Shown here: positions 1 through 64,000 of the stretch, piece after piece
Numbering within the stretch: position 1 is the stretch's first letter
Layout of the letters: every line of letters starts with the position of its first letter
Source: the human T2T-CHM13v2.0 reference genome, Homo sapiens
Length of the DNA stretch: 64,000 nt
NCBI RefSeq assembly: GCF_009914755.1
Contig: NC_060930.1
Reading direction: 5' to 3' (one strand)
Made by a program: the position numbers and the translations under genes
The notes under the pieces: model-generated
Database searches by the model: none
Seen by the model: the letters and a program-made list of their open reading frames with translations, nothing else
What the model was told of the DNA's origin: nothing

Positions 1-910
<910 letters not shown>

Positions 911-1516
911 TAAATACTGTAAGATAGGTGTGTTCACAAAAGACTTTGATATGTGATGATGAAGTCTGATTTAGGAAAAGTTGATAATATTTAAAATAGC
1001 ATTGCTATTTTCTTACGCTTACCGAATAAAAATGCCTTGGTGAATCTAAAATATGCTATTGAAAGAAAAAGTACTCTTTTCTCCAGGGAACTTTATATTT
1101 TTTTATTGATATGTTAGTACATTTTATAGCTGTCATAACATAAGGCTTTATTTGTTTTAGAACATTGAATTACTTCTGCAGCAAATAAAGCTTAGGACTA
1201 TATTGGTTTATAAAAGTGGCAATGATATTTAAGTACTTTTTAATGTGCTTTGATTTTATGATTCTTAAATTTCCTACCTTATCTTTTTATTTTATCCTAT
1301 TTTGTTTCCTTTTGGAGAAAGTTAAGTTTCCAGAAATCATTGCTAATTTGTAATAGTTAACAGTTAACTTTTTTTCTGATTTCTGCCATTAAATTTGTTG
1401 TTTTCAAATTGGAGTATATTATTTGTGTTAGATTTAAGTCATAGTATATACTATGCCTAATATAGTATAACTTATATACTATGTTAGGTTTATTAGCTTA
1501 GTGTAAGCATATACGC

Positions 1517-1625
1517 GTTGTAAGATCCATTAGGGTGGGGACCATGCTGGAAAGCTTACAACAGTGCTTGGCAATCAGTTGGTTTCCAGTGAATATTTGT
1601 TTACTTTCTTAATCAGTTAATGGGT
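1517..1625 (+). mobile_element. L2 3' end fragment
   Basis: tgtaagatccattagggtggggaccatg...acagtgcttggca...gaatatttgtt resembles the L2 terminus. Confidence 0.5.
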
Positions 1626-3399
1626 GATAGGGCAAAAGTGAACTGATATTTTAAGCAGCAGAAAGGGCCAGATTGGCTATCCTTGTTTTTTTATGATATT
1701 ATAGGTGTCATTTATGTTATAGGTAGTATAACATTTATATAATGTGTACTTTCTGGCTCTTGGATTTGCTGTAATTTTAACATCACATATGGATATAAGA
1801 ACTTGAAACACTGTAAAGTGAAATGCTTTGACACAGGAGTTAATTTACATAATGGTAAATTCTGCATTAAAGGCCTTAAAGTAAGTTCTATCTTATATCA
1901 AAATGTCAGTATTGATTATGTATACATAGAAAGGTTGTGTTTTTTTCCCAAAGAAAACCAATTGTTGTGGTTAAATTTTTAAAAACCAAATGAGTTTAGG
2001 GATTCAAGATTCTCAGCTAAGTATAGGTCTATAATCATAATGATAAGTTAGAATTTATGATTCACAGATATGTGGGATTTATGTGAATAAGATATTTTTT
2101 TAAATATTGCTGAGACTTAGAGTAATCTATAGGTTTTCTAGATAACTATGCTGTTCTTTTATAGAACTAAATTTAATGGAGCAGAGAGTTAACTAACTTT
2201 TAAGTTAACGTGACTTTGCAGATAACTACTTTTGGTGAATGATTTTCAACATGATCATGATGAATTTTAATATACTCAAAGTTTTCGGTCTCTAATTATT
2301 AATAAACTTAAAATAGGTCAACTAGAGCTTAGAAGAAAAAGCGTGAACTTGTTTTTTCTTGGTAGTACCCTTGTCTTCTATAATTGACGGAAGGAAAGTA
2401 CATACTATAAAAGCAACTATATAAGACTAAAATTATTGTTTGGAAATTATTATCCTTCAAAGACTTGTATTTATGTTTATTGACTTCATGTTATTAATAT
2501 TTCACAACCAGGGTTTAGATTCCAACTCAGCTCTATGACCTGATCAGATTGAATATATTTGTAAATTCAGTTTACCAATATTTACCTTGCAAGGTTTTAG
2601 TATAAATGAATATAAGTTATTCCAAATGTTTAGTTCACTGCCTGTGCTTGATGCTATTTATTATTATAATTAGTCTTATTAATATTATTAACAGTACTTC
2701 AAAAATTCTGATAACTTTCTTCAAATTGTTCTTTTCTCAAAAATGGGGATTACCACATATCTTGAGATAATTATAATGCTGAATTACTTTTGAATATTAA
2801 TGACAGTGATTTTTTTCTCAGCTTGAGAACCAAATCCCTTGACAAGCATATAAGAACCATCTACAACAAAATAAGTATCTGAGGAAACCTGTCAGCTACT
2901 TCAATCTGTATTTCAGCATTAATGTGTGATTCTATGCAAACAAATTTGGGAGAGGATTTTAAAAATTCCACTAAATAGGGAGAACTTTTCTAAACATCTC
3001 ATTTTAGACAATTTTCAAAACTACCAAGGGATCTTGAGGACTGAAACCAGTTTCATTTTTCTATACTATGTTATTAATAAAAATTCAAAGATCAGTTAAT
3101 ATAATGCATATTGTATGAACTTTGAAATCATTATAGTAAACATTTTTTTGTCAAATTACTTATACCAGTTATCTTGCTTGTGACTGCAGATTGCATAATT
3201 GCTGCACAGATACTTAAATGGCAACATATGTCACATTTATCCACTCAATGGCCACACTTCATTGTGTATAGATGTATTCTGATGGGCTTTACATTCAAAT
3301 TGACAAGTGAGGCAATTACCAGTCAACATGTCCTACAGGTTCTGCATCTGGCTTATCCATTTGTACTTTTTTGTTTTGTTTTAAAGTAACAGGATCTGT

Positions 3400-3860
3400 A
3401 GAAAGAACTATAGTAACCTGATTTGAAACCTGGCTCTAATGCTGATTAGCTATGTGACCATGGGAAAGTTCCTTAGCATGTTTTTGTTTTGTTTTGTTTT
3501 GTTTTCCAAGACAGGGTCTCACTTTATCACTTAGGCTGGAGTGCCCTGGCTTGATCTCTGCTCACTGCAACCTCCGTCTCCTGGGTTCAAGCGATCCTCC
3601 CACCTCAGCCTCCTGAGTAGCTGGGACTACAGATGTGTGCTACCATGCCCTGCTAATTTTGTGTTTTTAGTAGAGATGAGGTTTCAGAATATTGGTTTCA
3701 CCTCAAGTGATCTGCTCACCTTGGCCTCCCAAAGTGCTGGGATTACAGGCAAGAGCCACTGTGCTGGCCAGTTCCTTAGCATCTTTGAATTTTAGTTTTC
3801 TCATCTGTAATATTGTGATAATAACTGATACAATAAGGAAATATTACACGCTTGTAATTT
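3400..3860 (+). mobile_element. MIR, interrupted by an Alu
   Basis: MIR core tttgaaacctggctct...tagctatgtgaccatgggaaagtt / ttagttttctcatctgtaa. Confidence 0.7.
3480..3769 (-). mobile_element. Old Alu (AluJ/S) with about 20 bp internal deletion
   Basis: Antisense dimeric Alu; (TTTTG)n tail; 13 bp TSD agttccttagcat at 3467-3479 and 3770-3782. Confidence 0.95.
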
Positions 3861-3869
3861 TGCAAAATT

Positions 3870-4420
3870 AATGAAATTGATATAGGGAAGCAGGTACTCT
3901 CCTACACTGTTGGTAAAAATATTCATTATTAAAACATATCTATGAAGCAATTTGGTACCACCTAATACATATTGAAAGGTACATTCCCATTGAGTCAGCA
4001 ATATCATTTCTGGGAACATATGCTACAGAAATGCATTGGTACAAAAAGATATATATATACACACATACACAAAGATGTTCATTTGAGCATTATTTATAAT
4101 AGTTAACTTTAGACACATTTAAATATCCATCATTAGCGAGAAGTTAAATGAATCTTGGTGTATGTAGTCATGCAATGTGAATGTGAATGCACTGAAATAA
4201 AAAGATTTCCGAGACATAGAAAATAAAAAATGAAAATAAATGATTTAGACAAGATATTGAAAGTATTACATTATGTAAAAGTATAAGAATATATATGTAA
4301 TTGCATTATATATTCATTAATGCATTTTATAATTCCTGTGTGTTATCATAATTACTTTGAAGAACAGTAAAGTGATACTCAATTATTAAAAGTGATTCCT
4401 TTTGGGAAGAGATTGATAGG
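3870..4420 (+). mobile_element. Ancient L1 (L1ME-like) 3' fragment
   Basis: Degenerate ORF2 end and 3' UTR: cagcaatatcatttctgggaacatatgctacagaaa, aaagatgttcatttgagcattatttataatag. Confidence 0.65.
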
Positions 4421-4769
4421 ATATCTAGCTGTCAGGTATTGGTGAATGGGTTCCAATTCAGTGTGCGAATTGAAACACTAAAGACCAAATAAACAATTAC
4501 AGTTTTTCAATGGCAAAAAACTTACTTTCTACTATTATTAATCCCCTTGCCATCATTCTAGTTCAGGGTTTTCATTATCTCACTCAAAGTGGAAGATTGC
4601 AGGATACTCTAGAGTATAAATAAATTCTATGGAGGACTTCAGGACTTTTTCAAGCTGCATTTGCCATCTCCCTCCCCAGCTCCTATTCTCATTCTCTTCC
4701 CCGACACAGGATGGCTGCTCTATTGAGGAATAACAGATGGAGGTGGGGGTTATGTGCTGTAGGTGATGA

Positions 4770-5110
4770 GAAGCAAGGAGTTAACCAAATAGGGGAAAAC
4801 CAGGAGACTACTGTGGCATTATTGGTGCCTGGGAAAGACAAAGTTTAAGAAGAAAGGGAGTGGTCAGTCATGTCAAACTCTGCAGAGAAGTCAAATACCT
4901 TAAGTGTTTTTTTTGTTTTGTTTTTAATGAGCATTTGTTTTGTTTAGCATAGAGATAAATACTTACTGATCTTGCTGATAACAGTTACAATGGAGTTGTG
5001 AGGAAAAGGTATAAATAAATTGATGAGCAGGAGGTGAGAGCACAGATAGTGTAGACTACTCCTTTTCAAGACATTTGGCTATGAATAGAAAGGAGGAAGA
5101 AGGGGGGAAA
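4770..5110 (-). mobile_element. L2 internal fragment
   Basis: agggagtggtcagtcatgtcaaactctgcagagaagtcaa...gtgtagactactccttttcaagacatttggctatgaa, typical antisense L2. Confidence 0.7.
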
Positions 5111-7734
5111 GAGGCACTGTCCTACAATTTGTTGCATCTTATTGATTTTTAAAGACAATTTTAAATAATATGTCATCCTATCCAAAGTCATCATTTTTGG
5201 TAGACATCCCAGCTTCAAGTGATTAACCGAAAAAAGCAAATCAATTCCATTCCTTAGGCATACATTTTATATTTAGTTTTTCCTGACAGGCTTCCAAAAA
5301 AGCTATGTTGCTCTAGTTTTGACATTCTTCTGGATGTTTTGCTGAGATTTATGATGGTCAAAAGGGGTAACTTTGTAAATTTTGCAGTTTACATTTATTA
5401 CATTCATGATTTATGTAAATTTTAGAGTGTTTCTGTCTTCTCTTTCTATGGCTTGAACAAAATTCCTCATGTTCTTTTAACACTTTTCCCTGTTTCTTAA
5501 TTAGTAATAAGTTTGACCTTGCTTAGGACCTTTTTGCCAACCAAACTCTATGCCTTCTTCCATGCTAGAACACTAGGATAGATTGTAGAAGCAAACAAGA
5601 TGGTGCAGCAGGAGGTTGTGGGAAGACAAGGTAGGCTTATCTAGAAATACTATGTAGAGACTATCTGGAAGGTTCAAACTATGGAGAAAGTGACTTGTAG
5701 CATCATTGTTTAATTCAGAGACTTATCCTATAATTTATACAAAATCGACAACCAGATATTTCTAAATACTACATTTATTTTATAGATGAGTAAACTAACA
5801 CTACATATCAATATAATATGTATAAAGTGGAAAATGGGTCATATTCTAAATTGCATATTTATCTTTGGTCCTACTTAAGTTATTGCACTGATCCATGAAA
5901 CAACTGAAATATTGCACTGTGTTTAGCATACTTTCCTGAGACATACACAACACATATTTAAAATCGTATGTTTAAACAGGGATACTAAGTCTGGCATAAA
6001 TTATTACACTCAAGTATCAGGATATGAATCATGTTGCCAGGTTGGTGAACTACATTTCTATATTTTTTTCTGATTTATTATATGACTATAGCAAAATTTG
6101 CCACAATAGGAAAGTCAGAAAAATGCATTATATCATAATTTAGATTTTAACACCATAGGATTTTTTGGTAATTTTTTTCAGATTGTATTTTTTAATCTGA
6201 AATACCTTTTAAACTGAAAAGAAAATTTCCTATTCAATGTTTGTCATGTATTTAAGAAAAAGAACAACAATATAAATTATACTAGGGTGGCTACTATATA
6301 TAAAATATGTAATACATTATATATATTACATATATAGAGAGATATAAACTGAATCAGTAGTTGACACACTGGATTTAGTAATGGAACCTTTAGTTAAACA
6401 TATTACATAAAATACTCTGTTTATTATATGTTGCCTTCATTAACAAAGCCTTTGTGGAGGTTATGAGATAACATATAAAAAAATAAGGTAACTTTTTTTC
6501 TCTAGCAAGAAGTTGCCCAGAATTTATGTAGCCTAGGATCCTCCTGGTGTAAACTGTGCATTTCATACATACCATCAGAAATATGTATGAAAATGATGTG
6601 TCCCTAGACACAATCCTGGTGAGTTGCAGAGAGGAATAAGAAGTGATTATTTTTTGTAAGTCAGATATAAAACTTGTTGTTAAGTCAGTACTTTTTGAAA
6701 TAGGTAGACTAAGCATCATTTTATATTTGTTTTCAGGGAACAAGTTCATTTGATAAAGTGCATTTGAGCTACTTGTCATTAAGTTTTTTTTGTTTTTTTT
6801 TTGTCGTTTTTTTACTTGTCATTAAGTTTAAAAATTACTATGTTTAGTATTTGGTCAATTTGATATCTTAAATTGTTGAGGATTGCATTTTTTAAATCAC
6901 TCACATTGTTCAATTATCATACATTTCTGTTTCATTTTCTTTACCAGTTTTCAGTTATTCTGCTTTCATGTCTTCTAGTACCTGGCACGTTTTGTGCCAA
7001 GAGAAATTCGTTTGTTGCTGCCTTTGAAAATGTTGCTCAAACTTATGTCAGTTGCAAATGACTTGCCGAAGTTTTCCTCAGTTAAGCAGCTGGCAGTCTA
7101 ATATTTTCTTAGGGAAGCCTGAAGAGTGTTTTCACATATTGACTCAGCTTGCCAACTCTTTCTCCTTCAATGTTTCAGGTGTCAGTGGCTCCTGTAGTTA
7201 TTAGCAATGGCACTAAACTAAAAATATGATTGGTCCTATTATACCAGACATGGAAAACTGAAATAACGAGCCAGAGCAATACTATCCATAATTGCATAGA
7301 CATTTCCTTACTGAATACACACTAGTTCTCTCAAATTATTGGTCTAGTTTGACAAAGTCCCAAAGGTGTAAGTAGCTAATGTACCCAGTTAAAGTGAAGA
7401 GAAATTGGGGACGAGAGAATGATTGTCAAAACACTTCTCTGATAGAACCTTGAAGAATATAAGACTTAGAGTCACTTGTATAGACAGAAACTGCTTGAAG
7501 AAATTAGAAAAAAAAAAAAAAAAAACTAGAAATCAGAAGACATTTTGTTTTTCATCTGAAAAATGGAGCAAAAGTAGTGGCGATCTCTAATCATTCCCAT
7601 AAGAAACGTTTTTTTAAAAAGCTAAATACATTAAAAGTCAATCTTAAAACATGCAAAAAGGCTTTAAATTTGGATCGAATATATTGTTAATAGGCATAGA
7701 TTAACAAATTGCAAGTAAGTAATCAAAATATAAA

Positions 7735-7940
7735 TCTTTTTGAGTACTCATTATGAGCTGACATTGTTATACGTACTTTGAAATAAATTAACCAATTTAA
7801 TCCTTGCTTTCATTCAATGAAATATGTAGAATAATTATTCTCATTTTACAGATGAGGTCTAAGCTCATTTGCAAAGCTGGGGTCTAAGCCCAGGGAGTCT
7901 GGCTTTAACATCCACTAGCTGAACTCCTTCACTGGCTGCT
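7735..7940 (-). mobile_element. MIR
   Basis: attattctcattttacagatgagg core; atttaatcct. Confidence 0.7.
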
Positions 7941-9259
7941 CTTAAGTTAAAAACACTGTTCATGTGTTTTAGGACTAGGTTCAACTAGTGGGACTTTTTT
8001 TCTTCCAAGTAAAAGAAGTTGGACTAAATATTTTCTTTTTGAAAAATCTTAATCTCATATTAAAATTCAAAAATCCATATCCTCCTCATTGCCTTAATCC
8101 TTTAATATAATATTGAACCCTATAGAATATTTGTTCTTGCCTAAATGGTGCCAAACATATTTAATTTAAATGGTTTTTAAAATGGTAAAAGTATGGATAT
8201 TTCTAAATATATGATTTCAGGACAGAATTTTTAAACTTCTACTCATGGATTTGACTTTTTGTATAGCAGATGAATATACGTGTTGTCCATGATCAGAGTT
8301 CCATGAAAATGAAATTAAAATGGTCACTTATAGGTGTTTTTACTTTCATTTCTTAACTGCGTAGACTAATGACATATACATCAGTCGAACTTTGCTTTCT
8401 AATTTTAAAGGCAGATGTTAATACTGTTAGCTCATGATGTATTTTAAATAATAGTTTTATGTATTCAGCTATGCATAAACCTATATGCATATTTTGTGGG
8501 ATCTGTGAATTGGGTAAAGATTTGAGGGAAAGTTTGCAGAAATGAGTATGATACAAAGTGAATTTTAGGGTTTTATATCAACTTAACCATTGTGCAAATT
8601 TGAGTTTTATCTAAATCAAGCTAGAATGATTCACTGAAAACTCTGTTTTTAGTATCATTAAAGCAATGTTCACTTGCGTTATTCAGACCACTCTCTGGAG
8701 AAAGTAGAAAGGAGAGCCTATGACATCCCATGAAGTTTGGAGGCAGTTAAGACCACTATGTTTACCTGAACTCTTTCCTATGTTTAATTAAACATAGAGT
8801 CAGATGTTTCCTTTTCCATGGACTTTGGAAAAATTTATAACTGATTTGACTATTTTAGGAATCTTGAAATCATACACTCCTCATAGAACCTCCTTCAGAA
8901 AATTACATATATCATTGCTATTAGTTTGGAAAATCTGTTAGTTAAAAATGTTTTTATATTAACCAAAAATATAGCTACTTTAATTTAGAGCACTTGATTT
9001 TAATAGATGTGCTAATCAATGGAGCAGAAGAGTTAACTGAGTTCAGAGACATAGTTTGGGTATTGCCTTAGAGATATATCTATTTGTTGTATGTATGCTT
9101 AAAAATACCCATGATATTATTTTATTCATACATTAGAAATATTTCCTACTATCGATTTTTCTCAGAATTTTTCTACAGGGATTCAGGCTACGTTTCTTTT
9201 GAAATGTCAATGATTGAGAACTTAGGTTTAAAAAAAATTACCTAAATCTTTAAAGTTAA

Positions 9260-9690
9260 AAAAGATGAACATATAGTTTATTCATACAATGAAACATTAT
9301 TTGGTGGACATACATTTGAATAGATTGTAGCTAAAATAAAGATGAATTACAGGATTATAACATGGAGAGAAAAATGCAAGTTGTAGAAGACAGCATAGAG
9401 TATGGTTCCATTTTTGTAAAGCTCAAATAGAATAAAAACTAAGCTATGTTTTATTTAGCAATATACAAATAGGTTGTAAAGCTGCTTTTAAAGAGCAGGC
9501 AAGAAGAATGGTAAACACAAAATCAGGATCATGCCCCCAGAAGGGAGGCAAGGGGCTGATGTTGGGGAGAAAGTAGGTAATGGCAATATTCTAGGATTCA
9601 AATTGGATCACAAGAGTTAGTGTTATCATTATATTTCATAGCTTACATAAACATTTATTTTGGATGCATCAAATACTATATAATAGAAAA
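9260..9690 (+). mobile_element. Ancient L1 (L1ME-like) 3' UTR
   Basis: tattcatacaatgaaacattat...aaaaatgcaagttgtagaagac...tatggttccatttttgtaaagctcaaa. Confidence 0.6.
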
Positions 9691-10454
9691 AAGTAGAAGA
9701 CAATAATTTTCTGCCTGTTTGTCATTGTATATGCTTTAAAAGAAAGTAATGAAGTAGGAAATTTAGACAATTAAATGGTTGTTATGTCTACATGAGACCA
9801 AATAATAGCCTTACTGATTATTATTATTTTTTTTTTTGGAAGGACTAAGTAATCCTGTTTTAAAGATTCATGTTTTAAGTTTCACTACTTAATTTTTATT
9901 TCAGTGACAGGACCAATTCAGACCAGGTTAAAGTTTATAAGAGAAAAATAAATATAACAAATGTTTATTGACTTCCCACACTACCTGTCAGGTAGTATAT
10001 TGGGTGTTGCTAAGGTATCACAGTAAATGAGATAAGTTTCTGCTCTTTGAGACCTTTAAGTTCAGTGAAAACAAGAGGATAAATGTGTCTATTAATCCAA
10101 TTAGTACAAATTCTGAAAGCACAAAATGTTAAATAAATTAAGGACGTTCCTGAGACTAAGTCATCCCTCAATATTATTAGAAAATGTGATAAAGCTTAAT
10201 ATAACAGATTATATAGAAAATACTGATTTTTTTGTTAATTTTGTCTAATTTCTCTTTGCTTTATTTCATAAGCTTATATATTATCCTACCCTTAGGAGTT
10301 TTCTTGTCAAGATACTAAGATGTTAAGGCAAATGCATCAATTCCATGAAGTAACTGTTACATAGCTTATTACAGAGAAATCTTTATGCTTATGCAGAGAT
10401 CCTTGGCCTGGATAACATTATAATTATTTTTATTTAATCCTTCTCCTTCCTAGG

Positions 10455-10975
10455 AAATCAGTTTGATATGTTGAAAAGAGTGTCATATTTTAGAGAAACT
10501 TTGAATTCCATTTCTGATATGTTTCATTCCATCTTTAGGACTTTAGGTAAATTAGTTAACTTTGCCAAGTGTGAATTTTCCATCTATAAAATGGTGTTGT
10601 AGGCTGGGCGTGGTGGCTCACGCCTGTAATCTCAGCACTTCGGGAGGCCGAGGTGGGTGGATCATGAGGGCAGGAGATCGAGACCATCCTGGCTAACACG
10701 GTGAAACCCCGTCTCTACTAAGAAAATACAAAAAAATAAGCTGGGCATGGGGGCGGGCACCTGTAGTCACAGCTACTCGGGAGGCTGAGTCAGGAGAATG
10801 GCGTCAACCAGGGAGGCGGAGCTTGCAGTGAGCCGAGATCATGCCACTGCACTCCAGTCTGGGTGACAGAGCGAGACTCTGTCTCAAAAAAAAAAAAAAA
10901 AAAAAAATGGAGCTAATAATATTGTCCAGATAGAGCTGTGAGGATTAAATTTTATAATGTACACAGACACCTTAC
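10455..10975 (+). mobile_element. MIR, interrupted by AluY
   Basis: ctttaggtaaattagttaac...ttttccatctataaaatgg / taataat...gctgtgaggattaaat. Confidence 0.7.
10602..10907 (+). mobile_element. AluY
   Basis: gagatcgagaccatcctggctaacacggtgaaaccccg and gcggagcttgcagtgagccgag diagnostics; A22 tail; only a short aaaatgg TSD. Confidence 0.96.
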
Positions 10976-12240
10976 CAACTTGACCACAGTGGTTATTATG
11001 TGTCTAAATCCAGGATAGTGCTAAGTAGGATTTAAGGCCACTTAAAGATAAGGCCTTCAGTGTATGCAAATTGGATTTGTTTTACTGAGCGATTAATTTC
11101 CTAGTCCTAGAACATTGTGTGTGCTGAGTTACTGAATTTTTAAATGAATTAACTATTAAAACCTGAAGGTCGAAAGTGTTTCAAGACAGCTCTCCAATTC
11201 AACTCATAGAAAATATCTTTTGAAACAAAATGTGCTGCCATCTTCTTATCCTGAATTGAAAGCTTAGGAAGAAATTGTGGAGACACTCAGAAGTCTGCCT
11301 TGTTTCTCTAGTCTGGGATGGAATTTCTGCCTGGAAATTTTCCAGGTAGAAGATGAAGAATCTGGAAAATTTTCCATATGTGTCTGAGTTAGATATTAAT
11401 GTTGGCTTTGTTATTTAGTTCAGAGTCTTGCTTGTAAATTCCAAAACATCAAGGGTATTCATAATCAAATAGAAAGCAACACATGGATTCCAAATGATAT
11501 TTGGATTATTCACAAATTGGTATTTTCTGCTCTCTTACTTTGCTTTCTTAGTATGAATCATGGGAGTTGACTGTAGAAATGTCACTATTGTATGCAGAAC
11601 ACATTTCAGTCTCTTCCTCTCATCTATTCTGTTCAAAATTTTTCAAAAAAGAACCAAATATTCATAAAGTATTTTAAATTTATGTAGTTTGATTTTTTGC
11701 TACTTGTTTAAGAAATAAATGTGAATTTCTGTGAAATATGCATTTATTTAATTAACTGGCTAAATTTTTCTGTCATTTAAAGTATACTTCTAAATTTTTT
11801 TAAATTCCACTTAAAATAAGATTTCAATTTTTAAAGAGGTATAGGTAAACATTTCAATGACATTAAAGTGCTTATTTCTTAAGCAAAGGATTGGAATGTT
11901 TTGGTTCTATTGGGCAAACATGTCCATAAAAAGTGGCTTTTGTTTTTGGTAGGAGAGTGAGGGCTTCCACAGGTTTACAGAAGAAGTGTTGTCAAGGGTT
12001 CAGCTATGGAAAGAGATGGGAGGCTTATCATGCAAGGATGCACTAGAGTGGGTATGATGGCGATTTTCTCAGGCTTCTGGTGGTCATGGTTGAAATGTTG
12101 CTGTAGCACTTCCAATCCCATCATCTTAAGGTTTTCTGAAACTGCCTTTGTTCCCACATTCTCAGCAAAAGTGTAATTGTGTTGTATTGGCTCACAATCA
12201 TTTTGTTTGGCTATGTCAGATCATGATCCCAGTTGGGGAG

Positions 12241-12633
<393 letters not shown>

Positions 12634-13381
12634 TAGACTACGATATATAAAAAAGAACAAAATGATCGGCCAAAAGATGAGATGTTATGCTTTTTTATAA
12701 CACAAAGCATGGGGAGACTTTATCAAATCACATGTTGCATTAAGTGGTAACATTACAGGAAACTTGTAGGACTTTTTACAAACATCCAGTTATCTGGGCT
12801 TTAGGGAAGTTGCTCTAGCACCAGGTAAATATCTTTTGGAACTGGGAATTCTGATGTTAAGTAGCTTACAACAAAATAAATACTTTAGGAATTTATCCTT
12901 GGAAATTCTCTATCCCAATAACAAATCATTACACTTTAATTTGACCATAGATCTCATCCATGTATGCAGTTTAATTGGAAAGTACTGGATAAGATTTACA
13001 TGACTCGGCTTCTTGACATTTAACTACCAAGTTTCTTGGTCTTGGCTTCCTTGTTCCTTAAGTGAGGCTGTCAGTGAAGATCTTTAAGATGCCTTACAGT
13101 TCTGTAAAATATTATAATTAGATTGCTCTGAGTGGCACAAATAAAATTAAGGTTTAGCACAGTAAAATCTGTTATAGAGAGAGGTGAAGTTTATTTAATC
13201 TTTATTTAAAATGTATGTATACATCTCATATAACTCAATATATTAAGCATTTTGGACACCCAAATGTATAAAATATATGAATAATAAATTTATATTATTA
13301 GAAAAACAAATATAAAAAGATTATTGTCTTAACATTTCTTTGTAAGGAAATAACGAAACTCAAATAGAAAATGGTAGTTTT

Positions 13382-13414
13382 ATCGCTTCTCAGCCTATTG
13401 GCTAAGATCAAGTG
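13382..13414 (+). pseudogene. U2 snRNA 5' fragment (nt 1-33), tailless retropseudogene
   Basis: atcgcttctcagcctattggctaagatcaagtg matches 31/33 to the U2 5' end; 13 bp TSD gaaaatggtagtt at 13367-13379 and 13414-13426. Confidence 0.93.
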
Positions 13415-14743
13415 AAAATGGTAGTTCTGATTTCTAAGATCATTTTAAATTATAGTTATATGATAAAACAACATTCAAGATAATTTAGATAATATATGAT
13501 TTGTTTTTATGTTGGTTAAAATGATTAGCTTGGAAAATGGTTCAGATTAGTGTGGAATTTTTTATGAACTCACCTATGATCAATGACTGAATTTGAATTG
13601 AGTTTATAGAACAATTATTGGTATTTTCAACTAAGTATTGTTGTACAGTAAAGCAGAGCTAGTGAGATACCCAATGGAAACAGCATCTAAAAAGTTGGTC
13701 TCCAGAAGTATCATTTATACAAATATTCTTCTAAAAGCTTTATCACTGAATACCTCTATTTGTAAAAAAAGATACATACATATATATATATATATACACA
13801 CATACATGAATACTTAAAATATCTTTAAGGATGCTGCCATTATATTCATTTATTAATTATATACCTGTTCTATATTATATGCATTATAAAATATGTAAGG
13901 TATAAAATTAAAAGAATAAGATAAAGATTAAATAATAAACTTAGTTTCATTCATGGTATGTTTATATGGTATGGTATATGTATATACAGTATGGTATTTT
14001 TGTTTTGGCTAAAACAGAAATAGGTAATGCAATTGAGTATGAACCATTATTTTTTAAAAATTTGTTAAACATTTTGAATTGTAGAAGATCTGATTCTATA
14101 GTTTGATTTATTGATTTTAATGGCTGTATGACTGAAAAATGCTTCCTCACAAAAATATATAGATCTAAGTGGAAAATAAATTGTTGGCTAAAAATTATGC
14201 CAACATTTTTAATGAAATTCAACTGATGCATTTCCATCTCACTTGAAGTTAATCAGTTATTCTTGTAAAGTAGCCACATGATGCTAAACTTAAACATTTC
14301 TGGCAAATGTGTTCAAAATGCTGTCAAATATGTCAATAATTAAAATATTTCTAAACATCCACTTTTACGACATTCTCTTCATAGTATTAACTTTTTTTCA
14401 ATCAACAACTTTTTTTTTCTTTTTGCCATAAAATAATCAGCAAAGCTCTGTGTGGCATAAATGGCGTTTATGATCACCTACATCTCAATACTAAGTATTA
14501 TAAAGAATCATTATATTTTAAATGTCGTTTTCAAGAAATTCACTCCTTTAATAACATTGTCACACTTAAGAAAATTTCTAGCTTCAAGTTTTGTCACAAT
14601 ATCTTTCCTATGATTACTGTAAATAATGATTTTCATGTGTGTAGTACTACTACTATTTTCTTGCTTTGCTGTTTTTTTCTTGTCTGACACCCTCTCACTT
14701 GTTACAGTCTTTCCATTAAATATTATTATTTTATTTTTATTTT

Positions 14744-15437
14744 AATATTTCAAGAGATTTATTCTAAGCCAAATATGAGTGACCATGGCCCATGACGCAG
14801 CCTCCAGGAAGTCTTGAGAACATGTACCCAAAGTGGTTGGGGTGCAGCTTGGTTTTATACACTTCAGAGAGGCATGAGACATCAATCAAATACATTTAAG
14901 AAATACATTGGTTTGGTCCAGAAAGGCGGAACAACTCAAAGGGGTGTGAGAGGTTCCAGGCTATGGTGAATTTAAATATTTTCTGTTTGACAATTGGTTG
15001 AGTTTTTCTAAAGACCCAGGATTGATAAAAAGGTAATGTTCAGCTTAAAAATAAAGATTGTGCAGCACAAAGTTCTTTTGAAGTCTTATAGTGGCTGTCC
15101 TTAGAGACAATAGGATGACAGATGTTTCCTGTTTAGATTTTAGGTAATCTCTTTAGGATTGGGAGTGTCTGGAAGAAAAAGATCTAGCTATGTTAATACA
15201 GATTCTTCATAGATGCAAATTTTTCCCCACAAAGAACAGCTTTGCAGGGGCATTTCAAAATATGGCTAAGAAGCATGTTTTTGAGTAAAATATTTTGATG
15301 TTCTTCTTTATCTTGTAATATTATGCCAGAGTCAGGTTGGAAAGTAAATAATGATATATAGGGTTAAATAAAACCCAACCTGTCTGATGCGAATTTGTGA
15401 TTTGTAGGCCATGACTCCCCAGACACCTTAGATAGGA
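14744..15437 (-). mobile_element. MER4-family ERV1 LTR (MER4D/E-like), lacking U5 and the extreme 5' end
   Basis: gagatttattctaagccaaatatgagtgaccatggcccatgac...cagcttggttttatac...catgactccccagacaccttagatagga. Confidence 0.85.
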
Positions 15438-15448
15438 GTAAGTCCTTA

Positions 15449-15982
15449 CCAGAATTTGTGAGATATGATTAAAGTAGTGCTGTGAGAGAAATGTTTATCC
15501 TTAATAACTTATATTAGCAATAAAACTATGATCATTGGTCAGATAAGTATTTATCTTAAAACATTATTAATTGAACAGGAGAGTAAATCCAATGAATTAA
15601 AAAGGAAGAGATAATACAAATGAAAGTGAAAGTTAGTACAATAGGGAAAAAATGATAAGGTAGAGATCAACAAATCAAAAAATTTGTTCTTTGGAAACAA
15701 ATCAACAAAATAGACAAATTGCTTGCAAGACCGATCAAGAGAAGAAAAGAGATCACAGAAATAAACAATTTTATGAATGAAAAGTTGAGCACAGCCCTAA
15801 GTAGAGATTACAAGATAACCAAAGGTAATTATAAGATGCATAGGTAGTTCAATTGGGGAAGGATAATCTTTTCAACAAATAGTGCTGAAACAACTGAATA
15901 TCTGTATTTTTTAAAAAGAAAACTTTGATTCTTATATCATACCCTGCATAAAAATTAACTCCAGATGAATCATAGACACAAG
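15449..15982 (+). mobile_element. Ancient L1M ORF2 fragments (two non-contiguous pieces joined near 15835)
   Basis: gagatcaacaaatcaaaaaatttgttctttggaa...; ggggaaggataatcttttcaacaaatagtgctg. Confidence 0.8.
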
Positions 15983-16187
15983 TGATATGGCTCCAACGAG
16001 TGGAGGAACACCAGGGTTCTTGGTCCTCATGCCAGTTTAGATAAAACGACACGGACACACATGGAGTGGTTTTAAGGAGCAGATAGTTTAATAGCCAAGA
16101 AGGAAGAAGAAAGCAGAAGGAAGAGGCTCCCCCATATGGAGACAGGGAAGGGAGAGGGGGATCCAGAGCCGAAAGAGGAGGTCCCCC
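15983..16187 (-). mobile_element. ERV1 LTR 3' part (R-U5), LTR9/MER61-group (HUERS-P3)-like
   Basis: Terminus tgatatggctcc; gataaaacgacacggacacacatggagtggttttaaggagc; ATTAAA on the minus strand; family name from memory. Confidence 0.7.
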
Positions 16188-16615
16188 TTAAATATTATTT
16201 TTTAAAGAACTCATTTAATGTTAAACTTATAATTTCTCTAATATAGTTTTCCTTTTAGGGTTAATAGTAAAAAGCAAAATATCATATATTTCCTTATTTA
16301 AAAATTGAATATCCCAATCTAAACTATATAGAAACACTGGTGTTTTGAGCTAGCTGTGTAGCAATTCTACCATTTATGAAAGAGTGAAAGTGGAATAGAA
16401 CAAGATCATAATGTTAAATTACCCCTTCAACAAAGATATGCACTGTGGAAATGTATAAAGTGATGATAACATGTCTCTTTAAGTTTTTTTGAGAATAAAG
16501 TAAGGTCGCTGTTTTATGTAGACTCATAGAAATATTGAAATTCTAAAACGACATGGTATAATTTTTGAAGAAATCTTCAGTTCCTGAAAGAGGGTAGAAC
16601 AGAGGATGTTTTCTT

Positions 16616-17803
16616 TTTATTTTATTTTTCCAGAGGTTATTGGGGTACGGGAGGTACTTGGTTACATGAGTAAGTTTTTTATTGGTGATTTGCAAGATTT
16701 TAGTGCACCCATCACCCAAACAGTATACACTGCATCATATTTATAGTCTTTTATCCTTTGCCTCCCTCCCACTCTTCCCGCTAAGTCCCCAGAGTCCACT
16801 GTATCATTGTTATGCCTTTGCATCCTCATAGCTTAGCTTCCACATATTAGTGAGAACATACAATGTTTGGTTTTTCCTTTCCTGACTTACATCACTTAGA
16901 ATAATAGTCTCCAATCTCATCCAGCTCACTGTAAATGCTGTTAATTCATTCCTTTTTATGGCTGTATAGGATTCCATCAAATATTTATACACACACACAT
17001 ACACACACCACAGTTTCTTTATCCACTGGCTGATTGATGGGCATTTGGGTTGGTTCCACAATTTTGCAGTTGTGAATTGTGCTGCTATAAACATGTATGT
17101 ACAAGTATTTTTTAAGAATAATGATGTCTTTTCCTCTGGGTAGATACCCAGTAGTGGGATTGCTGGATTAAACAGTAGTTCTACTTTTAGTTCTTTAAGG
17201 AAGCTCCACACGGTTTTCTATAGTGGCTGTACTAGTTTACATTCCCACCAGCAGTGTAGAAGTGTTCCCTGTTTACCACATCCACGCCAACATGTACTGT
17301 TTATTGATTTTTGATTATGGCCATTCTTGCAGGAATAAGGTGGTATCCCATTGTGGCTTTAACTTACATTTCCCTGATTATTAATGATGTTGAGCATTTT
17401 TTCATATGTTTGTTGGCCATTTGTACATCTTCTTTTGAGAATTGTCTATTCATATCCTTAACCCACTTTTTGATGGGATTGTTTGTTTTTATCTTACCGA
17501 TTTGTTTGAGTTTGTTGTAGATTATGGATATTAGTCCTTTATCAGAGGTACAGATTGTGAAGATTTTCTCCCACTCTGTGGGTTGTCTGTTTACTCTGCT
17601 GACTGTTCCTTTTGCCATGCAAAAGCTCTTTAGTTTAATTAGGTCCCAGCTATTTATCTTTGTTTTCACTGCATTTGCTTTTGGATTCTTGACCATGAAA
17701 TCCTTGCCTAAGCCAATGTCTGCAAGGGTTTTTTCAATGTTATCTTCTAGAACTTTTATAGTTTCAAGTCTTAGGTTTAAGTCCTTAATCCATCTTGAGT
17801 TGA
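16616..17803 (-). mobile_element. L1PB1-like 3' UTR and ORF2 end, body of a 5'-inverted element
   Basis: ORF track 16810-17211 and 17364-17840 are ORF2-like; L1PB-type 3' UTR; TSD gaggatgttttctt 16602-16615 and gagaatgttttctt 18340-18353. Confidence 0.93.
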
Positions 17804-18341
17804 GATGATATAAACAAATGGAAACACATCCCATGCTCATGGAGGGATAGAATCAATATTGTGAAAATGACCATACTGCCAAAAGCAATCTACACATTCA
17901 ATGCAATCCCCATCAGAATGCCACCATCATTCTTCACAGAATTAGAAAAAACAATTCTAAAATTTATATGGGACCTAAAAAGAAGCCGCATAGCCAAAGC
18001 AAGACTAAGCAAAAAGAACGAATCTGGAGACATCACACTACCAGATTTCAAACTATGCTATAAGGCCATAGTCACCAAAAGAGTGTGATACTGGTATAAA
18101 AATGGGCACATAGACCAATGGAACAGAATAGAGAACCAGAAAGAAAGCCAAGTACTTAACAGCCAACTGATCTTTGACAAAGCAAACAAAAACATAAAGT
18201 GGGGAAAGGGCACCCTTTTTAACAAATGATACTGGGATAATTGGCTAACCACATGTAGGAGAATGAAACTGGATCCTCATCTCTCACCTTATACAAAAAT
18301 CAACTCAAAATATGGATTAAGGACTTAAACCTAAGACCTGA
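17803..18341 (+). mobile_element. Inverted 5' segment of the same L1PB
   Basis: ORF 17861-18088 ([16 protein letters not shown]...ITLPDFKL) is L1 ORF2 in sense orientation. Confidence 0.93.
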
Positions 18342-18899
18342 GAATGTTTTCTTAATGGTACAGTAATCCTTTACAGTTTAAATAAACTAAAAGGAAACTG
18401 CCTATAATTTATACACTGTTCATTTATATGCATGTAGCTATAATAAAATATAGACTTTCATAGATTCAGTTAGAAATTTGGCTGCCTTCCCAGCAAAAGG
18501 CAAGTATATAAAAACTGAATATCCTCATCTGTTTAACAAGTTGGCCTTGTCAACCCTTAATATATATATATGTTCAGTGATAACACATCTTTTTACTATG
18601 CTGAAACACAGTCTATGTTTTGACACTGATAATTAACAGTATGTATTTTTGTATTCCCAGCTAGACTTCTTTCATGGAGCAAATTGGGCAAATTCTCAGG
18701 TCACTACATAGGCAATAGTCTATTGCCTTATTTTCTGGATATGTTTTCTGTTCTCTGCTCTAATTGAATACATTAAATTAAGGTACTTATCTTCATCACT
18801 TTTAATTTTTTATTTAACAAATCTTCATATTTAATAGGAAACATTATAATGCTAAATGGCAGACTTTGTGGGAGGGCATAAAAATGTGAAGGACAGCCA

Positions 18900-19045
18900 G
18901 CATGTTGTAGAGGAAGAAAAAAGACAGGCTTAAAACCAGGCCACCTCTGAACCTGAAACCCAGACTTGTCACTTACTTGCTGTAAAACTTTAAGAAAGTC
19001 ACTTATCTTGCATAAGTCTCTGTTTTCACACTGAGAAAGGAGGTT
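18900..19045 (+). mobile_element. MIR
   Basis: cccagacttgtcacttacttgctgtaaaactttaagaaagtcactta...gtctctgttttcac. Confidence 0.65.
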
Positions 19046-19090
19046 AAGTGTTAAGCGAATTATATTGTTTGAAATGGGGTGCTCCTGCAC

Positions 19091-19145
19091 CCTTTGATAG
19101 CTCAGCTGGTAGAGCGAAGGACCGTAGACTATAGAGACATCTGTG
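19091..19145 (+). pseudogene. Pre-tRNA-Tyr(GTA) 5' half plus intron, tailless retropseudogene
   Basis: cctttgatagctcagctggtagagcgaaggaccgtag is a tRNA-Tyr 5' exon (anticodon 19124-19126), followed by intron-like actatagagacatctgtg; imperfect TSD 19071-19090 and 19145-19163. Confidence 0.88.
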
Positions 19146-20280
19146 AAATGCGGTGGTCCTCACAGTAGACGATCAAGAATTTTTACCTGTATCTTACAGA
19201 AGAAGAACATTTGAGATAATTAATTTTTTTTTAGCTTTTACTAAAATAATAAATATAGTATTTATCTTGTGTAGGAAATTTAAGCATTGCACAAAAGGTC
19301 CCCAACTAGAGATATACTGTACTTTAAAACAAGCAGCATAATGTGCTTCCATCAGGCAATAGACAAGTAGGCAAAAACATATTTGACTTTTAGGCCTCTG
19401 CTTTGATTACTGAAAATGTGTTGCCTTCTAAGCAGATATTTAGTAATATTTGTTTCTTCTACAGTGGTGTGCAACAACAGTTGTGATTTGACTCATTGCC
19501 TTTCAGTTCCTCAAGCAATATTTGGCTATGTAATAAAGAAGCTTATTAGGCTAACGGTATTTTAAAAGATGTTTAGGGAAAGAGTCAATGTTGGTCTTGG
19601 TAGTCATAGCACATACTAACCCTATGGTCTTTTACAGCTCTCATACTTATGAATTGAATTGACTCCTTGGTGTCTGTTAACCACCATACCATTATGTGAA
19701 TAATTTCATTGCAGCCTTTCCAACTTAAAGCTAATCTTTTTTAAACATGAAAAATAACTTTTATCTCTCACAAATAAGCTATTATGAATGTTTTGAGACC
19801 CCAAGTGTTTTTGAGTTATTAAAATTGTAAGATGGAGCATTTATTGGAATGCGTTTTGTTTAAGACTAATATGTTGGCAATAAAGTTAAAAAAAAGTGCT
19901 ATGGCAAGTGTTTGCTTAATTTTAGTTAGAGAGAAAAACAGTCACTGTTAATGTATTATAGCATTTAATGACACTTCGGTGTGTGATAAAAGCAAAAAGT
20001 ACTTTCCTTAGTTAAAAAGATGAAAATGGCTGACTTTCTTATGTACTCTGAACTTCTTGCATATATAATTTTCTTTTTTTAAAGGTGTAATCTGTCAGCT
20101 AATCAGCAAAGATTTATTGTACACCTTTTCTGCAGTGTATACTGTGCTAGTTGTTACGCAGAATAAGTAAGACAAGGTAAGTGGCTTCCCATCATATTGG
20201 AGAGGCAATCAATTTTCTATGTGAAACAGATAGTAATATTAGCTGATGTATGAGTAAGTGACAAAATTAAAGGTACCAAA

Positions 20281-20538
20281 TAGCATGTCCCAGTGTATTC
20301 TATGAAACATTATTTCTTTGAAATGATCTGGGAAAAAGATTCTACAGCCAAATGTGTTTGAGAAACGTGGCCCACTATATAGCTCTTTTAAAGATTTACA
20401 GCATACTCTAGCATATTAAGGGGTCTGAGGAGGCCTGCAATAAAGATGCCTATAAAAGTTACTTGACTAAGCAATTTTCCAAGCTTATTTGGTCGATGTC
20501 CTGAATATCTCCTACAGGAACCCACTTTAGGAAGTGCT
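20281..20538. mobile_element. Non-autonomous hAT-Charlie-type DNA transposon relic
   Basis: tagcatattaaggggtctgaggaggcctgcaataaaga...ttccaagcttatttg...ggaacccactttaggaagtgct; degenerate terminal inverted repeats. Confidence 0.6.
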
Positions 20539-20997
20539 CCTTGATTTAGAATCTGACCCAACAGAGTGTCCCCTTAAAGGGTGGAAAAAGCTTGCTTTTT
20601 AAGACTAAATGCTGATTTTTAAACAAGTGTTACATTTATAGATGCATTATTGATTCCAGTCGAGACTGTTAGAACTTTCAGGAGGAAAACTTGGCAAGAC
20701 ATGTAAGAGTATAAAATATAAATGCTCTTTAGCTTAGGAATTACACTTCTAGAATTTACTCTTGTTCAAAAGATTTTAATGGCTAAGCCTTGCCTCTGAA
20801 CTAAGAATAATCTCGTCAGCCTGCCATTTAATATCTTCCACAACATTTCCTTACTACAATTTCGGGTATACTAGCATGCACAAATATGTGCTATATAAAT
20901 GAAGAGTAGAGACATATTTACAGAGGCTAGAAAGTTTGGAAAAAGATTCATGGAGAGGGTGGAACATAAAGCAGCCCTAATGGCGCATTGCGGAGTT

Positions 20998-21001
<4 letters not shown>

Positions 21002-21049
<48 letters not shown>
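21002..21049. repeat. (GT)24 microsatellite
   Basis: Perfect GT run. Confidence 0.98.
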
Positions 21050-21053
<4 letters not shown>

Positions 21054-21054
21054 G

Positions 21055-21270
21055 CTGGTGATACTACTCTATCTCAGGCAGGGTTCTAAGTACTTTATTA
21101 CATTATTTCATTTCACAAAACCAACCCATGATATGAATACTACTATTTTTCTTTTTTATTGACATGAAGAGACAGATTTCACAGTGTTCCTTGAGTCACA
21201 CTGCCAGTGAAAGTTTGAGATTGGTAAACCCATTTTAGAGCCTGAAATTTAGCTACGTTGTTTTATTGTG
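21055..21270 (-). mobile_element. MIR
   Basis: caggcagggttctaagtactttat...tactactattttt...gagtcacactgccagtgaa. Confidence 0.6.
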
Positions 21271-22047
21271 ACCAGAATATTTTCTAATTAAGTCCCAGAA
21301 TACAAAATATCTTATAAATCTTGAGAGAAAGTGGGATTTTTTTTCCCCATTGTACTGAAATTTACATTATTTGATTGAGTTTTTGATGGATATAAAAATA
21401 GGAGAAATTATGAACCATTGCCGGTACTTAAATTGTAACTGTACATATGCATACAAAAAAATCAGACTATGTAAATTCTGAACTTCTCTTGGTTGGAGGT
21501 GGAACCAGTTAAACTGAGTATCTGCACCTTCACATTTGACTCTGTTAAATAATTTTATGGTTTCCAACATGGGTAGGATACATACAGAGAAGTTTTGATG
21601 ACTTGCCTATTTGTTTTCTTTTACCATATAATCAGTAAGAATTGAGATTAAGGCATGGTTTGTGAAGCAAGCTAATCTATCCACTCTCCACAGAAGGATA
21701 CATGAGAAGGACATCTATCTTAAGACATTGACTGGAAGACATAGATTGTCTCAAAATCACAAAGACCCTAAGGGCATTCCAAAATTATTTTTTCACATTT
21801 TTAGTCCATTCTTATTAATAAACTGTAAATAATGATAGTGTATGGAATAATCAATTACATGATAAATCTTCTTTTTATTATAAATGGAAGAGAAATATTT
21901 TTCATTGCACAAAATTCTAAAGGATTTTTTTCAAACTTTTTCTTAAATGTATTAGTTAACTGCTATTATCTTAGGAAAATTTCTTCCTTAATTTTGAATG
22001 TCTTTATTATTTGTTTTTTCTTTCATGCATTAGGCTAATACCTGAAG

Positions 22048-22100
22048 TATTACATTATATATTACAATATATATTACATTATATATTACATTATATATTA
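22048..22100. repeat. 12 bp minisatellite (TATTACATTATA) x4.4
   Basis: Direct inspection; one variant unit. Confidence 0.9.
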
Positions 22101-24027
22101 TTTCAGTAAGCCTCAGAAATAATATGTAATATATAAAGAGGACAGAGTAGCTATTAATAAACAGCCATTATGCATTCAATATTTTAGGTGTTGGATATCC
22201 AAATGAGAAGAGGAAGTAAAAGACATATAAGGAATAGAGAACAATCAAAACATTGGTTGTTTTATGTTTTTAAAGCTCTCAAATCTCATTGAATGCAGTA
22301 AACTGACCAAGAACTTCTTGTTTATCTGGTATCCAGTTTCATTTGGCATTGTGCGGCGACTTCTTTCTGAGAAAATAGCAGAAAATCTGAAGAATTTTAA
22401 AACTACAAACAAAAGCCAAGTGATGACATAGATTTAGTAGAACATAACACAACCTCCTAACCTCCTAAATATTCTCTATAATACAATGCTATGCAATGGC
22501 ACATGACATGATTGCAGTGCCATGATGCAGAGCAATGTCTTGCGGTCTCAGAGAAAAAAGTCAATTTTATGTATGATTGTTTTCATGGAAAATATATTCA
22601 ACTCAAAGTTTTCAAAATTGCTAATTTATATATGCATTTGTATATTATATTTTTTATACATAGGAAGTTGAATATCCAGGTTAAAAAAACATTTAAAAGA
22701 AAATTAGTTGGTCGAGCAAAAGAAGCAAATGTGTAATATTTGACCATGCCAGTTTTTCGTTATTTACCTAATTATGTATATGAGTTTTCAAAAATTAGAA
22801 CTTCCAGATTAAAAAGTTTGTAACCATTTTCTATAGTTTCTCTAAAGAAATGAAAGCATAAAAATTACAGTTTCAAAGATAAATGTCAATCTTAATTTCT
22901 AGTACCTGGAATTTCCACATTTATTTTTGCGGGAAAAAGAAAACTATTGTATATAGTAAACCTTAATGTGCTTTAATAGACTTTGTATTGTGTTTTAATA
23001 GCAGGTCTATTTATTGAGATTTATTGAAAATAAAACTATTAAGACAATTAACTTTATAAGCTAATCCATACTTACAATATTTTTTCTATGTTTCAAAAAG
23101 TATTATTTTTGAAATTATTTGTTTCAGAAATTAACCATTTAAAGCATGTTCATGCATATCTTCATTTGTGGTCTTTTGTTATGTCTGTTCTCAAATCTTG
23201 TACTATATTAATTGGCAACATTAATCTGTTTCCACAATAATTATAGTTTTAAAATTTCTTTTGTTCAAGATTTAAAAATTTGTAAAACATTGCTAGTGTT
23301 TATCAGAATTTGAATAGCGTAAAATTTTTTTAATAATAATATGAAATAAAGTAAAATAAGATACTTTTTACTTTAAAACAATTATGCAGAGGATAATTGT
23401 TGTCTAGTTTTCTTAATAGTAAATTAGATTTATTTTTAATTAAGTTGTGGTTGTACATTGGTGTAAAATGTCTGTTCCTTCCCCCTTATATTTTTCTGGT
23501 TTATGCACTCAGAAGATAGGAAATAACCAAATAGAAAAAGTTCAGCTTTATTTTATTTATGTATAAAATAAGAATGTTTAATCTTCCAGAAAAATGCATT
23601 GTTTGGATTTAGTTTATTATCTAAACAGTAAAGCAAGATATTTAATGTAAGCAAGTTTTTCTATTTAAAGAAATTAGTAATTATTTCAGGCATTTGTTTT
23701 TAATGAATATTTTGAAGGTATTATGGAGATACTTTCTCCTTAAGTTGCATAACTGTACATTCAATATATACCTTGCATCTCTTTAGCAGTTATCAAAATT
23801 TTAGGGCTAAAAGACCACTTTGAACAAAATTTCTAGAAACTCGTTACTTACATGCTTTAGCAGAAATTTAAATCATGAAGTTAAATCTACTCAGTTTCTC
23901 AAAAGCACCTGTTATCTCTGACCCAAGGCCTTTGTCACAGTTGATTCTTTTGCTTAACACAGCAGCTCTTCTCCCCTTTCCTGCTCTTTTCATTTAGCTA
24001 ATCACTGTTTCTCCTTTTGAGTCTCTG

Positions 24028-24355
24028 TGTATTAATCCAGATAGGTTATGTTATGATGCATTAAAACAAAAAGACTAAATCTTAGTGACTTGGCATAACA
24101 AGCTTTTTATTCTCATTCACACAAGCCTATCGTGGATTGACATGTCTGTCTGTCATGAACTGCTGTCATTAATGTGTCGCTTTCCAGTTGTTCCATCTTG
24201 TGATACTTCCATCTTAACATGTAACCCTTCAATAGCTGCACAGAGAAAGACAGCATGAAAAATCATGCAACACTTTTAAAGTACTTATTTCTGGAAGTAT
24301 AATTTGCCCAAGTATTCAAGAAGAAGAAGGTTGGTGGGCATTAGTCATGTCCACT
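24028..24355 (-). mobile_element. MaLR LTR (old MLT1) inserted in an L2
   Basis: tgtattaatccagataggttatgttatgatgc...aaatcttagtgactt...ttttattctcattcac. Confidence 0.65.
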
Positions 24356-24399
24356 AAACCTTGCATAAATGAAACATTTTCTTGTCTTTTTTTGATCTC

Positions 24400-24670
24400 T
24401 GTTCTGCCCTCAGCCTTCTCCAGATGCTCTCATAACCACGTGTTCTTTCTTTTTCATAGTCATTATTATAATGAATTGTTTGTCTAACTTTTCCCCTTCT
24501 ACATTGTAAGCTCCATGGCTCCATGACTTCTGTGACTACATCTGCTTTTTCTCTCCACTTTGTCCACATTAACTGGCAAACAGTAACCAGCCAAATATAT
24601 TTATTATATATTAAATATATATGTGTTATATATTTAATCTATTTATTAAATTAATGAACTAATGAGTTTC
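24400..24670 (+). mobile_element. L2 3' end
   Basis: ttgtttgtct...ctacattgtaagctccatgg...actggcaaacagtaa. Confidence 0.6.
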
Positions 24671-24949
24671 TATGGCTTGCAATCTTCCAGTTAGAGTGCT
24701 AAATGCTTAAGTTGGATTTATGTTGATTTCTTTTGGATCTCCCATGGTTTCATGTATGATTTTCACATGGTATGCAACAAATAAATTATTAATGTATGAA
24801 TCAAGTATATATTTAGAACATCTTATATGCTTGACCTATTTTGAGGAAATCCATCTTAGGGAATTATTATCTCTCAGTATAAGTAAGAGAAAACTTCGAC
24901 TTTTGGCAGCCAGAAATAATTTTTCCATGATATTTTTGTCAACCTCCTC

Positions 24950-25320
24950 CCTCACCCAATTAACAAAACCCTTATTATAGACCTACCATGGTAAAGACGA
25001 TGCTAGGAATTTGCTGGAGGAAAAATGGGAGAAGACAATTCAAAGGAATGAGGCATGATCTCTGTCCTCAAAGAGATGACCATCTCTATCTGTTAGGGAT
25101 AAGATGTACATATAACTGTTGAAGGAAGAAGTAGAAGTACAGCATAAGGGATACACACTGGGACTATGAATTCTGGATCATGAACTGTATCTTAAAGCTA
25201 GGAATATCCAGGAAAATTTTATGAATGAAGTAACATTTGATCTGGGCCGTAAATGCTTGGGCACATTGAAAAGGGCAGAAGACCATTCCAAACTGATGAA
25301 AGTATAAAGATCTTCTACTA
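24950..25320 (-). mobile_element. L2 fragment
   Basis: ggcatgatctctgtcctcaaagagatgaccatct...gtaacatttgatctgggccgtaaa. Confidence 0.6.
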
Positions 25321-25339
25321 TATCTACATTGATTAAGTA

Positions 25340-26063
<724 letters not shown>

Positions 26064-26420
26064 GTAGAAATATAGTCAATGCCCCATTTTATATATATAT
26101 ATATATATCAATCACAGATATATAATTTCTAAGGGAGTTGGTGTTAGAAAATTAAGATACAACTCAAGTTTATTCACTATAGGTGTGTCTGACACATTGT
26201 GCTTCTAGTTCACTCTCTGTCTTTCTCCTTTAAATCTAAGACTATGAGATTTAATAGATATGTAGAAGAAACCCAAGGCCCACATAGTGTGATGCCCAAA
26301 TAGTAGACAGTAAGTAGACTGCTAATTGTTTGGCTAACATTTGATCACCTTGCTCCACAATATTTTACAAATTGATTCCTCCTCACATTAGTCAGAAAGA
26401 AACTTAAGACTTGCATGTTC

Positions 26421-26738
<318 letters not shown>

Positions 26739-28500
26739 ACTTGCGTGTTCTTGAAAGCAGTATGAAACATTCAACTCACCAGTCTAATTGGAGTTTTTGT
26801 CTATATGATACCAAATTATTGATAGGCTTTTAAGAACTGAAGTGATATAGTTTGATATAAAGCAGATGAGAAGTTACATTAAAGAAGCTTATGCAAACAT
26901 ACATTTAAATGTTAGTCTAAGAAGAACACACTTTAACTGCTCTTTCTCACATATTCAATTACACAAAAATGATAGTTTATGTTTAGGAGGGATCTATATT
27001 ATCAGTAGGATGAATACTCATCTTGGAGGCTAATATTTGTGGTCAGCTGTATGGGTTAAGACAGCTATGTGAGTTACGGAATCTAAGGTTTCAGTATTCT
27101 GATGATTATGGTGGTGTGTGAGTTCTTGGTAATGGAAACAAATTATAACCTTTTAACCTTTTGGAAAATTGAGTCCTATGATATCAGATGTGTAGGAAAC
27201 AGTAAAAATAGGGGAAAACACATCCAGTGCAACATATAGGATCTTAGTTAACAATTCTCTCCTTATTTTCAAACACCTGATACATTTAAAGGACCCATTC
27301 TTGAATTTTAGGTAAGAACAAACTGCTGAAATCATTCATATAGTTTTATACTTGGGTTTTAATTTCCTTATGCGTTAGGATGAGTCAAACTTCCTTGTTT
27401 CACAGCCCCCACTTTATAAAAAATAAGTTCGCTGTGAATTTCAAACATGACCTGAGTGAACAACTTTATGAAAATAATATGCATGTGTAATTACATGCTG
27501 TCAATTCTGTTACATGAGGGAGGATTATCCAGTTTGCATATTAATCACGCTCACAATTTCCTACTTTCTCTTCTGAGTACAATGCTGTTGTAAGGACTGT
27601 ATACTGTGATGAATAAAATGGAAGGAAACAGACACTACCTGTGCTGTAGAAGGTGTGACAGGGTGAAGAATAAAATGGGAGTAAAGTATAGCAACATATA
27701 TCAGGATCATAGAGATCAGCGTGGATAAACCAGAAGATGCGACTGAAATGATGTCTGGAAAGAGCAGCAGAGCAGAATTGATTCCTAGATGTATACTGAG
27801 ACCAACTGCTCTATCTGTCCGACCTCAGTGCAGATGGCTCACTGTGTGTTATCCTTCACAATCACCCTTGACTTCAATTCAGAAAAGAAAAAACCTTAAT
27901 CACTGTGATCATTATTAATATTATTAATAGGGTATTGATTTGCTTCTGTTTTTGCTCTTGTAACACAATTCATGATTTGGCAACTCTAGGACTTTTAAAA
28001 CCTGATACTAATTGATAGAATTTTTAAAAATAGAAATTGGATGGGAGAGTTAGGCTAGAATTGCTAATAATTAGAGTATATTTAGAAAACTATATGCATT
28101 TGCTTATTTTTTAATGTTAAACTAGAAAAAATAAACATAAATTAGTTTTAATACCTTTGCTGAGATAACTTGTTGGGTAATCAAAAATCACAAAATGTAG
28201 CTGGTTTATTATATTCTCTCACCTTAAATGTGGCAGATTAATTAAGGGCTGATATATTGGTTAGCACTAATTTTCTAACTTCAGTTGTGTAGCTGATGAA
28301 GTTTCATTTTCCTCTAAATGGGTGATGCTATAAGGAAGGGTGGTAGAGCTTAATGCTGCCTGTCACTTCTTACCATACAGAGGGAAAGAAAGGATATGAT
28401 CACCAGTCAAAAAAGGAAGCTACAGGTTGTAGTTCTCATCTCTGTACACAGGTTGTAGCATAAACTGATACAAAGAAGTAAGTGGAATCACCCCCTTAGC

Positions 28501-28663
28501 CCATGGGCCCCATAGAAAGCGGAATACTCTCCCGGGGTTCGGAGGAGGCAACACTTCTACCAGGTTCCAACAGATGCACACCATGGGTCCTGTAGAAAGC
28601 TGAATCCTCTCCGGGGGTTCAGAGGAGGCAACACTTCTCCTAGCAGGTTCCAACGGGTGTACA
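28501..28663. repeat. Tandem duplication of a GC-rich 80/83 bp unit
   Basis: Units 28501-28580 and 28581-28663; about 11 substitutions plus a 3 nt indel. Confidence 0.92.
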
Positions 28664-29679
28664 TCAGTGTCACAGACATGGCCTGTCTCCCATACCCTTA
28701 GGCTATTCCAGAATGAATGTTTTCATGTCCTTTTATTGTTGCTTCCAGCAAAGTCTGGCCCTACCCTTTCAGAGAGTGGACAGATTATAAACACTAGGCA
28801 TCTGATCATATTAAAGGTTGCAGGGAGATCTGAGTCTCAAACCCTGCTGCCCCACTGCAGGAAAAACAATCTGCTCATCCTTTTAGAAAAGTTAACTCTA
28901 GATCAGTCACATGTTTAAACACAGTACTGTCATCCAAATGAAAACTGCTATGTTATTATTCTTTTTTCCTAAAGTGCTTGCTAAAACACAGAAAACTGCT
29001 GTATCATAATCAAATTCCACCAATCAATTTTCAGATTAGAGGCCCATAGCCTTTACTTCCTTCAGAAACAAAAGAAAGGAGGTCTCATAACAATGATTAG
29101 GAGGTTTCAGGATCCCCCAAAGCTCACCAAAAAAGGACAGTCTGAGATACCTCTTATCAAGGCAGATATATTATGATCATGAGATATTTGGAACTAAAAT
29201 TAAAGTGTCAATTTTCAGTTAAAAACGGAAGTGATGTAGTTTGAAATTGTTTTTATTTCCGAACATGTCAACCACTTCTCGACTTTGTGATTTTGATAAA
29301 TGTCAGCCTCACCTGTTTGTTTCCTTGGCTTTGTGGGTTGTAGCAAGCTGTGCACAGTGGTTTTTCTGGTGTTTTTCAGATCTCATCAGAAGATGCCAGA
29401 AGTGGTCATCTTAAGAGCTTGTTCAAGGGCTATACTTTAGAGGTACAGTCTAGTATGCACAACCCAGTAGAATTATCTGGAAAATAATAGGAAAATAGGT
29501 GTTCTTTTCTTATCTATCCACTCTTTTTCTCTAAGAAAATTTTGGCAAGAGAGAGAACTGGTGGATGATTTTGTTTTTTATTTTTCCTTGTAGACCAAGG
29601 AAAATAGTTAATTCTTGAGTGGTTAATTATTCCAAAGGACAGATGTGTTCCAACAAATCATGGAGGGGTGGCATGGATT

Positions 29680-29913
29680 TGTAGGGTCTGTGGGCTATGG
29701 CATAGGACTGCTGGGTTCATATCCCAGCTTTACCACTTAGTGTGCTGTGTGAGTTGCTGAACCTACTTTAACTCAATTTCTTCAACTGTAAGATGTGTAT
29801 AATCATAGAGTTCTTGCAAAGAAGAATTAAATCTTGAGTTAGCTAATTAATACAGAGTGCTTAGACTGGTGCTGGCACTAAGCAAGCATCTAGTAAATAT
29901 TAGCTATTATCAT
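29680..29913 (+). mobile_element. MIR
   Basis: gactgctgggttcatatcccagctttaccactta...gtgctggcac...agtaaatattagctattat. Confidence 0.85.
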
Positions 29914-29915
29914 TA

Positions 29916-30224
29916 CAGGTCCACAGTCACTCATGTAAAACATGTGGGGCCAGATGAGTTTTGGAGTTAAGAATATTTTAGATTTTAGAAGTTATGTATA
30001 CTCTATATTATATAACACCCACTATAGGATTTGGGGTAGAAACTCTTAAACACTTTAATATTTCCACAGCCAAGTCTGTAAAATAGTTACATTATGTGGG
30101 AAGAATAAAAACTATAATTAGCTCAGGTCAATTAAGGTTAGGTTTTGCTATGAAATGAGCTAGCAATTTTTTTTTGTTCAGACTTTTTAGGTTTTCAAAT
30201 TTCAGGTAAGGAACTGTGAAACTC
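29916..30224. mobile_element. TcMar-Tigger MITE (MER46C-like)
   Basis: TA-flanked; ends caggtccacagtc...gaactgtgaaactc; internal ggggccagatgagttttggag. Confidence 0.7.
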
Positions 30225-31279
30225 TATTATATTTTCTGATGTTCCTGAGCCAAACCTGACTCTACCATAGAATGACAAGCATCCATAAGGATGGGAACAA
30301 ACACACCTCTGCAGTTTTCAAAGTGTTACTGGCTCAGGCTCACTTTCGGGCAAGCCGGCTTATATCAGGGTCCTAGTGTTCAATTAGAACTGAACAGAGA
30401 TCACACATAAAACAATAAGGTTTAGTTAAATGGTTGACTTGAAATTCTAAAGAAGAAAATACCAAATCTGCTTCCTAATTATGATATGTCCAGAAACCAT
30501 AACTCATTTTGTCCTTTTCCTCCATTCCCTATATGCAGTACATGATGATACTACAGACTCATAGCATTCTTTTGGTTAAGAAATTTAAGATGAGGAAGGG
30601 ATTTTCTGTACAATGCAACTGGCAATGAGAAAAGACAACTTGCTAAAATATGAGGTTGAGTGATCTTATGGCTTAGCCTATGAATATCTTCTCTTAAAGG
30701 CAAAATCCATGCCTTTCACTCTGTCTGATAAGTGGTCCAGATGGAGTATTAAGCTGAATTTCTTTCTCATTAACAAAAAGTAGGAGTGCCTAGGAACCCC
30801 ATGCCTGCAGAAATTGAACTTGAGTTATTATTCACTTCTTATATCTCTTTAAATTTCAAAATTATTTTGGGATCTACTGACCATGGCAAAACTCAAAATA
30901 TAGATTACACAATTCAGTTTATGTGTCTCCAGTTTTTCAGCTTTCCTACAGCAGAGCATCATCAGTGAATGAACTTTGTAGAATTTTGCTTGGCATTTAG
31001 AGGAATGATAGCTAAATGAATGTATTCTCACCCGATAATTCCATTATAGTCTCCAAGGCTCACCACTCATTAATTGCTTCTCTAATTGCTTTATGAGAAA
31101 TTGCTATTTGATAGGTTTTTCTCCTTATTCTTTCTAATGTCGTTGAGAGTTGCTAATTTACTTACTAGATAATTTAGGATAAGTTACATAATTTATTTGA
31201 GCATTTACAAATAATTTCAACATGCTGAATGCTGAATTGCCCTTGTGATATAGTGTGCTCTGTTGATCTATTTTTTGAT

Positions 31280-31580
31280 ATTCATTAATTCAACCATTTA
31301 TTCTACAAACAAGTTTTGAATGTTTATAATGTGCGAGGCATCGATCCAACAACTGTGGAATCTATAAAGAGGGTTGGTGTCCTAAAGGAGCTTATATTCT
31401 ATTAGGGAAAGAAGACTGAAATAATTAGAATCCAAGGTTGAAAGTGATGAATGCAGAGGCCTGGACAAAGTCCTATGGGAATTCAGAAGAAGGATGGAGA
31501 TTATTTCTAGCTGGGGAATTTGAAAATGGTTTAACAGAAGAAATTGTCTTAGCAGTATATCAAAGGATAAATACAATTCA
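31280..31580 (-). mobile_element. L2 3' fragment
   Basis: attcattaattcaacc...ttgaatgtttataatgtgcgaggca...cctaaaggagcttatattcta. Confidence 0.65.
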
Positions 31581-32189
31581 TTTTTATTAACAATTGATTA
31601 AAGTATTGCCTTTTGTTGTCCATCAAGGGAAGACTGCTTAGGTAAATAATGGCACTTCTAAAATTAGAGAGACATTAAAAAATATGTAACAGCCAGTATA
31701 ATGTATACACTGACAATTCAGAGTAGATGTTTGACTTTTTAGGATGGACAGATGCCAGCCTGTATCCTCTTCTGGTACATGCTGACTACATATTGAGTCT
31801 ATATACAGTGGAATATGTGGAAGTAAAATGATGATTCAAATAACATTTTTTAAACCTGGATAACTGCAACATGCTGGTGCATAAAAGAGAGCAAGATAAG
31901 CAACAAAAGTTATAAAGTATGAATTATTTGTATATAATTGTTTGCATATATTTAAATCTAGAGAATTGTCTTAGTTTGAATTGTAAAATTTCAAATGAGT
32001 TTTACCTATTCTTTGCATTTTTCTGTTTGAGTCATTTACAGCGACTATGAATCAATTTTATAAAAGAAACAAAGTATTTTAAAAGCCATGTCAAAAAACA
32101 TTCTGAACAATATTTAAACAGATACATTAGTGAAAAACATAACAATTAGAAGGAAATTATAGCTATGTATAGGTTATGTATTCACGAAA

Positions 32190-32890
32190 ATAATCTAGTT
32201 GGTGGAAGCAGAAATGAGATAAAAATAAGGTGGATACATATGGATGAAATAAAGTTGGAAACTAGTTGGCAGATCCTGGAAAACCTTGAAGAATACAAAT
32301 TTGACTTTATCTAATAGGCAAGTATGGATGGGGGCAGTTGCAGTTTTTGAATGAGTAATGATTACTGAGAAGCCCTTATTTAGAAGTTTTTCTGGAAACA
32401 ACCTTTAGAAGAAATTTTTGGTGACTGACACTGGAATTATGGATGACATTTAAGAGGTTACTGCAATAATCTACAGAGGCAAACATGACATGGAATTTGA
32501 CAGTAGCATCAGGAATGAAAGTGCAGCAGAGACACCATAAGTTTTTTTGGAGGGAGAATGAACAGAACTTACAGACTGAAAGGGTAAGGAAGGCAAAGGG
32601 GAGGAAAGAGCCATTGACGAATGCTGGTAGCATTAGCTTAAATAAAGCAATTTCAAAAGAGCTACACATTAGTGATAAAGGTTCAGAGAATCGGAATGTG
32701 AGATCTGAAAGTGATCATTTTTATTCCTCTTATTTCATTGTATGTAGGAAAACAAAACTGAGGTTAAGCAATTTATCAAAAGTTATACAGTTAAAGCTTC
32801 AGTTGGTTTTAGACTTATCAGTTTGAAGTGCCATAGAGTATCCCAGGATATCTGATAAACCCATTAGAAATACGGATCAAGAGCTCTGTC
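32190..32890 (-). mobile_element. L2 fragments (with a short MIR piece near 32720-32790)
   Basis: atttgactttatctaataggcaa...gaggttactgcaataatctacag...agtttgaagtgcc. Confidence 0.55.
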
Positions 32891-33389
32891 AAGTCCCATC
32901 TTTTCCTTTAGTCAAAATTGAAGACTCCTCCATAGTCCCATATAATTATACATACTTCTAATATAGAATTTACAAAATTTTATTTGCTTTTATTGTTTTC
33001 CTCCAAAAGAAAAGGACCAGGTCTCATCGTATATACGTATACATAGGCATACATATATATGGCTATGTATATATAACTGGTACTGATTATAGGCGCTCAA
33101 AATTGTTTAAATGAATAAATGAAAAAGAAAAGTGACAAGTAACATATATTTGAGAGTCTTTCTAGAAGTTGTTATAGAAGATAAGGTAGTTGAAGTCCTC
33201 AAAGGAGACTGTATAATTACAATAGAACCTCCTTCTCCTGCTTGAGATATCCACCTATGTGGATATAGGTATATAGGTTTATAACCTATTACCAGAGACT
33301 TCCAAATGAAAGGGCAGTCTCTTTTTTGTATTACAGATAAGCCAAATGGCATTATGAATAGTTCCCTTAAATCAAGGATTATGACACTG

Positions 33390-34220
33390 AATGCATCATG
33401 CCTCTCCACATGCAGTCTGTTTCTCCTCCCTAAGCCCTATCTTGGTTAATAGCACCATTATCCAGGCTATCAGAAATCTGAATGTTGAGCTATCCTCGTG
33501 TCCTAAATCTGATCCTTGTTCTATCAGATTTACTTCCTGAACATCTCACAAGTGGATACCTCATTCTGCCCCCATGATCTCCTACTGCTACTCGTTGATT
33601 CCAGGTCTCATAATTGCTCTTGGAACATTGCAATAACTTACCAAGTTGTCTTCTTGGCTCCAGTTTTATCTATATCCCAAAGCCAATTAGAAAACAAAAT
33701 TGTCTTTATAAAACCTAAGTATTGTTTTTATTTTTCTCTTTAACAAATGCTGCAAAGACTCTCAATTTCTCAGGTTACAAATCATACTCTTTTCTGTGGT
33801 GGGGTGCCGTTTGTGTTTTGGTCTATCTATCTAATTTCAATGCTCTTCCACTTACTGCTCCAACTACATTCACCTAATCACAGCTCCTCAAACACTCCAT
33901 GCTGTTTTGAAGCTGGTTACTTCCTTTCTCTATAATGCTCTTTCTTCTATTCTGAAGAATTCCCATTCATCTTTAGAACAAGCTCAGTTAACATTCTTAT
34001 CTGAGTAACATTTTCTAACATCACCTGATAGGTCTGATCACTCCTCTTATGTACCTTTTGCCATGTGTTGTTTCCATTATACATTATTGCATGTACATGC
34101 CTGTGGAACAGAAAATTATACTATAAATTCCGATAGAATAGAGACTTAGTTATTTTTAGTCCTGCACCAGGTGCAGATAGCAAACATATAATAAATATTT
34201 ATCACCTTTTGCATAAAAGA
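33390..34220 (+). mobile_element. L2
   Basis: ttggttaatagcaccattatccagg...ttgcaataacttacc...ttcccattcatcttta...aataaatattt. Confidence 0.7.
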
Positions 34221-37200
34221 ATGATGTCTGGGGAGACCTTTTTTTTTTTTTAAAGTTTTATTTGTGTCCTTAATATAACACTTTTAGGAAAGAGCTGGGA
34301 ATAGGGACAGATTTCGAAGTTTAATGAATAAGATACTAAAGAGTCAGTTTTAGTAAATGTGGTAAAATATATGTTATGATGGAATACATACACACACACA
34401 TACATATATGTATATATATATAATGGAATCTTAAAAAGAATCTCAGAGTCCTAAAGAGATCTTAGAAGACCTAAAGAAGTATATGGAAAATTGGAAATAA
34501 ACCAATGCAAAAATGCAGACTTGAGTTTAAAGAAGTGAGAAGACAACAAAGAATTAAGATGAAAACAGAAAGGACTTTGTCTTACATATTTTTATATCTT
34601 TAGTGCTGTGCAGATAGAATCATTCAATATATTTACATAGAGGAAAGGGATATGAGGAAAAGAAAGGATGAAAAAGACACAGAAGGGAGGCTAAAATAAA
34701 TAAATTGAGGAAATTTATATTTAAAACAAAATGAACAATTAGGTTCAACTTATCTCCAACTTTTCCATGACATTATCAACATAGGTTCTATTCATCCTTA
34801 GCTTTTAGCATGCTTATCATCTATAATCAGACTGTGAAACTACTTTGAGGCCAGTTTATAGAGGTTTTTAAATACCATGATAAGCACTTTGACTTTTAGA
34901 TCTCTTGTGCAGGGGATGCTCTTCCTATTTCCTTAAAATAAATGCCCTTTGGGAAGTGATGCTTTAGTTGGATTAAGTTTACCTGACTACAAGAAGTGAG
35001 AAAGTCTCCAAGAAGTGCAATTAAGAAGGGGTAATACAAGTGTACAAGCATAAATAACAGTATAGGGATTAATGTATCAATTAGAACAAAAAAAAGCATT
35101 GATGTATATCAGAGAAAAAAAATAGAAATTTAAAATCAGTTAACTTGTGGGCTACAAAAGAGGCATGAGTCAAGTTTGGGAGAAAGATTTTTTTTCACAC
35201 TTTGTTGTACCCTCCCTCTGATGTCCTTTGTAAGGTATCATAGTGCCTATGAGAGGATTTTTAATCTACAAAACTATTCAGAGAAGGCAAGCCTGTTCAG
35301 AAATTTTAAATGGTCTTTTGATGTAGCTGAGATGTCATGGGAGGCTATCACACCTTCCATGCTGACAATGCCTTAGGCCAGTCATGCTGATAGGGCAGTG
35401 CAGAGACAATGTGAATCGTGCTCTGGGTTTGAATGTAAGTGCCTAGGTACAAGAGTTCAGTGATTTTACTATGCGACAGCCATTGAACCACTTATTTTCA
35501 TTATGAAGGAAATTAAACATCTGCCTTCAGAATAAAATACCATCCATGACTATCCAGGTATGCTGTTACTGGAATTGATTGAATATAGCTTTATAACATT
35601 TCACATTTATTTTGCATTTGTCTTTTTCTAGCTATGAATTTCTGATTTTGAGTATCATACACCCTCTTTCCTTTCATACCTTCATGCCTCATTGACATTA
35701 AGGGGAAAAAATACAGATTTGAGAAGCAATACTTACAAAAGCATCGCAAGCAGGCCAAGATAATACAGATATTTTCCTCAATCACTAAAGTTATGGATTA
35801 AGTTAATCAGAAGCAGCATTTGTGATACACATAGTTTTATTTTTTTTTTGAAATATACATTTTAGTGGTATTTCTAGCCTTAGTCTGCTTTCAGTAGACA
35901 GATCCTTGCAACTATGCATCTCCTATTATGAATGACTGGCATGAGATTTGTTTGACATTGCTGACTAGACACTGGTATTAAAAAACAGTATTCAATGTTT
36001 TCATTTTATGCTTTAATACAGAAAAGCTTCAGCCAATTTGTGGTGTTTAGATTTTTGAGGAAGTAAATAACTTTTTAAGTTATGCTGTTTCTAAATACAC
36101 TATTTTTGTTTTCTTACCCACAGAATATTATGTCTACATCTGATTATTGTGATAAGTGGTTTCAAAGTCAGCCCAAATGATCTAAAGGAACCTGGTTGTT
36201 TTGCTAGTCTTTTATGTGAGATGCATTCCTAATGCAATCTGTGGAAACTCTTGTGAACATTGGCACAGATTGATGACTATATGTACAAAATTCCACTTAG
36301 TGGTTTTAGTTATAAGGGCTATTTTTAACAAAGTTTGAGGAAGACAGTCTATGTATAATTCCTTTGAAGCATATTATCCTATAAACCCTCAAAAATGGTA
36401 GCATATCTTTGAGCTACGAAATGAATCATTCTAATTGCACTAAAACAACAAAACTCACCAACTAAAACGCCATCAACAAAATCTTAGTATTTTTCTCTGA
36501 CAGAGAATAAAAGTTCACCATCATAATGACTTTTTTTTTCAAAGCTTTTGATTTTTCTTTCCTCTTTTTTTTTCTTACTCTAAACCAGTAGGTTTATAAG
36601 CCGTGTACTTGAAGAGCAAAGCCATTTGCCATTTGGTAGAACTGGCTGACATTTCATTTTTTCTGGGCAGATTGCAGATTAGTTTGACATTATTTTGCTG
36701 AGCTCTGTGCTACATCATTAACGTATTGCTTATGACTAAAAGCAAAGTAGTTTCATTTTGTGGCATAATACCCTACACTCTCTACAAGTAGCAAAAAGTA
36801 TGATTTTTCTTTGAAAATGACTAGGTATTGCTTCAGTCTTGTGAAAAAAAACAGAATTCTATTAATGTAACAAAATGTATCACTAAAATGGTGTGTCAGA
36901 GGGGAACGAAAACCTCTATAAAGGCATGATGTGTTTACTGTTGATATCTCTAAATCTTGGCTAGAAATGAGAAACATTCATGAAATATTGGACTTAAACT
37001 GAGATTACATCAGTATGGTAGCAATATCGTACTTGTCAACTAACAGAATATAACTGCTTGGTTGTACCACATGAAAATGAAAATTCACTTTTTGATCTAA
37101 GGCATAATTCTTTTCCTGTCCATGTTAGATAACTTTTTGTTTTCAATGTAAATAAAGTAGAGGCTAGGGAACTGTATCACAGGTTGGCTTTGTTTGGGAA

Positions 37201-39116
37201 ATCGGGAATAACAAATGGCTGATCATTTTTTAATTAAAGTGGTAATCAAACAATTACCAATGCTCTTATTTCAGTTGTTAATATATCTGCTCACATCCTC
37301 TTTCCCCCCACTGAATTAACTCTAGTATGAAAAATTTAAAAAGCCACATTGTACAATTGTTGATTTCTTTCCTACTTAAGGAGCAATTGTTGTATTATAA
37401 TTATATATGATATGGATGAGTTATGTTGAACAATTCACTTGCTGTGATTTTTCCCTTTTTTTCATTATGTTGACATATTTTATGAAGACAGAACATCTCG
37501 TTGCTGCAAAATGCTGCTTTTAATGACAGTAAGCACCTAAACGAAGTATTGTGCAAATGTTTTGGTCACACACACCTTAATGTTTAAACAAAACATCAAA
37601 CCAATTAGCAAGCCATGCTTCAGAGATACTGTATATAGCCTGATAGCAGGTTCTAACGTTTTTTAAAATCTCATTAAATTGATGAACTTAATTCTTCCTA
37701 CTTTTATGGTAGCAGATAGGAAATCTTGAGGGACAAACAATAATTTCACAGTCATCTGAGATTATTACACTGATTACCTTTTATTAATTCAATTTCCCAT
37801 TTGTTTCTTTGACATTTTGAAAGGATAAAAAAGTTTTTTTGTGTATGTGTGTGAACTTGCTTTTGAAGCCCCACTATTTCTAATAATAAAAAGCGTTCAG
37901 GGATGATGTACATTGCTTCAACATACTCTATTCATGTTGTACATCAGAGATGACTTGGTTTCTACAGCGTCTTAGATAGAAGGCTATTAAACCAGAAAAA
38001 AAGTATGCAATTTTCAAGAATGATTTAAGGCGTATCTCTTTTTTTTGTTCCAGCATGCTTATCTTCTAATTCACCCTATATGTTAGGTTTTATCTGAAGG
38101 AAATCTACACATTCAGTTTTCTCCAGACACAAAATCTAAGAGTTGGGGTATAAGGGGTAGGACCACACAAAAAGCAAAAGACTTAGAAAAGACATTAACA
38201 AGGATTACATTTCTTTGATTATAATTATCTTATTGCTATTAGGTTTGTTCTGCTTTATTTTACGTTTTAAGACTTATAGTAAAAATTATACCCAGGCTAA
38301 AGTTTCAAAAACTTAGATAGAGAGATACACAATAAAATATAAAAGTAGTATTTGAAAAAAATGCGATTTTACTTCTGGTTGCAAAATTGCCTTTTATATT
38401 TTTAGATAAATATTTACCAACTTATTTTGGATTATAATCAGATTATTGATATGGTTATCAAAATTTTCCTTCAGTGAGGTTGTTCATACACATTCAGCTA
38501 GATTCTTCCAATGGATAATAATTCTTAGTCAAAAGGTCAAATTTATTCTAGTTTTAATCAATGTCCCATTATTGCAATCCAAATGAGCTTAATATTACCC
38601 ATAAATATTGTGTTTATAATTTTTATCTTCATTAGGAATAAAAGATAAAAATTCTAAATGTATGGCTTTTGAACCAAGTGGTATGGTGTTGGTTTCTTGT
38701 AGAAATGGTCAAAATACTTTGAGGTATGCTAGCTGTTTTAGTTTTCTGGAGTAATGTTTAGTATATTATTCTAATAGACCTAGAAGCAATATCCAAACAG
38801 GCCGGAGAAGTTAAAGTGCTCCTGAAACTGATCTATTTATTCCCGTGGAGGACTCTTGGATCTCCTTGTTGGTTCCTTGTTATTGGAAAATCATATCAAA
38901 TATGAATTCATATTAAATATTATTCTTTCAATAAACACTGAAAAGGAAATTGTATTTTTCCCATATTGTTGACAAATCAACTGAAACAACTTTATTTTGC
39001 TTAATGAGTATTGGTTCCAGCCAGATGGGCTCATTGTTATTTCCTCAAAAGCCAGTAGATGGAAAACTAATCAACATTTTAATAAGTTGTTTTATGTACC
39101 CAAAATAAGAGTAGAA

Positions 39117-39146
39117 TGTGTGTGTGTTTGTGTGTGTGTGTTTGTG

Positions 39147-39181
<35 letters not shown>
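39117..39181. repeat. Interrupted (TG)n microsatellite
   Basis: Direct inspection. Confidence 0.97.
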
Positions 39182-42017
39182 TTAAGCAAATCAGGGAGAT
39201 TATATGTTGGGGGGAGACAGAGGCTAAAGCAATGGCTTTTTTAAGTTATTTATCTATGTTCCAGTGTTTGTGGCCAGATGGGCATCTGTGCTACAAAGAG
39301 AAGGTAATATTATTGGCAAGATGAAATGATGTGAGAGGATTTCAAATTGTCCTATGAACTTATGAGAACTATCAATAGTTTCTCTAGTTTTCTATTTAAT
39401 TGAAGAAACATGACTAGAGTCATTAGATGACCTCTACAAATCATTAATGATGCAGCTGGAGAGGAATTCTAAGACTCCTATTTTCGAGTGGACTGTTTTA
39501 CATATGCCACTGCCATCAAACAAAGCAATTCAATAAAGCTAGAGGTAATACCTTGCTGTGAGCAGATATTTATTAGCACATGCCTATCATACTAAAATTT
39601 TCCTAAAACCATCTGCATAGTATTGTTTGCAAGAAGTATTCCGAAATATGATGGAGATGAACTATTCAGTTTCAGAATGACTGCAATAAAAGCTACAATA
39701 AAGGGAACTACTTATTGCCATAGAAACAAGAATGTATGCACAACAATAACATTTGAAACCAACAAGACTGTTCATAATAGCATATCATAACCTAGAATCT
39801 TTTGCTTACAGTATGATTTTGGTTTGTGTTATTACTGTAAAGTACACCAGTGGCTTATATTTGCAGGACTAGAACTGTCTCAAGATGCTATGATGCTCAA
39901 TTGCATCATCCAGAATTTAGAATCAGTTAATCTAATTTTAGTGATGGCAACTGAATTTCCAGGCACACATATAAATTTGACAGTAAAGTGTAGTTCTGAA
40001 AAACTATCCTGATCTCTGTGTTTGTATGTGGCATTGTGCATTATTTGATAATACTAGAGAACACATTATTTTCTCATCCGAATTTTTCTTATAATTAAAA
40101 TTACCATTTTAAGTATTGGTAAATTTTTTTACAAATAAGTAAAGTTTTAATTGCTTATTATAAAGTTTTATGATAGACATTATATTCTTGACTTTCTTAT
40201 ACATAGTAGGTTAAACATAATTAAAATTTATCTTGACAGCCTGAGCTCATAATTAAGACTATCAATGATAATATTTTGTGAGTCAGTAATATTGACACAC
40301 AAATGCCCTCAGTATCTTTTTTTTTTTAAATTCAACCCTGCTTGTATTTGCTCTAAAGGATCCTTGTCTGCTATAGTGTGTCCTTCCTGTCAACTGTGGC
40401 TTCACTGGGGTTAGTACTGCTTCTTTGTTTTATTCATTTAATTACCATTTGTGAATATGTGACTGTGTTAGAAATGTCTGTAGAACAAGGACAAATGGGT
40501 TCCGAATAAATATCTGAGATTTTTCTGATAATTAAAATGTTGTTGCCTTGATGAATGTTTTGTGAAATTTATCCAGAGACCTCCTTTGTCAGCTTAGAAT
40601 TCCAACCAAATTTTATGTGGTAGTGAATGCTAGATTGCTAACTTGTTGATAAATGTGTTATTATTATAATTTGAACGTGTCAGATATAGTACCACACAAA
40701 GGAAAAATCTGGCATGTTGAAAAAAAAAGAGAATTTCAGGGTTCATCTAGCAAATCAAAGAATATTGAATCAATCAACAAATAATCATTACTTAGAGGCA
40801 AAGAAATTGAACTGTCACTTCATACCATTAGTTAGATAATGATTAACACAGACTCTTAAAATAAAAATAAAAGCTTCTGAAGGCCAGTTCACTTCTGTTG
40901 TAGATAGCAAATTTTACCTTTCAGTTTTATTTAGTTCTTTGAAAACTTATAACTACCAGATTGTAATAGCAACCATACATAGCAGAAACATAAATATTTG
41001 GTGAAAAGACATCCCCGATAGGAATATCCAACAAATATAAAGTACTGTAATCTAAACTCCAAATTCCAAAATGTTAATAAAGCCATCATGGAAATGGAAG
41101 AAAGGAAGTAATCTGAATACTTGAAGGCTTTTATTTTAAAGTTTTACATGATGAAATCAGAAAATTGAGTATTTATATCAACTATAAAGTGTCATCTCAG
41201 ATTAATTGCCTAAAGTTTTAAAGTTAACAGTTTGGATCTTTGCAATAAAGTCATCTGCCTAGGAGGGATAGTAGTAGTAAGTAACAGACAATCTACATTA
41301 TCTACATTTCTTCATGTAGGTTTCTAGTGGGCCTTCTTTTATCTTTTATTTTCTTTGCTAACATGACATCTCTAAGTACATTATTTTTTGTGTTTCATAC
41401 TTTGGATTCTACATGGCTGAGTCATAAACACAATTCTCAAGGTCCTAAGTCATGTTCGTACATGAAAAAAATTTTGTTTTGGCTGTAGGATTTTTTTTTA
41501 ATTTTAACATACCAGAAATTTTACCTTCGAGCTCTGAATTTTCAAAAAGTGGCAGCAACTTTATTTAGAAGTTTCTTCTCATGCCTCAGTTTTGTCGCAG
41601 CAAGTTGATAGGGCTTTAGCTACATTATCTCATAAGTTCTTTAAGATTCATCAATTCATATTAAAAATTGGAGAATAAGTGTGCATCCATTGATATTTGG
41701 CCTTTGAATTTGTTCCACCTGCCAATAAAGTAATATTTCTTGGCAGCTTGCCATGAAAGGTCAGCACTTCTTGGCATTTTTTTCACCTGATTTTTAGATA
41801 TTCATTCAGAAATAGTTATTTTTCTCTGTGGTCAAAGCTGTGGTTTATGAAGATATACATTCTTTTGCAACTCCATCTTATAGAATTTTGAGTTTATTCT
41901 GACAATTTACTTTGGTGCATATAAAAAGACTGCTTGATAGTGCCAGTGTCAGTTTAAGTTTAGATCTTTGTAGGACATGGCAAAGAACATAATTTTCATT
42001 GAAAAGCTACATAAACA

Positions 42018-42258
42018 TTATAAGACCTAGTACTTGATGGCACAATAGGGTGCCCATAGTCAATGATAATTTATACTTTTAAAAATAACTAAAATTGTGT
42101 ATTTGGACTGTTTGTAACACAAAGCATAAATGATTGAGGAAATGGATATCCCATTCTCCATGATGTGATTATTTCACCTCACATGCCTGAATCAAAACAT
42201 CTCATGTACTGCATTTATACACCTACTGTGTATCCACAAAAATGAAAAATTAAAAAAA
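42018..42258 (+). mobile_element. L1MA 3' end (5'-truncated)
   Basis: taagacctagtacttgatggcacaatagggtg...atggatatcccattctccatgatgtgattatt...A-rich tail. Confidence 0.85.
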
Positions 42259-43077
42259 GGAAAGTTAGATAAAAATGTATGAGGAAGCAAACTTTAAATG
42301 TCAGGTCTTTCTGATAACTAGAAGCATACAAATATGAAACTACAGTCTTGTGCAGTTTGAATTGCCCACTAGTGGGTATATTCAAGCAGTTCTAGTTATA
42401 AGATGTTTTCTAAAACTGTGAATAAGAGACTGGATGACCTTGCCTGAAAGTTCTTTCTAATTTAAATTTCCTTGATTTAAAGATATAATGTAATTATATT
42501 GACCTTGGATTTTTGCTTAAGTAAGGTTTCCATAAAGAATTAGGCTCAGAACATCTGTTTTTCTGGGCTAATGCATGGGAGTAGTCTTGATACTTTACAT
42601 GATATATTAGAGCCATTAATACACCAGAATTTTAAGACCAATTTAAGTAGTGCAAGCAAGAATAATAGATCTGGGGGGAGGATATCTGTAGTTTGCAAAA
42701 TTTAATGAAAAATGGAAATCAAGTCTTGAGGAAAGATGGGAATCATGGCAGCCCTGAATCTCAGTAGTAGAATTTGCAGACTATTTGTAGATGTCTCAGT
42801 TTTAAAACACTTCTATTGCTACATGTCTGTGTTCAGTATTCAAATTTCCATGGAAAACCAATTGATTTAAATTAAGTCATAACACTTCTGTGGCCAAAGC
42901 AGTGAATTAGAAAGGAAGTTGGTAGGAGAGGAGAACCAAGCACTATGACTTCCAGACCCACCAGAACCAAGGTTCAGTAAGAATATTGGCTGAGAGTGTT
43001 ATATCGAAGATGGGATGGGCTAGGAATTAGAAGTCGCCCAAAGGAAAGGGTAAAGATGTTACACCCCACCGCACACA

Positions 43078-43080
<3 letters not shown>

Positions 43081-43115
<35 letters not shown>

Positions 43116-43122
43116 ACACACA
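43081..43122. repeat. (CA)n microsatellite
   Basis: Direct inspection. Confidence 0.95.
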
Positions 43123-43199
43123 ACACCCAAAAACAAACCCAACCAAACAAACAAACTGGGATGAAGGTGAGAAAGGATGCTGGGCAGATAAAACAGTTA

Positions 43200-43365
43200 G
43201 TAATTTTCCAATCTATTTCTGTCTCCCCAGTGATCTCTAAGATCCTTGAAGTCAAAATTATGTCTTGTTCGCTATTAAGTTTCCAGCCTCTCCCACATCC
43301 TATGGCACATAGCATTTTGTGTAGTACATATTTTGTTAAAAAACAAATGAATAAATGAGTGAATG
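43200..43365 (+). mobile_element. L2 3' end
   Basis: tctgtctccccag...taagatccttgaag...tggcacatag...aatgaataaatgagtgaatg. Confidence 0.7.
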
Positions 43366-45279
43366 TACTTAAGTAAAACAGTTTAGAAGCTTATGGAACC
43401 CCCTTTCATAGATACGAGGGATGCAATTTAGCAAGCTGCTGACTCTCTGATCTTCCAAAGCTATTAAAACACATGCCAGCCACTGGATAGTGATGGAGAT
43501 GCAAACTTCATCTTTTTCTTATTCCCTCTTTCCTTTTGTGTCCTTTCCTTTCTTTTATTCTCCCACTCTCCCTCACTTCATCTTCTCTTTTGTTCCTTTC
43601 CTGCTTTCCTTAATATGTACTATTTCGTTACAGATCATAAAGACAATATAAATTATTTTTACTTATTAGCAAAATGTAATTATACACAATGATATTTAAA
43701 TGATAGTTATTCTGTTTGTATTCTCATAATAGTTGAACACAGCAGATGGACTGTAAAATATTGCCAAAAAGTCTTGGATTCTAAGGTGTTTTTACTGTTT
43801 CCCGTGTTTCTAGGGAAACTGTAATAATCAGGTTTTTCATCTGAATCCTTTAAAGCTTTGATGAAATCCAGTTCAAAAGTAGAACTAATCATAGTTTATA
43901 ATGAGCTTTGAGAGATTTTTCTTGTAAATTCAAAGAAAAAAAAAGAACCATAAGAGAATTTCAAATGCTGTTAATGAGGCTGAAATTTTTATAAAAATCA
44001 GAAAATAACTATCTTAAAAACAAATTGCATATATATTATTATGTATGTTCACTGTATCCATATTTGAATAACTACCACCAGCAATTCAGGGCTCTTTGCA
44101 TTTTATGGTCACCTAATCTCTAAAGATTCTTCTTTATCAATAACAGGCGTATTTAAAGAATGGTCACTGTAGCAAGAAGGTTGTTTTGATGCACAGTATT
44201 TAGAAGAAATTGTAGCATCTTCCTTTAAAACACATTCTAAAAATTGCATCAGCAAATATGCATAAAAGATCATATTATAGTTTGTAGTATTTAAAATATT
44301 ATGCATTAGTTCAAAACATTACCGAGTTAGCAATTTTTAGACGCTACTTACAAATAGCTGTTTTGGAAGAACATGAGCCATTTGGAGCTTTTTGGAAGAG
44401 TTTTATTATTATATAACTATGAGCGTGTAAGTGATGTCACAGCTCAAGCAGAAAATTAACTAAATTTTGAAAAATTAATGTCTCCATATGAAATGAAAAT
44501 TCAGTGATATCAAGAATGCTACACCAATAATTATGCCCTTTTTTTGTTTTGAATGTCATCAAAGGCTATTTAAAGATTGTAATGTGTTTAGATTTCAAGC
44601 CGATTGTGTCAAGGAGGGTAAGAAAGTACCCTAGATGTACTAGAATGATACCTTCTCTTAATGGATAATGACATATATGTTAAGCAACACAAGGAAAAAA
44701 TTTTGTTGTATAGAAAATTGGATTCTTTCCTGTGTGTGCTTTTGTAATATATGCTTAGGAACACATAAGCTTAATGCCATTTAAAAAACAAGCAAACAAA
44801 AAAAGGACAAACCCAGAAAATGATGGATGTCCTGCTTACCTGGAATAGATCAATTTTGTAAGCACCTGGAAGAACATCTAATGCAGACAAAAATCAATGT
44901 GACTCCATGAAGAACACTTCTTGTTGGATTAATCTTATTTTCTTCTGTGCCAGAATGACAAACTTAGTAGATCCATCAGAAGTCAAAGCCCCAGTGTAAC
45001 TTCACTTAGTGAGGCTTTTCTTTTATTCTAAACCATATCCCAGTTAACAACCTGGAAAATGTAAACCTTTCTACAAATAAGCAAAAGGTGGGCAATAGTT
45101 TTGGCCAATGGGGACATTTCAAATAAACCCTACCAGTACCAAATATATTCATACATGATCTGAACAATACCATCACAAAAACATAAAGAATATCTAACAT
45201 TTGTTTATGCCTTCCCATATGCTGGATATTATTCCATGGTATTTACATGTGTTAACCCACTTAATCCTATTTGAAGGGT

Positions 45280-45525
45280 GACATATGGTACTGTATAAAG
45301 GCCTGGCCTCCCGAGCCTGTGTTTATACTCCAGCTCTGCCATGTGGCTGTGTGGCCTTAGGCAAGTTATTCAGTCTCTCTGTGACTGGGTGTATTCTCAT
45401 GTAACATGGGGATAATAGTTCTTAGCCCTTAGAGTTAGGAAGATTAAATGAGATATTATTTTTAAAGTGCTTAAACAGTGAATGGCCCAAAGCCAATGCT
45501 ACATACATTTTGCTAAATAAATGAA
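45280..45525 (+). mobile_element. MIR
   Basis: ccagctctgcca...gctgtgtggccttaggcaagttatt...aagattaaatgagat. Confidence 0.85.
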
Positions 45526-46349
45526 AATATAATCCAAACAATAAGTTGTCAATTACAGAGAAATGCTTAGTAAGGGGATGGCCAAAATATTGCTTTTAGT
45601 GAAGAGCTCCAAACAATGCCCAGTGATAGAAAATGATTGAGTAAGCAGAGTATAATATAGCAGAAGAAGTGCTGTGATCTCAGTGGGACGCTGGTTGAGC
45701 ATATGTCAAGAACACAGGGCTGTAATTACTTAAAATAAACAGACACTAGGTTTTCTTGATGGAAGAGTGTCAAAACAATACTAACCCTGATTCTGGTACT
45801 TTCATCCCTTTTTACTACATTGTAACCAATATAGTTTTTTCTCCTTTTTATATCCCCTCCATCCCCTTTTCCCTTTCTTCCATTCACCTTTTATTTTTAA
45901 TAACAATTTGGAGAAAAAGATCACCCAGTGGCAATATTTTTATCATTGAAAACTATGCTGGAGAAAATTAATAGAGCTTGAACTGATAGATCATCTGTAT
46001 AAGATATTGTGCATTCTAAACATAAGTTTAAGGCATTCTTGTCACATGTCATCATTTAATACAAAGCTGAATGAAACTCCATGAGAATTATATTTCCCTA
46101 TCGAACTAGGCCTTCTGTGTACCCCGGGGGAATGAAAACCAGGTTTTGGTCCTGCCCTGGAAGTGTGTGAGTGACTCAATTTGTTGCTTCTCGAAGACTT
46201 TTTAACATTGTTGTGGATCCAGTATGAATCACCACTGAAGCGCTTCACTTCATTGCCTCTTCTCTCAATTATTATTTTATTTTGGCTCTGTACCTGTAGT
46301 ATACCTTCTTCTTTATGCTATGTCTAAGTTTTTGTTCAAATTCGTCTAA

Positions 46350-46570
46350 CCTTTGAGTGCCTCCTCTATGCTATGCTCTATGCTCTTACGCATTTTAAAT
46401 CACTTAATCTTCACAATAGCCCTTTGATATTGTTATTATTCTGCTCACTATGCAGTTTGGGAAACTGAGATTTAGAAAAGTTAATTAATTTGTTCAAGGT
46501 CATCCAATAAGGCAGTGGTAGAGGTGAAATTAAAACTCTGGTCTTCTCAATGTTACAATCTGCCAATTTC
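46350..46570 (-). mobile_element. MIR
   Basis: cacttaatcttcacaatagccct...ggaaactgagatttagaaaagttaattaatttgttcaaggtca. Confidence 0.8.
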
Positions 46571-48154
46571 TTCTAAACCTTTTGTTGAGCTGTGCTCATG
46601 AAATAAATATACAGTAGTGCTTTTAAATATAAAGGAGTTATTCTGCTCTTTTGTAAAATAATAAAGACCGCCCTAGGATGGATCGCCACATATATTTTCT
46701 ATTTCTCTAAGTAGTATGTTCAAAGCTGAACATTTGTTTCTTCATCTTTGCCATTCTTTCCTTCTTTTCCCCTGAAGTTTCTCCTCTCTTGAACATTTAA
46801 GGACACCTCCTCAAATTGTTTCTTAATTTTAGATGATGTTCATAATTTTACAATATTTTTCTAGGAATATTTAGTTATGCCACTGGGGAGATGCTTATGG
46901 AGAATATGCCTTTTTTCTGACTGCTTAAGTAGATGAGTGCTTCTGTTATCTACCTCCGAGGTGTATAGAAAGCTGTAGTGCACCATCTTGTTAATGTTTT
47001 CTCTCACAAAACAAAGCCAGTGCTTCTTAAACTTTGTCTTCTAAGATTTTCTAAAAGCCTGTAGGCCGTGTACATATTTCCAGTTTGAGTCATCTAAAGT
47101 AGCTTATTTTAAGAGAAAATTTTTTGGGAGTCTGTTTTCTCTTTTAAGTTGTATGCATATTTTTCATTTTACTGCATAATACAGAGAGTTTTTTTGAAAG
47201 ATAAAAGTAAAATGTTACTCAAATCTTCAAGGAAATGTGCCTAGCTAGATTTATGTAAATCTTTATCTTGCGGTGTTTCATAGACACTTGGCTTGATTTT
47301 ACAGAATATGGAAATATACTGTGAATTTGTTAAGTGATAATAGTGCAAACATATATACTATTATTTCATACAAGCAACTTTTTACTAGGCAAAGATTTTA
47401 ATTTTGACTCAACTTGAAAGACTAGAACTAAAGTCATATTACACAATCCTTAGGTCACAAACCTTAAAGTCTTTCTCATAGCGATTTTCTAATGATATAT
47501 TTGAATCTTATAATTAGCTTTCCCTTTCATAATTAGCTGTATTATACATCTGATTTTTGATTTCTTACTTTAACTCCTTTCTCCTATTTCCAAGAGGTTA
47601 GAATTCTTGCTTATCTGTGCTGCCATTTAGTTCTCAACATTTTTTTTTTTCTGAGCTGATCCCTCTAGCTTTTTTCATTCTCCTGCATCCAGTGCCCCAT
47701 TCATCTCTTCCATGCAGCTGAATTTAGTTAAATGTCTACCTTACTTACTTAAGTGTATTGCATGAACTTTTCATGGTTATTCACTTTTAGATTTCGACTC
47801 AAAAGTGCCTGGATTATTTCTGCCTATCATTCTACTCTATAGGCAAGAGTGATGCTGAGCTGGAATAACAATAAACACAAGAAAATTCTTTTCTGGACTA
47901 AACATCTTTATTATTAAAGTGAGAATATAAGATGTTGCGGTTATCTCAAAAATGATTTCAGAAAAGGTGATAAATATTTCTGTCTTGGGACAGAATCTAC
48001 TCATTTTAAGCACTGCTTAATAATCACCCTTAATGATTAACCTGATACCTTTATGTTGGCCTTTTATTTGAGAATTTTCTATATCTCCACCCATAATTTG
48101 TCTGAACTTTTAAGTGTTAAAGATCTCAAAAAGGTATTTTATTTCATATATTGA

Positions 48155-48410
48155 GGGCATTGTAGCAAAGCAGTTAAGAGCACAGATTAGAGACAAACTG
48201 AAGGTATTAAATCCCGGTTTCACACTTATCACCTAAGAGACCTTGAACAAATTAATCTTTCTATGCCCTAGTTTCAGAGGATAACAATAGTTCTTACCAC
48301 ACAAGAGTGTTGCATGGATTAAATTAGTAATGTCTCTTAAAGAATATAGAACAATGCCTGACATATTCCAAGTGCTACCTATGTATTAGTTAATATTGTT
48401 CTATAATATT
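48155..48410 (+). mobile_element. MIR
   Basis: gtagcaaagcagttaagagcacag...gaccttgaacaaatt...agaacaatgcctgacata. Confidence 0.8.
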
Positions 48411-48424
48411 ATCTCCTTAATTAA

Positions 48425-48822
<398 letters not shown>

Positions 48823-49008
48823 GTTTTTGTTTCTTTAGCTCATGCCTCATTCTGATATAAACTCCTGCCATCTACATTATAGTATTTCCCCTCTTTCTCC
48901 TACAACATGTGAAATCATGAAAACAAAGGATGAGTGTAATATTTGAATTATCCTACGCAAATTGCGAACCTATAATAGTCTGTGCATTTTTTATTAGCAG
49001 TTTCTTTT

Positions 49009-50350
49009 TTTTGGATTTTTTTTTATTATACTTTAAGTTTTAGGGTACATATGCACAACGTGCAGGTTTGTTACATATGTATACATGTGCCATGTTGGTG
49101 TGCTGCACCCATTAACTCGTCATTTAACATTAGATATATCTCCTAATGCTATCCTTCCCCACTCCCCCTACCCCACAACAGGACCCAGTCTGTGATGTTC
49201 CCCTTCCTGTGTCCATGTGTTCTCATTGTTCAATTTCCACCTATGAGTGAGAACATGCGGTGTTTGGATTTTTGTCCTTGCAAAAATTTGCTGAGAATGA
49301 TGGTTTAAAGCTTCATCTATGTCCCTACAAAGGACATGAACTCATCATTTTTCATGGCTGCATAGTATTCCATGGTGTATATGTGCCACATTTTCTTAAT
49401 CCAGTCTATCATTGTTGGACATTTGGGTTGGTTCCAAGTCTTTGCTATTGTGAATAGTGCCGCAATAAACATACATGTGCATGTGTCTTTATAGCAGCAT
49501 GATTTATAATCCTTTGGGTATATACCCAGTAATGGGATGGCTGGGTCAAATGGTATTTCCAGTTCTAGATCCCTGAGGAATTGCCACACTGACTCCCACA
49601 ATGGTTGAACTAGTTTACAGTCCCACCAACAGTGTAAAAGTGTTCCTGTTTCTCCACATCCTCTCCAGCACCTGTTGTTTCCTGACTTTTGAATGATTGC
49701 CATTCTAACTGGTGTGAGATGGTATCTCATTGTGGTTTTGATTTGCATTTCTCTGATGGCCAGTGATGATGAGCATTTTTTCATGTGTCTTTTGGCTGCA
49801 TAAATGTCTTCTTTTGAGAAGTGTCTGTTCATATCCTTCGCCCACTTTTTGATGGGGTTGTTTGTTTTTTTCTTGTAAATTTGTTTGAGTTCTTTGTAGA
49901 TTCTGGATATTAGCCCTTTATCAGATGAGTAGATTGCAAAAATTGTCTCCCATTTTGTAGGTTGCCTGTTCACTCTGATGGTAGTTTCTTTTGCTCTGCA
50001 GAAGCTCCTTAGTTGAATTAGATCCCATTTGTCAATTTTGGCTTTTGTTGCCATTGCTTTTGGTGTTTTAGACCTGAAGTCCTTGCCCATGCCTATGTCC
50101 TGAATGGTAATGCCTAGGTTTTCTTCTAGAGTTTTTATGGTTTTAGGTCTAACGTTTAAGTCTTTAATCCATCTTGAATTAATTTTTGTATAAGGTGTAA
50201 GGAAGGGGTCCAGTTTCAGCTTTCTACATATGGCTAGCCAGTTTTCCCAGCACCATTTATTAAATAGGGAATCCTTTCCTCGTTTCTCGTTTTTGTCAGG
50301 TTTGCCAAAGATCAGATAGTTGTAGATATGTGGCATTATTTCTGAGGGCT
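49009..50350 (-). mobile_element. L1PA4-like, 5'-truncated (1.34 kb)
   Basis: 339 aa open ORF2 C-terminus with CCHC knuckle and a premature stop after FVGT; 3' UTR; TSD gcagtttctttt at 48997-49008 and 50351-50362. Confidence 0.97.
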
Positions 50351-50362
50351 GCAGTTTCTTTT

Positions 50363-50545
50363 ATCATCATTGTCATCATCATCACTGTATCATGATCATG
50401 ATCATCCTCTCATCATGTATAGCATTTGTTGAGTGCTTAGGATCTGCCAGGAACTAGTCAAAGCACTTTACATTTATTGAATCATTTAATAAGTACAAAA
50501 ATCGTATGAAGTAGGTAGTATTACTATCCTCAGTTTTAGGTATGG
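50363..50545 (-). mobile_element. (ATC)n-like tail plus MIR
   Basis: atcatcattgtcatcatcatc...agcatttgttgagtgctta...gtaggtagtattactatcctcagttt. Confidence 0.75.
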
Positions 50546-51444
50546 ATATGTAGAAGTATATTCTCTCCTCATGCTTTTTTCTTACCTCTGTATGGCCTCA
50601 GAGAACACTTATAGTTTGAACATCTCCTTATAGATAGTCCATGTTCCCTTCCTTATTTTGATCTCTTGGAAGAGGCCAGATGGTTATTGAGTGTATGATG
50701 CTATGTTTATCATTTATATCATCAAAGTTTTGAGTTCCTGACCATCTCTCAGGATATGAACAAAACTTGAGGATTAATTTAGGGGATATTAAAAGTGTCC
50801 AATTCTCAAACACATGGATCATCATGATTCTTTTTGTCAGGCACTGAATTAGAAGAAGAAACACATATAGCATACATTGTGGCATGAAAGAGAATGGGTT
50901 TCTGTGTGGGATATCACATAATGCCTCATTGGATGATCAAATAAAGGAGGGTTAGTAGTGATGAACTGAAAAAAAAAAAAAAAAAGATTGTATGTAGTAT
51001 TTCTCTGTGGTAGATGGGGCCAGCCTGGTAGGGTGGGAGGAGAAGGCTTGGCATTTCACGGAGACAGATGCTTGAATGGATTTTGCAGGTGGTTTTATGT
51101 TAGTTCATGGTGGGCTCATTGGCAGATCTTTCTTTGGCTCTTTTAGTTCAATCCTGGCTCAAGATGACATTGTGTGTCTCTGCTGGCAATATATATACAA
51201 TGACCTTACTCACCTTCCCAATATTTTTCCAGTATACATTATAATATATTTTTATTTAATTTTATCTGATTTTAATGCAGCAATTTTTTTCTTTTAGTTT
51301 AAGTTTTTAGAGAGCCACTTTATGGATAAAATTTCCTTGATGCTGTATGAATCAGCCATCAAAATGCTAGGGTAAGAAGAGAAACTTAGGTATCTGCTCT
51401 TTTTTGACTTAAGTTAAAACATCATATGCAGTACCAAAGTAATA

Positions 51445-51690
51445 AAAACTAACACTTGTTTGAGTGGTCGTGGAATGTCAGTGTCTTGAGTGCTTTACAT
51501 AGTTTGGTGCCTTTTAATTCTCACAACAATCCAGTGAAGTGAGAACTATAATTATCCCCATTTTGCCAATGAAGAAAAGAAGATATGGAGTTGTCAAATA
51601 ACTTTTCTGAAGCTACTCACAAAGTAGCCAAGTAGGATTTGCACCCAAGCCTCTGTCTCCAGGACCCATGCTCTTAACCATCACACCACC
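51445..51690 (-). mobile_element. MIR
   Basis: ttaattctcacaacaatcc...attatccccattttg...ggatttgcacccaagc...catgctcttaacca. Confidence 0.85.
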
Positions 51691-53264
51691 TCCTTTTGTA
51701 CAGTTTTCTCTAGGCTGGATGCTTCATTGCACAAATCATTTTCTATTAGCTATCAAGCACAAACTGAGCCAAAAGCTCTATTGCTAAGATGCACAAAATT
51801 ATAACTTGAAATTGTTTTTCTGCATTCTCCATTTTTTACTAGCAGGAGAATAGGAGACCTTAATTTTTATTTCAATTAGTAACATTGAAATACATTAAAC
51901 AGAATCTGTGGTGGCAGCTGTGTATTCTCACTTTGACTTGAAAACTACATTCATTGATATCTTTTTAGTCTTTGGAAAGAAATTTATTGTCCATTATAGC
52001 TGCTACTGCTCTGAACCCTTTTGATAATTGTCCATGCAAGAGCCTGTTCTCTTTCCTTTGAGAAAATAACAATGGCATACTGTACTTCACAGGTGCAAAA
52101 ATGAAATGATTTGCTCCATCATTTAGTTTGCTTAATTTACAGCTTTTTATGTTTAATTATGTCTATTGTTCATAGATTGGATATTGAGGATCCAACAAAG
52201 ATGATATTTGAAACAGCTTTGTAATGTCATTGAGTAGGTCCTACACTGCAGGATACTTAAATCTTTTCTCCAATTGTGACAGTTTGGATATCCTCAGGGG
52301 TTCCGAGCTGTCTTCAATTATGCCAGCTGTCTTAACGTGGAATGTAAAACTACTATTACAGTGGGGAATTAAATATTATTTGGCCCAATTTTACCTTTCT
52401 AGTCAACAGTGAATAGCATGTGCCTGCATATACACTGAAAGCAGACTGTAGCGCGATGTGTTAATGTGCTGTGGATACAGTTTTCCTTTATAAGCATTTA
52501 TGATTCCAAGAGAATACCCATCTGCCACTAATAAGTTGAGTAACCTTGAGTATGCTTCTTTATCTCTCTGATTTCTACTTCTTCACCTATAAAATGAAAG
52601 CGTTACTAAATAATTTGGAAGCCATTTGGCATAGAATCATGTAAGTCTTATTATTTGGAGAATTTTATTGTTCTCTTCTCTGCTCCCTGCTCTGATGACC
52701 TAATGGAGCCTCAGCCTCACCTAAGGCTCACCTCATGACTACAGTTTCTGCAAAGATTGGCAGCTATAGCAAGATCACTGTGATCTCAAACTTCTCCCTA
52801 CTCTGTTATCCTCAGAGATGCATGTTTCCTGAGAGCTTTTTTAGAAACCAGTCAGAATGAAATTTGCAAGAATATCAGATTTTTTCTTTTTGGAACTGGT
52901 GTGCAGCAAGATTTCAGCTGACTGTTTAAGGTATAGTTCTCATTTGGGAGAGCTTCGTATAGCACTTGCAAACAGAAATTTTAGGTGATATCCTGGTTCT
53001 AAAGGATGGGGGGTGGTGGTGGTGACTTAAGCCCATAAATCCTTCTAAGTTATATTTGAATGCCATTCTAGGTATGCATAATTTATTATACTATTCATTT
53101 TATCACTATCCACAGACATGGGAGAACTAGAAATTGAGGGTGGGATAAAATTTTAGAGGAGTAAGAAGACACTGCAGGACATTTATGGTCTAAAAGCCTA
53201 AATATTTTTCTAGTTAGTCATTGGACATGGCCATATCCGGGCCTGGATGAATCTCAATTATTTT

Positions 53265-53390
53265 CATTGATTTATTTAATAAACAAGAATTTGTTGTGGA
53301 CTCAGCATGTGTCCCGCACTGTTCTGGACTCTTGGAACATAGAAGCGAACAAGGAAGACAAAGCCTCTGCCCCTATAAGACTTATACTAC
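53265..53390 (-). mobile_element. L2 3' end
   Basis: ttcattgatttatttaataaaca...gcactgttctggactcttggaacatag...agacaaagcctctgccc. Confidence 0.65.
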
Positions 53391-55594
53391 CAAAAAGAGT
53401 TCAGCACTGAGACGTGAGCTTACTTCCTCCCGAGCATTATCTTTATGCCTATATATGTTAATTCTCTCCTTCACTTTGCTCGTTTTCATTCTTGGAATTC
53501 TATCTTGTCACAAAAGCCAAACAGATAGTGCAAAGTTTTAGTATACTAGACAAAACATTATTATGTTATGGCTTCTTGCTTCCTGATATGGTGGCAATAA
53601 TTATGATTGGGGAAGATTAGTGTAAAGCTTCTGCACCAAGCATAGTGCTGACCTAAGGCAGTAAGGTAATAAGTAAGTTAATAAATGAAAAATATTGGAT
53701 GAACCTGAATTTGGTCTGTCTTCAGGCTTGGTTGTGGTGTAGAGTAATTGGGAATGGGTGGATGCATGTGTAGTTTTTTTCAGTATCATGACTAGAGGGT
53801 AATAGAAGAATATCTACTTGTACTTTAGAAAAGAGGAGACCTTGGAAGTGGGAGTAAATTCAAGATACAGCACAAATCAACTCAGAAATTCCTATCATTT
53901 GGCAGTTGAGAAAATTTGAGCTGAAAGTTTTCAAATGATTTGTCAGAATTATACAGAAATTCCCTGGGCAGTTTTTGGTGCTGGAGGGCTGAAGTGGTGG
54001 TATTTAGCTTCCTCAAATTTCTAGTTTTAAGAAGGCAGTCCTAAACTTTAACCCAAAGGATCTCTGTTCCTTGCTTTTTTCCAGCTGGTAGTATCTTATG
54101 GGACTCATGTGGCATATTTTCCTGCTTTTGCTTTGGCTGGGTTTCTTTAGGGTAAATCCCAGGGAGCCCCTCCTAACCCTGCATTATTTCTAGAGGGAAA
54201 ATAATAAAAGGGTTAGAGATGATAATCACTGGAAATTCTCAAAGGATAATCCTCCCCATTCAATATTTGGCCTTGCTCCTTCATGGCATTATATATGGGT
54301 GGGAAATATCAGTGTGTGCATTTAGCTTTGTTGGTCTTTGAGATGCTTCACTGCACATAATGTGGCACTAATCATGATGCTCTGCCCAGACAGATGTGTC
54401 TAACCTGCTATCTGTGCACCTGAGAATTGGCAAGGTGATGTACTCAGCATTCTATTATAAGCTTATTTCTCTAGGCACTTCAAAAGCCACTAATGAAAAA
54501 GTCTCTTCTGCCACCTGAGGCATCCTTTTACTGTTTCATTGGTTTTTAAAGATGATCAATAGGAAATACTCTAAAAAACACTCTATGTCTGAAGTTCAAA
54601 CTACTAGATTTTCATAAGTTTAGGCAGCTCTGCACAATTGTAATGCTCTTTAACTTCCACTTGTAATCATATTGAAAATGTACATGACCATATTACTTAT
54701 GCCTCAAAGTTACCCCAGTGAATATTTTATCCTCATTCATTTAACAGTCAAGGCCAGTTCTCTGTCAAACATTGGAAGGAAACATAAAATGTCTTTAAGA
54801 AGCTCACATTTTTAGAAAGGAGGCAGAAAAAGAAAACAATTGAGTACAATGTCATAAACACTACAATAGATTTATATACTGAATATTATAGGTTTAATAT
54901 GGCACGGCAATTAATGTGCATAGTGATTGTCCTATTTCATTAGAAAGCTATTAAATATTTTCAGCATTCTCAATTAAAAGGTTAGGGTGTATCAATGTAT
55001 TATAGAAAGAGTTACTTTAAAATGTGTTAATTAAAGGGATATGTTTGAGTTCCTGGAACTGTCATATTTCAAATATTTTCTTTTGTATACATTTCTGATT
55101 CGTGAAGAATTATTTTGTTTATACTCTGCTATAACCTAACTTAAGAATTTACATTTTCTGGTAGCTAGTATATGTTCAGTAGATATCTAATGAATGATTG
55201 AATAGTTCTTTATATGAAAAAAATACCACCATCAAAAGTTTAATTATAAAGTTATAGCATAAATGATCACAGGGAGTTTAAACCCAACTGTAATTTGGTT
55301 ACTAGATAGAGGCATTGACTTAGGTGATCTATGCACAGAACTAATAAGGCCAAGGTCAAAGTTTCCTTCTTTGTATGAGCAAGTTAAATTTGTGTTATGA
55401 AAGGCAGTGGGGCAAAGATGTTTGAGGATTTAGCTAAAACAATCTGATTCTGCAAGCCATAGGTAAAATTTTAGAAAATTGGAAAGAGTCAGAATTTAAA
55501 AGTTAAAGTAATAAGAACAAAGGCTAAAACAGGAAAAAGCAGAATGTACCTTTATCCTTATCAGGAGACGCCTTGAATCACAGTACTCACTTTG

Positions 55595-56105
55595 TACTTG
55601 CCTGCCCATACCGCCTTCCAGAGGAACTATCTACTGACAGACGCAGTCACCTCAGTGGACGGGTGTTGTTTGGGCCACTTCCCTGTCCATAGTTGACTGC
55701 TAGATTTGGGTGGAATCTTGACCCAAGAACAGCTAACACATGCTTCTATATGTGACCTGGCACCAGAGTTTGAGCTGTGTATATCTATGTAAACGTAGAG
55801 AGTGAAACCATAAGCAGTAGGAACAGAATTAGCAAAGTTATGGCTGAAATTACAAAGAAGGAGAAATCACAAGAAAAAGAGCCCGGTTCTGCAGGAAGAA
55901 TAGAGACCCAAGGTGAGACCAACCAGGCCCTGAGAGACACAAAGGGACAGAGCTGCCAAAGCTCCTGAAGTTCGTGTTAGTGTCTGTGTCCTTCAGATTG
56001 TGACCACCCCAACATGCATTCAGAGACACAAGATTTTTATTATTGTTAGAGGTGACTAAAGTGACTTTTTGTTCTTTGCAACACACCCAAAGAGCCAATT
56101 AAAAT
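55595..56105 (+). mobile_element. Ancient ERVL-type LTR (LTR33/LTR16-like)
   Basis: Locally GC-richer; cttgacccaag; 3' end tttttgttctttgcaacacacccaaagagcc. Confidence 0.5.
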
Positions 56106-57968
56106 ATTTACAAATGCTAATTTGTTGCTGTGAGGATACTAGGTGGAATTATTTTAAAAGATATGTGTGTTAGAGCGTCACTACCAGGATATATAAAGAA
56201 ATAAAAAAATCATTCATATCCCTTCTCCTAATTGCCCTCTGCCTTTATATCTACTCCTGGCTAGGTTAGGTGACCTCTGAGAACTGTCCATCAAACTCTG
56301 GATATATCACTATCATGGCAATCAATACAGCTTTGAAATTCTCTGTTAATGGGACTTTATGACACTATTCTCCACTAGATTGTAGGCTTTTAGGGGTAAG
56401 GTTGTGGATTCTTTATTCTTCCTGTTTTAGTACCTATAGTACCACCAAAATACCTAGTTCTGAGTATGTTCTTGAAGCAGGCTTGCTGAAAAAAATTGTA
56501 CCTGCGCATAAGAAGGATGCTTTGTTATTAAATAAACTGATTTAAATACTTTTTTTTTTTCCCCAAAATCAACCATAGGTATATGTGACCACTCAAAACT
56601 GAATAGATAATATGTGATGGAGCTGTGGTATAACTCAGTGATCTTACAGCTACATAGAAAAGATTTTAAAATAGTGAATTGCAAGTACATTTAATTTCCA
56701 CATAATTCCTGATTAACTTTTATATTGACAGTTGGGAAACATTAGAGAAAAACGTTAGTAAAGTTGAAGGAAATATGCTGTTCAGACTCCTTTTACCATT
56801 AACAAAGTAGTTTTTAGGTTTCCTTCTCCACCAGAGGTTGATATTTGGATTTTACTGCTTCTGTTATGGTAACCCCTTTTACTTTTATGCTAGTGCCTCA
56901 AAAGAAAAGTCCTGTTAGTCTTCAGAGTAAATGAGCTTTTCACACAGTAACTGGGCTATGCAGAGGTGTGCTGTGCCGGGAAGTATAGCTAGTGCCAAGC
57001 CACTTCTCTGTTGTAATTATAGGGTCGTTGGGAAGGTTAGTGGACCTTATCCCCTTATGGCAAGCAGCACACATGTGAAGCCTCTCTTGATTTTCAGAAA
57101 ACATCTGGCTCAGTAGTTCTTGGCTCTTCCTTTCAATGTCAAGTTTGACATATTTGCATATGAAACATGTAGATATTTCAGACTAACTCCTATATCCAGA
57201 GGAATAGGGACTTCAATGATACTCAGGAAAAAGGCACATATAGAATTTAAAAATTTCATCTAAAATTTTATGTAATAGTCTTTCTATTGGGTACATTATT
57301 TCCCTCTACAAAGAGAATTTATAAAGCATATTTACTTAATTCAGAATTATAATGTTTGTAGAAACTTTAAATGTGAATTGTTTCATTAAATGTTACTTTT
57401 TCAATTACATTTTCATGAGTCAATCTATAAAGTGGAAAAACATTATGCATTTGATCTTTTTGATTGCATTACTCAATTTTTTTATCTGTTTCTATTGAGG
57501 TAAATGCAAATAAAAACATAGGTTATGAGTGGAGAATTTTGACAAAAATGTCTTATGATGGGGTAATAAATTCCTAACTAACCACAAGGACACTGTGTAT
57601 TAATATGAGAAAGAAAACCAAAATAAATTACTTAGTAATGAAGGAGAAAGAAGACAATAAGACCAATGTTATGAATGGAACTTAGACACTGAAGTTTTCA
57701 GTAATTTATTACAATCTTTAATGTTAGCATTTTGTCAGTAGGCTCTCTTGAATTACTACATTTTTATTTTTAGTGATTATATATATCACAGATGCGTCTC
57801 TAAATTGCAGATATCTTTATATCTCCATAAATGCTCATAAAGACATGACATTTTGAAAATTATCCGAAGGTATCTTTTTCTATAAAATTTTAAAATAATG
57901 AACATGTAATCTTATTGAGTTTTCGTAGGGTTATTAGCAGATTTCACTAATATTATACATATTTTTAA

Positions 57969-58292
<324 letters not shown>

Positions 58293-58309
58293 TAAGAAGT
58301 TATTATTGA

Positions 58310-58560
58310 TAATAGCTGCCATTTATTAAGAGCTTACCCTATGCTACATTTCTTATTAATGTTTTACACACAGCAGATTGTTTTATCCTCATAACAAACC
58401 TGTGAGATTGCTGCTGTTATTCGCATTGCACAAAAGAGGTAACAGGTGTGGGATATGGTAAGCACCTGGCCAAGATCACTTAGCTTGTAAATAGTGAATT
58501 GAGTATTCAAACAGGTCGGTTTAATGCCAAACCTCAGGCTCTTAACCATTCTGCTGTATT
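58310..58560 (-). mobile_element. MIR
   Basis: aatagctgccatttattaagagcttac...atcctcataacaaacctgtgag...ggccaagatcac...gctcttaacca. Confidence 0.85.
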
Positions 58561-59299
58561 TCAGAGACTTCTTAATGGTGATATTTTTAAAAAGATAAAT
58601 AATTTGGTGAATTTGTGGTACTTTACAATGGATTAGAGTAAGTAAAAATATTTATGTCATTGAAGTTTGAATAAATATTTCTATACAATACCTAAATTAT
58701 TTTTACTTCACATCACTGTTTTTTAAAGCTGTTTAAAAAAAACCTCTCTTTTAGGTGTTTCATTCTCTATATATTTAACCCACATTTTTCTACAAAAGGT
58801 AGTTTTAAATGCTTAGAAAGTTGGCTTTGGAATGAATATAGTCTAATATTTGAAAATAATAAAAACTGATTATAATAAACATGTTCATAACATGCACTGT
58901 TAATTATTCTTTCCAGATTTCTACTGACTTTAAATTTTTTGGCTTTTATTGTTAGACCATTCAAGTACCACGAAAATAACAGGTGATAAATTTGACTCTC
59001 AATCAGCGTAAGATCCTGAAGTTTTGTTTATTGCAAAGATAAAGTGAAGATTTATATGGTTTTGTTGTTAAGGGCAATTTTTAAAAAATATCTCTGGGTT
59101 ATTAAACTAGTTCATGGTTTATACAGCTCTCTATTAACTGAGATGTTTTGTTAACTAAACACCTATTATGCACAAAAGAGATGTGAGGCTTATTATTTTG
59201 CTACTTAACCACAGAACTTTCAAATACTTGTGTTACAGTTTAATAAAGTGGGGTTTTCTTTTATTTCTAGATAATACAATCATGTAGCCTTCTTTTCTT

Positions 59300-61165
59300 G
59301 TCCATCCCATTTTTAAATATTTGCTTTTCTAACTCCTACTCATGTTCAGCAACATACGCACCCCTTATTCACAGAAGCCGCTCTATAAGAATAGAAGTCT
59401 CTTAGTTTTTCCCATCTATGACAGAAAATTTCTACTGAGATACTTTCTTTCTTTTTACTAACTTCTCATCTGAGAAGGAATTGTTCCTGTTTTCCTTCAG
59501 CTACCTGTTCATTTAGCACCAATGCCTTCTTTATCTCTCCCTAACATTACACAATCATGCCTATTATTTCACTGCTTATGTATATTCTCTCAGCTTATAA
59601 ATTTGATCAAGATTTCCCTGTTTTAAAATTCCTTCCCTTATTCATTGGCTGAACTGCAGGAAACTTTTGGTTTTCTTAAAGTTACTCTCTCATACCTCAA
59701 CTGCCCTTCGGTAGCAAATTGTAGACACAGTGATCTTCAGTTTTTCTTCTCTAATTACCACCCACTTCTTCCTGAGTCCTTTATTATCTGGCTTCTACCC
59801 ACAGCACTAAAGTGCAATTGTTTTTCTAAAGGTCATTTCTTCCTTCTAAATAGCGAAATCTAGCTTCTTAATCTCTGCTCTCATTCTACTCAACCATGCA
59901 GAAGGCTGTATCATTACTGTCCACTTGAGCTTTCCACATTCAATAAACATTCTTTAGGTGTTGACTAGGTGGTAGGCCTTCGGGTTTAGAAGATGGCTAA
60001 GGCCCGCATATGCCAACCTGGAGTTTCCATTTAAATGGAGGAGACATACACAAAACCAACTACCATACAGGGAGCTGAGTGCTCTAACACAACTGTGTGA
60101 CAAGTAAGACAATGTGGGGCAAAGAGTGGAGAAACTTTCACAGAGGAAGTGGTATTTGAAAGAATTAGCGGAGAGTGAGAACTCTAGGTATATTAAGTTC
60201 CCTTGTACTATACAAGGGAACACAGAATTGGGAACAAGTACAGCGTGTTTTGGAAATAGTGTGGTTATAACACCTGGGAATGTGGTAGGGGTGGGTGTAT
60301 GGTGGGAATTTGGAAATAGTTTAGGGTTGAATTGTCCAGATTTAAAACTTCTTTCCATTGGCTTTGTTCCTCCCCTTTGCTTCTTTTTTTTTTTTTTTCT
60401 ATGTTGACTCCTAGTTTTCAGACAATTTTCTTCAAAAACATTTCTTCTTTCATGTGAAGTCATTCTATGTTCTGTCCCAAGTGATATTGTCTACTTTGTG
60501 TCTTCAACCATTATATTTTGCACATTGCAGTTGTCTAAAATCTTCCTGTCCCTGATGACCTCTCTTTTGAGTGCCAAATGTGATTTTTTTTCTTTTTCTG
60601 TATGTCAATTCACCTCAAACCAGATATGGTAAAAATAAAACAGATCACCGTATATTTATGACTCTTTGCTATTTCTGTATTCTTTATCTCGTTCATTATC
60701 TCCACCTTCCTTTTGGTTACCAAGAGGAGGTATTATACTAATTTTTACTTCCTCTGTCTAGATGACCCCTAACATCCAGTCAGTCATTCTCTTAAAATAC
60801 TTGCTGTGTCTTCTGATCCCTATTTTCATACTCATTTAGTTTATGCCATCACATTTTTGTCAGAATTAGTATTTAAGTATTTTAATGATTATTTCACTAC
60901 CTGCAGCCTCTTCTCCAGTTTTTTTTTATACCAGAGTTAAAATATAGTTTAAGTAAATATAGCTAAGTGTATTTAATAAGTTATAGTCTAAGTTATTTTT
61001 TCAAAATCTTCCATATTATTCAGTTATCTACAGAATAAAATCCAACTTTGACACGGTCCAGGACTGAAACTCTCTATAATCTTGTAACAACCTATCTTTC
61101 CAGTCCTAAAATTCCCCACATAAGTATTCCTACTCTATATGCCTTCAATTCATTGAATGATTAAT
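59300..61165 (+). mobile_element. Long degenerate L2, with an opposite-strand L2 3' piece nested at about 59936-60310
   Basis: tctggcttctacccacagcactaaagtgcaattg...; cacctcaaaccagatatg; cagaataaaatccaact; nested cattcaataaacatt...ggagctgagtgctcta. Confidence 0.6.
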
Positions 61166-62699
61166 TGCAACCTCTCATTTAAATTTTAATGCTCCTTAGG
61201 TTGACCATAGGTATTTAAGTTATTTGGAGATTACAATTATATGTGACAGATTTATTTAACTGTAAGTATCTAAAAGACAGGGACTTCACTATATTTACAA
61301 TCAGCTACTCCCAAGAAGGTTGGGAACATAATGCTTTTCAAATATTTATTATTTAATACCTCCATCCTTAACTGCCTTATAATTTTAATAGCAATGAAAG
61401 AGAAATTCCTTCTTTGTAAATTACACATATTTGTGATTTCCTTGAGTCTCTTTCCCTTTTCCACCAAATAATCAATCTGATTTAGCTGTCACACACACCC
61501 CCACACACCCATATGCTTTGAATACAACTGCTGGTTTTACTTACTTCATAGTTCAGTGTGAAAGGCTCTGCAGTAGATAGATAAATACAAATACAAGTTG
61601 TGGGGTGATATGATGATAGAAGAAAGTCCACAGTTTTTGAGATCCTATAGCAGAGTCAGCTAAATCAGATTGATAATTTGGTAATGGGCAAAGGGTATAT
61701 GGACAAAGCACAAATTCTAGAAGATTTTTCCAACTTGATGAAGCTTCATAGCAGAGGAATAGGTCAGCTGATTCGATGTGATATTAAACAAATGGTTAGG
61801 AATTAGTTTTTAGAGTAGAACTGTAGTCCTTAGAACCCAATACCCCTCTCCAGTATTGCCAACAATAAACAATTTGTGGAAGAGCATCACTCGCCTCCAT
61901 CAGACGAGTGTCAAGAGACTGTGGTAGATTGTTCTAATATTCTAAGTTTATTTTCCTTTACTAGTCTGCAGTGGATTTTATCTTGAAAATATTTTTTATA
62001 ATTTTATAACATATGATAAGAATTGGATTTTATAAATTAACCAATTAATGGGCAATTTTGTAGTTACTTTTATTTGTAGTAAAAATATATTTTAGGTTTT
62101 TAGGGTTAGTGATCTGTGAGTGGCTCTTAAGTATATTCAGTCTTAAAAAAGTTAAAGATCGTGTATTATTGTTTCCAATGCCAGTATAGCATTTTCACCA
62201 TCTTGACAATATTTATTCCAGTCTTGCCATCTTACAACTTGGTTTGGTTATCATTTGGAAGCACATTGTAGATAATTAGAAACTGGACATTTAAAAAAAA
62301 TTGATAATTAAACAACAATATATACTGTTAAAACTGCACACTGATTATTGGCAAATATTTCAGAAGACATAATTTAAGTAATTCAGCTGCTCTAAATTCT
62401 TTAAGGTAACTTGATGCCCTTTGTATCAGTAAATTTTTTTTTCCTTTCAAAGCAAAGAAAAAAAACAAAATCATAAATGGAAAAAATACCTCATGAAATC
62501 TCACTATTTGTCAACTTCATTTTAAATCACATTATTGCTAACAGTTCCAAACTTGCCATTTCTATTCATTTCTCATCATCACTGTGCTAGCAAAAATCCT
62601 ACCACAGTTAATGTTTTGAAGAATATAGACTTGGGAAAATAAATGTAAAAGGCTAATGTCTATGCTAGAGAGAATGAGAGATAAATTAGGCTTGGTTAT

Positions 62700-63730
62700 A
62701 CATGCCTTTATTGGTTATTCATTGAGGACCTCAGCTATGGGCCAGGCACTGGCCTAAGTAATGAGACAAAAGATAGCAAACATAGACCCCAGCAGCAGAT
62801 TTTTTCATATGAAGTTTCAATATATTTAGTGTATTCTTTTGTTAAAGAATATAAAAAAAGTCTCTTAGGAAGCTATGTGTTTGATGTTTGAGATAACTTG
62901 TCCAAAGATGAAGGTCAAGGAAGTTCATTTAAGAAAGGTGACATTCAGCTGGTCTTAGAGCATGTATAGAGTTTGTAATGGGCTTAAAAGGATTCCAGTC
63001 CAAGAAAAATCATGAGGAAATTTACAGAATTGGGAGCTAAAAAAGTAGATCTCATGGAGGCAGAGAATATAATAGTGGTTACCAAAGACTGGGAGGGGAA
63101 GAGAGAAGGGGGGGATGAAAAGAAGTTGGTTAAGGGATATAAAAATACAATTAGATAGAAGGAATAAGTTCCAGTATTTGATTGTATAGTAGGGAAGTTA
63201 TAATTAACAATAATTTATTATAGATTTCAAAATAGCTAGAAAAGAAGAATTATGAGATGATGGATATCCCAATTACTATGATTTGGTCATTACACATTGT
63301 GTATGCATATCAAAATATTACATGCACTCCCAGAATGTGGGCAACTATTATATATCAATAAAAATACAGAAAAAAAAGAGGATACACTGGAGGAAAAATC
63401 TGCTGAACTTGAGGACTAGAAGGGAAATCATTAGGCATGCAAGAGGGAGTAATTGGACTTGGGTGTTTGGAATTTGGGAAGGGGTTATAGAAATATTTCA
63501 CAATATAAGGAATTCAAGACAAAAATATTTTGGACAAAGATTAGAGTTTAATTTTTGGGTCATGTAGTTTCCAGCATGCCTGGGGCACCGAGTGAAGGTG
63601 TCCAGTGGGTAGATAGATATTAAAAATCAGAGAACATTAGATTTATCTGAGCTAGAAAAAATATGTGGGGGTCATCCTTATAAAAGGATGGTTTAAATTA
63701 GTTGTAGTATAGATAGTGGTCAAGAAACAT
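62700..63730 (-). mobile_element. L2 fragments, interrupted by L1MA
   Basis: ttcattgaggacctcagctatgggccaggcactggcctaag; gtgacattcagctggtctt; ggtgtccagtgggtagatagatat. Confidence 0.6.
63028..63378 (+). mobile_element. L1MA 3' end
   Basis: gggagctaaaaaagtagatctcatggagg...ttagatagaaggaataagttc...gatggatatcccaattac...caataaaaa tail. Confidence 0.88.
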
Positions 63731-64000
63731 TACCTTGAATTAGTGGTTATTATCCCCACTAACCTGACAGAACTGCAGAAAACAATGGCAAAGCTTTATG
63801 CCTGTCCTTATTTTAATTTTGGCTCAGTGCATGTCTGTGAAAAGGGGGGAAATCTATTGTATTCTCTCATGCCCCTTCCAAGTTAGCTCTCAGAAATAGT
63901 CAGAAAATAAAATAATTTAGATCTGCTATCATTCCCTAAAAAAAAAACTTTAGGGGAGCTTTTATCCTGATTTTTACTTGACTCATGGTGGCTTATTCTC

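What the first reader, a model, noticed from the sequence alone, without database searches (positions are those of the whole stretch)
14716..16203. Retroposed chimeric transcript started by one ERV LTR and polyadenylated by another
Seen: three unrelated repeats sit inside one direct repeat (ttaaatattatt at 14716 and 16188), and the reconstructed empty site reads TTT/AAAAAATAATATTTAA, a canonical L1 endonuclease target. On the minus strand the insert is LTR R-U5 ending in CA (16187-15983), then antisense L1M, then a MER4 LTR that stops 14 nt after its AATAAA (14763-14758) and is followed by an A-rich tail instead of U5. From memory of the LTR9-type consensus, the 5' end lies about 25-30 nt downstream of the TATA box, at the LTR start site, and it begins with a G run compatible with a copied cap. 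Inference: a full-length cDNA of a germline or early-embryo non-coding RNA made at another locus, mobilised in trans by L1. Repeat annotation would list it as three independent elements. Alternative: a twin-primed inversion with its junction near 15440.
Basis: partly seen in the sequence, partly recalled or inferred. Interest (0 to 1): 0.85.

Follow-up and report, generated by a model that had tools for sequence, protein, structure and literature searches.

The report
Retrocopy of an LTR-driven read-through RNA
This 1.44-kb stretch in a GRIK2 intron is an old, dead L1-made DNA copy of a non-coding RNA that began in one retroviral LTR and was polyadenylated in another on distal chromosome 6; it is a neat example of an ordinary, known process.

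Summary

**Anatomy.** Window 14744-16187, read on the minus strand, has three parts:
- R-U5 of one LTR, here called LTR-A (16187-15983)
- two pieces of L1 ORF2 in antisense (15982-~15448)

The second LTR stops 14 nt after its AATAAA. A 16-nt A-rich tail follows. The insert sits between exact 12-nt direct repeats at a TTTTTT/AAAG site.

**Source.**
- It is the only other place in this genome that scored as colinear with all three parts (about 90% identity).
- It continues beyond both ends of the insert.
- Upstream lies the LTR-A U3, with a family-conserved TATA box ending 24 nt before the copy's first base.
- Downstream lie the 28-30 nt of U5 that all 18 other copies examined also carry.
- No intron was removed. 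Twin priming and template switching are excluded.
- The copy has one more 5' G than the source, which fits a copied cap.

**Limits.**
- The 200-nt R-U5 piece alone does not pair the window with the source.
- The repeat family names could not be checked.
- No outgroup genomes or expression data were available.

**Placement.** This is an L1-made retrocopy with the R-U5...U3-R architecture of HERV processed pseudogenes, but built from two different solo LTRs. It is a new member of a known kind, of modest interest.

The parts
16188..16199 (.). Target-site duplication, the copy at the 5' end of the insert in insert sense. It may extend to 16203 (TTTT).
   Evidence: Exact 12-nt repeat of 14716-14727. 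It directly abuts the first base homologous to the source.
15983..16187 (-). It starts at the inferred transcription start with GGGGG and ends ...ATCA.
   Evidence: It aligns to the 3' 200 nt of 19 genomic LTR-A copies and of the source LTR. The U3 with the TATA box is absent here and present in the source.
15836..15982 (+). L1 ORF2 C-terminal fragment (ORF2p around residues 925-948), antisense to the insert.
   Evidence: all 4 hits are L1 ORF2p, but weak (E 0.2-0.45); 39 dispersed genomic hits at 72-90% identity fall within query 389-541 only.
15448..15835 (+). L1 ORF2 fragment (ORF2p around residues 333-398), antisense to the insert. It adjoins the fragment above with about 1.6 kb of ORF2 missing between them.
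   Evidence: the top hits are L1 ORF2p (E 0.09-0.5). The same junction is present in the source.
14744..15447 (-). AATAAA is at 14763-14758 and the cleavage site at 14744. About 34 nt near its 5' end are missing relative to the source.
   Evidence: 83-87% identity to 38 listed full-length copies. U5 is absent, against 19 of 19 other copies. Sister to the source copy at 100/98.
14728..14743 (-). Degraded poly(A) tail (minus-strand AAAATAAAAATAAAAT).
   Evidence: it replaces the U5 that every other copy examined has at this position.
14716..14727 (.). Target-site duplication, the copy at the 3' end of the insert.

Best explanation
Window 14744-16187 is a promoterless, L1-made retrocopy of an unspliced non-coding RNA of about 1.44 kb, inserted by target-primed reverse transcription.

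**The RNA.** It was transcribed on the minus strand at G000:C6:159.666-159.668 Mb.
- Transcription started at the U3/R border of a solo LTR (LTR-A), about 24 nt past its TATA box.
- It read through that LTR's own ATTAAA.
- It crossed about 540 nt of an old L1 in antisense.
- It entered a second, unrelated solo LTR and was cleaved and polyadenylated 14 nt after that LTR's AATAAA.

**The insertion (inferred steps).**
- L1 ORF2p nicked the GRIK2 intron at TTTTTT/AAAG.
- It primed on the poly(A) tail and copied the RNA to its capped 5' end.
- This left a 12-16 nt target-site duplication.

**Shown.** The anatomy, the source locus, the colinearity and the end points.

**Inferred.** The enzyme, expression in the germline or early embryo, and the age. 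From K2P 0.105 and recalled primate neutral rates, the age is roughly 25-45 Myr.
For: 1. **One colinear locus.**
   - each scored the best 40 candidates (of 4372, 959 and 494). Only C6:159.666 Mb matches across all three parts.
   - The match falls in two blocks separated by a later Alu insertion: 87% over 1289 window bases and 89% over 169. A global alignment gives 90.3% over 1421 aligned bases.
2. **Sharp ends.** Homology ends exactly at 16186/16187 and at 14744.
3. **Upstream in the source.** The LTR-A U3 continues there. ATATA(T/G)AC is conserved in most of the 20 aligned copies and ends 24 nt before GGGGACC.
4. **Downstream.** The source and 18 of 18 other copies carry 28-30 nt of U5. The window has an A-rich tail instead.
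5. **Insertion hallmarks.** An exact 12-nt TSD and a TTTT/AA-type site.
6. **Extra 5' G.** The window has one more G than the source. Full-length L1-mediated insertions typically carry an extra G from the cap (PMC11702581, passage read).
7. **Second LTR.** Window and source are sisters at 100/98 with a stem of 0.022. They share 16 derived substitutions.
8. **Even divergence.** K2P is 0.129, 0.090 and 0.108 for the three parts, as one event predicts.
9. **A later Alu.** An AluY-like insertion with a 15-nt duplication sits in the source only, so it came later.
Against: - **R-U5 piece.** On its own (about 200 nt) it does not pair the window with the source. The tree is unresolved and puts the window beside two other copies. 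Window-source identity is 86.3%, against a maximum of 87.4% to other copies. An AU test does not reject the window+source clade (p 0.272). A short stem is expected if LTR-A integrated shortly before the retroposition.
- **Extra G.** It lies in a homopolymer run in sequences that differ by about 10%, so it may be a later indel.
- **Tail.** It is short and impure.
- **TSD word.** It recurs 4 times in the window.
- **L1 identity.** The protein matches for the middle are only marginal (E 0.09-0.5).
- **Far flank of LTR-A.** A protein search there found nothing. Only 1 of 4 L1 copies aligned on both sides of LTR-A.
- **Candidates.** Each genome search scored only the best 40.
Confidence: 0.9

Rival explanations
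1. It is an L1-made retrocopy of the same locus, but of a longer RNA that began upstream of LTR-A. Candidates are a host-gene or neighbouring-element read-through, or an orphan L1 3' transduction. On this reading the cDNA was 5'-truncated by chance at the LTR's U3/R border.
For: 5' truncation is common in L1-mediated insertions (established knowledge). The R-U5 tree gives no extra support for a start in the LTR.
Against: - The 5' end lies 24 nt past a conserved TATA box, one position among about 1440 or more.
- The copy has an extra 5' G.
- None of the 9 longest open frames in the 10 kb upstream of the source matched any Pfam family at E <= 0.01, so no reverse-transcriptase or endonuclease domain was found. 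This is a weak test, because decayed L1s lack long frames.
Confidence: 0.06
2. A DNA-level duplication or transposition copied 1.44 kb from chr6:159.67 Mb into the GRIK2 intron. The A-rich run and the direct repeat are coincidental.
For: Both loci are on chromosome 6. The flanking DNA is AT-rich, and the repeat word recurs in the window.
Against: - The ends coincide with a transcription start and with a cleavage site 14 nt after AATAAA.
- The U5 is replaced by an A-rich tail.
- The insert is flanked by a 12-16 nt duplication at a TTTT/AA site.
- The two loci are about 57 Mb apart.
Confidence: 0.02
3. These are three independent repeat insertions (LTR fragment, L1 fragment, LTR fragment), as standard repeat annotation would list them. 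Alternatively, it is a chimera made during reverse transcription by twin priming or template switching between separate RNAs.
For: The three parts belong to unrelated dispersed families.
Against: - A second locus has the same three parts, in the same order and orientation, with the same junctions.
- The two copies of the second LTR share 16 derived substitutions.
- No segment is inverted relative to the source.
Confidence: 0.01

Closest known systems
HERV processed pseudogenes made by L1. HERV-W: Pavlicek 2002, as cited, and Grandi 2016 (PMC5016936, passages read). HERV-H and one HML-2 locus: PMC3590776 (passages read).
   Same: The 5' end is R-U5 without U3. The 3' end is U3-R without U5, followed by poly(A). 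The insert is flanked by L1-type target-site duplications. The estimated age overlaps the 25-35 Myr window given for HERV-W pseudogenes in PMC5016936.
   Different: There is no proviral interior. The two LTRs belong to different families and were separate solo LTRs about 540 nt apart. The RNA is a read-through of host DNA (antisense L1), not a viral genome.
Processed pseudogenes and retrocopies of cellular RNAs, including the 'retro-DNAs' of Tang and Liang (PMC11195612, abstract read)
   Same: TPRT hallmarks are present: a poly(A) tail, a longer TSD and a TT/AAAA-type site. The parent locus is identifiable, and the content is repeat-derived and would be annotated as ordinary repeats.
   Different: The parent RNA is unspliced and made wholly of LTR and L1 sequence. 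Both its ends are defined by LTR signals, so the copy records an LTR promoter and an LTR poly(A) site in use.
L1 twin priming and template-switch chimeric retrocopies
   Same: Both give a composite insert inside one TSD.
   Different: The source DNA already has the composite order and orientation. No inversion or RNA-to-RNA switch is needed.

Membership tests
L1-mediated (TPRT) retrocopy | Target-site duplication of roughly 7-20 bp directly flanking the insert | tested here: met
   Exact 12 nt, or 16 nt with one mismatch, abutting both homology ends.
L1-mediated (TPRT) retrocopy | 3' end at a poly(A) site, followed by an A tail that is absent from the source DNA | tested here: met
   The copy ends 14 nt after AATAAA. 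A 16-nt A-rich tail stands where the source and 18 of 18 other copies have U5.
L1-mediated (TPRT) retrocopy | Insertion at a TTTT/AA-like endonuclease site | tested here: met
   The reconstructed empty site is TTAAATATTATTTTTT/AAAG.
L1-mediated (TPRT) retrocopy | An identifiable parent locus that extends beyond the copy (promoter not copied) | tested here: met
   C6:159.666-159.668 Mb carries the U3 with its TATA box upstream and the U5 downstream.
L1-mediated (TPRT) retrocopy | Loss of introns relative to the parent | tested here: not met
   Copy and source are colinear. The only large difference is an Alu that entered the source later, and a 34-nt gap at the L1/LTR junction is too short for an intron. 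The parent RNA was unspliced, so this feature has nothing to act on.
L1-mediated (TPRT) retrocopy | Empty orthologous site in lineages that split before the insertion | not testable with these tools
   No primate genomes are held; one search states that the genome 'has no relatives here'.
HERV processed pseudogene (HERV-W type) | 5' R-U5 and 3' U3-R truncated LTRs | tested here: met
HERV processed pseudogene (HERV-W type) | Colinear with a proviral RNA: both LTRs of one family, with gag-pol-env remains between them | tested here: not met
   The two LTRs hit disjoint sets of genomic copies. The interior is antisense L1.
Twin-primed L1 insertion | The 5' segment is inverted relative to the template | tested here: not met
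   There is a single-orientation alignment to the source over the whole insert.
   No repeat library was available. The parts are shown only to be members of two multi-copy LTR families, each with TG...CA ends.

The most novel reading that the evidence does not exclude
The copy may be a full-length fossil of an LTR-driven germline or early-embryo non-coding RNA. Its parent unit at chr6:159.67 Mb (solo LTR promoter, antisense L1 body, second solo LTR as terminator) may still be transcribed today. If so, such two-LTR retrocopies could be mined genome-wide as dated records of which solo LTRs acted as promoters and terminators in the ancestral primate germline.
Probability: 0.15. Interest if true: 0.45.

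Novelty: new member of a known kind. Interest (0 to 1): 0.3.

Why it matters
The insert is non-functional, and it lies antisense in a GRIK2 intron. Its value is as a record.

- **Fixed end points.** It fixes, to the base, where an ancient LTR promoter started and where another LTR's poly(A) signal ended an RNA in cells that reach the germline, tens of millions of years ago.
- **Annotation.** This would slightly distort repeat counts and the ages given to LTR and L1 fragments.
- **Promoter timing.** The near-zero shared stem in the R-U5 piece hints that the promoter LTR was young when it fired. This fits the usual view that LTR promoters are most active soon after integration.

Tried and rejected
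- **Twin priming or template switching.** Rejected, because the source is colinear.
- **Splicing at 15440 or 15835.** Rejected, because both junctions are present in the source DNA. The 34-nt difference at 15440 resolves into small deletions in a T-rich stretch.
- **Independent insertion of the second LTR.** Rejected by the 100/98 sister grouping and the 16 shared derived changes.
- **APOBEC-type G>A excess on the copy.** Not seen: 6 of 38 window-private changes are G>A.
- **R-U5 tree as extra proof.** Uninformative.
- **Protein search of the L1 flank beyond LTR-A.** No hits. The DNA comparison with 4 L1 copies bridged the LTR in only 1.
- **Search for an L1 or other coding remnant in the 10 kb upstream of the source.** None of 9 open frames matched Pfam.
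- **Literature.** Four searches turned up no paper describing this locus or a retrocopy made from two LTR families. They were not aimed at this locus, and no supplements were seen.
- **Family names, outgroup empty site, and CAGE or poly(A) data.** Not obtainable here.

Full report
**1. What is in the sequence**

The direct repeat TTAAATATTATT is exact at 14716-14727 and 16188-16199. Read on the minus strand, the insert between the repeats runs as follows:
- It begins GGGGGACCTCC... at 16187.
- An LTR end (...GAGCCATATCA) lies at 15983.
- About 540 nt follow whose + strand translates to L1 ORF2-like peptides.
- From about 15447 comes a second LTR, with AATAAA at 14763-14758.
- This LTR stops at 14744. 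The run AAAATAAAAATAAAAT follows, and then the second repeat copy.

The reconstructed empty site on the + strand is TTAAATATTATTTTTT/AAAG, a TTTT/AA-type L1 endonuclease site.

The 12-mer occurs 4 times in the window, against 0.17 expected. It is an AT-rich word, and its weight comes from where it sits, not from rarity alone.

**2. The source locus**

Three searches of the window's own genome were run. Each scored the best 40 candidates.

| Query | Candidates | Result |
|---|---|---|
| whole insert | 4372 | one other colinear locus |
| non-MER4 half | 959 | same locus only |
| L1 middle alone | 494 | same locus only |

- The one colinear locus is G000:C6:159665935-159667699.
- In one search it is the only hit that covers the middle: 90% identity over bases 7-536 of 542.
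- The other 39 hits are 72-90% matches confined to query 389-541. That region is a dispersed L1 segment.
- BLAST pairs window 14744-14912 and 14898-16186 with two blocks of the source.
- The two blocks are separated by an AluY-like element with a 15-nt duplication. This Alu is absent from the window, so it entered the source later.

A global alignment shows that homology starts and stops sharply at the insert ends.

*Upstream in insert sense.* The source continues ...CTGCATATAGACCTGGCTGGTATCCACCGCACTT before GGGGACC. An alignment with 19 other copies of this LTR family gives three results:
- ATATATAC is a conserved TATA box that ends 24 nt before the G run.
- CCAAT and ATGCAAAT motifs lie further upstream.
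- The LTR ends ...GTATCA, exactly where the flank shared by window and source begins.

*Downstream.* The source and 18 of 18 other copies of the second LTR continue after AATAAATCTCTTCAAATATT with 28-30 nt of U5 ending ...ACA. The window has its A-rich tail instead.

*Context of the source LTRs.*
- The source LTR-A runs on to about 159668214 and holds an Alu-monomer-like insert in its U3.
- Neither source LTR is followed by primer-binding-site-like sequence of the kind seen after two proviral copies. This, with the L1 flanks, fits two solo LTRs.
- One of 4 L1 copies compared aligns on both sides of LTR-A with nearly contiguous coordinates.
- A protein search of the far flank found nothing.

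**3. Shared history**

| Segment | K2P, window vs source |
|---|---|
| whole (1421 aligned bases) | 0.105 |
| R-U5 | 0.129 |
| L1 | 0.090 |
| second LTR | 0.108 |

They are even across the three parts, as a single event predicts.

*Second LTR.*
- In a maximum-likelihood tree of 20 copies, window and source are sisters at 100/98.
- The shared stem is 0.022, and the tips are 0.063 (window) and 0.042 (source). The rest of the tree is a star.
- The substitution counts are 16 shared derived, 38 window-private and 25 source-private.

*R-U5 piece.*
- This 200-nt piece does not recover the pair.
- An AU test does not reject the pair (p 0.272).
- The tips of window and source (0.088 and 0.081) are close to the family median of 0.074.
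- This would follow if LTR-A integrated only shortly before the RNA was copied. That is inference.

**4. Mechanism**

*Shown.* A copy that lacks U3 at its 5' end and U5 at its 3' end, with an A tail and a TSD, next to a parent locus that has both.

*Inferred.*
- RNA polymerase II started at the LTR-A U3/R border.
- It ignored that LTR's own ATTAAA about 95 nt downstream.
- It crossed the antisense L1.
- It used the second LTR's AATAAA.
- L1 ORF2p then inserted a full-length cDNA at a TTTTTT/AAAG nick.

The window has five Gs where the source has four. Full-length L1-mediated insertions typically carry an extra G from the cap (PMC11702581, passage read). In old homopolymer sequence this is only suggestive.

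No intron was removed. The 34-nt shortfall at the L1/LTR junction near 15440 resolves into small deletions.

With recalled neutral rates of about 1.2-2.2 x 10^-9 per site per year, 0.052 changes per lineage gives roughly 25-45 Myr. This overlaps the 25-35 Myr period reported for HERV-W processed pseudogenes (PMC5016936, passage read).

**5. Comparison with what is known**

- HERV-W processed pseudogenes have exactly the R-U5...U3-R-poly(A) architecture, with L1-type duplications (PMC5016936, passages).
- Retrotransposed HERV-H elements and one HML-2 locus are also reported (PMC3590776, passages).
- 'Retro-DNAs' show that TPRT copies repeat-derived RNAs more widely (PMC11195612, abstract).

The present element works like these but is not a HERV processed pseudogene in the strict sense. 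Its two LTRs belong to different families (disjoint hit sets), and its interior is antisense L1.

It is therefore a new member of a known kind. The four literature searches did not turn up this locus or a two-family case. They were not aimed at this locus, and supplements were closed.

**6. Verdict**

- Observation: confirmed.
- Interpretation: supported, at about 0.9.
- Main residual rival: a chance 5' truncation of a longer RNA, at about 0.06.
- Family names, the outgroup empty site and present-day expression remain untested.
- Interest: 0.3.

Noticed in passing
L002:1209-1500 (G000:C6:159666105-159666396): A near-intact AluY-like element with a 12-A tail and a 15-nt target duplication lies inside the source's second LTR. 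It is absent from the window copy, so it entered after the retroposition.
   Followed up: partly
L054:633-745 (G000:C6:159668032-159668144): An Alu-monomer-like fragment of about 113 nt, followed by an A/G-rich run, sits inside the U3 of the source LTR-A. About 50 nt more of the LTR lie beyond it. Whether it was there when the LTR fired cannot be told, because U3 is not copied.
   Followed up: partly
window 15438-15450 versus L002 about 2036-2085: The window lacks about 34 nt at the L1/second-LTR junction, including most of the LTR's first 40 nt. This looks like several small deletions in a T-rich stretch and is not an intron.
   Followed up: partly
window 15744-15750: A 7-nt stretch (minus-strand ATCTCTT) is present in the window but absent from the source, next to a similar TCT-rich motif. 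It is a small slippage-type indel.
   Followed up: no
L012 and L019, just 3' of the second-LTR copies: In two copies the LTR is followed by a shared TGGCGCC... stretch and then similar sequence. These look like 5' LTRs with primer-binding sites of proviruses, whereas the source copy is followed by unrelated DNA.
   Followed up: no
window 38913-38924 and 52369-52380: The TSD word TTAAATATTATT occurs twice more in the window, for 4 in all against 0.17 expected from shuffles. This reflects AT-rich, low-complexity intronic sequence.
   Followed up: no
Tree of the second LTR: The window copy's branch (0.063) is longer than the source's (0.042). No G>A excess explains it (6 of 38 window-private changes). 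The cause is unknown; regional rate differences or reverse-transcription errors are possible.
   Followed up: partly
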